The notes beneath the pieces were generated by a model. The model was not told the origin of the DNA, did no database searches, and saw only the letters and a program-made list of their open reading frames with translations. A stretch of DNA of 64,000 nucleotides from Trichoplax adhaerens (taxonomy: Eukaryota; Animalia; Placozoa). The stretch lies in the NCBI RefSeq assembly GCF_000150275.1, contig NW_002060944.1, positions 3,324,152 to 3,388,151 of the forward strand. The letters are read 5' to 3'. Made by a program: the position numbers and the translations under genes. How positions within the stretch are numbered: position 1 is the first letter of the stretch; the number at the start of each line of letters is the position of its first letter. Below are positions 1 to 64,000 of this stretch, one piece after another.

Positions 1-40
1 ATATTAAAAACTGCTCCATTTATTGTTTTCTACTCAACAG

Positions 41-489
41 AAAGAGAAAATTGAAGAGAAAGTCAGAATTTATCGTAATGAAAATCATAATCCTGATAGC
101 CACGCGTGCGTTACAAAAATTAAAGCGAGATTGATATATTGTAGATCGTAGTCGTTCAATAACAGATATATAAAACATACAGAACTGATTATAGTACGTT
201 AATTATGTTGCATCTATCAAAGTGTCTTATTTGATATGTTTTCAGTTACAAACGTTTACGTGAAGAGGAGGAGAAAATGCTTGAGCAGAGACAAGCGGAG
301 AAGCGTACTCGTTTAGCTAAGGTGCCCTACCAAAATCGATCTGTACGACCCTAAACATGTCATACTTTTGTTTACTATGTGAACAGTATTTATAATATTC
401 TTATGGATAATTTCGAATAGTTATTGCTAATTTCGAAATACTTGTTATAATAGGACAAGAAACAACGAGAAAGCAAATTATTGCGATAA
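41..489 (+). CDS. 3' end (last 3 exons: 41-105, 246-321, 454-489) of a small charged protein, possibly PET100-like COX assembly factor
   Basis: GT-AG spliced, in-frame translation KEKIEEKVRIYRNENHNPDSHA-YKRLREEEEKMLEQRQAEKRTRLAK-DKKQRESKLLR*. It resembles human PET100 (EWFEDDVIQRKRELWPPE...KRREEKLLR). The 5' part is outside the window, so the identity is tentative. Confidence 0.4.
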
Positions 490-1714
490 TTATTTGTAGC
501 ATTTGATAACATGGCGATGATGCTTGGTTCTGGAATCAATGCATACTCGTATACCGTATGTGTATGATTATAATATTAATTACTTTATAAAGGGTCCGTA
601 TTTTCGGTTCATCCTTTATTCTTAAATATTTACTGCAATTTGTAAGTTTATTGTAGTCGAATTTTATTCAGAATGATCTGAAGTATGTACGTGTGTTTAA
701 CTTTAGCAAATTCGATTGATTGGTAAAATTTGATTCTGTATAAAGCATTTCGCCTATACTTAATCAGTGTATAGCATACGAGTCACCGTGTTGCATTTGT
801 TGGATTTTAATTGCAGTAAATATATTTATTCTTTGCATTGATGTCTTTCTACGCTTATATGGCATACCTATAGCTATGAAGAAACTATTATTGTAGTGGC
901 ATACGGGTCTATAACTGATATAACCAATGTATTAACTTGTGGGTACTTCTAACCTACGTCATACCATATGGCATTGACTGCATTTGGAAGTGCTGTGAAG
1001 ACTAAATCGGTTACAGTAGATTGACACGGTGAAATATTAACTGCACACGCGTATCATTTCTGGATGGCAAATATGCTGTATATAGTTAACACATGCTAGA
1101 AATTTTTCCTGTTGTTGTTTTCTAAGCATGGATTATTACTATTGTTCCATACTTGCATGATGATGATCAATGATGTAAGTGTTCGAGTATCTACTCTACC
1201 TGAACGTGTCTATTCAATATTAGTCAATAATCATGCATGTCAATGTTGTACACCTCGATTCATGCTCCAAGATGGGTACTGTACTATGTTAAAAGTGTGC
1301 AATAATGTAGTGTATCAATAACGCGGCCTATTTGCAATGCAAACAAAGCATTAACGGTGCTGCTGATGTTCTTACTGTATTGTCGTCCACTGTTATTGAC
1401 AAAAGGCGAAATCTGTACTAAGACCAAGATGAATGTCATGGGAGTGGGGATAGAAATGATTGATGATTATTGTGAAGTGGGTTATTCCACGTTAGATAGG
1501 TTATGTTAAGGAGGAAAAAAAAAAGCAGCAAGAAATATGTGTAGCGATATTGCAGCAGCAACTATCCGGCAACACAGCTGGCAGACGATCTGCTGTTCAC
1601 ACCTCATCGCGGCACACTGTAGCTTTTTGGAGAACAGTTGTGTATAGTACTGTATGACACCGGGCTAATGTTGCCGTTGGTAAGTCATTGAGTCATATGT
1701 CCGTGGGCAAAATG

Positions 1715-2085
1715 ACCGTTGACCATTGTACTGTACAAGTGTACATTGTACTTGTTCAAACAGCGTTCAGAAGACAGGTACGGACTGGTATGGGACCGTA
1801 CCGTGTATGGTGATCCGAACCGTACCAGTACAATACTGTTTCTTTGGATTATGTCATTCATGACGTACAGTACATTGTACACTGGCGATGTACAGTGCCA
1901 AGACTGTAAAGTACTGTCAGATGCAAGACGTCACAGCCATCATCACACGACTCAGTACAAACGCTTATAATACAGTGCTGTCCCGTTTTACTCTTCATAT
2001 TGGACCTGCCTCCCTCTGGTACACTGTACAGTACGGTAATTTACTGTACAGTAGGCCGTAGACCATACTGTACAGTACAGTGCAA
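1715..2085. promoter_or_regulatory. ACTGTACAGT/TACTG motif cluster upstream of PI4KB (putative promoter)
   Basis: Repeated ACTGTACAGTA, GTACAGTAC and TGTACA in a GC-richer patch, followed by a candidate 5'UTR donor (AAG|GTAATT at 2127). Confidence 0.45.
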
Positions 2086-2934
2086 ATGTGGTCCTTTTTT
2101 TTTAGCTGTTTTTATACCGGTTGAAGGTAATTTAATTAAATAATCTATTTAATTAAAGCAGTCCAACTTTATTTATCCTACAACGTTGATAGGTTACAGT
2201 GTAGACTCGATAGTCAGTAGTTAGTTATTGTACATGAGAGAGTAAAAGTACTTAGACGTTGAAAAATTGTCTTAGTCAAAATATTCACTACAACCAACTC
2301 CAGTGATAGACTTGAAAAAATGCTTCAACGACTTGACGGTTGACTTGTACTAGAACGGTGTTCCAATTCACAATTAGAAATCCGCGTTGGAGAGAGCGCA
2401 AAACAATTTTTGCCTGGTTGGTAAAGGCTGGCAATTGATTCCAACAACGCTTCAAATTCGATGAAATCTTGATAATCTTAATCTTTAATTGGCCAGTCAA
2501 AGTCGAATATAAAACATTGGCTATTGCATACCAATGGAGAATTAACCCAGCATCTGTCATCGTCAACCTTTTGCAAAAGGATAGAAGAAAGACAAGAAAG
2601 GCTAACCAAAACTTTTGATTGGCACTTGTACTACCATTATTCCACTACACGCCTGCATCTCTTCTTACTGTATACGTTGCTAGATGATATATCCTATTAT
2701 AGTCACGACCAAACATTTCCATTAAAGGTGACATCAACGTTTGAATTTTCAAAAGGTGTTCGCTCATTTCCAGAAGATAAAGCATTCTTAAGTTCATTGG
2801 TAAAAATGCAATACTCGTAAAAAGAACCAATTACTCGTATACCTGGATATGACAGCTAACCACTAAGTGTACTACACTGGTAAGGTTCAAACTCTTTGAA
2901 ATCTCGAAAGTTAGCTGAAAGAAATCTTTTCAAG

Positions 2935-8092
<5,158 letters not shown>

Positions 8093-9443
8093 ACCCCTTA
8101 TTTTTTATTTGCCTTTGCGAATATAAATAAATCTTTTATTTTCAGCCTTATATTCCACATGAAACGTCCATGTTTATGAATTGGTTTAGTTAACTAAATG
8201 TGATAGATTGTAAATGATCATCACTTTGTTTTAAAAAATGTATCACGGAGCAGCTAATAGCAGTCATGTGATGCTATAATTATTAAACGTGCCTTTAATT
8301 GCTGTATATAATATCTCGCAACCTTTTGTTTTATAGACTAAAAGATTATTAATGCATGTTAATTAATGTTGAAAATTTTGCAAAAAAGACAATGAATATT
8401 ATCTGCAGATACTATTAAAATTATACTCTAATTGATTCGTTTTAAAATCCAAAGGAAACCATAATTTTTATCCGAATGAAATTGTTAGATTTGGGTTACC
8501 CAAGTCATCCAAAAAAGTAGCTATTGATATTATGTGTATAGCTTTGTAATTTATAATGTAACAAAATTGTTATAATATTGGCAACAAGTTTAAATTTGTC
8601 CAAAAAATTGCAAATTATATCAAGCCATAATCTGCATTTTGGCTAAAAGCCTCAGCTGTGCTTTATAATCTAAGAATTTATTCAATGAATTTGCTATCTT
8701 ATTAAGAAAGGTGATCACCAATTGTATACTTGTGCTTTGCATCAATTTATATACCGCTTGACCGTTAGTAAAATTTATCAGCAATCGCTTACCCTTAAAT
8801 GTATGGATTGTGTATCTTTACTCGTGTTTTATATCATCCTAATTGACTTTATTGAAAGAAAGATGTTATTAACTATAGATTACATCATTCCAAGTGTGGT
8901 AATCTACGCGTGAATATTTTCTTAGGTAAGTAAAAGCTAATCTCTGATATATTTAAATAGCAAATGATGATTTTTAGATAATCGGTTGATAAAAAATATG
9001 ATTACTTCTTGAAATTTTCAAGAATGAACAGATAGCTGATGCGCACAATTTAATATAGGATTACTTTTTGTTTTTATTTGTAACTTAGATACATATATTT
9101 TAATTTTTATCCCTACTTAGGACATTTTAGAAAGAGATCGATGTGTATTTTCGTCGGGTTGGTATTACAATCGCCAATAAATATTGGAATGCCTACGTAG
9201 CATTTAGACCTGAAGGAGCAGCTAGTAGTACTGTAGCTAATAAACTTCCTGAGAGCTAAACAATTTCCACAAGAACTGAATAATTTATTCGCTGGATAGC
9301 CCTCTTTAATATTAATTCCTATTCTCCGATACCTTTATGCAGTAGTACTTGTCTTGGCATATTTCAAGTTAATACTTTAATGAATGCATACGCGAATAGT
9401 CGTTGGCGAATCCTTTTAGATTTACGAATTACGATAAGTATTC

Positions 9444-12400
9444 TTAATTAGACTTAATACTTTTACCAGCGACGTAAACATTAATGATATTTCTATCATC
9501 CCCTAAAAGGAAGGCAACGTAATTCAGTATGATATTTTGTTTGAAAAAAATTCCCCTATTAGATATATGCCAGATTAGTATGTTCTCAGCTTACCAGCGT
9601 AAAGGAAACGTTGAAATTTTTCCTGCGAAAAACACATTTCAATCACTTTTCTATTACTTAATGGAATGAAATTATGGTTTATATAGTATATATACATCTT
9701 TGTAAAGCTTACCTCCAATCCATCAAAATCGAACGTGGAGATTACAGAATTATCGACGTTACAATCGATGAGAAGGGCATCAAAGTCTTTCCCCGTCTTA
9801 AAAATACATAGTAATTACTGTACGATTACGAAACAAGAATTTGATAGGAACACTTTACATATTGATTGCATGATATGAAATTCGGAGAATATTGATTTAA
9901 CAACGAGTGTAATGGTAAAACCATCAATTAATGTAAGAAATTTTTCAATTGTTACGGCGCTTAGAGTGTAAATCAAGTTTGAATCATCTTAGCAACAAAC
10001 CTGAAAATTTCCGATCCTTTTATCCAATCCTAAGACTATTTAGTAGAGTAAATTAATGGAAAGAATAGTAATTTAAAGCTGTTATACTACGTACATTCTG
10101 TTTACGAATACGACAAGAATTTGCCCTAGTTATAGCTCTAGAAAACATGTAGGTACGTACTACAATAGCAATGTAAAACTGTTTTTAGATTATCTGCATA
10201 CCTTTCGCTCCCCCTAATGTTGCCATACAAAATGCTTCTGCGTTACTGATTGGTTGATATGCAGTTTCTTTCACTTTTCCAATGCTAATAATCTTTGACG
10301 TAGTTATGGCCATCCTTATTGCATTTAATATTGAGACAGAGTAGCCAGCTCCGATATCTAAAAAGGTTTAAAGTTAGCTTATTTAATTGTAGTATCGTTG
10401 CCGATCAGGCTGGCATTAAGTGTTTGATGAAAGAATCAGCACAAAACTAAGTGCACAACAATATCGCTCAATCACCTACCTGTGCCTAGGCCAACGTTAA
10501 CGTTATATTTCAAAAACTTACGAGCATCGAATATACCACTACGTATACTAGAAAGCAATAATGAGTAGTATATATATACGTAAGCCGTAATTTATAAACT
10601 CAAAATAGCCTTAAATTAGTCGTTTTCTATACTATAAAGTAAAATATTTATGATCACATATGCGATAAGTAGGAGTAGATACGAACAAAACTGTAACAAT
10701 TATAAATCATTTATAAATTTAAACTAAGTATCAAATGGACCACTATGGCTACTAGAACACAATAATCCATAAATTATACAAATGTATATACACCAAATAT
10801 ATTCCTACAGACTTGAGCCTAGAATCAAAATAGATTACTACGTATGTCAGAAAGGAATAATTTATATACTGGTTGTCCATAAATTCAAATTTGAGTCTCA
10901 AATAATCGCTACTTACGCGTCTTAACGTAATAATACGCGTATACTGTAATAGACAAAAACCTTAATACGCAAAGATCTGGCTAATGATTGCGAATAATCT
11001 TAGAGACTATTTCAGCCAAATCTATCATTTATTACCTAATATTAGAATTAGGACAGTGAGATACACCAACATTTCGGTCTTTCAATAATTGAATATCTTC
11101 TTCGGTTACGTGGATACAGTGAGCTAAAATAGTCTATCATAAATTTTAAGAAATAGAATCAAATTATACGATTGTGATAGGCTTTAAGATTCCCTATTTC
11201 TTCTCTCATTTATCAGTTAGATCTTTACAGGCTAAATAGTTTATGATTGATAATGGTACAACAAGGTCAGAAAATTTAACAATATTTGAGAATTATTGTA
11301 GCACAGAAATAATTATTTTAAATTAAGATAATGACATTGTACCCGAGGAGTAAGTAGAGATGCTTTATCCAATATGCTGGTATACGTTTTATTATTAGGA
11401 AACATTTCAAAAGCTATTTTGACTTCCTCTGCACTTTGAGCCATTGTTGTCTAAATGAAATTTACCCAGCACATTAGATTAATTAAATTACTCGTCATCA
11501 ATATCCATAAATTGCCTTCTAGCCATTGATCAGAAAAAAATTTACGTATAGAATTATTTTTGAGCCAGTAACTTTATTTCTATAATAAAAACATAGAATC
11601 CTATCTCGTAATCTATTCATTGAATACATCATTCTACCTGAATACAGATCCCGAGATCTTTGGATAATTGATTAAATTTTTGCACGAGTTTTTCGGTTGT
11701 TGTTTGGCGTAATCGAAGCACAAGAACAGGCATTAGTAGCGGACTCTAAAATTAGTTTGGTGAAGTTAAGCACACGTAAAGTATTGATTTATATTTAAAT
11801 TAGAATAAGTTAGGATCTATCAATTAACTTATAAGAAATCAATGCTACGGCATAGATACTCTTACCACACGACTACGCAATGTTCTAACCAGCCTAAGAT
11901 GGATATAATAATATCATAAGCGTTTACGTATATATAGAATATTAGTAGGAATTCCTAATTATAATGCGATATTCGATACCTGACAGTACTTTCATATGCT
12001 TGATTAGATGTCTCAAAGTAAAAATAAGGAGAATTTCTATCCATGCAAGTTTTCCCTATTATTGCTCTTTGTCCTTTTTTAACTAATAATGAAGAATTAT
12101 AGCTGTAAATTGCTATAAGCTTGAGTTCCAATAAGACTTGAAATTGTATTTTATACGATTACTTGGATAAGAACATCAATAATAAAATGATCTACTGAAA
12201 ATCGATTGTCAGAAAATTATTACTCAAAAATAAAATTTAAATTATAATAGTGCAATAAAATCCTGGTTGATCAAAATAATCTTTTGATTATTATTTTCAG
12301 GATTACGATCTTAATATTTATCTTAGTCGACTGCACTAAGAAAATTACAAATTTACCATAAGTAAAATTATCATTATCATTATTCTACTCCAATAATATT

Positions 12401-13429
12401 CCAGTCCAGCAGATAATTTTATCAGCTTTATCCTGCAGTAACTTACTTGTGATATTGGCTAAAGTGGAACAAGCATCAAAATGCATACTCATTAAGTAGC
12501 ATGCGGTTGTGGTCCCATTATCGACCATGCATTTCTGTATAATAGTCGAAGAAATGAATAATTATTGTTAATTAAGCAACATAAATAACAAGTGCAGGGA
12601 ATTAAAACGTCAACATAGATTTTTTTCTTAGATTTAAAAGTTCCAGCGATAAGCACATTCTAAAACTAACATTTCATATTATGAATACTCGATCGTTAAA
12701 ATTGACTTACAACTAATTTCTGCATTAACCGCTCTGTGTAGTTTAGATCAAAGCATTGAGCTTCTGCTGGTAAAGCACAATTTTCTAGCCAGTCAAAGGA
12801 TTTCTTATCCATATGTGTACATGCCATTGGAAAGCAAGTAGCTGTTGCACGAGTATCAATTAGGCCAGGTATCATAAATTGTCTAGATAGATATCGAAAC
12901 AGAGCAGAAGAAAACTACCTCTATACTTTATGAAATCAATAGTCTCGAATTCTTATGATTATCTACTACTCTTAGTGAATATTTAAGCTAATAAGGACGA
13001 TAACTATGCTCGTACCATATAGGAGCATGAAACTTAAAATGACTGTTCTAGCTAAGTCTAGTCCTTCATGTCATAGAAGTAATACAGTAAGTAGCATAAA
13101 TATTCAATTTGAGGTGATTTTATAGCATATTCAAAGTTACCCTGAAGTCATCGCTAAGATATCTTTTTCATTAAATTGGTATTCCTTTCTTAAGTCTGTC
13201 AAGTTACCACGATCAAAAAAAACTATCTAGAAATTTCGTGTAGAAAAACCAAAACATACAAATATTATCATCTTCGAAGTTCAATCTTTTCCCTGAAATG
13301 GAATACTACCTTGCCACTAGTATTGACGATCATGATATGATCGTGTAAGTAAGCAATTTCCTGACAATTCGTTTCAGAGATATGGACGAAATTGCCAACT
13401 ACGACTAATTGGATATTAGCATTGGCCAT
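9444..13429 (-). CDS. GDA: Guanine deaminase (GDA/cypin) homolog, 15 exons, about 446 aa, catalytic residues degenerate
   Basis: Phase-compatible GT-AG exons give MANANIQLVVVGNFVH..., FMIPGLIDT, NGTTTACY, GQRAIIGKTCMD, TILAHCIH, VSHCPNSN, VGLGTDIGAGYS, ATLGGAK, IGNFQTGKDFDALLI and FLYAGDDRNIINVYVAGK. Colinear with human GDA. Confidence 0.92.
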
Positions 13430-15943
13430 TATAGTGATATCTTCAATTATTTTATTTCCGTATTACCGCAGACTAGATTATTAATCATAGAAAAACACAG
13501 CATTATTCACCTCTGGAATACCAGAAGCACTTTCATTTTATTCAGGGTTAAATCTCGTATCTTAAGAGAACTGAATTCGTATCTTTAAAAAATAACAGAA
13601 ATCTGGTTCATAGTATACTAATTGATAGGATGTTAACAAATCTTCTTTTATATTTCTACCCTAAAAATAGATTAACTTAAAGTTCAATATCTCAAACGAG
13701 CTAATTCATATTCAGGAGGGAAATAGAAACCTCGTCTTTAATTGCATGTATTGTATTAATAACTTTTTTCACTTTGGTGTTTACAGCACTACTAGCTTGA
13801 GCTAGCATTTAACAAACTTGCAATAATGCAGTTATATTTCTACAGATCCAGCTAGAAGCTTAATAATATTATGTATTTTAACAACAGATACCAAATTTCT
13901 GCTATTAATAATTACTATTCAAATGTTTTTGTAGAAATACTAAGGAATACTTTACTTTTCTGAAATCAGAATCTAATATTTCAAGAAAACCAAATATCAT
14001 ATCATAATGGATAACAGAAGCCCCAATTTACAACCATATTCGCGATATTGGTGAAGTTTTGTATCTATACTTATCATAGTAATAGGCTAACCTTACATCT
14101 GCAAGGCTGTAATAATTCAGCATTACCTTAGTATTACCCTTAAAGATCCAATAGGATTACAAATTCTCACCAATAGAAAAATTGCAGAGATCTATCCGTT
14201 CTTATTGTATAGGAGTCTACAGTACGAATAAGATAGCACAGTTTCACATAAGATATAATAAATGCTTTTACTAACGACTAAAGATTATAATGTAAATCTA
14301 TAGACAAAATTTCTATAGTGTGTTATTGCAATGACTATGATTCAACACTACCATATGTTGCCTATGATGTAAATCATAATTTATTACTAATATTATGCAA
14401 TATTCATGTTGTCAGTCGGTCAGTCTTAAATCTGTTATTTACTAACATGTACTTTATAGCTTATATGATAAACCAATATTTTCTTGTTTTAATTATACTG
14501 AAGTTTTGCATTACATTTATGCTAGCTGCCTTACTGTATGAGATAAATTTGAGCTTTTTGGTGTTATACTTGATTTCGTAGTAAATAAAAATTTTTTACT
14601 AGTAGTCATACAGGTTTATCATTTACACATACATATATACTACAATATCTCAATTTCATTTCTATCATTCGTGCATCCTATCTGTTTTATTTTATCATTC
14701 GGCAGCAATGACCTTTACAACTATTAATGAATGATGTAGTTGCTTAGAGTCTTTTGTAGATTTTTCTATAACAGCTGATAGAGATTGCAAGTTTCAAAGA
14801 TAGATCATCAAATGTTGGACAACACTTTATTTTGTATTAGCTAGAGACATACAGTTTTAGGTAGATTGATATACGATCGAAAATGTGGAGCGATCATTTT
14901 ATGTTCAATACCTTACTAAAAATGCCCATGATTTGCTGAAAGTAGTTCTAAATTGCCTTATTACCAGCTCTTTGAGACATTGAAGGTATGAGTAAATCAT
15001 TTACGTTTACTTCTTACAAAATTTCGAACTAGACTTTATTTCCTTCATTAAACTAGACTTTAAGCTATATTACAGCATTCATTCACTGCATATAGTTGCA
15101 TGCTCGTGCAATAATAATTTTTACTCATCGTATTTTATATTGAGATTATCTATCTCATTCATATACACATAGCATTTATCTGTTCTTTAATAATGATACG
15201 TATAAAAGATGCTCTTTTTTGCTTTGAATACACATAAGCATGATCTAAATAGAATGTTTTAATTGTTATTCTGCGTATATCACTATGCATATCAACTAGG
15301 TAGGAGCTACACAACTAGATTGAGCTACCTAAACTATAATTACTACTCTACAGTACATCATGAAATGTTTTTAAGAAATTTAGAAAGATACAAGTAAGAT
15401 ATTTGAAAATAATTTATTTAATTAAACGGCAACCTGTATTTTATAAATGATGACTGTGAAAACTATAATTTTTTCGAGTATTGATCATTCCTAATGGTAC
15501 GTCATCAATGAGATTTTATTCGTATACAACGTATCATAAACGTATCTTTCTAACTGCACTTGAAGGTAGATTTTTGTTTATGTTGCAAAGTATAGTGAAA
15601 TGAAACGGGCAATCTTTCATACATACAAAAAGAAATACTATTGGATATAACAAAGGCAAATTACAGCATAATAGTAAATTTATCACAAAGCATCATAATT
15701 TAAAGTGTTCTTCATTTACAAATTAAATATCGAGATTCGCTTGCTGGATACAACTTTTATCCAGCTGTGATTAATCAATCAATCAATATTAACCAAGCAA
15801 GAATTTCACTAAATAATCTGTACAGAAATTCATTATAAGCAGTAGACATTGAACGTATTTAAGTAGTACTACGCCAATTCACTAGGTAATAGAAATAATA
15901 TCAAAACATGAAAATATCTACTATCGCCGTAGAAGCTTAAGAA

Positions 15944-18900
15944 TTAGTTATTTGAATGAACCTTCCAAATCTTAATACAATTATCGTCAGATCCTGATGC
16001 TAATATGTTATCAACTTTCGGATGCCACCTAACAACATTTACGTCATGATTGTGTGCCTGGTAATAAGCAATAAATAGCTAAAAATTAGGATTTACCAAC
16101 CTAATAAGCGTAAACTACAATCAATGCTGAACTTGAATAAGCACATTTTCTGAGAAAAAACTTTTATTAATTACCTTATCTTTGCATAGTTCCATTGTGG
16201 CAGTAGCCGATGCATCGCTTGCATTCATTTCCTTGAAAGTGTTATTAGTAAAATATTAAACTCAGAACTATTGAAACTAACTGATTTGATATAGATATAG
16301 TAATCCTTACAATAGAGAAGATACGAATTGCATCATCACCACAAGCGGTAGCAATCTTATTGTTTAGTTTAGACCTAGATAGAAGTATAACAGAAACCAA
16401 GAATTAAAGCATGTAATGAAGTTGCAGTTGCAAAGCAATGGGTGACTATATACCAATCAACGTCATAAATCGGCCTATTATGATAACCAGCTATTGTACA
16501 TATACTGATCCACTTTACTTCTGGAGTACCCCATAGTGTCCATTTTCCAAATAAAATTATAGAATTCAATTACAAGCACGATTTTAGTCACATTCATAAA
16601 TTACAATTAAGCAATCTAGTACGCTAAAAAAGTAAGACGCAACAAATAAGTTTTTGAATGTAAAAATTACAAATAAAATCATACCATCAGATGGACCCGA
16701 TTTTAAGCATTTCCAAATTTTTAAAACCTTATCATCCCCACAAGAAACTGGGCAATTAAAATATTAGATACGGTAAGAAAATATTGAAGCCAATACTGTC
16801 TTAAGTTGATTTTTTTTACATTCAATACAAGATAGAATTGATTACCAAATAATTCTCCACTGGAATGAAAGCTGAGCGACCAAACGGTTGATTCATGTCC
16901 AATAAGGGTGTGACTACATTCCCTTGATAAAGATAAGCAGAATTCAGCATTGAGAAAGACTACCTTTGAGTAAGTAAGTAAGTAAGAACGGCTATTGATT
17001 ATCCTTAATAGAAACTGTTTTTATGAGATTGGAATATTGGTCCAGCGTAACTAACCAGTCATCGTCAACCTCTTTATATATCTTGATAGTGTTATCGTAG
17101 CTAGCAGAGACTAGAGCCTGTAAAGTATTGGAAAAAGCAGACAATTTAATTAGCCATATCACCTTTTAGCGATAATTAATATAATAAATTCGAGTACTTT
17201 ATTTAAATTTGCTCTAATCATACGTTTTCTTTTGGACTCCAAACAACATGTTTAACATCTTGAGAATGATCGGTTAATACACTAGCGCATTCATATTCTT
17301 CATCTTCTTCGATAACTTTTATTCAATTAGAAAACGAAGTACAGTAGTTATATAATATAGAATGAATAGTAGCAATTTATTGCAGTACTACAGAATGTTT
17401 AAATGAAACATATTAAATGACCACATACATTCCCAGATCCAGGCAGATTTATCTCTGCTACAAGAAGCCAAATACACTCCAGAAGAAGACCAATTAACAC
17501 ATTTTACTTCATTCTCGTGCCCTTCTAGGGTTGCCATACATTCAAAGTCTGTAACAATTACATTGTAAGCAAGTTATGCTGCATATAAAGCTAATGCCAC
17601 CTCTATTTTCTATTCATTACAGTATAGCTGTTGTTATGATATTATATTGCATAATTTCCCATCAATAGCGAGTAAAAATATATACTTGCCGATAAGACAA
17701 GATCATGCTAGGATAGACTAGAATAAAATAGTTTTATTACCTAAGCAAGTAAACTTAAAACTCTTTGCCAGTATGGTATTTTAGTTTCATTAAATCAATT
17801 TACAAATTACAAGTTAGAATAGAATACGCATGAACGCTTACCTCCATCCTTTTTAGACCAAATACATATTGTTGCATCAAAACTGCATGATGCTAAATAA
17901 TTTCCACAAGGTGACCAAGCCACTTTACGTATAAATAGTTGGTAATGAAAGAGACAAAAGATGTTACATGTTGTTATATTTTAGATTATAGATATACGCG
18001 TACTCGTACGGCGTGATTATTGATATATTAGTTACAGAATTGCAATAGTAATAATCCAGTTACAACAAACCGAGACCAAGACTAAGCAATATTTGACCGA
18101 AATATGCTCTTTGAATTAGTACTAAGCTATGCTATTCTATGAAAGAATCATATATATTCTGTGATCGACAGGTATAGTCAGCTAGATGCATCTGTTACTT
18201 ACCGCTACGTATCGTCCTCGTATGTCCTTCTGTAAGGATACTTTTACAAGTCCATTGATCAGAATCGGAATTTTTAGCCCAAATACGGATGTATTGACCG
18301 AAATTAAAAATCAAGAAAGGGAAAGATAGAGGTAGAAATGCGACAGTCGTCATTTAAATGCCACACAAGTGAAAAGCTATGCAAAATACCTTGTTACATT
18401 GTATAGTTTTGAAACTGCGCTACAGAATTATCACGAGTTTAAATATATTTGTGCATGACTACGAAAGCTAAATATAAATTCTATATACAAGTAATTCTTT
18501 TGTAAGTATGTTAGAACTGTACAATTATCACCTAGTATGATTTATAATCAATTTTGCTACGTATTTATCAAATAAATCCGTTGCCTTAAGTTATTACAAA
18601 AATTATCAGTGGTATTTAATTGTAGCTGAAAAGTTACCATCTGTACAGTGCTAAAACATTGTTTTAGACCTCTGAATTATTTGCCTAGTCGTCATAGATT
18701 ATGCATTTGAGAGAAAGTTAGGTTAATCTAATGTGTCTTATCCACGAAATTATAGGTGATGAAGCTATCTATCCGAGGCTACATCTATTTACATTATATT
18801 GAATCCTAGGAGTTAATGATAACAGTAAATAATCTATCTAACTACGTTTGGCGATATCCATAGCGTTAAGCTGTATTTCTGAGGTCAACTAGATTCATTA

Positions 18901-20076
18901 ATCTTATTTAACCTTAGGTGTACATTATAGTAGTAGATATCTAATATAAGTATAACTAAGCGTAGTGATTGCTTTCTTAGAGTAGTAAATAATCTATCTA
19001 TTTAAGTGAGATGAAATCCAGAGCGTTAAAGCAGTATGTCTGAGGTTAACTATATTGATTCTATTCCATCTTAGGTATACATCCACTATAAAGTAGATAT
19101 CTTATATACCTAAGCGTATTGATTACTTTCTTATAGTAGTCAATCATGTATGGAATTCAGTATGGTAAATCTATAGCGTTAAGCGGTATGCCTGAGGTTA
19201 ATTGTATAGAGTCGAATGCACCTTCAGGTACACACTCGTAGTAGTATCCTATATAACGAAGCGTAGTGATTACTTTGTTGGCGAAAGTATTAACAAGTTG
19301 TTATAAGTAATCGTATACCGTATAAGATATCAGTACTGTAAGGATAATAGGCAACTTTACTACAAGATATAGTCAGTACGATACTCATATGTAGAAATAG
19401 TTGTTCTACAATTACATAAGTATATCTATCTATATATATAAATATATATTATTTGTACTGAATGCGGAAGCATATTGGTATAGTTTTATCGCCGCTGCAG
19501 CTCGCTAACCATGCCCCATCATGACTCCAATCGACACACCAGATACGATCTGTATGACCTATTGGATACGAAATCAATACATTCAATAGATTAGTTATAA
19601 AAAAAAGTCAATTGTAACCGTGGATTTACATTTCAGTAGCAATCATTTCGCCTCTTGTATCAATGAAATTAAGTCAGTTGGATGAGAAAATGTTGGTGCA
19701 AAATAAATTGTAAATTCAACAAGGACACTTGATTTGTGGTCGATTCGTGCCATCTTAAGCTTCACCATATGACTATCAAGTCTGAGTCCATAAGTAATAA
19801 TGAGTAATACTGTAGTCATAGGCTATCGATGTAGAAATAAGTAGACAACTAATTGTACAAAGATAGCTGGATTAGGCCACATTTACTGGGCCTAGGTGCA
19901 GCCTATTTGAACTTGGACCTGTGTCTTGGCTGACGGATGATACACTAGACACCAACGCATTGCATACAACATCATATCATTCATGTGATCCAACACGCCT
20001 CTTATTTTACAAGGTAATAACTTAAGAAATATCAGCAACCTTTTAATATTTGAAGCACTTCGATGGTAGAGGCCAT
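15944..20076 (-). CDS. CIAO1: Cytosolic Fe-S assembly WD40 protein CIAO1/Cia1, about 13 exons
   Basis: [24 protein letters not shown]..., [91 protein letters not shown]. An alternative terminal exon ending at 15723 is possible. Confidence 0.95.
18824..19280. repeat. Three diverged tandem copies of a ~155-160 bp unit inside CIAO1 intron 2
   Basis: Units start at about 18824, 18984 and 19138 and share ...AGCGTTAA...CTGAGGT...AGGT...GTAG...AAGCGTA(G/T)TGATT(G/A)CTTT. Confidence 0.8.
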
Positions 20077-20779
20077 ACTGACTCGTTGTAACTAATAGAT
20101 TGAAATTGTAAAGTACTGGATTGAAGGATATTTATTTCTTATTTCTTGCCTTTTGCAGTCACAACTTGACTCATAAGAAGGAGGTAGTCCTGACGATCTG
20201 GTACTAGTACGGTATACATTACTACCAATCTACCCATACCAGTGATACCACCCATGGACCACCGGATACACTCTACGGTATACGGTACCATGGACCTGCA
20301 GAATCTGGATTGTACACGTCCGTACCACCGTCGTCCGAAGCACATCCGTCAACGGATTTCCTGTACTGTACAGTACAGTATTGTACTGACTACTGACTGC
20401 ACACTTCAGTGGTTTGACCATTCAAACACGGCCTTCATGGTCTACAGTAGTAGTCCATGTTGTTTCAGTAAATGTGGCATCGATCTAAATCGAATCATAG
20501 TACCGTACTTTGGTCCTCTTTGATATAGTCATAGACTTGTGGATACCTTGTGGTCAGTCCATGATACAGTAATCTACGCCAGTCGGACTGATACTTATGA
20601 ACTACTAAACTCCAATATATTTTAGTAGTCCGTGCATCAAGTGACTTCAAGCCTTGACGCAATATCCACGCCTTGATTCCTGTACTGACAGACAGGCGGA
20701 CGAGACTTCTTGGAGGAAGTGACGGCAAATCACACTACCCGGTCATCGATGACACTTACTGAGTACTGAGTACCGTTGG

Positions 20780-21110
20780 CTTGCATGTACAGTACTGTAC
20801 ACTGTACACTGTACAGTACAGTACTGTAAATCAGCGTGGCCTTTTTCTTTCTCTTTTGCACGGTACAGAGTTCAGTACAGAGTCGACTGTACTGTAAAAT
20901 TGTACTGTACACTGTACACTGTACTGTACTGTACACTGTACAGTACAGTACTGTATCACGAATAGACCTGAGAAAGGTTCGGTTTGGCTCGATACGGTTC
21001 AATACCTTTATGATCTACAGTAGTGTACTGTACTGTACTGTACACAGTACCGTATACAGTACAGTATTCACGAATCATACTCTACGGTGTACAGTGCATA
21101 GTACTGTACT
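20780..21110. promoter_or_regulatory. Dense ACTGTAC/TACTG/CAGTA array between the divergent CIAO1 and cytochrome c genes
   Basis: For example GTACAGTACTGTACACTGTACACTGTACAGTACAGTACTGTA and TGTACTGTACACTGTACACTGTACTGTACTGTACACTGTACAGTACAGTACTGTA. Confidence 0.55.
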
Positions 21111-22724
21111 TGGACTATCAATGAGCAAACTCTTCATTTTGGTCCACCACTGCGCAGACTTCTGAATGTATGGGAGCGTACGTAGCCCTTAGACGAGTGA
21201 AAAAGACCTTTTTTTAGTCTTGTTTGAGTAGTCGATCGCGTGACGTAGAACGTACGTGACGCCACTGGTATGATCGAAGTTTTACAGTAGATTGCATCAC
21301 GTATTCGACACGCAGGGACTGTACAGATTGCCCAAGTAGTAGTGACCTGGCGTATCTGACGCGCACGTTGTACTTCAAGTCCATTCGGTTGTCGATTTTC
21401 GCCGGTTGAAGATTCCACAAGGTAAAATTGCTTCGCTCTGTAGATAGTTGTACTAATTGAATTCATCACCTTGGATTAATGATGTTATTGGATCAAGAGA
21501 GAGATTGGGATAGCGTTTTCAATTTACTTTTGACTACCCAATCCATACTGACATTGCTTGACTACTGATTTTGGACTGCACTTGTACGCAATCATGTGGA
21601 CAAGATTGGTATCGAACGTGGTCAATGAACGATGAATGACTGATAATTAACATACGCTTTCCAGAATGCCTTGATTAATGAATTAAAAAAAGTTCAATGT
21701 GAAAGGAAGATAGATTACTTATACACAGTCAGTCAAGTTTCAATCAATATGAAATAGTCCTTATTTATATGGGTTGGGTAGATGACTTTCTCCATGACTT
21801 GTGTACAACAGTAGCTAGACATGTTTTAGACATTCATCGCAATCGAAATACCAAGTGCAGTTAGTATATCATCGTTTCATCAATATTATTATTATTTATC
21901 ATTATTAACAATGCAGTCATACTAGTAGAATACTTGATGGTGTAATACAATAAATTAATGATGCATTTGTTAACAAGAAAAAACACTTCATAGCAGATTA
22001 TGTAGCATACTACTGCATACGTGCAGCTATTTTGATTGAATGACCAATATGGTAGATGAATTCATGCCGCTACATCCATTACCTTACAGTATTAAAATAA
22101 GAAATCGATCCTTCCCTAAATGAACATTGATTACTTTATGTACAATTTAGAAGATACTGTAGTCAGTGGATAGACTAAAAGCAATTTCAAGTAACCTCAG
22201 TAAGGTATATACCATTATGTACTGCACGTCGATCCATCATGAAGGCAAAAGATGCTATGGTTGAGAAATTTAAAACCTAATGATTGTAAATGACAGTACA
22301 CTACATCCTATATGTTTTATGTAAATGATGATGATGATAGCCATTGACCAGACTTTGCAAATTTCACCACTGCACAAGGTGCTTGGAAAATATGTTTATA
22401 TACCAATGTGGTGATACTCTCAATTGATGCGTATCAACATCTAAAAGTAATGTGTTTGATCACATCGAGTTTCTGCAATAGACTGATTCTTCCGTCAATG
22501 CAAAATGGCGCTACTGTATTTAGCGTACATAATGCGATTCAGTGCCATTCGACTCTGTAATTGATTTACATACTGTAAATTTAGTACATACGGTGTCGTA
22601 TCAACTCCTACAGAATGGATACATTGCTACGACATATGTCGTTTGTTATGAGCTGTTGGCGAATTCATAGGATCTCTATTGACTAATCAGAAGTATCTTG
22701 TTGTATGCAACAGCATTTCTAGAA

Positions 22725-23572
22725 ATGAGTGTTCCTGATGGTGATCCAACAAAGGGTGCAAAACTTTTCAAGCAACGCTGTTCCCAATGCCACACCACCG
22801 AAAAGGTAATTCAATATGCTAGATAATAAAGTGATGAATATGTGGCTTTGCTAAAATGTTACCTTAGTGTTAGTTAATGAGATTGATGACTTCAAATAGT
22901 CGTAATGATCATGATTATAAAGTAGTCAATTTTTAAATGTGGATACTGAAGATGATAAAATGAACGTATAGCAACACTATGGATGAAATGCTCACGCAAT
23001 GACATTATAATCTTTTGCAGGGTGGAAAGCATAAGACTGGACCTAATTTACATGGCTTGATTGGAAGAAAAACGGGTCAAGCACCTGGATTCACTTATAC
23101 CCCTAGTAATATTAACAAAGGTATGGTTTATTGCATAATAAATGCCTAGATTACAAGTTAGCAAAACAAGACAATATTGATCACTGTATTAATCCTTAAT
23201 TAATATGTGGAACTTACAAAGGTATCACTTGGGGACCTGATACCCTCTTCCAATATTTGGAAAATCCCAAAAAATACATCCCTGGTCAGTTTATGAAATA
23301 TTTTGTCGCTAAAGGACTATCCTAATTGTGCATAATCTAAGCGTTCAAACTATAATTTCGGATTGCATTCAATTTAGGAACTAAAATGGTATTTGCTGGC
23401 TTGAAGAAAAAGAATGAACGAGCCGGTAAATTGCGATTGTGACAAATACTTATCGTCAACTGATTGATCTTGAGTGTATTTGTTAACAGTAGGTTAAGTG
23501 CTGAATTAATCCAACTATTTATATTTACAATTTTTAGATCTAATCGCCTTTTTAAAGGAAGCAACGAAATAG
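22725..23572 (+). CDS. CYCS: Cytochrome c, 5 coding exons (22725-22805, 23021-23120, 23222-23284, 23378-23425, 23538-23572), 108 aa
   Basis: [108 protein letters not shown]. It has the CxxCH heme motif and the axial Met. The ORF track misses it. Confidence 0.98.
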
Positions 23573-24347
23573 TTATGGATGTGGTAGAGGATGATGTAAC
23601 TATTATCGCTATTTCCCTGTTATTTCATTCTGTAGTACCGTCGACTATGATGTACTTTAGAATTTTTTAATGGTGAACTTTTCATCGATGCGTACTTATT
23701 ACATTAGTAGAATCGGTAAATACTTAGCTGCTTAATTAGCCTAACAACTTCATAATTCAGATCAATACCAGAAAGTTTATCAATAAAACTTATTTAATCC
23801 AACTAGCTTAATTAGATTAAGTTTCGTGCGTCTCTTTACGTTGCATTTTGTGGTGCAATGTTCAATGACTACATAATTGTTTTCAACTACGAAGAGTTGA
23901 AGTATCCGCTTGATGGTTATGCACTTACTGTGGAACTGCGGGAAATCAAATAAGATAATGCGCTTGCTATCAAAACTCATACTGCTAAGAATAGCGTTTT
24001 GTGTTCATGAAACGCCAGATTCAAACGTAGCAATAGAAAACTCAGAGAGATGAAGGTTTAACAACAATTTATTGCATTCATAAGCAGTAAACATGAAATA
24101 GATAGTTGTAGCAGATACCATAACATCTAACTTCTATATAGGCAATTCTATGTGCTGCCATAATACAATTAAGTATACGCGGTACCCTAATTAATCAAGT
24201 ACGTGTTCAATATACTGTATGACCTATAACATTTGTATTACAGTACAAACGAAAGTACTGTACTCACACGGCTGTTGGTAATCTCTATGATCTGTAATGC
24301 GTCGAAAATCGTACTCAATTTCATGGTTTCTAGAACTTCTGCACGAT

Positions 24348-26838
<2,491 letters not shown>

Positions 26839-27319
26839 TCTGATCGATGTCTAACGCTGTTAATTTGTCGAAAATCAAGTTATTTAGTTTTTATTGGTTT
26901 AAGTCAATTCACTTTCGATTAAGTATTGATCAAGAACCTGTCGCGTTTAGTAGTTGAACGTAAACGATGAGCGTAAATTAAAATTTAAAAATATTTTAGT
27001 TGGCTGTAAAGAAAAATACTGTATTATTCTTTTAGACACTAATCTATCGTTTTATAACATCAGCTAAATCTTATCGCAGGAATTTTACATTATATCAATT
27101 TTTAGTATCGTCACATTTAGCTAACATTTGTAATCTATATTAATGTTTTAAATTTAATTTCATTTATTTCTTGTTTATGACATACGAGTATTGGCGTTTA
27201 TGTAAGCACTTTTAAAATCTCGAGTGCGTACTATACTTGTGACTTGTCACACCTGACTGCCTCATTGTACAGTGTTCAGTACCGTATTGTTAGAGACTTT
27301 CTAAGGGAAACCTAAGCAT

Positions 27320-27461
27320 TAGGCCCGTTCATAATAACCCCGATTACTCAAGATACTCAGCGTGAATAGCTTCAACGATGATACATTATTCTAGGAGTCT
27401 CCTAGCCCGTTCATAATAACCCTGAGTAGCTGAGTAATCGGGGTTATTATGAACGGGCCTG
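27320..27461. mobile_element. 142-bp non-autonomous DNA transposon (MITE), hAT-like
   Basis: Perfect 30-bp inverted repeat AGGCCCGTTCATAATAACCCCGATTACTCA (27321-27350 and 27431-27460), TAGG...CCTG ends, and an 8-bp direct repeat CTAAGCAT on both flanks (27312-27319, 27462-27469). Confidence 0.75.
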
Positions 27462-29191
27462 CTAAGCATTGTCATCTTAGAAGTCGATGCTTAGTCAGGT
27501 TTAGCCTAATGCTTGAACGCGCTACAGTGGTAGAAGTTAAATGCACTTTGTAAAAACTCTTTCATTTCCATAAATACTACAAGCGAGATTTCATCATCAA
27601 ATGGTATCTAATACGATTACAAAGGAGAGACACGACTGGTAATTAATTAAGCAAACTTGAAATGCCCGCCGGTGTTATAACTTATATAAGCTATTTTAAA
27701 TAGAATTTCTAATAGTTCTATACGCGTACATAAAGAAATTGAAGTTACCACCAGCACAACAATGGTTTATACGATATTGTTGAAGGCCAATACGAATATT
27801 CTACTATACATACTCCAACGTACGCTGTTAACGCTATTGATTATCATACTTTATTACACTGGGAAAAGATCGGGGCAGTGTGGTATGGTATATGTACTGT
27901 AGACTTGAATGCGGTACATTTGGACAATTTTGGGACCTTATGTTATAGTAGAATAAATAAAATAAATGACAGATTGTGAAAGCGTGATATATACATGTAT
28001 ATACGTACAGTAGTGTAGTGATGGAGGAATGATAGATAGGTCGACATTCTGTGTGAAAGCACTTTTACATCTACTGTATTGGTAACAATCGCTTGCAGCC
28101 ATCACCTCGATACGAATATTTTCATGAATAAAGTATACTGTATATACATGTTTTATACATACCATCAAAAACGGTAGCTGCTACCGATATGATTGAAAGC
28201 AATATATCCAAAAGTATAGATAGAAATGAGTTCAAATTCGCAGTCGGCGTACAGTATTAGCCGATAACTATCAATTACACTATTTGGAGTGTTCCATTTT
28301 TGGGGTACTGTTTACTCTTTGATAACGTAAAGTACTTGAATATTAATTAATTATTGTGGCAATGCGCTGCCGCTACGACACTGTAAATACTGTACTGTAC
28401 TATGCGTATCTGTACAGTATACAGTAGGTAGACTTAGCGATCATGCCGGACATGCTTTCATAATATTCTCAACAGAAATGTCCTATGAAATGAAGTTAAT
28501 CATAATGTCTAATGTTACTGAAAGGAAATACTGTACTGTACGCGTATAATATAAAATCAAGTCTGCGGTGCCAAGTTAAAATGTCAAGCAATATTATTCG
28601 AATATCCAGTACGTACAGTACAGTATGCATGATTGCCTTCCCTATCATGTGTAATACTGTAGGTGTAAATTATAATGTCTACTGAGTGCTGCAATTTTTA
28701 CTAATTCAGTTAAATTACTAATAAGGATACTGAAGGTGTAAAATGCAAAATTGATTATTTTGCAAGCTTTCAAAGCGTCCAGGCTATTCTTGCAATGCAT
28801 TTGACTACATCGTAGGATTGATTTTTCTCCCGCTGGCGATACGTTTAATGAAATTATTTAATTAATGCGGTACAGAACATACTATACGAGTACAAGCGTA
28901 CGCATCTGTTCTGTATGTAAAGAGCTGATGAACGATTCTCTCCAGCAAGCTTCTATGGAAATAGCCGGTGGTACTGCAACAATGAAACTTCTGACTAAGA
29001 TACTGTCCGTATACATGGATTCAATATTAACTACATATACCATAGGCTCGACATGATTGCCCTTTACTCCAAGTCTTTGGCTACTGATAGCACAGATAGA
29101 AATATACGAGTACACTACTGTACAGTGATATTAGCAAGAAGAGGGATGGACAACGAGTCTGGAGATTAAGCTTGCGGTTACGTAACAAAAA

Positions 29192-29221
29192 CCATCACCT
29201 TAGCACAAGCTAAGGTGATGG
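29192..29221. other. Perfect 13-bp stem-loop flanked by A-runs
   Basis: CCATCACCTTAGC-ACAA-GCTAAGGTGATGG. Confidence 0.8.
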
Positions 29222-29895
29222 AAAATACGGATATAACTATAATGAATGGAATAAGTAATTGAACAAGCAGATTAATCAACTCATGCAATTGCATGAATAC
29301 TTGAAATTAGGTCCTTCCCAACTTTGTTACGTTGTATCAGTGTTAAGTCAAAAAATTTGAACGACCGAAATGTAGTGTTCACAGCAGGTCTGCTTGAATT
29401 CTTCAACAACATTGTGGTACGTGACACCAAAAAGTAGCTATGGTTGCAGTTGAATTTTTTTTTTTGCAAGCCTGTGCATTTCTAGTACAGTCTGCCGATG
29501 TCGAGAATGTGCCTTGGGTCAAGTGTAAGGTATGATTGATCCTATTTCAAGATGGCTTACCTATCGCTGAGATGGTGGAAGGTGGGTGATTTTCAAGGAG
29601 GAATGGAGTAGGTACAAGATTTCCTGACTGCCAATTGAAGCGAATAACATCGACTTTTATGGCGGTATAGTACTGCTTACTGCGGAACTGTACTTACTGT
29701 AGGTCTTACTGAAAAGAGCATTTAGGTGCTGTTGCATCAACAGTGTGGAACAAAGGTACGGTGACTACTTGCCCAGTGTCACTTCTTGGACGGCTGAGCT
29801 ACAGTGCGATTGATACAGTACAGTACAGTATGTACTGTACACTGTACACAGTACGGGATTTTGACAAAATTGAAAGCCCCTGTACTTACTTACTG

Positions 29896-30145
29896 TAAAA
29901 GGGCATGAATCTACTACTACAGAGTGCTTAAAAACTCGATGATTACCCCAGTATACACAATACACATATCATACACTTCTTCAACTACTCAACCATTCAT
30001 TAAAGTGCCCTGTCTAAAAGGGCATGAGTCTACTACTACAGAGTGCTTAAAAACTCGATGATTACCCCAGTATACACAATACACATATCATACACTTCTT
30101 CAACTACTCAACCATTCGTTAAAGTACCCTGTCTAAAAGGACATC
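29896..30145. repeat. Recent 119-bp tandem duplication (2 copies plus a fragment) upstream of PLAA
   Basis: Copies start at 29896, 30015 and 30134 (TAAAAGGGCATGA...). The two full copies differ at about 3 positions. Confidence 0.9.
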
Positions 30146-30504
30146 AACCCTAACTAGAAAGAAATGATGCCATCTTGACCACATTTCATACGGAATAACA
30201 GGGCTAGCTTACAGTGTGAATTGACGATGAATGAAACGATAGACTGTCGGTCTAGTCTTGCCAGCCAAGAGCTGTAATAACGGTACTCAGATGGCGGTAA
30301 TACCACTAAGTGCTACACCAGTCACTTGTACGCGGAGTCACTCTGCCTACGACACAGTAGCAGACATTGTGACTCGTAGCGCAGTCGTGCGTAGTGTCGC
30401 TTCACCACAAAATGAATGTCATTCGACTGCTGTTACGCTACCGTCAATGTCTTACTATTGTCATTCGACACGATCAACACCGACTCAGCACTCAGCAGTC
30501 AACA

Positions 30505-30611
30505 CCGGACTGTACAGTGTACAGTGTAGAGTACTGTAGTGGACAGTGACCTCATAGCTTCACACCACTACTATATAAAGTGAAGCTACGCCACACAAAG
30601 ACAACGTCAGT
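30505..30611 (+). promoter_or_regulatory. Putative PLAA core promoter (ACTGTACAGT motifs, TATA-like box, Inr-like TCAGT)
   Basis: ACTGTACAGTGTACAGTG at about 30510, TATATAAAG at 30572 and TCAGT at 30607, about 55 nt before the ATG. The TATA-Inr spacing is slightly longer than canonical. Confidence 0.35.
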
Positions 30612-30663
30612 GCCCAGTCGACAAATTTGACAGAAAATCACCGAGCAGCAAGACGCAGAAAAA

Positions 30664-33600
30664 ATGGATTCAAAGAACCAATTTCGCTTAAGTGCAGTCC
30701 TCTCTGGCCACGAATCGGATATACGTTCTATTTGTCAATCACCTCAAGCGGGTGTTATTACAGCATCCAGAGATAAATTAGCCAAATTATGGTATCCTGA
30801 TCAACAGGGAATTTATCACCAGTCAATGACCTACGTTGGACATCAAGACTACATCAATTCGATGTGCGTCATGCCACCTAGTAGCGATTATCCTGATGGT
30901 AAGATTGAAATTGGACGATGATTCCATCCATAACCTCTCTGCTTAGGATAAATAGTAGCTAGTTTAAGCTCAGAAGTAGCATTTAATGGATTCATTATGA
31001 CAGTTGTTGGTCGTAAATGACGCTAAATAGATCTAGGCTTGATGGGCAAAGCCTTGTGTCATTTCCACGAGCTGCCACAATCGTTTTGAAACATCAATTA
31101 CACTAGGGTCGACATACAGTATCCAACTCACGCAATAGACAGTAGTATCACGTAGTAGCCAAGAACTAAATGGAGACGATAGTCGTTACAGGAACCTAAC
31201 TTGCCCCTCGTACAGTTACTACAACAAATTGTACTATTGAATTGTTCTGTTATAAATATCATCCCATGGATACAATCGTAGCGTAAGGGAGAAGCCATCG
31301 TTGACCTAATTTCAACAGTTTGCGATGATTTCTTAGTTCTATTTCTGATTGACTTCAAACTCATTCAAAGGTAGTGTAGCGTTGTATAACGTTCTCATGA
31401 AAGATAGACAGAATGAGGAGTGAAAGCTTTTCACTGAGATCATGACTTATTGATAATCATAATTTCTCAATATTGTACTGTAATAATCCAATACAATAAA
31501 TTCAATTCATGACAAATAACCAATATCAAAAAGCCAATGTCTACAATCATAGCATCTATGACGGTATGCTTAGCATTGATTGACATTGCAAAGGGACCTA
31601 GAATACCAAGTTCAATAGAATACAGCATACGAGGACTCATATGTAGCGCACTAGATGCAATTTATGCAGAAATCATGATCAACAGGCATCACTGTTGATG
31701 TGAATAGTTAACTTACAGTAGAATGAAATATTTAGAATTGTTGTGGTAGAGGACATGCAATTAATTTCAACACTTTATTTACTGTAAATCGTTCTAAACA
31801 CAAACTATTGTAGGAGTAGCAATATCCATGTTGATCCAAAACGATCGCTATAGCAAATGCAATAGTAGTGTTCACAGCTTTACTTTTTCATCCTAGCATA
31901 ATAATCGTTACTCGATTGGATGAATAAACTCTTACTCTATGCTGTAAAGTATACAGTATCGTATAGGAACAGTTCAAGTTACTCGGTAGACAAAGCGCTA
32001 ATGTCAATAATGATCATTTAATATGTATTACCTGGGGCAGATATTCAAATTCAAAGATGACTGTCATTCGTGCAGATATTAGATGAATTAGAACTATACA
32101 AAACGTTTTGACTTTGTAATGCAAGAAAGTAAATTACTGTAGATAGCACGCACCAGTACAGTATATATCTTCAACTCGTACTAGTGCCATTGCTACCTAA
32201 TTCCGCGATTAAACGATCACGCTCATATTTCACTGCTAGCTGATAGTACCGTTTCCTAATTATGCAGTCGATTCTTCAATACGTTAGGCTTATGATGACT
32301 TTTGAATTCTTCTATTTCGTTCGATGGAGTAATCCACCAAGCAGAAATTACTAATCACTGATGTCATTGGAGCTTTATCGCCGTTGAATTACTTTCTTTT
32401 GATTGCATAAACAGTTGTACAGAAGGATGCCATTCTTACAATTTATGGGAAGATTATAAACACTTAATTTTAATTAGTAACTGAATTGTGCACTTATTTA
32501 TATACGCATGCACATTGCACACACCACGAGCGTAATACTGCAACAATATCTCCTTAAATGAGTAAAATACTGTATTTTGCATCCATTATGTGCATACATT
32601 TGTTGCTATAAAAATAAAACAATCGATTGTAAATGACTACAGGCAAATTGTTACTACGTAATTACGTACTGACATCATCATGGTATCACTTAAATATTGC
32701 TAAATTAAAATAATATATTGATAAATCGTACATTACTATAGATCCAAATTGCATAAAGCAATTAATCTTAAATTCAAATAAATTTATGTTACAAAAGTTA
32801 ATAGCTAAATACTAACTTAAACTGCTTACGAATTATTTCTATGCAATATTGTTCCCATATCATTATAGAATCATAAAAAAAGTTAGGTTACAAAGATTCT
32901 GTATTGACATATGAAAAACCACAGATCAAGAACATTTACCTTAAGAGTAATTCAATTTAAGTTGATCCATAGAAGTTATTAATACGTAGATACGGGTATT
33001 CAATGACTGACAGCAAATTGTTAGTATGTAATTTCATTCTCATGCCATCATAGTATTATTGTATTATTGAAATATTGGATGTATAACACATAAAAGATTC
33101 TTAATAAAAAGTAGATTAAAATCGTCCAGCATCATTTCAATTAAGTTAGTCTGTAAAAGTAAAGATACTAACAGCAAAGTGAATAATTAGTGTGCAATCT
33201 TTCGTCCTCATATCATGATAACACAGTATCGCTTGAAACTTGGTACAGTATATAAAGTGATTTGATATGCTAGTAAAACTAATCGAATAATACACAAGAC
33301 TGGTTCAATTATATACTGTATATAGAATGTAATCGACAAAGTTAATGATTAAATACGAATGCAACATGACATATAATACTGTGCTCTTCTAAAACCTGCA
33401 TATTTTTAACTTACACAAGTATCGTAATGATTATTTTCCGGAATAGGAGTTATCTTTACTGGTGGACATGACAATCTAATTCTTGGATTTTTACCAAATA
33501 AAACAGGTGTCGATTGATTGATCATTCAATTAATTTATAGTCAATTATGCAATCGTTTTTAGTAGCAATTGATAAATATCGTCGTAGCTAATTTATTTCT

Positions 33601-36600
33601 GTTTGTAAGCAGATATCAATCATAATATTTCTACCGTTGTTTTGTACATGTAATAACTTTATCTAAAACTACCGTGCAATGATAGTACAAGCATAGAATT
33701 AGTACTGTTTAAGTGTTCCTTTCGATGCAAGAATTTAATAATTAATAGTTATAGTTTAGTATAGAAATTAGCTATAGGTGGAATAGATTCCAATAAAATA
33801 ATTACGCATTAAAGATTTAGTCTTATTAATAATTGATTTTGACTGTGCGAAATTTTTTATCGATTAATTGTATGTATCAATCGTATTGCTTTATGATTAA
33901 TTAATATCAGAACCTGAACTACGACTAGAAGGTCATTCTAACGTAATCTCGGCTCTATCTCCGGGTAAATTTGGCACCTTGCTGTCTGGCTCTTGGGATG
34001 GGTATTACATAAAATTGCTCTTAGATAACTTAATATGATGATTGGTATAGAATTAGGCTTACTTAGCTAGCCTAAAACTAGTAAATAAAATCAACATTGC
34101 TATCCTAAATTTACAATTATAGTATGGTGTAACGATAAATTTTAAGATTTAAGCATGAATTAAAAATTTATAGAACAGCACGAGTTTGGTTGAAATCTAA
34201 ATCAGTAATGGTCCTCCAAGAACACGAAGGAAGTGTCTTAGCTGTTAGCTTTATGTCTAGTCAAGGAATTATGATTACAGGTAAGGGTAACGTCCTTGTA
34301 GGACTAGTTTTATAACTGTTCTGTACTACAATTTTAGCTCGTAAACCGTCTTGATAGGTAAATATATTTAATTTTACAACTACTGTATGCTTTATACTTT
34401 GTGCCACTTGAATACATGTTTAAATAAAAATATCTAGTTCATGATTTACTACCTCTATCATTGATTGGTCCTGTCACGTAATGGCATTTCTATCGCATGT
34501 TACAGGTTCGTCAGATAAGAGTATTAAAGTCTGGAGAGGTGGAAATTGTGAACGTACCTTAACTGGGCACACAGATTGTGTTCGCGCACTTTGTGTCTGT
34601 TCTGATGTTGATATTTTATCGTGTGGCAACGATTGGTATGTTGCAAAATATTGATTTATAAGGGTATTACGATTTATCTATTCTCGTAAAAGTTATGCAA
34701 CTACTTTTACTCAACTTGTAGCACAATTCGAAAATGGAATGTATTAACTGGACAGTGTCAACAAACTTTCCATGGTCACAGTAGTTTTATCTATGGGTAC
34801 GGTGAATGACTGATATGTCTTACTATAACGATTGTTATAGCAATGGCCCTTTGTCATAGTAGTAATTTATTTGCTCTATATTCACAGAATTTGTATGTAT
34901 CCTGGTAAAACAGTAGACTTTGTTTCATGCGGTGAAGATAGATCTCTCCGAATGTGGAAAGGTAAAGAATAGCATGTATTTTACTGCAATCTTTTTATAG
35001 GTGGTGCGTTAAAAAGACTGATTTATTTACTGTTGCGGTTCAGATGATAAACTAATCCAAACAATCACGCACCCTGCCCAATCTGTTTGGACTGTATCAT
35101 GTTTAAGTAATGGAGATATCATAACTGGAACAAGGTGAGCTATCGTCAATATGATAGCTGACTACGAGTTATAAATACAGCAGTGCATTGATATGTACAT
35201 CGACTATGAAAGTTTAGACTTTATAATGCGAGGTAGTAATGAAATCATTAATAATTCTTTTGTAAATATCTGTTCAGTGATGGATTAGCTAGGATTTTTA
35301 CAATGGACGTAACACGATTAGCGTCAGATGAACAATTGAAAGTGAGTTTATTGTTGCTGAATTTCAGGGTATAATTGTAATCTTAAGATATGCACAGTAG
35401 CTTTAACATCATTTCTTTATTGTTTTAATGATGAAATAAGAATTTTTCTAAGCAAGAAGCATTGTTCACAATCAACGCCTCAAAGTAAGTAATTTGAAAT
35501 ACAGTATTACCTACTAAATCTAGCAATATTGCTTTATTGCATCTAAATTAGATATTCAGTTAACAATTTTACTATTATTTATCATGTGCTACAAATTGAA
35601 AGTGTGTTGTTTATAATATTTCAATATTCTCATTGTAGTCCAAAAGGAAAAAATGTAAACATTAGCGAATTGCCAGGCATTGAAGCGATAGGAATCCCTG
35701 GTTAGCCAGCAAAATCGATAATACATTCCTATATTGCAAAGATCCCAAAGTGCTAATTACAGTAACTTGAATTAGAATTTTAAATTTTGGCTTAATTTTA
35801 TTTTTTAGGCAAAAAGGATGGTCAAGTTAAAATGTTTCGTAACGGTGATGTCGCTGAAGCTTATCAAGTATTGTACTATCTCTAATATTATCATTTATAA
35901 TTATAATTAATATAGCACTCATAATATTTACATAGCATTGAAGCCGTTCTACTCGTAATGTATGATTGACATAAATTCAACTTCTTTTTTACCGGTATCT
36001 CATTTACTGTTTAGTGGAGCGCCGATTCTCAGCTTTGGGAAAGGGTAAATAAGATTACAAGTTTTATCTTCCAGTTGTGCTGTAATTGATCCACTTGACC
36101 CACACTATGCCTATTATTTTCCAATGTAACTCTTATCAGGTTGGCGAAGTTCTAAGCTCATCTAATAAAGAAACATATGAAGGAAAGGTATGTGTAATTG
36201 ACTCAAACCGTTGCTGTATATATTCAGTAGAAATACTATAAAATTGAGGCGTCCTGAGAACTTACTCTTATACTTACGTATAAAGGAATACGACCACGTA
36301 TTCTCTGTAGATGTTGAAGAAGGAAAACCGCACAAGAAGTTACCGTATAATTTATCTGGTAACATATCAAATTATACGTTACTATATGATGTCATTATAA
36401 TAAATCTACGTTTTTTTGGATGTCTTCTGATATTGCTTGATTATGGACAACTGTAGAGGATCCATGGTACGCCGCTCAGAGATTTATTGACAAAGAAAGT
36501 CTCCCACAGGTGTATTTAGACCAGGTACGTATTTTGCACAAATTCAGTAGTTATGATTAAATATTATCAATGCATTTTTAAGATAATAGAATAATAATTG

Positions 36601-39413
36601 CCAGGCCATAATTTTGTGTTGCGTAATCTACAGGTAGCGAAATTCATAATCGATAACACAAAAGGTCAAGCATTAGCTTCAAGTGTACCGACCAGCAATG
36701 AATACAGTGATCCTTTTACAGGTTCGTACGATGGTACTGTAGTACATAATTCAATGTAAAGAAATTCAAAAATTTAAAAGCGAATACCACATATATTTTT
36801 CGTTTTCTTTAAATAAAGGTGGATCTCGCTATGTTCCTGGGCGTCAAATCGAGCAGTCCTCTAATGCTGCTTCCGATCCCTTCACAGGTATTACTATAAG
36901 AAATCATGTTAGCGATTCTGAAATATGAGCTGTTCTTCCAAGTTATCAATATTTAACTATAGCGTTGTATTATTATAGGTACTTCACGATATATTCCCGG
37001 ACAACAATCAAATCAAGATGCAGGCAGTGGATCTGATCCTTTTACAGGTAACAGGCCAGTAGTCGTGAATAGATTTTTTACACAGTTAGTGGAATACGCA
37101 AATAATATCAGTTTGAAATTTTATTCTATGTAATACCATCATTTTACTGGAAAGAAACTTTTCTGACATTATCAACTATTTGCATAATATGGTTATCTAA
37201 CGTAATATCTTTTCTTATTCTTCAATATATCAATGAATGAATATTTGGCACCTTCTGCTGTTTAGGCGAAAATCGTTATGTACCAAATCAATCACGTTCG
37301 GTTAGATTGCACCGTATATATTACGCTAGCAATTAAATACTTACGTTTAGTTTTGATTATATGTTGTGCTACATCTGGTATGGTATCTTAACGTCGACAT
37401 GCTATATGTTGCTAATATGTCTTTTACGATTCTGGTTAATATTAATTCTAGCAGGTAAAGCCGAACAGTACTGTATTTAAATATTTTCCCAAGGTATATT
37501 AAGATAGTTTCATTCATGGCTTTTTACTGCCTTTGTAACAACAATTGCAATTAGGAATATGTAGAGTATGATCACTTATATTTTCCATCCGTTTTATGCT
37601 AATCTAGACGTCACATCTACTCTTTGATGGTATAAACGTTACTGGCCTTTTAAGTAAATTAAACTCTTTCAATGCTTCGGTACCTGCGGTAAGTGAATCA
37701 GTCAAACAATTACTTGATTCCACAGAACCCAATAATATAGTACCGGTAGCAAGAGTTATGATGCATATTGCCTATATGTATTTTGTATCATTTTGCTTAC
37801 TGATATATACAAAATGTAACACAATCCCCTCTAATACCGTTAGAATCATCAGTTAACGAATGAACAATTATTGCAGCTTACAGGTAACTGTAAATCCAAA
37901 CCTAACTTTTCAATTAGTTATTAATATACCTCCTATCTATACAATACAATGGCAGAGAGTGTAAATTTTGCCTGCAGACCTGAAAACTATAATCAGCGGC
38001 AATTGGATATAAAAGAGCTGGATATTCTAGCAAAAGTGCTAGACTGGCCGGAAGATTTCGTGTTTCCAGGTATCCTTAGTCTTACGATATTTATTTAAAA
38101 TGAATTCTATTCATGATCATGAAATTATTCTAGCGTCTGTTATTGGCCAGAAAATGTCTGAACAAATTTCTTGTATACAAACCATTTGATTATACCTTAG
38201 GACTTGATATCTTGAGACTATATATTCGTCATCCACAAGTCAATACATACTTCACAGCGACAGATAGGGGTGCAGATTTTATTACTTCCTTATTACATTT
38301 TCTAAGGTAGGCTATCACGTTTCTTAAAGTTACTATAAATGTTATTGATTAATTTTGTTAAAGCAGGCAATTTGTTACTTTTAATCAGTTTTAACCGTAT
38401 AATAATCCAGATTTCGCATGTTGCTAATAATCTTCTACTTATGTTGTGCCCAGAGATTCATCCAAGATTAATAACTGCTTATTGGCATTGCGAGTTTTGG
38501 CTAATGTTTTTAGCAATCCATCTGGTGCTAATTTGATGGTAATTTGCTGCGACGATGTAAGCATATTTTGATACAACTAATAACTTTCTAGGTCTAAACT
38601 ACACGAAAATTATTGCCGTACTAAAGTTTATAAGCTCGTATACATTTATTGCTTTATACTTTAAATGTTTATAGATTTTGAAAGGGCTTGTCGACCTACA
38701 TAGTAGTGACAATAAGAACGTCAGAATTGCCATATCTACAATTTTATTAAAGTAAGAACCTAATTCCCTAGGAAAAGTCAATATCCGATTCGTATTCAAG
38801 TTAAGAATACTATATTTTTTGTGAATCATTTAGCTACGGCGTTAGCTTACAAGGCCTACAAGAACCGGACGCGAAATCAGTTTGCTTGAATTTATTATCT
38901 TTGGTAATCTTTTGAATTACTTGGATCAACAGAAGCTAACAATTTGACTCACTTGTTCAATAGAACTTGCTTTTTACTTGTCCTTATTATCTAAATAGAT
39001 ACTGGCTACTGAAGTTCAACCAGAATCCGTATTTCGAGCTATGGTAGCTACTGGAACAATAGTAAGATAGCTGGCTTGATGTTGATAGTCTGTAGATAAA
39101 TATATTTGTAAATATTGCAGTGAAAATTTCCATCGCTATGCAGTGGTGTAAAAAAAGATTGTGTAACACTAAAATTTTTTCTTGGATTGTAATGATTAGT
39201 GTTTCAATAATATCGAAATGACCCAGCTAGCGCGAACTTTAGGATTTGATGACTATTTTATAAGACTAAGTAAAACTTCAGAGCCAGAAAAGGTTAGCAC
39301 TTTTGCTACTTGTTTTGTGTACAAAATAATGACTTCATAATCACGATCAATTTTACTACGAATTTTTATAGATTGGAGAGTGTGCGTCACAACTGTTGCA
39401 GATTGTTCAATAA
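30664..39413 (+). CDS. PLAA: Phospholipase A2-activating protein / Doa1-Ufd3 (WD40-PFU-PUL), multi-exon
   Basis: [63 protein letters not shown] domain [39 protein letters not shown], three DPFTG repeats, PUL domain [24 protein letters not shown], and end [18 protein letters not shown]. Confidence 0.96.
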
Positions 39414-40098
39414 TGTAAAAACTTTAATATCCGTTGCTACATGTTTGCAAAACCGATCTACTATATTTAAATACGAGTTTTATATGATCTTGATATTAAT
39501 TAAAGTCGAAGATTTCTTGAGCCTATAACAGTTTAAATTGTAGAACAGGTATTATCTGTAAAATCGTGATGGTTTGTTATTTAACTAGTGAAAGATGATA
39601 AAAGAGGTAAATACTCGTATGGTAAATTAATTGCCAAGAATTTTAAATATACGATAAGGGGTTGATGTTCTATGATGTTTTGTGTATTAAAACTACGAAA
39701 CATCAATCCTTTCGTACAAAATGTATTCGCGATTATTGATGAAATTAATCTCGCTCGAAATCTTGACTAAAACAATGGCTTTAAGATTTAGTATTGATTA
39801 TTCAAGTACAAGATCTTTGTTGATTACTGAAAGTAAATTCATGTAATAAAACTATTTCAAACCTGAAGACATGTTAATAATTTATTGTGATTTGAGCCAA
39901 CAATTTTATCTAATGCATGCTCACATAACACGAAATACGCACACATAATTAATTATAACACTGGCATACTCTACTATATTTTCATATTAGTTCAATTTTA
40001 TTTTGCAGCCTTCGCATATATCTGAATTTCTGAGGGAAAATATGACATAAAACGTACTTCAAGATAGAGAATATTTATGCTAGTAGATTACAAGCAAC

Positions 40099-43029
40099 TT
40101 AAAACTTTTTTCGATTCATCATACACGCAATGTATTTTATAACTTGCATTTTAAATGCTTTTCTTAGCTGATATTCATTTAATTTAATACCGTTACCACA
40201 TTTAACCCCAGCAAAAACAGAAACGTATGTGATTAAGAATGTGGTTGCAGATTCAACGTATGAATCGATACTTTTTAAGTTATCAAATATAAGTATGGAG
40301 GAAAAATAGATCATTGATATAATAACTAGTAGTATAATATGTAAAATCAAATGCGACACGTTATAATAACAGCCTGGATATAATTTTACGATTTTTTCAT
40401 GTAGTTTTACGGGAACGGCAACAATACCGTATGATAAATTATAGTACGCGATTCCTAGCCATGAAGCGATGAAATCTTCCATCTCCTTATTTGCATTATA
40501 ATCATGTACAGTTTTCATTAATTGATTAATCGATATGGATTTACATAAACTGCCATTCTTTATAGAGATAGTATTATCGATGGTTGACTTTAAATTGCAT
40601 AATATATCAAGCTTGAATTCTGATGCTTCCAAATCAGCCATGTTTTTCGTAGGTGTTATCCGCATGTAGAAGCATGCATGCTTCTCTAGTAATAGGAAAG
40701 AATGCAACGATTCAGGGATTTCAATATTATCTATTATCAATCTGATCATCACATTCGTTAATGATTTTGGCACTTTTACATCATTTGCCTTGGGTAATGC
40801 ATCACAGATTTGAAACTTTAAGATAGCTTTGGTGAAAAAGCGACTATCACACAATAGCTCACTTTGTAATTCCTGTCTAATTTCATGCAATACTTTAACG
40901 ATTGTTAGTCTATCATCAAAGTAAGTTGTAAGCTGGCAGTAAATGAAGTATACTATAACAATTATAATTGCGATGTAAGGAAGAAAGAATTTTATATAGG
41001 GTAAAATAATAGCAGTTGTGGTAATCATATGGGCAATGATGATTGAAAAGAAAAATGGCGTGACAAAGCTAAAGGTTATGATAAAGGCTATGATCAAAGA
41101 TGAAATACTTTTGCCATACCTTGCTAAAGTAGGTTGAATTAGACGTATAAGCTGAAACGGAAAGGTAGCAAACAAGAAATGGCCAAATAGAAATGATATT
41201 GTCGATAAGAGTAATTTAAGTATTATCTTGAAAACTTTACTTTTGTGTAGACAATCTTGAATTGAGTCATTTAATTTGGCTAACAGTACCTGCCAATATG
41301 TTTGCTGTGTTCTTAAAATAAGACACCACCGATTACATGGCGATATTTGACGTTGTTGACAATACTCTGGCTGTGATATACATGATATTGAAGTTTTAAT
41401 TGATTCTTTTTTCCTTTTATTAACTAGATAAACCCAGCGATGTATAGAATACCATGAATTTCCTTCATAATTTCTTAGCCAGTTATTAATAAAAGTGATT
41501 TGATCAGTCGTTAACCTTAGCCAGTTAGTTAATACTATGCAACCTCCGATAGAAAGACATCCAAGGAGACAAAATGGTAAGGCAAGGTTAATTGAATAAG
41601 GATTCATAATAGATTGTATACAAATAGACATGTAAGGAATGGATAGTATAATATATGTTAAGCAACGAGACCACCGATAATGCTTTAAGACATCAGAGTA
41701 AAATAATCGAATTTGATAACTTGGCGTTTCTTTCTCGTATGAGGATATTGCTCTTAACTTTTTGCCATGCTTTTCCCTTTAATTAATGTAAACAATAACA
41801 AGGCTTAATCCTTTTATGATTTGACAGATTTAGTACTATATTTGAAATTATATTGGTAAGAGATAATTGTCGATTGGAAATTTACGTTAGATGCAGAAAT
41901 ATTTCTATGTTTGACTGATTAACTTTATTATTGGCTATTGGCTGTGAGTCACTGCCCTACTCGATGCCATTGCTAGTGACAACGATCAGTGGGTTGTTTT
42001 ATTCTCAGTTTTGTTCACGTCAGCAACTGCATGCAAATGGACTAAGCCCTATGGACATTTTAACACCTAGACTTTATATGGTATGCCGCTATTAATTACT
42101 GCTCATGATGACTGAACAATTCTATATTGCAAAATAAGAATCTAAATGTGCCCGTAAAGCTTTATGTGTTAATTAATGCTGATTAATTATGAATTAGATT
42201 CTCATTGGCATAAATTATACTAGTAATAGATTTAAATTGCAAGTATGTCTACCTTGCTACAAGGGAAGCTTTTAATCTATTCCATCTATTACAATAAGCA
42301 CTATACGATGTATGTCAGCCTACTCATATTTTAAGTTATATCAACACATCCTGATCCTGCATAAACTGTTAACTTAATTTTATACCTGATAATTGGAGAT
42401 GATATATCCGAATAAAAGAGTTGCAAGAAAACGCGCATAAAGTGCATTCCAGTTGTTAAACAAATCAAATAATATAAGGAAAAAAATCGATTGCTACTAC
42501 TTGAATGAAATTTCTTTTCTTCCCAAATCAATTTATTACCATTGCGGCAGCATTTTAGGCACTGATAGCATTTCTGTTGACGATCGATAATGCATATCGT
42601 TGATGTTAGTAAATCAGTTTGTGTTATATTTAAGAGTACTTTGATGGAATATGGTGTAAAGCGGCATTGCTTATCATCTTGATATGTACGATAGGAAATA
42701 TTGCCATTCGTCAATTGGATTGTGTATTGAAATAATTGGAGTAACCTCATGGAGAATATTTCAAATTCGTCATTTAAAATTAGTATTGTACCACTACGAC
42801 TATTTGATTTAATCCTTGTCCATGCAATGGCGCATCGTTTATCGGTGTTATTCAAGGTTTGATTCGATTGGAAATATACCACTTGTATATTACTAATCCT
42901 TTCGATTTTCGTAAAACTATGTCGATCCACTTCAAGTTCATGTTGGACCATGGTTATGCCATGGCTAATATTAATTTGGTTAACAAATACTATCACCATG
43001 ATGATTGCGGATGAAAGTAGATAATCCAT
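40099..43029 (-). CDS. Uncharacterised multipass membrane protein, 2 exons (43029-42386, 41776-40099), about 773 aa
   Basis: The 232-aa and 510-aa ORFs join in frame through a phase-2 GT-AG intron (ATCAG|GTATAA ... TTAAAG|GGAAAAG). It has an N-terminal signal-like segment, a Cys-containing ectodomain and about 7-9 hydrophobic helices. I recognise no named domain. Confidence 0.7.
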
Positions 43030-43119
43030 AGTTTATCGTCCTATTCAATACGTGGTTGGATGAAATTCGCCCAATTTAGCGTTAAAGCAGCTGGACTATG
43101 ATTAGCAATCAAGAATATT

Positions 43120-43610
43120 NNNNNNNNNNNNNNNNNNNNNNNNNNNNNNNNNNNNNNNNNNNNNNNNNNNNNNNNNNNNNNNNNNNNNNNNNNNNNNNNN
43201 NNNNNNNNNNNNNNNNNNNNNNNNNNNNNNNNNNNNNNNNNNNNNNNNNNNNNNNNNNNNNNNNNNNNNNNNNNNNNNNNNNNNNNNNNNNNNNNNNNNN
43301 NNNNNNNNNNNNNNNNNNNNNNNNNNNNNNNNNNNNNNNNNNNNNNNNNNNNNNNNNNNNNNNNNNNNNNNNNNNNNNNNNNNNNNNNNNNNNNNNNNNN
43401 NNNNNNNNNNNNNNNNNNNNNNNNNNNNNNNNNNNNNNNNNNNNNNNNNNNNNNNNNNNNNNNNNNNNNNNNNNNNNNNNNNNNNNNNNNNNNNNNNNNN
43501 NNNNNNNNNNNNNNNNNNNNNNNNNNNNNNNNNNNNNNNNNNNNNNNNNNNNNNNNNNNNNNNNNNNNNNNNNNNNNNNNNNNNNNNNNNNNNNNNNNNN
43601 NNNNNNNNNN
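43120..43610. other. Assembly gap (491 N)
   Basis: Run of N. Confidence 1.
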
Positions 43611-45249
43611 TAAAAAGAAAATATATCCAGCAATACCCAGTTCACTTTGCTGTCGCTTTCTTTTTATTCGCCTCCGCTTATTAATTATTCCAAGTGTGAT
43701 AGACTTTCCGAAAATGCCTTAAAATTAAGTATAGTATACTGTATCATAAGCTTGGTACTACTTTCCAGTTCAAATGTACTACTGCATGCATCGCTATCAT
43801 CATCTACTTGTAGAGTAGAAGTAAAAGTATGTTGTACCTGGGAAATCGTGCCATCGCTTTTCTTTCATTCGCCTCAACTGGTTATCCTAACTAAGATACA
43901 CTATGCGAAAATAGCCTAAGCTACGTCTATAGCAAGGTTGGTATCTTACAAGTCAATAAAATTGTACGCGTACAATCATGATCTGCTTGTGAAGTAAATA
44001 AAAGTAGCACCGGCAAGCATGGACTACGGAAGAGAGAATACTGTATCATTTTACTTTGTTCATGTTAGCTTGCCATCTCAACTACTGCATTGTATAGTAG
44101 TATACGGCATGGATCATACTCGTCGAGATCTCGGATAGTGTATCCCGGCAGCAGATTGGCATCGTAATTGACCTAATTAGCTAGGCATCCATTGCAACCT
44201 TGAAACTTTGTTTAAGCCCATTCCTTCCCTATCATCCACCTGTAGATTAAACTATAGAATATAATACCTATTTAGGCAAATCCTATGCACTCATATACTA
44301 TTGCGGTGGCCGTATGGATTCTAAGGATAATCAATTGATTCTAATATAATACTGATGCAACACAAATTAATTGTACTTACTGTAGACAACGTATCAAGCC
44401 GTAGCAGTCATAATATTTATTCATTCAAAATGGATTTACACTTGGTATAGAAAGATCGACTCATTAATTAATCCTATTATTAGTACGCTGAATTATTTGT
44501 CAAGATTCTAAATTCGTCTATTCTTGCATACAGCAGTAAGTTCATTCGATCAGAATGGGCTAATTAAGGATCTCCCTGGTCTGGTGAATCTTTGATTGGC
44601 TATCAGTATGGTTATTACGCAATTTGTCTTGACTTTATTCATTTAATTTCATATTTACTGATCTACCAGCCAGTAATTCAATTAATTTCATTATTATCAA
44701 TTCACCATTGATGATGAATGATGAATACATACAGTATATTAACAATGAGTCGTTGAGGCTCAAGTCATGAAGACGGTCATTAAATGCAATCTATTGACTA
44801 GGATAGTGGATAATAATGCTGTAGTTTGGATGATGCTATAAATGAATAACTTAATACGATTGGAATTATACAAGGTGATGATCGACTTTCGACCAGATTT
44901 GTGTGTCCAAGTTATAGCACCTACACCAAGCTCGACCGCCATTAAAATACAGTACAATAGTCACTTTGTATGCGTGCCACTGTCATACTGTTACAGATGC
45001 CAATCGGGCTGACGTCAGTTTTCCATGGAAGATCAATCTCGGCCTGGAGTAGTCTATTTTATGAGCGCCGATGTGGCTACTCTCGCTATATCTATTCTTT
45101 CATAATCGAGGTATTTTGTGTACAGCAATACCCAAAATGAGAGCTCTTGCTCCCTCTTCAGAGTTGCTATACTAAAGATGACTATTTTCTATTTTATATC
45201 GGAAAAGTAAAAATGATCACGCTCAGCGATGATGAAGATGTTCATATTG

Positions 45250-45420
45250 AACACTATACAGAACTGTATACTATAGTCTATACTGTACGTCAGAAAGGCG
45301 GGGAACCTGACTGAGTTTTGTATCAAACTCGACGGATAACTATTGTACGCTACAGTGGCTACACTGTCACTGTAACACGTACTCCATGGTGTCAATACAC
45401 TGTATAGCTTCAGATGCACT
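45250..45420. promoter_or_regulatory. Looser ACTGTA/TACAGT motif cluster between the divergent orphan gene and VPS13
   Basis: GAACTGTATAC, TACTGTACG, ATTGTACGCTACAGT, ACACTGTCACTGTAAC, ACACTGTATAG. Confidence 0.3.
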
Positions 45421-45887
45421 AAAACACTGAACCGTGACGATACAATGAACTTACTGCCTTAGTGAATTTCTACTCTACTCTACTACACTGTGCGCAGTCA
45501 AAACAAGTTCAAGGTAGAACGAAAGAGAATATTGATCCAGTGAAACTGGTGGGGAAAAATTGTCGGCCGCCTTGTTCATTAATTAATTAATGGTAGACAC
45601 AGTCAACGCCCGAAGGAAACAGTGAGTAAAAATCGAGGATATAGGTATCATTTTGCACCAGTAGAAGATACAGTGGTCGCAAATGGACTTGTATCCAATC
45701 CATTTCTCTCTTTGTAGAATTAATCATATATCACTCAGTGTGTAGTCTGTCAACAACGAGTTGGCGTAGCGATGACTATACTATACTCTACAGTATAGTG
45801 CAAAATGTCGGCAATCAAGGGACTTCCTTCTTTGTACCTAGAATTAAACTTCTCTTCTTATCCTTGATAGGTTCTATACGACCAACA

Positions 45888-48800
45888 ATGGTATTTGAAA
45901 CACTCGTTGCCAACTTGTTGAACAAGTACTTGGGCGAATTTGTGGTCAACTTAGACAAATCTCAACTCAATATAGGAATCTGGGGAGGTTAGATTGATTC
46001 TTCAAGTCTACCGTCAATCATCTATTGCTAGTCAACACCAAAATAGAAACTACTTCTGTAGAGACAGTAGTCACTCCCAAAATAGGCCAAAGTATTTCTT
46101 CTTTCCGTTATGGATCGCTATGGGGAAAATCATAGCTGTACAAGAGTGAAAAATTGTTAAAATGCAATAAGAATGTCGTCAGTCATCTCCATTGCAAGAA
46201 TTTCCTCACTCTTATGAAAGCCACTATTGATAGAATTGTATCGTATCACAGACTGTATGAAAGACTTAATCCATATTGTAAAGTTGATTTGATTTGAGGA
46301 TGGTAATGCCCTTATTGACAACTAAAGCAGATATTTATATTACTTATTGTATACCAGTTGATTAATGCAAGTAGTACGTTGCAAGGTTGATAATGATCTA
46401 GAACAGTAGCTCTTCTTAACATGTAAAATAGCAGCATGTGACTAAAATGGAAGAAATATCTTGTCAACAACTTGCTGTATATGGATAGATGTGGAGGTTT
46501 TCTTAAATACAAAATACTGTACAGTAGGTGTCAAAGGTAGTTGTAGTGTGCAGTATAGCTGTGCATCTATCGACGCCATGCATTCTGCATACAACTGTAG
46601 ATTACTCTCTTGATGATGCAGCCCCAATTTTTTTTTTTGGACCCTTATAGAATATCTTAGGCGTTTTGTACAGGATTATTCTTAAAGTAGTAGCCATTGA
46701 CAAGCTTTAGTACTAAATCGATCGGTATTACTTTCCTATGTTATTTCATACTATCATCATGGGCGCTAGTAAACGGTACAATTTCTTCACTGAATAAATT
46801 CACGAATGCTGGCTGTATTTACCAATAATTATAAATCGTGGCATAGGTGTACCATGTACATACAGTCTTGATGATTTTTCTTACTAGTTCTAAAGAATGC
46901 TTTACCCCAATGTATTGAATCCTACCGACGTAATTCTATTTGTAGTAATCTTAAATTAAAGATGCTCAAGCATTGATATCACTACAGCGGCCTAATAATA
47001 CTCTACGCTAGTAGGCTTAACGTACGTTTTATAAGTGGATGAATTCAATTAAAAAGAGAATCCCCAATTAATACTCTTTAAGGCGTTATACGACGTATTC
47101 TCATAATATCACAATTTTGGGGCACACTTACTATCCCATCACGTCTGAACCATTTATTCCTGATTTACTATTTTCGTATTTCGTATTTCACTTTCAAAAT
47201 AATTCAGCAAATATCAGTCATTACTGCACAAAATACTATTTCCTCTTACAATCACGTAATAGTGTGCTATGACCTAGATGGCTAAGGTAAATAACATATA
47301 TATTAATTATTTGCAGGCGATGTGGAATTGGAAAACTTGCAATTACGCGATGGAGCGCTTGTAAGTAATTTGTTAGATGGCAAGCTTTAGTTACGTATTA
47401 CTTCACAGCACACCAACACTATTGAAGTATGCATCATCTACTGTACGTTGATGCACTTTTACATGGTAAAAGCTATCCCAGCAGGAAATCTAAACAATAC
47501 CATAAATAGTTTTGATTATCATAAAAAAGAAACAGAACAATAATGCTTTTAGTTGGTACGATGTACCAAAATCTTACGATTGACTACAGCATTAAACTAT
47601 GTGATTTATATCAATTAAAATGATTATGGCTATTACGAAATACAGAATAACCGGATGCAACACAGTGATTAGCACTTCTAGCGGTCAGAAATAATAGAAA
47701 CTGATCTTACTTTTACAGTCGTTTCCTAAAATAGAAAAATTAATTTAGATTGCATTCTAAATACTAAATTCATCATTAACTTCGATGCCAATCATGTTAT
47801 AATCTTGTCATGCAACTTTATAACGGTGCTATATGAATTATCAACAATAAAACAATCACTGTATAGCCTGATTAGGCCTAAATTCTGTGTATAATAGACA
47901 GTGCGTGATATCCACTATGCTCTGCTACTTAGTTGATACTGATATATGGTGCCGATATACATACAGTATGTCAAATTTTTAATCTCTACTGTAACCGTAC
48001 TTACGTACGCGTATATCTTATAATAAATAGGATAAATTCAATTTGCCTATTCGTGTTCACAAGGGATTCTTACGTAAGTTTTGATAGATTTAATTATACC
48101 TCTTTCAGTTCTATGATAGCGTAAATTTGAAGATTTCATCGCCTATGGTTATAAAATGATCTTTATTTTAGTTAACTGCATTCTCTACTAGTATAGTATT
48201 ATACATATCGCTATAAGAAATGACCTACTTATTATTTATTTATAATGGTCATTAGCTAATGGATTCTAATTTTTACTAATCTAGCTGTGTATAGTCGTAC
48301 TCGGGTTTACGTCTTGTATTCTTTACTAACATTATTAAGCAAAATCTCTCGTGATATTTACTTTATGGCTCTCACAGATAAGTTGGTACTGAAAGTACCG
48401 TGGAAGAATTTATATTCTCAGGCTGCAACGGCTACTATTGATGGTCTTTATATACTCGCTGGGCCAAGAACTGGTAATGAATACAGCAGTCTAGCTATTA
48501 CGATATTTTCTTTGCTGTTCAAAATACCCAAATTTCTATATACAACACCCATTTTTTTATCAAGATAAATTCCTACATACTTTTTTTAGATTTTGCATAT
48601 GATAGCGAGCAAGAACGAAAAAATAAGCGTAAAGAAAAGCTTGCTCAACTTGAAAACCTAGAAAAAAGTCAAACTTCTAGTGAGTATACAGTATGCTATT
48701 CAAATTACCTTCAATATTACCTAATTCAATTTATAACCACTCTACCTGCAATATTTGGCAAAAATTAAAGCAGAACTACTAGATAAGTCTATTGGCGATA

Positions 48801-51800
48801 TATTTTCACTATTAGCTGTAATTATTGTGTCCTAACGTTAAACTTAATATATTCGTATAATGTTGAAGGTCTAATGTACTAATACATATTATTAAATTAA
48901 ATTAAATATAGAATCTGATGATAAAGAGTCCTTTGCTGAGAAGTTGGGTACTTTAGTTGTCAAAAATTTACAGGTATGCTCTTCGTAAGCTAGCATGACG
49001 CAATTATTACCATTTAAGAAACTATACACTGAATTCTTATGCTTTACTATCGACACTTTTTATCGCAGATCTTTATTCGTTCTGTACACATAAGATATGA
49101 AGATAATGTAAGAAAATTTATTATTACTGGCCGTAAAATTAAAATTTTTATTTGTTTCCAAGATTAATGCGCACTTCATACGTTATTATATTATAGATTA
49201 GCGACGTAGATGTTCCACTTGCTTTTGGAATCACTTTGGAAAATCTCTCTGCTGAGGTAAATTTTAATAATAAGATATCAAACGATAGAACCATCATCGT
49301 CTATATTATATATTTTACCTCTATGATCTATGTTTTAAAACAGAATCTTATAATTACACCTATTTTATTATACTGTACGCACATAATAGACAACAAATGA
49401 TAATTGGAACCCTGCTTTTATGAACGATGATAATCCATTCATATTCAAGGTAATTAAATCTCGGTATGGTGCGATGACACTGTATAACCCGGTGATCACC
49501 CAGATTAGATATCATTTGTATATGAAAGGCAGTCTATACAAATTTACTTACGTGATGAAGGACTAAAATTGCAATTGTGCTTGTTTACAGTTTGTTCGAT
49601 TGGATAATCTAGACATTTATTGGGATTTACATGCAAAGTCTTTTCAATCACTGAATGAATCGTCTTTTCTGGTAAAGGCATACACTATTGTGATTTATTT
49701 TGATGTAGCACTCAAAGTTAGATTTGTATAATTCCTTAAATGTGCTGCTACATCAACATACGAGTATTAAATAATAATATATATATGCTTGTAACATCGT
49801 GTAATTACTTAGAGCGAGATGAAAAACCGAATAATGCCAACAGGAAGTCTAGCTAGCGAAATTCAATACAGTTCGTATTTTATTTTGTATTTTTTCTGAA
49901 AATATGGACAAGTTTTCTATCTCTTATTAAGAAGTGTTTTTTATAATTACATAAAGTCATCCACCCAATTAATGCTCACTTAAAGCTGAAGATCAATTCT
50001 AAACCAAAAAAGAATGAAACCGTACCCAAAGTATGTTTAATTTTACCGGTTGTTTTCATTACAACTTAAAATTTGTTATCATTGACACAAATATCAAAAA
50101 TAATAAGTAGAAGAGTTTATCACATACCTATATGCATATTAATTAGTCAAAATAATCTTTTTCTAAACGTAGATAACAAATTTATTGCACTGCTATTCTG
50201 TGGTTGTGTCTCTTACTAAGATGCAGGTATGTTAACAGTATGAAAGTAATATTATAACAGCAAAGTATGCTAGATTAAATATTGGATGGCTCTTATTTAA
50301 ATTAGTACGAAAGTATATTGAAATGGCTACAGCTACAAGAGCTTTTAATGCAAAAACGAAAATACACTAAATACCGCCCAAATTACCCACTACACCGCAA
50401 CGCATCAAAATGGTAAAAAACATGGAAAACGTTATGTTTTATGCCTTGCTAAATAACATTTATACTTTAACTACGTTTATTACTGCCTTGTGTATATTAT
50501 TTTCATGGGAGTACAGGTGGAAATTTGCTTACAATTGCATTACAAATGAAGATTTACAGATAAGTTCAACTTATTCATGGAACAGAATCTTCGAATATAG
50601 GTATGTATATATATATCAAAGCCCTAGTACATTTTAGAAAGCTGCTATTTCGTTTTTACACATCTTAAGTTTGATAACATTCTCAAGTCTATTCATATAT
50701 AATATCTTATACACTCTGTAGGCAGGCCAGAAAAGCTTACGAAAGAAAATATTTGGCGTCGTTATCGCAGAAGAAACCTCCCGAGAGTTTAGTGAAAGAG
50801 TTAGAGGTAAAATTCATGACACCTCCAAGATACCAATAAGATATACTCATATGGTAGACTTCGTTGAGTATGATGGCTTAATTCTAAGTCAATAACTATA
50901 AACTAATAATAACAGGAATTAGAGGATATCCTCGATATGGGCTGTATTGCAATTATTAGAAGAAAAATGGAAAGAAAGGTAACAAATCCTACAATATTGC
51001 GTTGAATATTATTGTAAAGTTAGGATACATTTTTTATAGTTATCGACCATGATTAAGTGTAATGTCATAACTGTCTAATTAGATGAATATATCGCGTGGA
51101 AGTAGTAAGCAAAAGAATTCTGGTTGGTTTTCGAGCATATTTGGTTCTTCAAGCAAAGATAATAAAGAGAAGAAGACGAATTCACTAGGTTAGCAGTGTA
51201 GATACTCTAGAAATTTTATGAGATATTCTTTTCTGATGTCATTCAACTGCTTTCACGGCTCAAAATATAATTATAGGATTATCAGATCAAGAATTACAGG
51301 AATTACGCCGAGCGATTGATTTCAACTCTAGTGAATCCACGGATCCTACATCGAAAGAGGTAGATATCGACACCGATTAATTAGTTTGTTGATACTGAGA
51401 TTACTACTGTATTATCTTACTAACGAGTAATACGCAGCCAGATGACAATGTGCGACGCTATTAATCATTGAATGGAATCGTTTCTTATTTAAAACCTTTA
51501 CAGTATATTGACTTTAAATTGACTCTAAGCCTCGAAAATTATAAAATGGACTTAAAAGACGGAAAAAGGTAGGACAAAATGATCATATCGATAAATAAAT
51601 AGGATACTGTTCTGCTAACCCTTCTCGTCAGGAGCTAAGTAAAACTTTTAAAAAATTTGGCCCATTTAAAAGCTTGATTGCTTCCTATTACTGCATTTAC
51701 AGAAATATTCTTAAAGTAGCCGTGACCGATATAGCTGCTGATGTGGCTAGGAGACCTGTTAAAAATGGAATTAGGTAAACCATTTGGAAGCCAAGCCTAT

Positions 51801-54800
51801 CTACAAGTAGTTTGAAAACACTTTTAATACGTGCAAATATTTTCATCTAATGTTTCGTAAACATATTGGTTTCGTTAGTGTATGCGCTAGCCTTCAACAT
51901 TTTAACGTTCTGGGATCCGAACGAAACGGTTTTGAGCCCTGTATTATCCAACCTCAGCCTGTTACCGATTCATCTACAGGTAATTGCAGTCTTGAAGCTA
52001 GATTTTGATAGCTTTAATCTGAAATTTATTTTTGAATTCTAGGTGGATGTTTTAGTGTCTTATTTGAAAAGTATCCATTAGAGAGTGTTGCAGACCAGAA
52101 GATTACCATTCAAGCGCCTTCCGTTGAAATCTGGTTCGATACTGTAAGATTAAATGAAATAAAACTGGTGTTTTCTTATCTAAAAATCTGCTAATAGTTA
52201 GATGATTTCTTTGCTGATAAACTTTATTACTTTCTGAAGATATCTGCCCTTGCCGTAAAAGAATTCTTCGTTAGACCACGAGATGTAGAAATTGAACAGT
52301 TCGTATTTGTAATAGATATACATATTTTTTAAATAGTGCACCTGCGATATACGATAGCACTATTTGTTAACGGTTATTATAAATTCATATCAGCCAATAG
52401 GTTATGAGTGATCATTTATCTATATCTTAATCTTCTACTGCAGGTTATCGCACGCAGCTAGCTATGCTATCCAAAAACTCAAAGATAATACCAAAAAGAG
52501 TATTACTGCTGCTGTAAAAGATAAAGCGGTAACGTCTATTTGCAATATATTTTATTGCATACCGCCAGCCACCTTGAGATAGCTATTCATTAATAATGAA
52601 ATTTATCTAAACAATTACATCTTAATACTTACAATTATTATGTATCACTTTACAATATTCAGATTTTAGATATTGATGTAAAGATATCTTCAACTTATGT
52701 TGTTGTACCTTCCAATGTTGATCTTAGAAGGTAAGTAATCTAATTTTATATTTCGTAGATTAATTATGACTCATTTAGTCACATATTTAATTTTGGAATT
52801 CAGTCCTACTAACAATCTCTTGATCGCTGACCTTGGCTCACTACAAGTAAAGAGTGATTTATCACTTGTACATCAGGTAGACTCTTCATAGGTCTCTTTT
52901 TTAATTGTATAATCGTTCGTATCCTTACAATATTTTTATCCCATTAATTTCAAAGCCTGACAAGAACTGCGACAGATTCTCAGTTGGCATGCAGAATATT
53001 CAGATTTTGTTGGCGAATAAAGGTGATTATATTCGATTGTCCTACGAGATCTTGCGGTTAATACTGTTATTTCTTTTGAAGAGGATGACTGGAACAATAT
53101 CCGTAAAGCTTCATTGGCAACAAAGTTGCATATACTATTTCCCTCAAATATAGCATTAACTATAGAGAAGTCGCTTCAGGAAGAATCTGCTGATATACCA
53201 GAGTAAGCAACAAAGTATAAATGCGACCCTATTGACTACATAACAATAACTAGCCGATTAATTGCTGCATTTGATTGATTATTTAATCATTATCGGATGT
53301 TACAGAGTGGAAATATCGGGCACTTTATCAAAATTAGCAGTATCAGTTTCAGATAAAAAGTTACTAACAATGTTAAAGGTACCTTTTTGGTTATAATGAT
53401 GGCTTGTTCATATTTTAGTATTATACGGTATTGATCATCCTTAATTCCATCAAGCATTAATAATTATTGTATTTATTCAGCTCGCTGATAGCGTAAATGC
53501 CAGAATGCAACCAATTTTATCGGGAATGCCTGAGTCTAAGGTAAATGTCTATTTTAAAATGTTTCTTTCCTTAATTGCTGAAGATATGCTTTGTTATCGT
53601 ACCTCTTAATTGACTGAAATTTTAACTCATGATAGTTCTTATTACAAAGGAATATGTTTTGTAAAATTCTGCCATCTAATTATTATGCTGTTAAAGGTAA
53701 AATTGTAATACTTATAAAAAATGCTTTAGAAAATATCACCTATAACATCCACAAAAAAGAAAGGTAATGCCTTAATACATGAACTTGGAAGCCATATTAA
53801 AGAAATCAAATCTTTTATGGAGGAAGACAAAGGTAGTCCGCAAATATAAGCGGTGCTATCACCAGCTATAAATTCCTAATGCTTTAATTAATTGTTAATT
53901 GTAATAGTTAGTGAAAACGAAGATGAATTTTATTCAGCTAGCGACTGTGAAGATAGTAGGTTAGTAGTTATTCGATCTTTGACTCTAAGTAAGGTGTGCT
54001 TATAATTTATCGTAAACTTTTCAATCGCATTAAATTTTTTAATTTTATTTACTGCAGTACTGAAATTTATCAAGATATAAATAAAACGAAAGTGCAGCTT
54101 CAGTTTGTAATTGAAGAGGTAATTTTATTAAATCTGTACCTCAACATTTAGTGAGTAACAGCGATGAAAAATATCACCACATCTGAAATAATATTGCTAT
54201 TATGTGATTAAGATTACGTTAAAGTAACTATAAATCAACTTTGTATAGATACACTTAGACATATTTGAGACGAAAGAAGCAGTTGGTGAACTTCACGTTC
54301 TAGCGATACACTTTCAACAAATGGAAAGTGGTTTTACACTAAGAAAATACGATCTAAATGTGACTGGTGGATTAAAAGGATTTTCAATTATGGATCCGAA
54401 CTTTAATGATGGTATGCAGAGCCATTCTTTAATTTAATATCATGTATTTAATAAAAGTATTACACTTATACGAAGACGTTGTCTCCGGTAGTGAGAACCG
54501 TGCAGGCCGTCTTTCGATATGACCAAATACAATCGTAATTATGAAATTTTTTCAGACAAAGGGTTACCGCTGCAGCTATTAGATGCATCAACGTGCACAG
54601 AAAATTCTAACCTCTTAAGTTTTAAATACATTAAGGTGAATTAAAAATTAATTTGTTTTTATGTAGGAATAAAATATACGATGTGATCTGCCACCCTAAA
54701 TTTAGACTTATCTCCTATTCATTAATTAAAATTCAGCCTGCACTGCAAATTTTCTAAGAATACATCAATTTCTCTGATATTACCATTTTAGATTACGTCT

Positions 54801-57800
54801 CCTGCTTCGGAATTATACAAAAGAGATCAAATACGACAGTCTGTTGTCCTTGAACTTAATTGTGTAACTTCTAATTTACATTACGAAGAACTAGCCAGTG
54901 TTATCCACTTCTTTAACAATCTTGCTGAAGATAGGTAAAACTGATGGAAACGGGTATAAAAATATTCTTTTACGTAAACTGATGTTTGTATATTCAGCTC
55001 GCTTTTCCGACAATAATACTCATTATAGTCAAGAAATTATGGCTAAAAAAGGAAAAGAAATGGCCTATAATTCTAGCGAAAATGACACGAAATCGATAAT
55101 TCCAAGTTAGTGCGATAGTATATTTATACTGTAAGATGCTGCTTTACAATGTTGGCCTTAATATTAGCAATTGTTCCTGAGATGCCTTACATAGTTTTAC
55201 GTAACTAGACATGAAAACGAATACTTGAGTAGAATATTTTGGACAGCCTATTAAAACTGACAGATATCGTATTTATAATGTATTTGTAGGTGAAGATCAA
55301 GATATCATTAAAAAAACCGATCCATTTACTGAAACAGATTGCCGATTAAAAGTAAAAGCCAAACTACAACTGCTACAAGTTAATATTATAGGAAAGACAG
55401 GCATGATCGCTTCTATAAAAATTGCAGGTAAAATTATATCAATGATCGATTAATGATATTGCATAGAATTTAACTAAGTAAAGCAGACTTCGATTATTGG
55501 TTATCTAGACCACGATAGTAATAATAGTACTTTAAAAAATTAATTACTCCTTTGTTTCACCTATCTAATATATTTGCATGAATTAATTACGCTTATAATC
55601 GAAGATTTCAGCTGTAACATGGATGAAAGACTAGAAGCTACACGATTATACATCGGGTAATGACTTCTACTACTATTTTTTTAAAGATCTTTGGGTAGAT
55701 TTTTAAAATGATTTGTCATATACTACCATAAAACAAATGCAATATATGATAAAATTTTACTCTACTTATAGCCTGGGCAATATACATGTTACCGACGAAA
55801 TTTCAAAGCACCGATATCGCAAGGTACAACCTTTCATGATAAATGCCTTCAAGTCTGTAATCACAAAACTTACCAACATTCTTTATAGATTATTTCCATA
55901 GACGATGATGAGACGTTATTTGCTTTAAATTTAACGCTTTATAAACATGATCAAGAACAATACTTGAAACCTGAAACTGTAGATATTGATGTAACAACAA
56001 CACTTGGTCAATCTAAAGTTGTTATTCTGCAAGGGTTCATTGTAGAAGTTGTGGTTAGTCTTTATATTACTTTAATATTTGATGGTATTACATAACGTTA
56101 AGCTTAAACCTCGCTTATTTTTGCATTTTTAAAAATACTAGAATTTTGTTAGTCACTTCCAATCGGCTATCTTGGCGCTAAAGGCCGCTAGAAAAAGGGC
56201 TCTCCAAACAGCCATGAAAACTGTAATCGACGAAAACTGTTTGCAAGATAATGTCTGTAATCTGGATTCTCAATCTACGTTTAATTTAATTGTTAGGTCA
56301 AGAATTTACGATCTCATGAAACCCGTCTTCGCTTAAATGTGTCAATGAAAGCGCCAATCTTGATTATTCCTCAATCATCGTCGAGTCATGATGCAGTCCT
56401 GATTGATCTTGGTCGTTTAACAATTAGGAATAGCTTTAAAATAGCGGATGATAGTAAAAATTACACTGACAGAATACCTATATTAGATGCTATGGAAATA
56501 AAGCTAACCGCTACAAAGTTATCCAGGTAGCAAAGCGTAAAATATTTGTATAAGCCACAACGTCTAAATTAATCGTAAAAATATTGATGCACTTAGTTTC
56601 TTGCGATCTTTTCATTAGTACCTGGCGCTTCAGTAACGAATATTGACAGTTACTTATTTTAACTTTTTGTTAGAGTATTCATGTCACTAGAGGGAGATTT
56701 TGATGTGCTTCACGAATGCAAAATTATTCCGCAAGCGGATTTAAAAATTTTAATTACTCGAAATCTATCTACCTCATGGTATGATGCTATAACTCCAATT
56801 ACGATCAATGGTGAACTGGAAGAATTTGAGGTTTATAAGATTGTCAATTTCTTACTACTATATTGCCACTTCTCGCACAATATTTATAAGAAACTGGCTG
56901 TAGATCTTTCTAGGTGACAAAGATATTGCCTTAGCGCTTGCCATTCTGGAAAATAATGTAAAGGAAGGTGTATTTCATAAAGATCCTTCGCAAGCAGATC
57001 CCACTACTGATAACGAATCTGAAAGTTTTGATCAAATTGAGGGTGAAAAATATTGGTTTTGCATTTTACTTTTCTTACATGTATTAATCAAACTTTAATT
57101 TATTCAACAGACAAACCAGCGAAAGTCAATGAAATTGCATTAGACTTCAAAGCTACAAAAATAAATTTGACGTTATATAACGAAGTTAAAACCTTGGTAA
57201 TCCAAAATATTCCTGAAAGATGACTGCTGTGTAGATTAGAGAGCTGTCATAGTTTTTCTTTACTTCATATTGTTTTGAGTAACACTACCGGTTATCTACC
57301 GTAAATTATGAACAATGCCGGTTCTATGGCGCAGTACGTTTATCATATTAATTCATTCTTTACCGAATATGAACTAATATTAGAATACTGGAGGACCGTC
57401 AGCATTTAAGCGATTATCAGAGTTTTGCTTGCTACGATTGGAATCATCTGGTTTTAGCTTACAGTTTACTGAGACTAAATCTGAAAGAATGTTAATACTC
57501 TCATTGAATAATTTTATGGTTGAAGATATGAGACCTGTACAATCAAACGGAGAAACAAGGTAAATGACAGAACAATAATTATTTCTTTCAATCTTCATCG
57601 TAAGATGGACTAAATTTTTTATTGTAATTATAGAATACTTGAGCGTTACAACGAGAAAACTGCAGCAAACGTCCCAGTTAAAGCATCAGATATGTTTAGG
57701 GTTACCTATATTAGTGATCGAGTAGAATGGACTAAAGGTAAGTCGTAACCAGTTTTTATGTGGTCCCAGAGAATTAAAAATTATCAACGCCTATAAAACA

Positions 57801-60800
57801 TTATTTCTCTATTGTTTAAATCCTACAGTGGACGTTGTAGTTGATCATTTCTGTTTCCGGGTATGTGTCGATTTTATTATGAGCCTTAAATCGTATGCAG
57901 AGTCTCTTATCGACACTGCACTGAAATTACCACGAAAGCGATCTGCATCTGATATTGTGAAGCCCTCGGATGTAAAACCTACCAATATGGAATTTAAAGT
58001 CACTGTCATGATTGTAAAACCAGAGATAATGTTAGTGTCCGATCCCTTACGCAAAGATTCGCCATATGTTAAATGTTCTGTAAGTTGGAAATTGTAGTTA
58101 AGTTTATTTTTGTACAATAGATTTTTGACTATATAAAGTCTAATAATTCACCGAATTTATAAAAAAATTTAGAGTGAAATACAATTGAATCTGCTAAAAA
58201 ATAATGAAAAGATACTTGTCGAAGCTGACATCAAAGATTCATATATGGTATCAGTTGCGTTTGGAGAAAAACGTCGACAGTATTCTATACAGGTTAAACC
58301 TGGTCTACTCTAAATTTTTTTTCTCTTTATTTCTTTACAACCTATATTTCACGTATAACCTATGTTTCCATCCTTAAAACAGGTCCTGCATCCATGCGAT
58401 ATAAAATGTAACGTTTTAATCCCATCAGATGGAAAAGGAAAAGAAATTAAAGTATCGACCGGAAAGATACTTTTTCATATATCCTCCTCGCTTATGCAAA
58501 CGCTTATTGCAGTCTCAAAAGCTCTAAGACAAAATCAGGTTATTGGAAGTGGCATTGATTTCGAATATATATCATCCATAACTGAAATTGTTCAATCAAT
58601 TTTACAGATTGAGGACGATGAGGTATCATTCCAAGAAGTTCCAGCTGATTTGTGGGAAGTAAAGAAAACTAACACAAATGATTTTGCTTATTTAATGTCA
58701 GGTACAGTATTTCGTATCGCGTAATAGAACTACACACAGACCGACTATAATGTTATTAGCGTAGCAATATTATATTTTATCAGTGATGATAATAGTATAA
58801 TATTAGTAAATTTTATATTACTGTAACACATTAGAAGAAAAGACTGTTTGTCTAGTGCATGATATTGCCGATTCCAAAACATTGTCGTTTTGTCCTCTTA
58901 CGCTGACGTTTATCTGAATATAGATGACGAAAAATCTCTCGTTTCTGTATCCAGCACAAATGATATTCAAACCTTAACAAATAAACCGGATGCCAGCCAA
59001 GTAAATGACGGTCTTAATTTTTCCGCGGTCTTTACAATTGAATGATGTGTTATAATGATTATTTCACTAACAGTTCGTATTCCAAAGTGAACAATTAAAA
59101 GTGGTTTTTGAGACATCCACTGAAGATGTTATTCTTCCACTTGTTTCGTGCTACATGACTGTAAACGCTTGTGCTAAAGACTGGGAAAATAATTTATGCT
59201 TCGACGCAGATTTAGCTCTTGAAAGTTACTACTATAACAATAGAGTTAGCGAGTGGGAACCACTAATCGAGCCTATAGAAGAAAATAGTGTCTTTAAACC
59301 GTGGACGTTGAAACTATCTGTAAGTACCTATTACAATTACATTAAGATTCTGGTAAAATAGTATGAACTAGTGTTTTTCCCTGGCTTCACTGCTGATTTT
59401 TTTTTAAATGACCAGGTTAGAAAGGGAGAAGCAAAAGCTGGTGTTGCTGATTCGACTGAAACGGATATGTATTCATATGAAACTGGTTCCCAATCTGAAA
59501 TTAGTACTACAGAATCATTCTCTGGTATTGAAAATGATGCAAAGATGACTGTTACGTTATCTTCTACTAAGACTTTACAGTTCACGGTTACTAAAACCTG
59601 TTTATCTGTCCTGAAGACGCTAGCTGATGTAAGCTTGTTCATAAAATTCAATTCAGTTGAAGTAAATTAATACTTGAGTGATGTCTACGAGTATATTAGA
59701 TAAGAAAACTTTATATTTATTTAGTGTACATTAAGCACACAAAGTGTATCACAAGTTACTGCATGCACAATGGTACGGTGTATTTATGAAACTATCACGA
59801 TTAAAATAGGATCTAACAGGCTCAAAATCATGGGGAGCGTCTTTGGATGAAAATACCAGAAAACAAGCTGAAGGAATAGAATTAAGAAATCTGACGGGTT
59901 TCAATGCGACGATTACGCCTGGCTATGCATTTGATAGAAAATTTGAAAAATTTACTTTACTTGACAAAGGAAGCGAATTTCTATCACTTAGAGAATCATT
60001 TGTTAGAGTTGAAGGCGATAAAGTAATTAATCAAAGGACTGTTTATCTGCAACCAGAAAGAACAGTGTTCGCTGATAAAGTCATGCTTACTTGCAAGGTC
60101 ATTTTAATGAAGATAATGCTACATATTTCAATATTTAACAGTAATAATAGGTCATAACTGAATAACTGTATATTTGTGGTAAATTATATAATTAGGTAAA
60201 CAAGTATGCAGAATTATGCGACATCCCCGTAGCTAGGGCCGGTAAACAACTTTTTGGTATTAAACGGGTAAAAGATGGAATAATGTCCTTAGTACTAGAT
60301 ACGGAAGTTATTGGGAACCGAAAAATTGTTACAATCCGCTCTTCATTACAAGTAACTTATTTTGAAATTACTCTGAAAATTATACGGATAACGAGGTTGT
60401 TACGCCTCATTCTAACTGAAACAATGTGCGATTTAGGTTAAGAATTCTCTCGAATTTGCAATTCAATTATATTCGTCCGAAGATCGCCAACTTCACCACT
60501 TAGCGACTATTCATCCAAATGATATCGCAAGTGTTCCATTATCCGCTACATATGACAGTAAGCTATTCATAACACCTATAGTTGACGGCATTCTTTTCAA
60601 TAGTCACAAAGAACCTGTAGACTGGAAAGTATTATATGCCATGAAAGCTCAAGATTCTAGTCGAAAAGCTAGTAAAGTTTATCTTTGCAAATCGGACAGT
60701 GGTCATCAATTTGTCTTTAAGGCAAGTAGTTTAACTCCTTAGTAAAATAGAAATGTACATATTGTAAGTGAATTCTTTACCGATCAGCCGCTGTAGGTCA

Positions 60801-63800
60801 ATTAAATTTAGAGATAAACTGGTACAGTTAATCTAGTGCAGTCTCAAGCAATAATATTATAAAGCTATAGTTGTCAATGTATAGCTACGTTTTCAGTATA
60901 TTATAATCTAGCACCTTTGCACAACGTTCACATTAAAGCAAGCCACTGCCAACAACGTTGTCTAATATGACCAGAGATATAGGCTATTCGAAGTTAACAA
61001 CTTCATTTGTAGTACAATTACCATTGTTATGTTTACTGCGGCTTAAAATTGTATTACTTATGAGAGATACTAAGAGAAGGTCCTTTTTGTTACTTCATGT
61101 TCTGATGTATGCAAATTTGCGAGTAATAAACACTGTATAATGACTTGACTAATCATAGAGTCACCTGTAATTCTTAGGTCAAGATGCGTTCCGAAAATTA
61201 TCATTCTGTTGATCGCATGAAACTTCCCGTTGAACGTTTACAAGATTCTACTCCACATTTCGTTCTTAATGTCACCCCTAGTATCGTATTGAGAAATGCA
61301 CTGCCATATACTATTTCCTATCGATTAGAGGTTCGTATAGTGTATTAACTTCATTTTGATTTAATTCAAAAGCATGAATAAATCATTTCTACTGAAAGGG
61401 ATCCGGCAAACATGAAGTACTTAAGGAGGGTAAGAAATGCTCTTTATACTCTGTGATCCCCACAGCAAAGCAAGTCATCCAAATTGAGGTATGATCAATC
61501 TTTATATATTGATTGTGATAATCTTCGTTCTCTGAACAATGAAGTTATGATAAACTCCAGAGGTTTTCATTTCAGTGTATATATATAGGGCATCTGAACT
61601 CAAATAGAATTTATATTTGTTACATACTACAATCCCTATTTTATATTTGTATACAGCTACTAGATTACCTAGGAATGAACTGGCATGGTAGCTTTGCAAT
61701 AAATAATATCGTAATGGGTTCGACTGACAAACAAGGGCTAATACTGACTTCAAAGAACATTAAAGATAAGACTGTTGTAAGGCGATAATTAGATTTTATC
61801 TTCAAATCTGTAAACAATAGCTAGTTTATGCAATGTCTCGCCATATCTTTTCTTAGGAATTACAATTGATGCGCCTTTACGTGGAAAACTTAGAAATATC
61901 CATATCAGCCTCTCATTTAATGATAAATGATACGAATTTTCCTCTGTGCTACAAGGCAATAGCTAGATTTATTTGTGCATAATTCAGAGTATTCGATCTT
62001 TTGATACTTTCGTACTTAATATCAATAGCAATCGAAAATACTTTTACTAGTGTTATTATTATTATTTTTTAGGGAGTTGATGGGAGAACCGTTGTTGAGC
62101 ATCCTCCTTCAGTCAATCCTATTATATTTTCAACAAATTCTAAAAACTTTTTTTCAAGTGGCAAGGTAACACTTCAGTAATTCGAATATCTGCACGTGTA
62201 TCTTCTTGTAATTACTTTATAAAGCAACCAATTAACTGAGCCGTAGCAAGTTGGCTTTCAGAATTGTAATTACTATCTTTAACATTTTGAGCGACATTAC
62301 TAGCGTTATTATATCTCTTGAAGTATGCGTGTTTGATATATTTTTTATGCTACACTGTATTATCATAAGCCATCTAGTGGTTGGACACAGGACGTGCACT
62401 ACAACTTAACATATTTACTATTGGACATTAATAATCTAAAATTATTTTGATTGATGTTAGATATCCTGTAGTGTACCAGGCTTCACGAAATGGTCAGATG
62501 GATTTTCAATTGATGCAGTTGGTAATGCTGGTTGTATACAGTGTCATAATCTCAAGGACAAGAACTTATTTGAGATTGGCATAAGTTCATCTTTATCCAA
62601 TTTCGGATTAACAAAATTTGTGAAGTTTTCTCCCTTCCATGTTATCTCTAACCAAACGAATGTAAGTCTTAATTCTACGTTCGCTTATATTGAAAAGCAA
62701 TGGTAAAAGTTGGAGATGCAATCTGGCGAGTTTGATATTTAAGATGTTTTTATATCGCAGTATGCTATAACATGTATGGAAAGTGGTGTAAATAACCCAT
62801 ATTCAGTGATGGTTCCCGCAGGCAAGGTATGAAACGATATGGACGTAATGCACAATTATCATTTTTAGCAAGTTATCATTTGCCTATTCGTTAGCTGCCA
62901 AATCAGGCAAAAAGCTAACAGATATATATTACTGTATAGGTTATCCCGTTTTGGCCATCAAATGGAAAAGTAAAGATGCGAATTACAGCTGGCACTGGTC
63001 GAATTTATTCACCTCCTTTTAAGTTTAATGTAGACAACAGCTTTTTACTTAAATTAGACAACGAGGTAATAAACCCTTACATTATTATTTATACACCTCG
63101 AGGAAAACTTAATGATTATTCTTTAGTTTGCATTTCATTTATCTTGCATTTAATTTTCTATACCGTGATGAAAAAATTTCGTTAATAATTATAATGTTAT
63201 TATTAGATTGGTGCTATCAACGCTAGCGTGCAGATCTTAGAGTCATCCAATATAATATCATTTTACCCATATACCAGTGGTTCTGTGCCTGCTCTACTTA
63301 TTAACCGATTATCGAATTTGACCATTGAGTATCGGCAATCGTAAGTTGTTTGCGTTTATAATTCAAATGCCTTTAAATTGATTTAAAGTATTTAAAATTA
63401 TTTCAGTCAGATTACAATAAATAGATTAAGAGTTTAAGGTATCAAAGTTTAAAAAATGCCATTCTAATTCTATCCTTAGCAATGAATCTTTAAACCATAA
63501 ATTAGAACCTGGTACACATCGTTATTACGCGTTGGATTATCCCAGTGGGCCATCAAAGATATGTTGGTGGATTTCCGGACGAGAAAAAGAGACAGAAAGC
63601 AAGAAAGTCAATATTGTAGAGGTAATAGCTGAAGGCGAAAAATCTACCTTTTAAATAACTTCTGTCACATAAAATCACTTTCACCAGTCAGGTCATCCTT
63701 ATTTGTTATTTTTATATTATAATTATTAGAATCAACTAGCTGATCATACAGTCAAAGGCCAAAAGATGTACTGTATATCCTTTTTGGATGGATTACAACG

Positions 63801-64000
63801 AGTTATACTTTTCACACCTGATGCCAGCATTGCCTCTAGAGCATTGAAGGCAAATTACATATTCTTCGTATTAGTACTGTTGTAGAATGTATGTTACAGA
63901 TTCTCATCAATTATCTCTTACTAATAGGAAGTAAGGCTAGAACGTCGAGATATTGATGTACACATTAATGTCCATGGTATCGGTCTATCATTAGTCAACG
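45888..64000 (+). CDS. VPS13: VPS13A/C-type bridge-like lipid transfer protein, many exons, 3'-truncated by the window
   Basis: Chorein-[114 protein letters not shown]-repeat motifs ([18 protein letters not shown]), [13 protein letters not shown] and GIGLSLVN. Confidence 0.96.

What the first reader, a model, noticed from the sequence alone, without database searches (positions are those of the whole stretch)
9444..13429. Intact, full-length guanine deaminase that has lost its zinc site: a probable pseudoenzyme
Seen in sequence: 15 phase-compatible exons give about 446 aa with no stop or frameshift. The HxH motif reads PGLIDTRATATCF (12843-12857) where human GDA has PGLVDTHIHASQY. The HxxE motif reads IQTTMAQ (11436-11450) where human has IQSHISE. 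TPRF becomes VLRL, while the AHC His and GTD Asp are kept. Established: human GDA binds Zn through H82, H84, H240 and D330 and uses E243 in catalysis. CRMP/DPYSL proteins are catalytically dead members of the same amidohydrolase fold, and cypin has non-enzymatic roles (tubulin and PSD-95 binding). Inference: loss focused on the active site while the scaffold is kept points to selection for a non-catalytic role, such as purine sensing, scaffolding or partnering an active GDA. It would be an independent CRMP-like pseudoenzyme. New Cys/His residues nearby (TCFPMACTH) could form a different site. The C-terminus (KSN) lacks the cypin PDZ ligand.
Basis: partly seen in the sequence, partly recalled or inferred. 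Interest (0 to 1): 0.8.

Follow-up and report, generated by a model that had tools for sequence, protein, structure and literature searches.

The report
Conserved dead guanine deaminase, placozoans
Trichoplax's only guanine deaminase gene is intact, well folded and under purifying selection, yet it has lost three of its four zinc-binding residues and two catalytic residues, and a distant placozoan shares those losses, so it is a conserved "dead enzyme" with an unknown new job.

Summary
On the minus strand, 9444-13429, fifteen GT-AG exons give a 446-aa protein identical to the public Trichoplax adhaerens model TRIADDRAFT_53262.

- **Homology:** it is the metazoan guanine deaminase (GDA) orthologue. 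It matches human GDA 2uz9 at E 1.7e-96, and the AlphaFold model (pLDDT 93) superposes on 2uz9 at TM 0.94.
- **Lost residues:** HxH is R80/T82, the strand-5 His is T237, the catalytic Glu is Q240 and the oxyanion Gln is C85. H276 and D327 remain. Of 123 full-length homologues, 115 keep the full set. Six are exon-skipped bird isoforms. Only the two Trichoplax proteins carry these replacements.
- **Age and selection:** a divergent placozoan (Logan contigs, 73% identity) has exons 1-14 intact, with the same phases and the same dead residues. dN/dS is 0.13 (bootstrap 0.08-0.18) at dS about 1.3-1.5. So the loss is old and the gene is not decaying.

Function remains inferred. I found no publication on this. 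I class it as a new variant of a known kind, of moderate interest.

The parts
9444..13429 (-). Whole gene: 15 exons, 446-aa guanine-deaminase homologue (TRIADDRAFT_53262)
   Evidence: exon model, all introns GT-AG. (identical to public protein P0001). (homology to GDAs).
13310..13429 (-). Exon 1 (aa 1-40), start codon at 13429-13427
   Evidence: 53% identical to the divergent placozoan.
13141..13226 (-). Exon 2
12711..12882 (-). Exon 3, the former HxH metal-binding strand 1 and following loop. It includes R80 (12851-12849), T82 (12845-12843), C85 (12836-12834), C90 and C104.
   Evidence: aligned to human DTHIH.. 83% identical in the divergent placozoan.
12447..12534 (-). Exon 4 (the invariant GTTT segment is kept)
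11980..12082 (-). Exon 5 (the invariant GQR..GK segment is kept)
11866..11893 (-). Exon 6
11638..11745 (-). Exon 7. Residues 208-211 VLRL (11721-11710) stand where other GDAs have TPRF. R210 is kept.
   Evidence: The divergent placozoan has VPRL.
11343..11450 (-). Exon 8, the former HxxE motif: T237 (11447-11445) and Q240 (11438-11436)
   Evidence: aligned to human SHISE.. The same TTMAQ is in the divergent placozoan.
11036..11133 (-). Exon 9. The strand-6 His is retained (H276, 11121-11119), as is the HCPNSN segment.
10480..10547 (-). Exon 10. It ends with the first base of the D327 codon (10480).
10202..10357 (-). Exon 11. It begins with the last two bases of the retained strand-8 Asp codon (D327, 10357-10356).
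10001..10035 (-). Exon 12
9713..9796 (-). Exon 13
9595..9622 (-). Exon 14
9444..9502 (-). Exon 15 with the stop codon (9446-9444). The C-terminus ...IKSN has no PDZ ligand.

Best explanation
This is the single placozoan orthologue of metazoan guanine deaminase (GDA, also called cypin; amidohydrolase superfamily). In the placozoan stem lineage it lost three of the four zinc ligands: the strand-1 HxH became R80/T82 and the strand-5 His became T237. It also lost the proton-shuttling Glu (now Q240) and the oxyanion-stabilising Gln (now C85). The (beta/alpha)8 barrel and the beta-sandwich fold were kept. It therefore cannot work as a canonical zinc-dependent guanine deaminase. Since that loss it has stayed under strong purifying selection as a folded protein, and the replacement residues in the old pocket are themselves conserved. 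The most likely way it works (inferred, not shown) is non-catalytic: the remodelled pocket or the dimer surface binds a small ligand or a protein partner, by analogy with the CRMP/DPYSL relatives of dihydropyrimidinase. A corollary is that Trichoplax itself encodes no amidohydrolase-type guanine deaminase.
For: Shown by tool results. (a) The gene model is exact and public. (b) Orthology: the best hits are metazoan GDAs at 40-42% identity, E about 1e-104. E is 1.7e-96 to human GDA 2uz9. In the tree, the placozoans form a 100%-supported clade among the animal and fungal GDAs sampled. (c) Fold: AlphaFold2 gives pLDDT 93.2 and pTM 0.93. The top Foldseek hit is 2uz9, at TM 0.94 and rmsd 1.6 A. (d) Residues: at sites 80/82/85/210/237/240/276/327, 115 of 123 full-length homologues read HHQRHEHD. 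Six bird exon-skip isoforms lack two of the sites. Only the two Trichoplax proteins read RTCRTQHD. 24 of 95 columns that are at least 90% conserved in 29 GDAs are changed. (e) Age and selection: contig L010 from a divergent placozoan (73% aa identity) carries exons 1-14 with the same phases. 13 of 14 exon lengths are identical and the other differs by 3 nt, while all 13 introns differ in length. It has the same R/T/C/T/Q residues. dN/dS is 0.128 by NG86 (bootstrap 0.084-0.180). The ML estimate is dN 0.166 and dS 1.53. (f) The changed positions are maintained: 21 of 24 are identical between the two placozoans, against 224 of 335 variable positions (Fisher p = 0.04). The kept conserved positions are identical at 67 of 67. 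Several have synonymous codon differences (C85, C90, R210, H276, D327), so time has passed without amino-acid change. (g) No other GDA in the animal genome. The one extra hit is bacterial. (h) P0001 scores 356.9 bits against the guanine-deaminase equivalog TIGR02967, below its 375.4 cut-off. Chicken (480.3) and sponge (431.1) GDAs pass. From the literature: in amidohydrolase-type guanine deaminases, Zn is held by three His, one Asp and water. The Gln/Glu/His/Asp machinery is 98-99.9% conserved, and Ala replacement of the Gln or the Glu in a close homologue abolishes detectable activity (PMC13054789, read).
Against: No activity, metal-content or binding measurement exists. No transcript or protein evidence could be reached here. 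P0001 has no Logan transcript source and the proteome paper is not held. Only two placozoan lineages were available, plus the near-identical H2, so the dN/dS is a single pairwise value near synonymous saturation. H276, D327 and R210 are retained and three new conserved cysteines sit at formerly invariant positions, which also fits a new catalytic or metal site rather than pure binding. The non-catalytic mechanism rests on analogy only.
Confidence: 0.75

Rival explanations
1. It is a repurposed enzyme. The remodelled pocket (retained H276, D327 and R210, plus new conserved C85, C90 and C104) forms a different metal, redox or nucleophile centre. The protein would then catalyse a new reaction, or sense redox state, rather than being catalytically inert.
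For: Three formerly invariant positions (Q85, G90, Y104) became Cys. All three are Cys in both placozoans, two of them through synonymous codon differences. Changed pocket positions are more conserved than variable positions. The strand-6 His and strand-8 Asp are kept. The long stem branch (0.82 substitutions per site, the longest inner branch) followed by a slow crown fits a burst of adaptive change.
Against: No known amidohydrolase-superfamily chemistry uses such a set of residues. The long stem may simply be an unbroken old branch.
Confidence: 0.15
2. It is still a guanine (or related purine or pterin) deaminase that works with a reduced or alternative ligand set.
For: The overall fold, D327, H276 and the guanine-binding R210 are retained. 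Trichoplax sp. H2 annotators named it 'Guanine deaminase'.
Against: Three of the four Zn ligands are replaced by R, T and T, none of which is a usual zinc ligand. The catalytic Glu is Gln and the oxyanion Gln is Cys. Single Ala replacements of that Glu or Gln abolish detectable activity in a homologue (PMC13054789). It falls below the TIGR02967 equivalog cut-off. The H2 name is automated and homology-based.
Confidence: 0.04
3. It is a unitary pseudogene that is decaying but has not yet been hit by a stop codon or frameshift.
For: The catalytic residues are lost.
Against: The frame is intact in three genomes: H1, H2 and the divergent placozoan. The same dead residues predate their split. dN/dS is 0.13, with an upper bootstrap bound of 0.18, at dS about 1.3-1.5. 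Exon lengths are conserved while every intron length changed. All 67 retained conserved positions are identical between the lineages. The fold is predicted with high confidence.
Confidence: 0.02
4. It is a regulatory or structural partner of an active GDA paralogue, forming a heterodimer. This was one of the reader's suggestions.
For: GDAs are dimers (PMC13054789 models its GuaD and NdmH enzymes as homodimers). Dead paralogues often regulate live ones.
Against: Profile searches of the whole 105.6-Mb assembly with TIGR02967 and PF01979 find no second GDA-like gene in the animal genome. The one extra hit is on a 1061-bp, 44% GC, intronless contig. Its GDA fragment is 70% identical to that of Planctobacterium marinum, a marine Alteromonadaceae bacterium.
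Confidence: 0.02

Closest known systems
Metazoan guanine deaminase / cypin (EC 3.5.4.3; PDB 2uz9, 4aql; NCBIfam TIGR02967)
   Same: It is the orthologous lineage: 37-42% identity over the full length, the same two-domain amidohydrolase fold (TM 0.94), and retained strand-6 His, strand-8 Asp, guanine-binding Arg and most structural invariants.
   Different: It lacks the HxH, the strand-5 His, the catalytic Glu and the oxyanion Gln. It scores below the equivalog cut-off. It has no C-terminal PDZ ligand, but the invertebrate GDAs in alignment A1 lack one too.
CRMP/DPYSL proteins (catalytically inactive relatives of dihydropyrimidinase, amidohydrolase superfamily)
   Same: They are the same kind of thing: an amidohydrolase fold kept under selection after loss of the metal-binding residues, and used for binding (tubulin and signalling partners). 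This comparison rests on established knowledge and was not tested here.
   Different: They belong to a different branch of the superfamily (the hydantoinase/DHPase clade). CRMPs arose by duplication and coexist with an active DHPase. Here the sole copy of the enzyme was converted, so the enzymatic function appears to be lost from the animal.
Inactive dihydroorotase-like subunits and domains (Pseudomonas PyrC', the DHOase-like domain of yeast Ura2)
   Same: They are amidohydrolase-fold pseudoenzymes that serve as structural partners. This rests on established knowledge and was not tested here.
   Different: They act within a complex with aspartate transcarbamoylase. No comparable partner is evident here, and the flanking genes (a CIAO1-like WD40 gene and a PI4-kinase) are unrelated.
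N2,N2-dimethylguanine hydrolases / AtzB lineage (GDA-related enzymes with changed specificity)
   Same: They show that the GDA scaffold evolves new specificities through changes in pocket residues (PMC13054789).
   Different: Those enzymes keep the metal site and the Gln/Glu/His/Asp machinery. The placozoan protein does not.

Membership tests
Guanine deaminase, amidohydrolase type (TIGR02967 / EC 3.5.4.3) | Full-length sequence homology and orthology with metazoan GDAs | tested here: met
   E is 1.4e-104 to a hemichordate GDA at 42% identity. E is 1.7e-96 to human 2uz9. The placozoan clade sits among the animal and fungal GDAs sampled.
Guanine deaminase, amidohydrolase type (TIGR02967 / EC 3.5.4.3) | Score above the curated equivalog cut-off (375.4 bits) | tested here: not met
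   P0001 scores 356.9 bits. Chicken GDA scores 480.3 and sponge GDA 431.1.
Guanine deaminase, amidohydrolase type (TIGR02967 / EC 3.5.4.3) | HxH zinc ligands at the end of strand 1 | tested here: not met
   R80 and T82, where 29 of 29 aligned GDAs and 121 of 123 homologues have H and H.
Guanine deaminase, amidohydrolase type (TIGR02967 / EC 3.5.4.3) | Strand-5 His zinc ligand and catalytic Glu (HxxE) | tested here: not met
   T237 and Q240. H and E are present in 29 of 29 aligned GDAs.
Guanine deaminase, amidohydrolase type (TIGR02967 / EC 3.5.4.3) | Gln after the HxH motif that stabilises the oxyanion and contacts the purine | tested here: not met
   C85, where Q is present in 29 of 29 aligned GDAs. 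The role of the Gln is from PMC13054789.
Guanine deaminase, amidohydrolase type (TIGR02967 / EC 3.5.4.3) | Strand-6 His, strand-8 Asp and the guanine-binding Arg of TPRF | tested here: met
   H276, D327 and R210 are invariant columns and are kept.
Guanine deaminase, amidohydrolase type (TIGR02967 / EC 3.5.4.3) | Conversion of guanine to xanthine; bound zinc | not testable with these tools
   This needs recombinant protein.
Amidohydrolase-fold pseudoenzyme (CRMP-like in kind, not in descent) | Parent fold retained | tested here: met
   pLDDT 93.2 and pTM 0.93. TM 0.94 to 2uz9.
Amidohydrolase-fold pseudoenzyme (CRMP-like in kind, not in descent) | Catalytic and metal residues lost, and the loss is conserved across species | tested here: met
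   The same R/T/C/T/Q residues occur in T. adhaerens, Trichoplax sp. H2 and a divergent placozoan.
Amidohydrolase-fold pseudoenzyme (CRMP-like in kind, not in descent) | Purifying selection after the loss | tested here: met
   dN/dS 0.128, bootstrap 0.084-0.180. Exon lengths are conserved and intron lengths are not.
Amidohydrolase-fold pseudoenzyme (CRMP-like in kind, not in descent) | Expressed, with a demonstrated non-catalytic function | not testable with these tools
   No expression data were reachable.
Cypin (vertebrate GDA with a synaptic scaffold role) | C-terminal PDZ-binding motif (vertebrate ...SSSV) | tested here: not met
   It ends ...IKSN. The invertebrate and fungal GDAs in alignment A1 also lack the motif, so this does not discriminate.
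Cypin (vertebrate GDA with a synaptic scaffold role) | Tubulin binding through the CRMP-homology segment | not testable with these tools
   The corresponding segment (about aa 347-400) aligns well, but it is part of every GDA fold.

The most novel reading that the evidence does not exclude
The old active-site pocket has been rebuilt rather than merely abandoned. Three cysteines now sit at positions that are invariant Gln, invariant Gly and near-invariant Tyr in other GDAs (C85, C90, C104). Together with the retained H276, D327 and R210 they would form a new metal-, redox- or ligand-sensing centre. Placozoans would then have turned their only guanine deaminase into a new sensor or enzyme, and would live without any host-encoded amidohydrolase-type guanine deaminase.
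Probability: 0.15. Interest if true: 0.75.

Novelty: new variant of a known kind. Interest (0 to 1): 0.55.

Why it matters
Pseudoenzymes usually arise from a spare duplicate. Here the only copy of a core purine-catabolic enzyme was converted, in one of the earliest-branching animal phyla, and was then kept under selection at a synonymous divergence near saturation.

- It gives a second, independent example, besides CRMPs, of an amidohydrolase barrel reused after its metal site was lost.
- It corrects a database name: the Trichoplax sp. H2 protein is called "Guanine deaminase".
- It predicts that placozoans cannot deaminate guanine themselves, which is testable by isotope tracing.
- It offers a natural experiment on which surfaces of GDA/cypin matter apart from catalysis. 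That is relevant to the debated non-enzymatic roles of cypin in neurons.

The claim is modest. The function is unknown, and expression was not checked here.

Tried and rejected
- **Second GDA with an intact HxH in the genome:** TIGR02967 and PF01979 profile searches of all 1414 contigs found none in the animal genome. The strong hit on contig C75 is a bacterial contaminant.
- **Alternative exons restoring HxH or HxxE:** a regular-expression scan of six frames over 7000-16000 found none.
- **More placozoan orthologues:** a word search with exon 3 found only P0002. The representative search found only P0001 and P0002 as close relatives.
- **Synteny of the divergent contig:** the 3.3 kb upstream in L009 shows no similarity to the window. 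Orthology therefore rests on exon structure and the tree.
- **H1 versus H2 selection test:** only 4 synonymous and 3 non-synonymous differences, too few to be informative.
- **Literature:** nothing on TRIADDRAFT_53262, on the three SRA runs, or on a GDA pseudoenzyme. Structural papers on GDA/cypin (PMC6677139, PMC2721013) and the Trichoplax proteome paper are not held. One paper search and one genome search failed on the server. The genome search was repeated.
- **Exon 7 alone:** no PDB match, because it is too diverged.
- **P0010:** listed in the same 90% cluster as P0001, it is an unrelated bacterial PAAR protein.
- **Joined spliced models:** no hand-joined model was sent to any search or folding tool. 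Searches went exon by exon, by reference. Full-length work used the public protein P0001, which the exon-3 search returned and which a script showed to be identical to the join. The joined 427-aa model of the divergent placozoan exists only inside scripts, for pairwise alignment, dN/dS and the tree. Searching and folding it were left out.
Full report
**What is in the sequence**

There are fifteen exons between 13429 and 9444. Every intron is GT..AG. The CDS is 1341 nt, giving 446 codons plus a stop, with no internal stop. Scanned one at a time, the exons hit the guanine deaminase equivalog TIGR02967 in colinear order.

The window lies in a 105.6-Mb assembly of 1414 contigs. A whole-library search with exon 3, given by reference, returned a 446-aa public protein, P0001. 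A script shows it is identical to the joined exons. It is Trichoplax adhaerens TRIADDRAFT_53262 / XP_002109894.1 / UniProt B3RNR7, named 'uncharacterized protein' or 'amidohydrolase-related domain-containing protein'. The Trichoplax sp. H2 orthologue (P0009, 443 of 446 residues identical) is named 'Guanine deaminase'.

On procedure: no hand-joined spliced model was sent to any search or folding tool. Exons were searched by reference, and all full-length work used P0001.

**The active site**

- Aligned to human GDA 2uz9, exon 3 reads D-T-R-A-T against D-T-H-I-H.
- Exon 8 reads T-T-M-A-Q against S-H-I-S-E.
- In a 31-sequence alignment (A1), all 29 non-placozoan GDAs, from sponge to mammals plus fungi, have H, H, Q, H and E at the positions that are R80, T82, C85, T237 and Q240 here.
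- H276, D327 and R210 are invariant and kept.
- Across 123 full-length homologues, 115 carry the full HHQRHEHD set. Six are exon-skipped bird isoforms. Only the two Trichoplax proteins read RTCRTQHD.

According to PMC13054789, these enzymes hold Zn with three His, one Asp and a water. They use a Gln/Glu/His/Asp machinery that is 98-99.9% conserved, and Ala replacement of the Gln or the Glu in a close homologue abolishes detectable activity. The placozoan protein has therefore lost three of four metal ligands and two of four catalytic residues.

In total, 24 of 95 columns that are at least 90% conserved in the 29 non-placozoan GDAs are changed. P0001 falls below the TIGR02967 cut-off (356.9 against 375.4 bits), while chicken and sponge GDAs pass.

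**The fold**

AlphaFold2 on A1 gives mean pLDDT 93.2 and pTM 0.93. The best Foldseek match is human GDA 2uz9, at TM 0.94 and rmsd 1.6 A, followed by yeast, clostridial and E. coli GDAs.

**Pseudogene or conserved gene?**

The exon-3 search also returned a 70-aa ORF (P0002, 83% identical) from Logan assemblies of SRA runs SRR30664515-17. Its contigs (L009-L011, GC 32-34%) are genomic.

- L010 carries exons 1-14 of an orthologue with 73% amino-acid identity.
- All exon phases are the same. Thirteen of fourteen exon lengths are identical and the fourteenth differs by exactly 3 nt. All thirteen introns differ in length.
- It has the same R, T, C, T and Q at the dead positions, so by parsimony the loss predates the split.
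- Over 426 codon pairs, NG86 gives dN 0.169 and dS 1.32, with omega 0.128 (bootstrap 0.084-0.180). The ML estimate is dN 0.166 and dS 1.53.
- Positions conserved in other GDAs and kept in Trichoplax are identical between the two placozoans at 67 of 67. Positions conserved elsewhere but changed in Trichoplax are identical at 21 of 24. Variable positions are identical at 224 of 335 (Fisher p = 0.04 for changed against variable).
- Several of the changed or kept pocket codons differ synonymously.
- H1 and H2 differ at 4 synonymous and 3 non-synonymous sites: 0.52% in coding sequence against 0.86% in non-coding sequence.

A decaying pseudogene is thus excluded for practical purposes.

In a maximum-likelihood tree the placozoan stem is the longest inner branch (0.82 substitutions per site). 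The crown branches are 0.10 and 0.21. That fits a burst of change followed by constraint, but it could also be an old branch that no other sampled lineage breaks up.

The joined model of the divergent orthologue was used only inside scripts. It was neither searched nor folded.

**Is there an active GDA elsewhere?**

Profile searches of the whole assembly find the exons of this gene, some other amidohydrolases that do not match the GDA model, and one strong intronless hit on contig C75. C75 is 1061 bp and 43-45% GC. It has tightly packed genes for an OHCU-decarboxylase-like protein, a 5-hydroxyisourate-hydrolase-like protein and a GDA N-terminus with an intact DTHLH. Its GDA fragment is 70% identical to that of Planctobacterium marinum, and the next best hits are other Alteromonadaceae. 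It is a marine bacterial contaminant.

No alternative exon restoring HxH or HxxE exists within or around the gene.

As side observations, the assembly gives no uricase (PF01014) hit, but has four xanthine-dehydrogenase/aldehyde-oxidase-like loci in tandem. A cytidine-deaminase-fold guanine deaminase was not searched for.

**How it most likely works**

Shown: the fold is retained, the canonical metal and catalytic set is lost, the loss is old, and selection is strong, including on the replacement residues.

Inferred: the protein acts by binding rather than by zinc-dependent hydrolysis. The conserved remodelled pocket is the likeliest functional surface.

The purine-sensor idea is weakened by loss of the purine-contacting Gln, although R210 remains. 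The main rival, at about 15%, is that three new conserved cysteines at formerly conserved positions (85, 90, 104), together with H276 and D327, form a new centre. VLRL is VPRL there. The missing PDZ ligand is uninformative, because invertebrate GDAs lack it too.

**Comparison with known systems, and novelty**

By descent it is a GDA/cypin orthologue. By function it fails the membership tests for a guanine deaminase. By kind it resembles CRMP/DPYSL and the inactive dihydroorotase-like proteins. Unlike those, it is the sole copy rather than a spare duplicate.

Full-text searches found no paper on this gene, on a GDA pseudoenzyme, or on guanine deaminase in Trichoplax beyond an unrelated deaminase-fold survey.

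I class it as a new variant of a known kind, with interest 0.55. Expression, metal content, activity and binding remain to be tested.

**Context**

In the H2 record the gene lies between a WD40 gene upstream on the same strand and a PI4-kinase downstream, convergent. WD40-like ORFs sit at 16245-17537 on the minus strand of the window. No functional link to either neighbour is suggested.

Noticed in passing
G000 contig C75 (locus L001:1-1061): A 1061-bp contig of the Trichoplax assembly, 43-45% GC and intronless, carries a packed purine-catabolism operon fragment: an OHCU-decarboxylase-like gene, a 5-hydroxyisourate-hydrolase-like gene, and a guanine deaminase N-terminus with an intact HxH. The GDA fragment is 70% identical to that of Planctobacterium marinum (Alteromonadaceae). 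It is bacterial contamination of the assembly, and it could be mistaken for a Trichoplax GDA.
   Followed up: yes
L010:3676-3681 (divergent placozoan, end of exon 13): At the position that matches the T. adhaerens GT donor, the divergent placozoan has GCAAGA, so it probably uses a GC-AG intron there. An in-frame GT donor lies 15 nt further downstream as an alternative.
   Followed up: partly
Protein cluster of P0001; L012: The 90% cluster of TRIADDRAFT_53262 lists a 54-aa JGI metagenome protein (P0010). It is an unrelated bacterial PAAR-motif protein, so this is a clustering artefact in the protein collection.
   Followed up: yes
G000 contig C1409, about 770-846 kb: Four xanthine-dehydrogenase/aldehyde-oxidase-like loci (PF02738 hits) lie in tandem. 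No uricase (PF01014) hit was found anywhere in the assembly. Purine catabolism in Trichoplax may be truncated at more than one step.
   Followed up: partly
The 2.8 kb between the GDA start codon and the WD40 gene has no long ORF.
   Followed up: partly
window 9144-13729 versus L013 (Trichoplax sp. H2): H1 and H2 are 99.1% identical over 4.6 kb of this locus: 35 mismatches and 5 gap openings, of which only 7 mismatches fall in the 1341 coding bases.
   Followed up: yes
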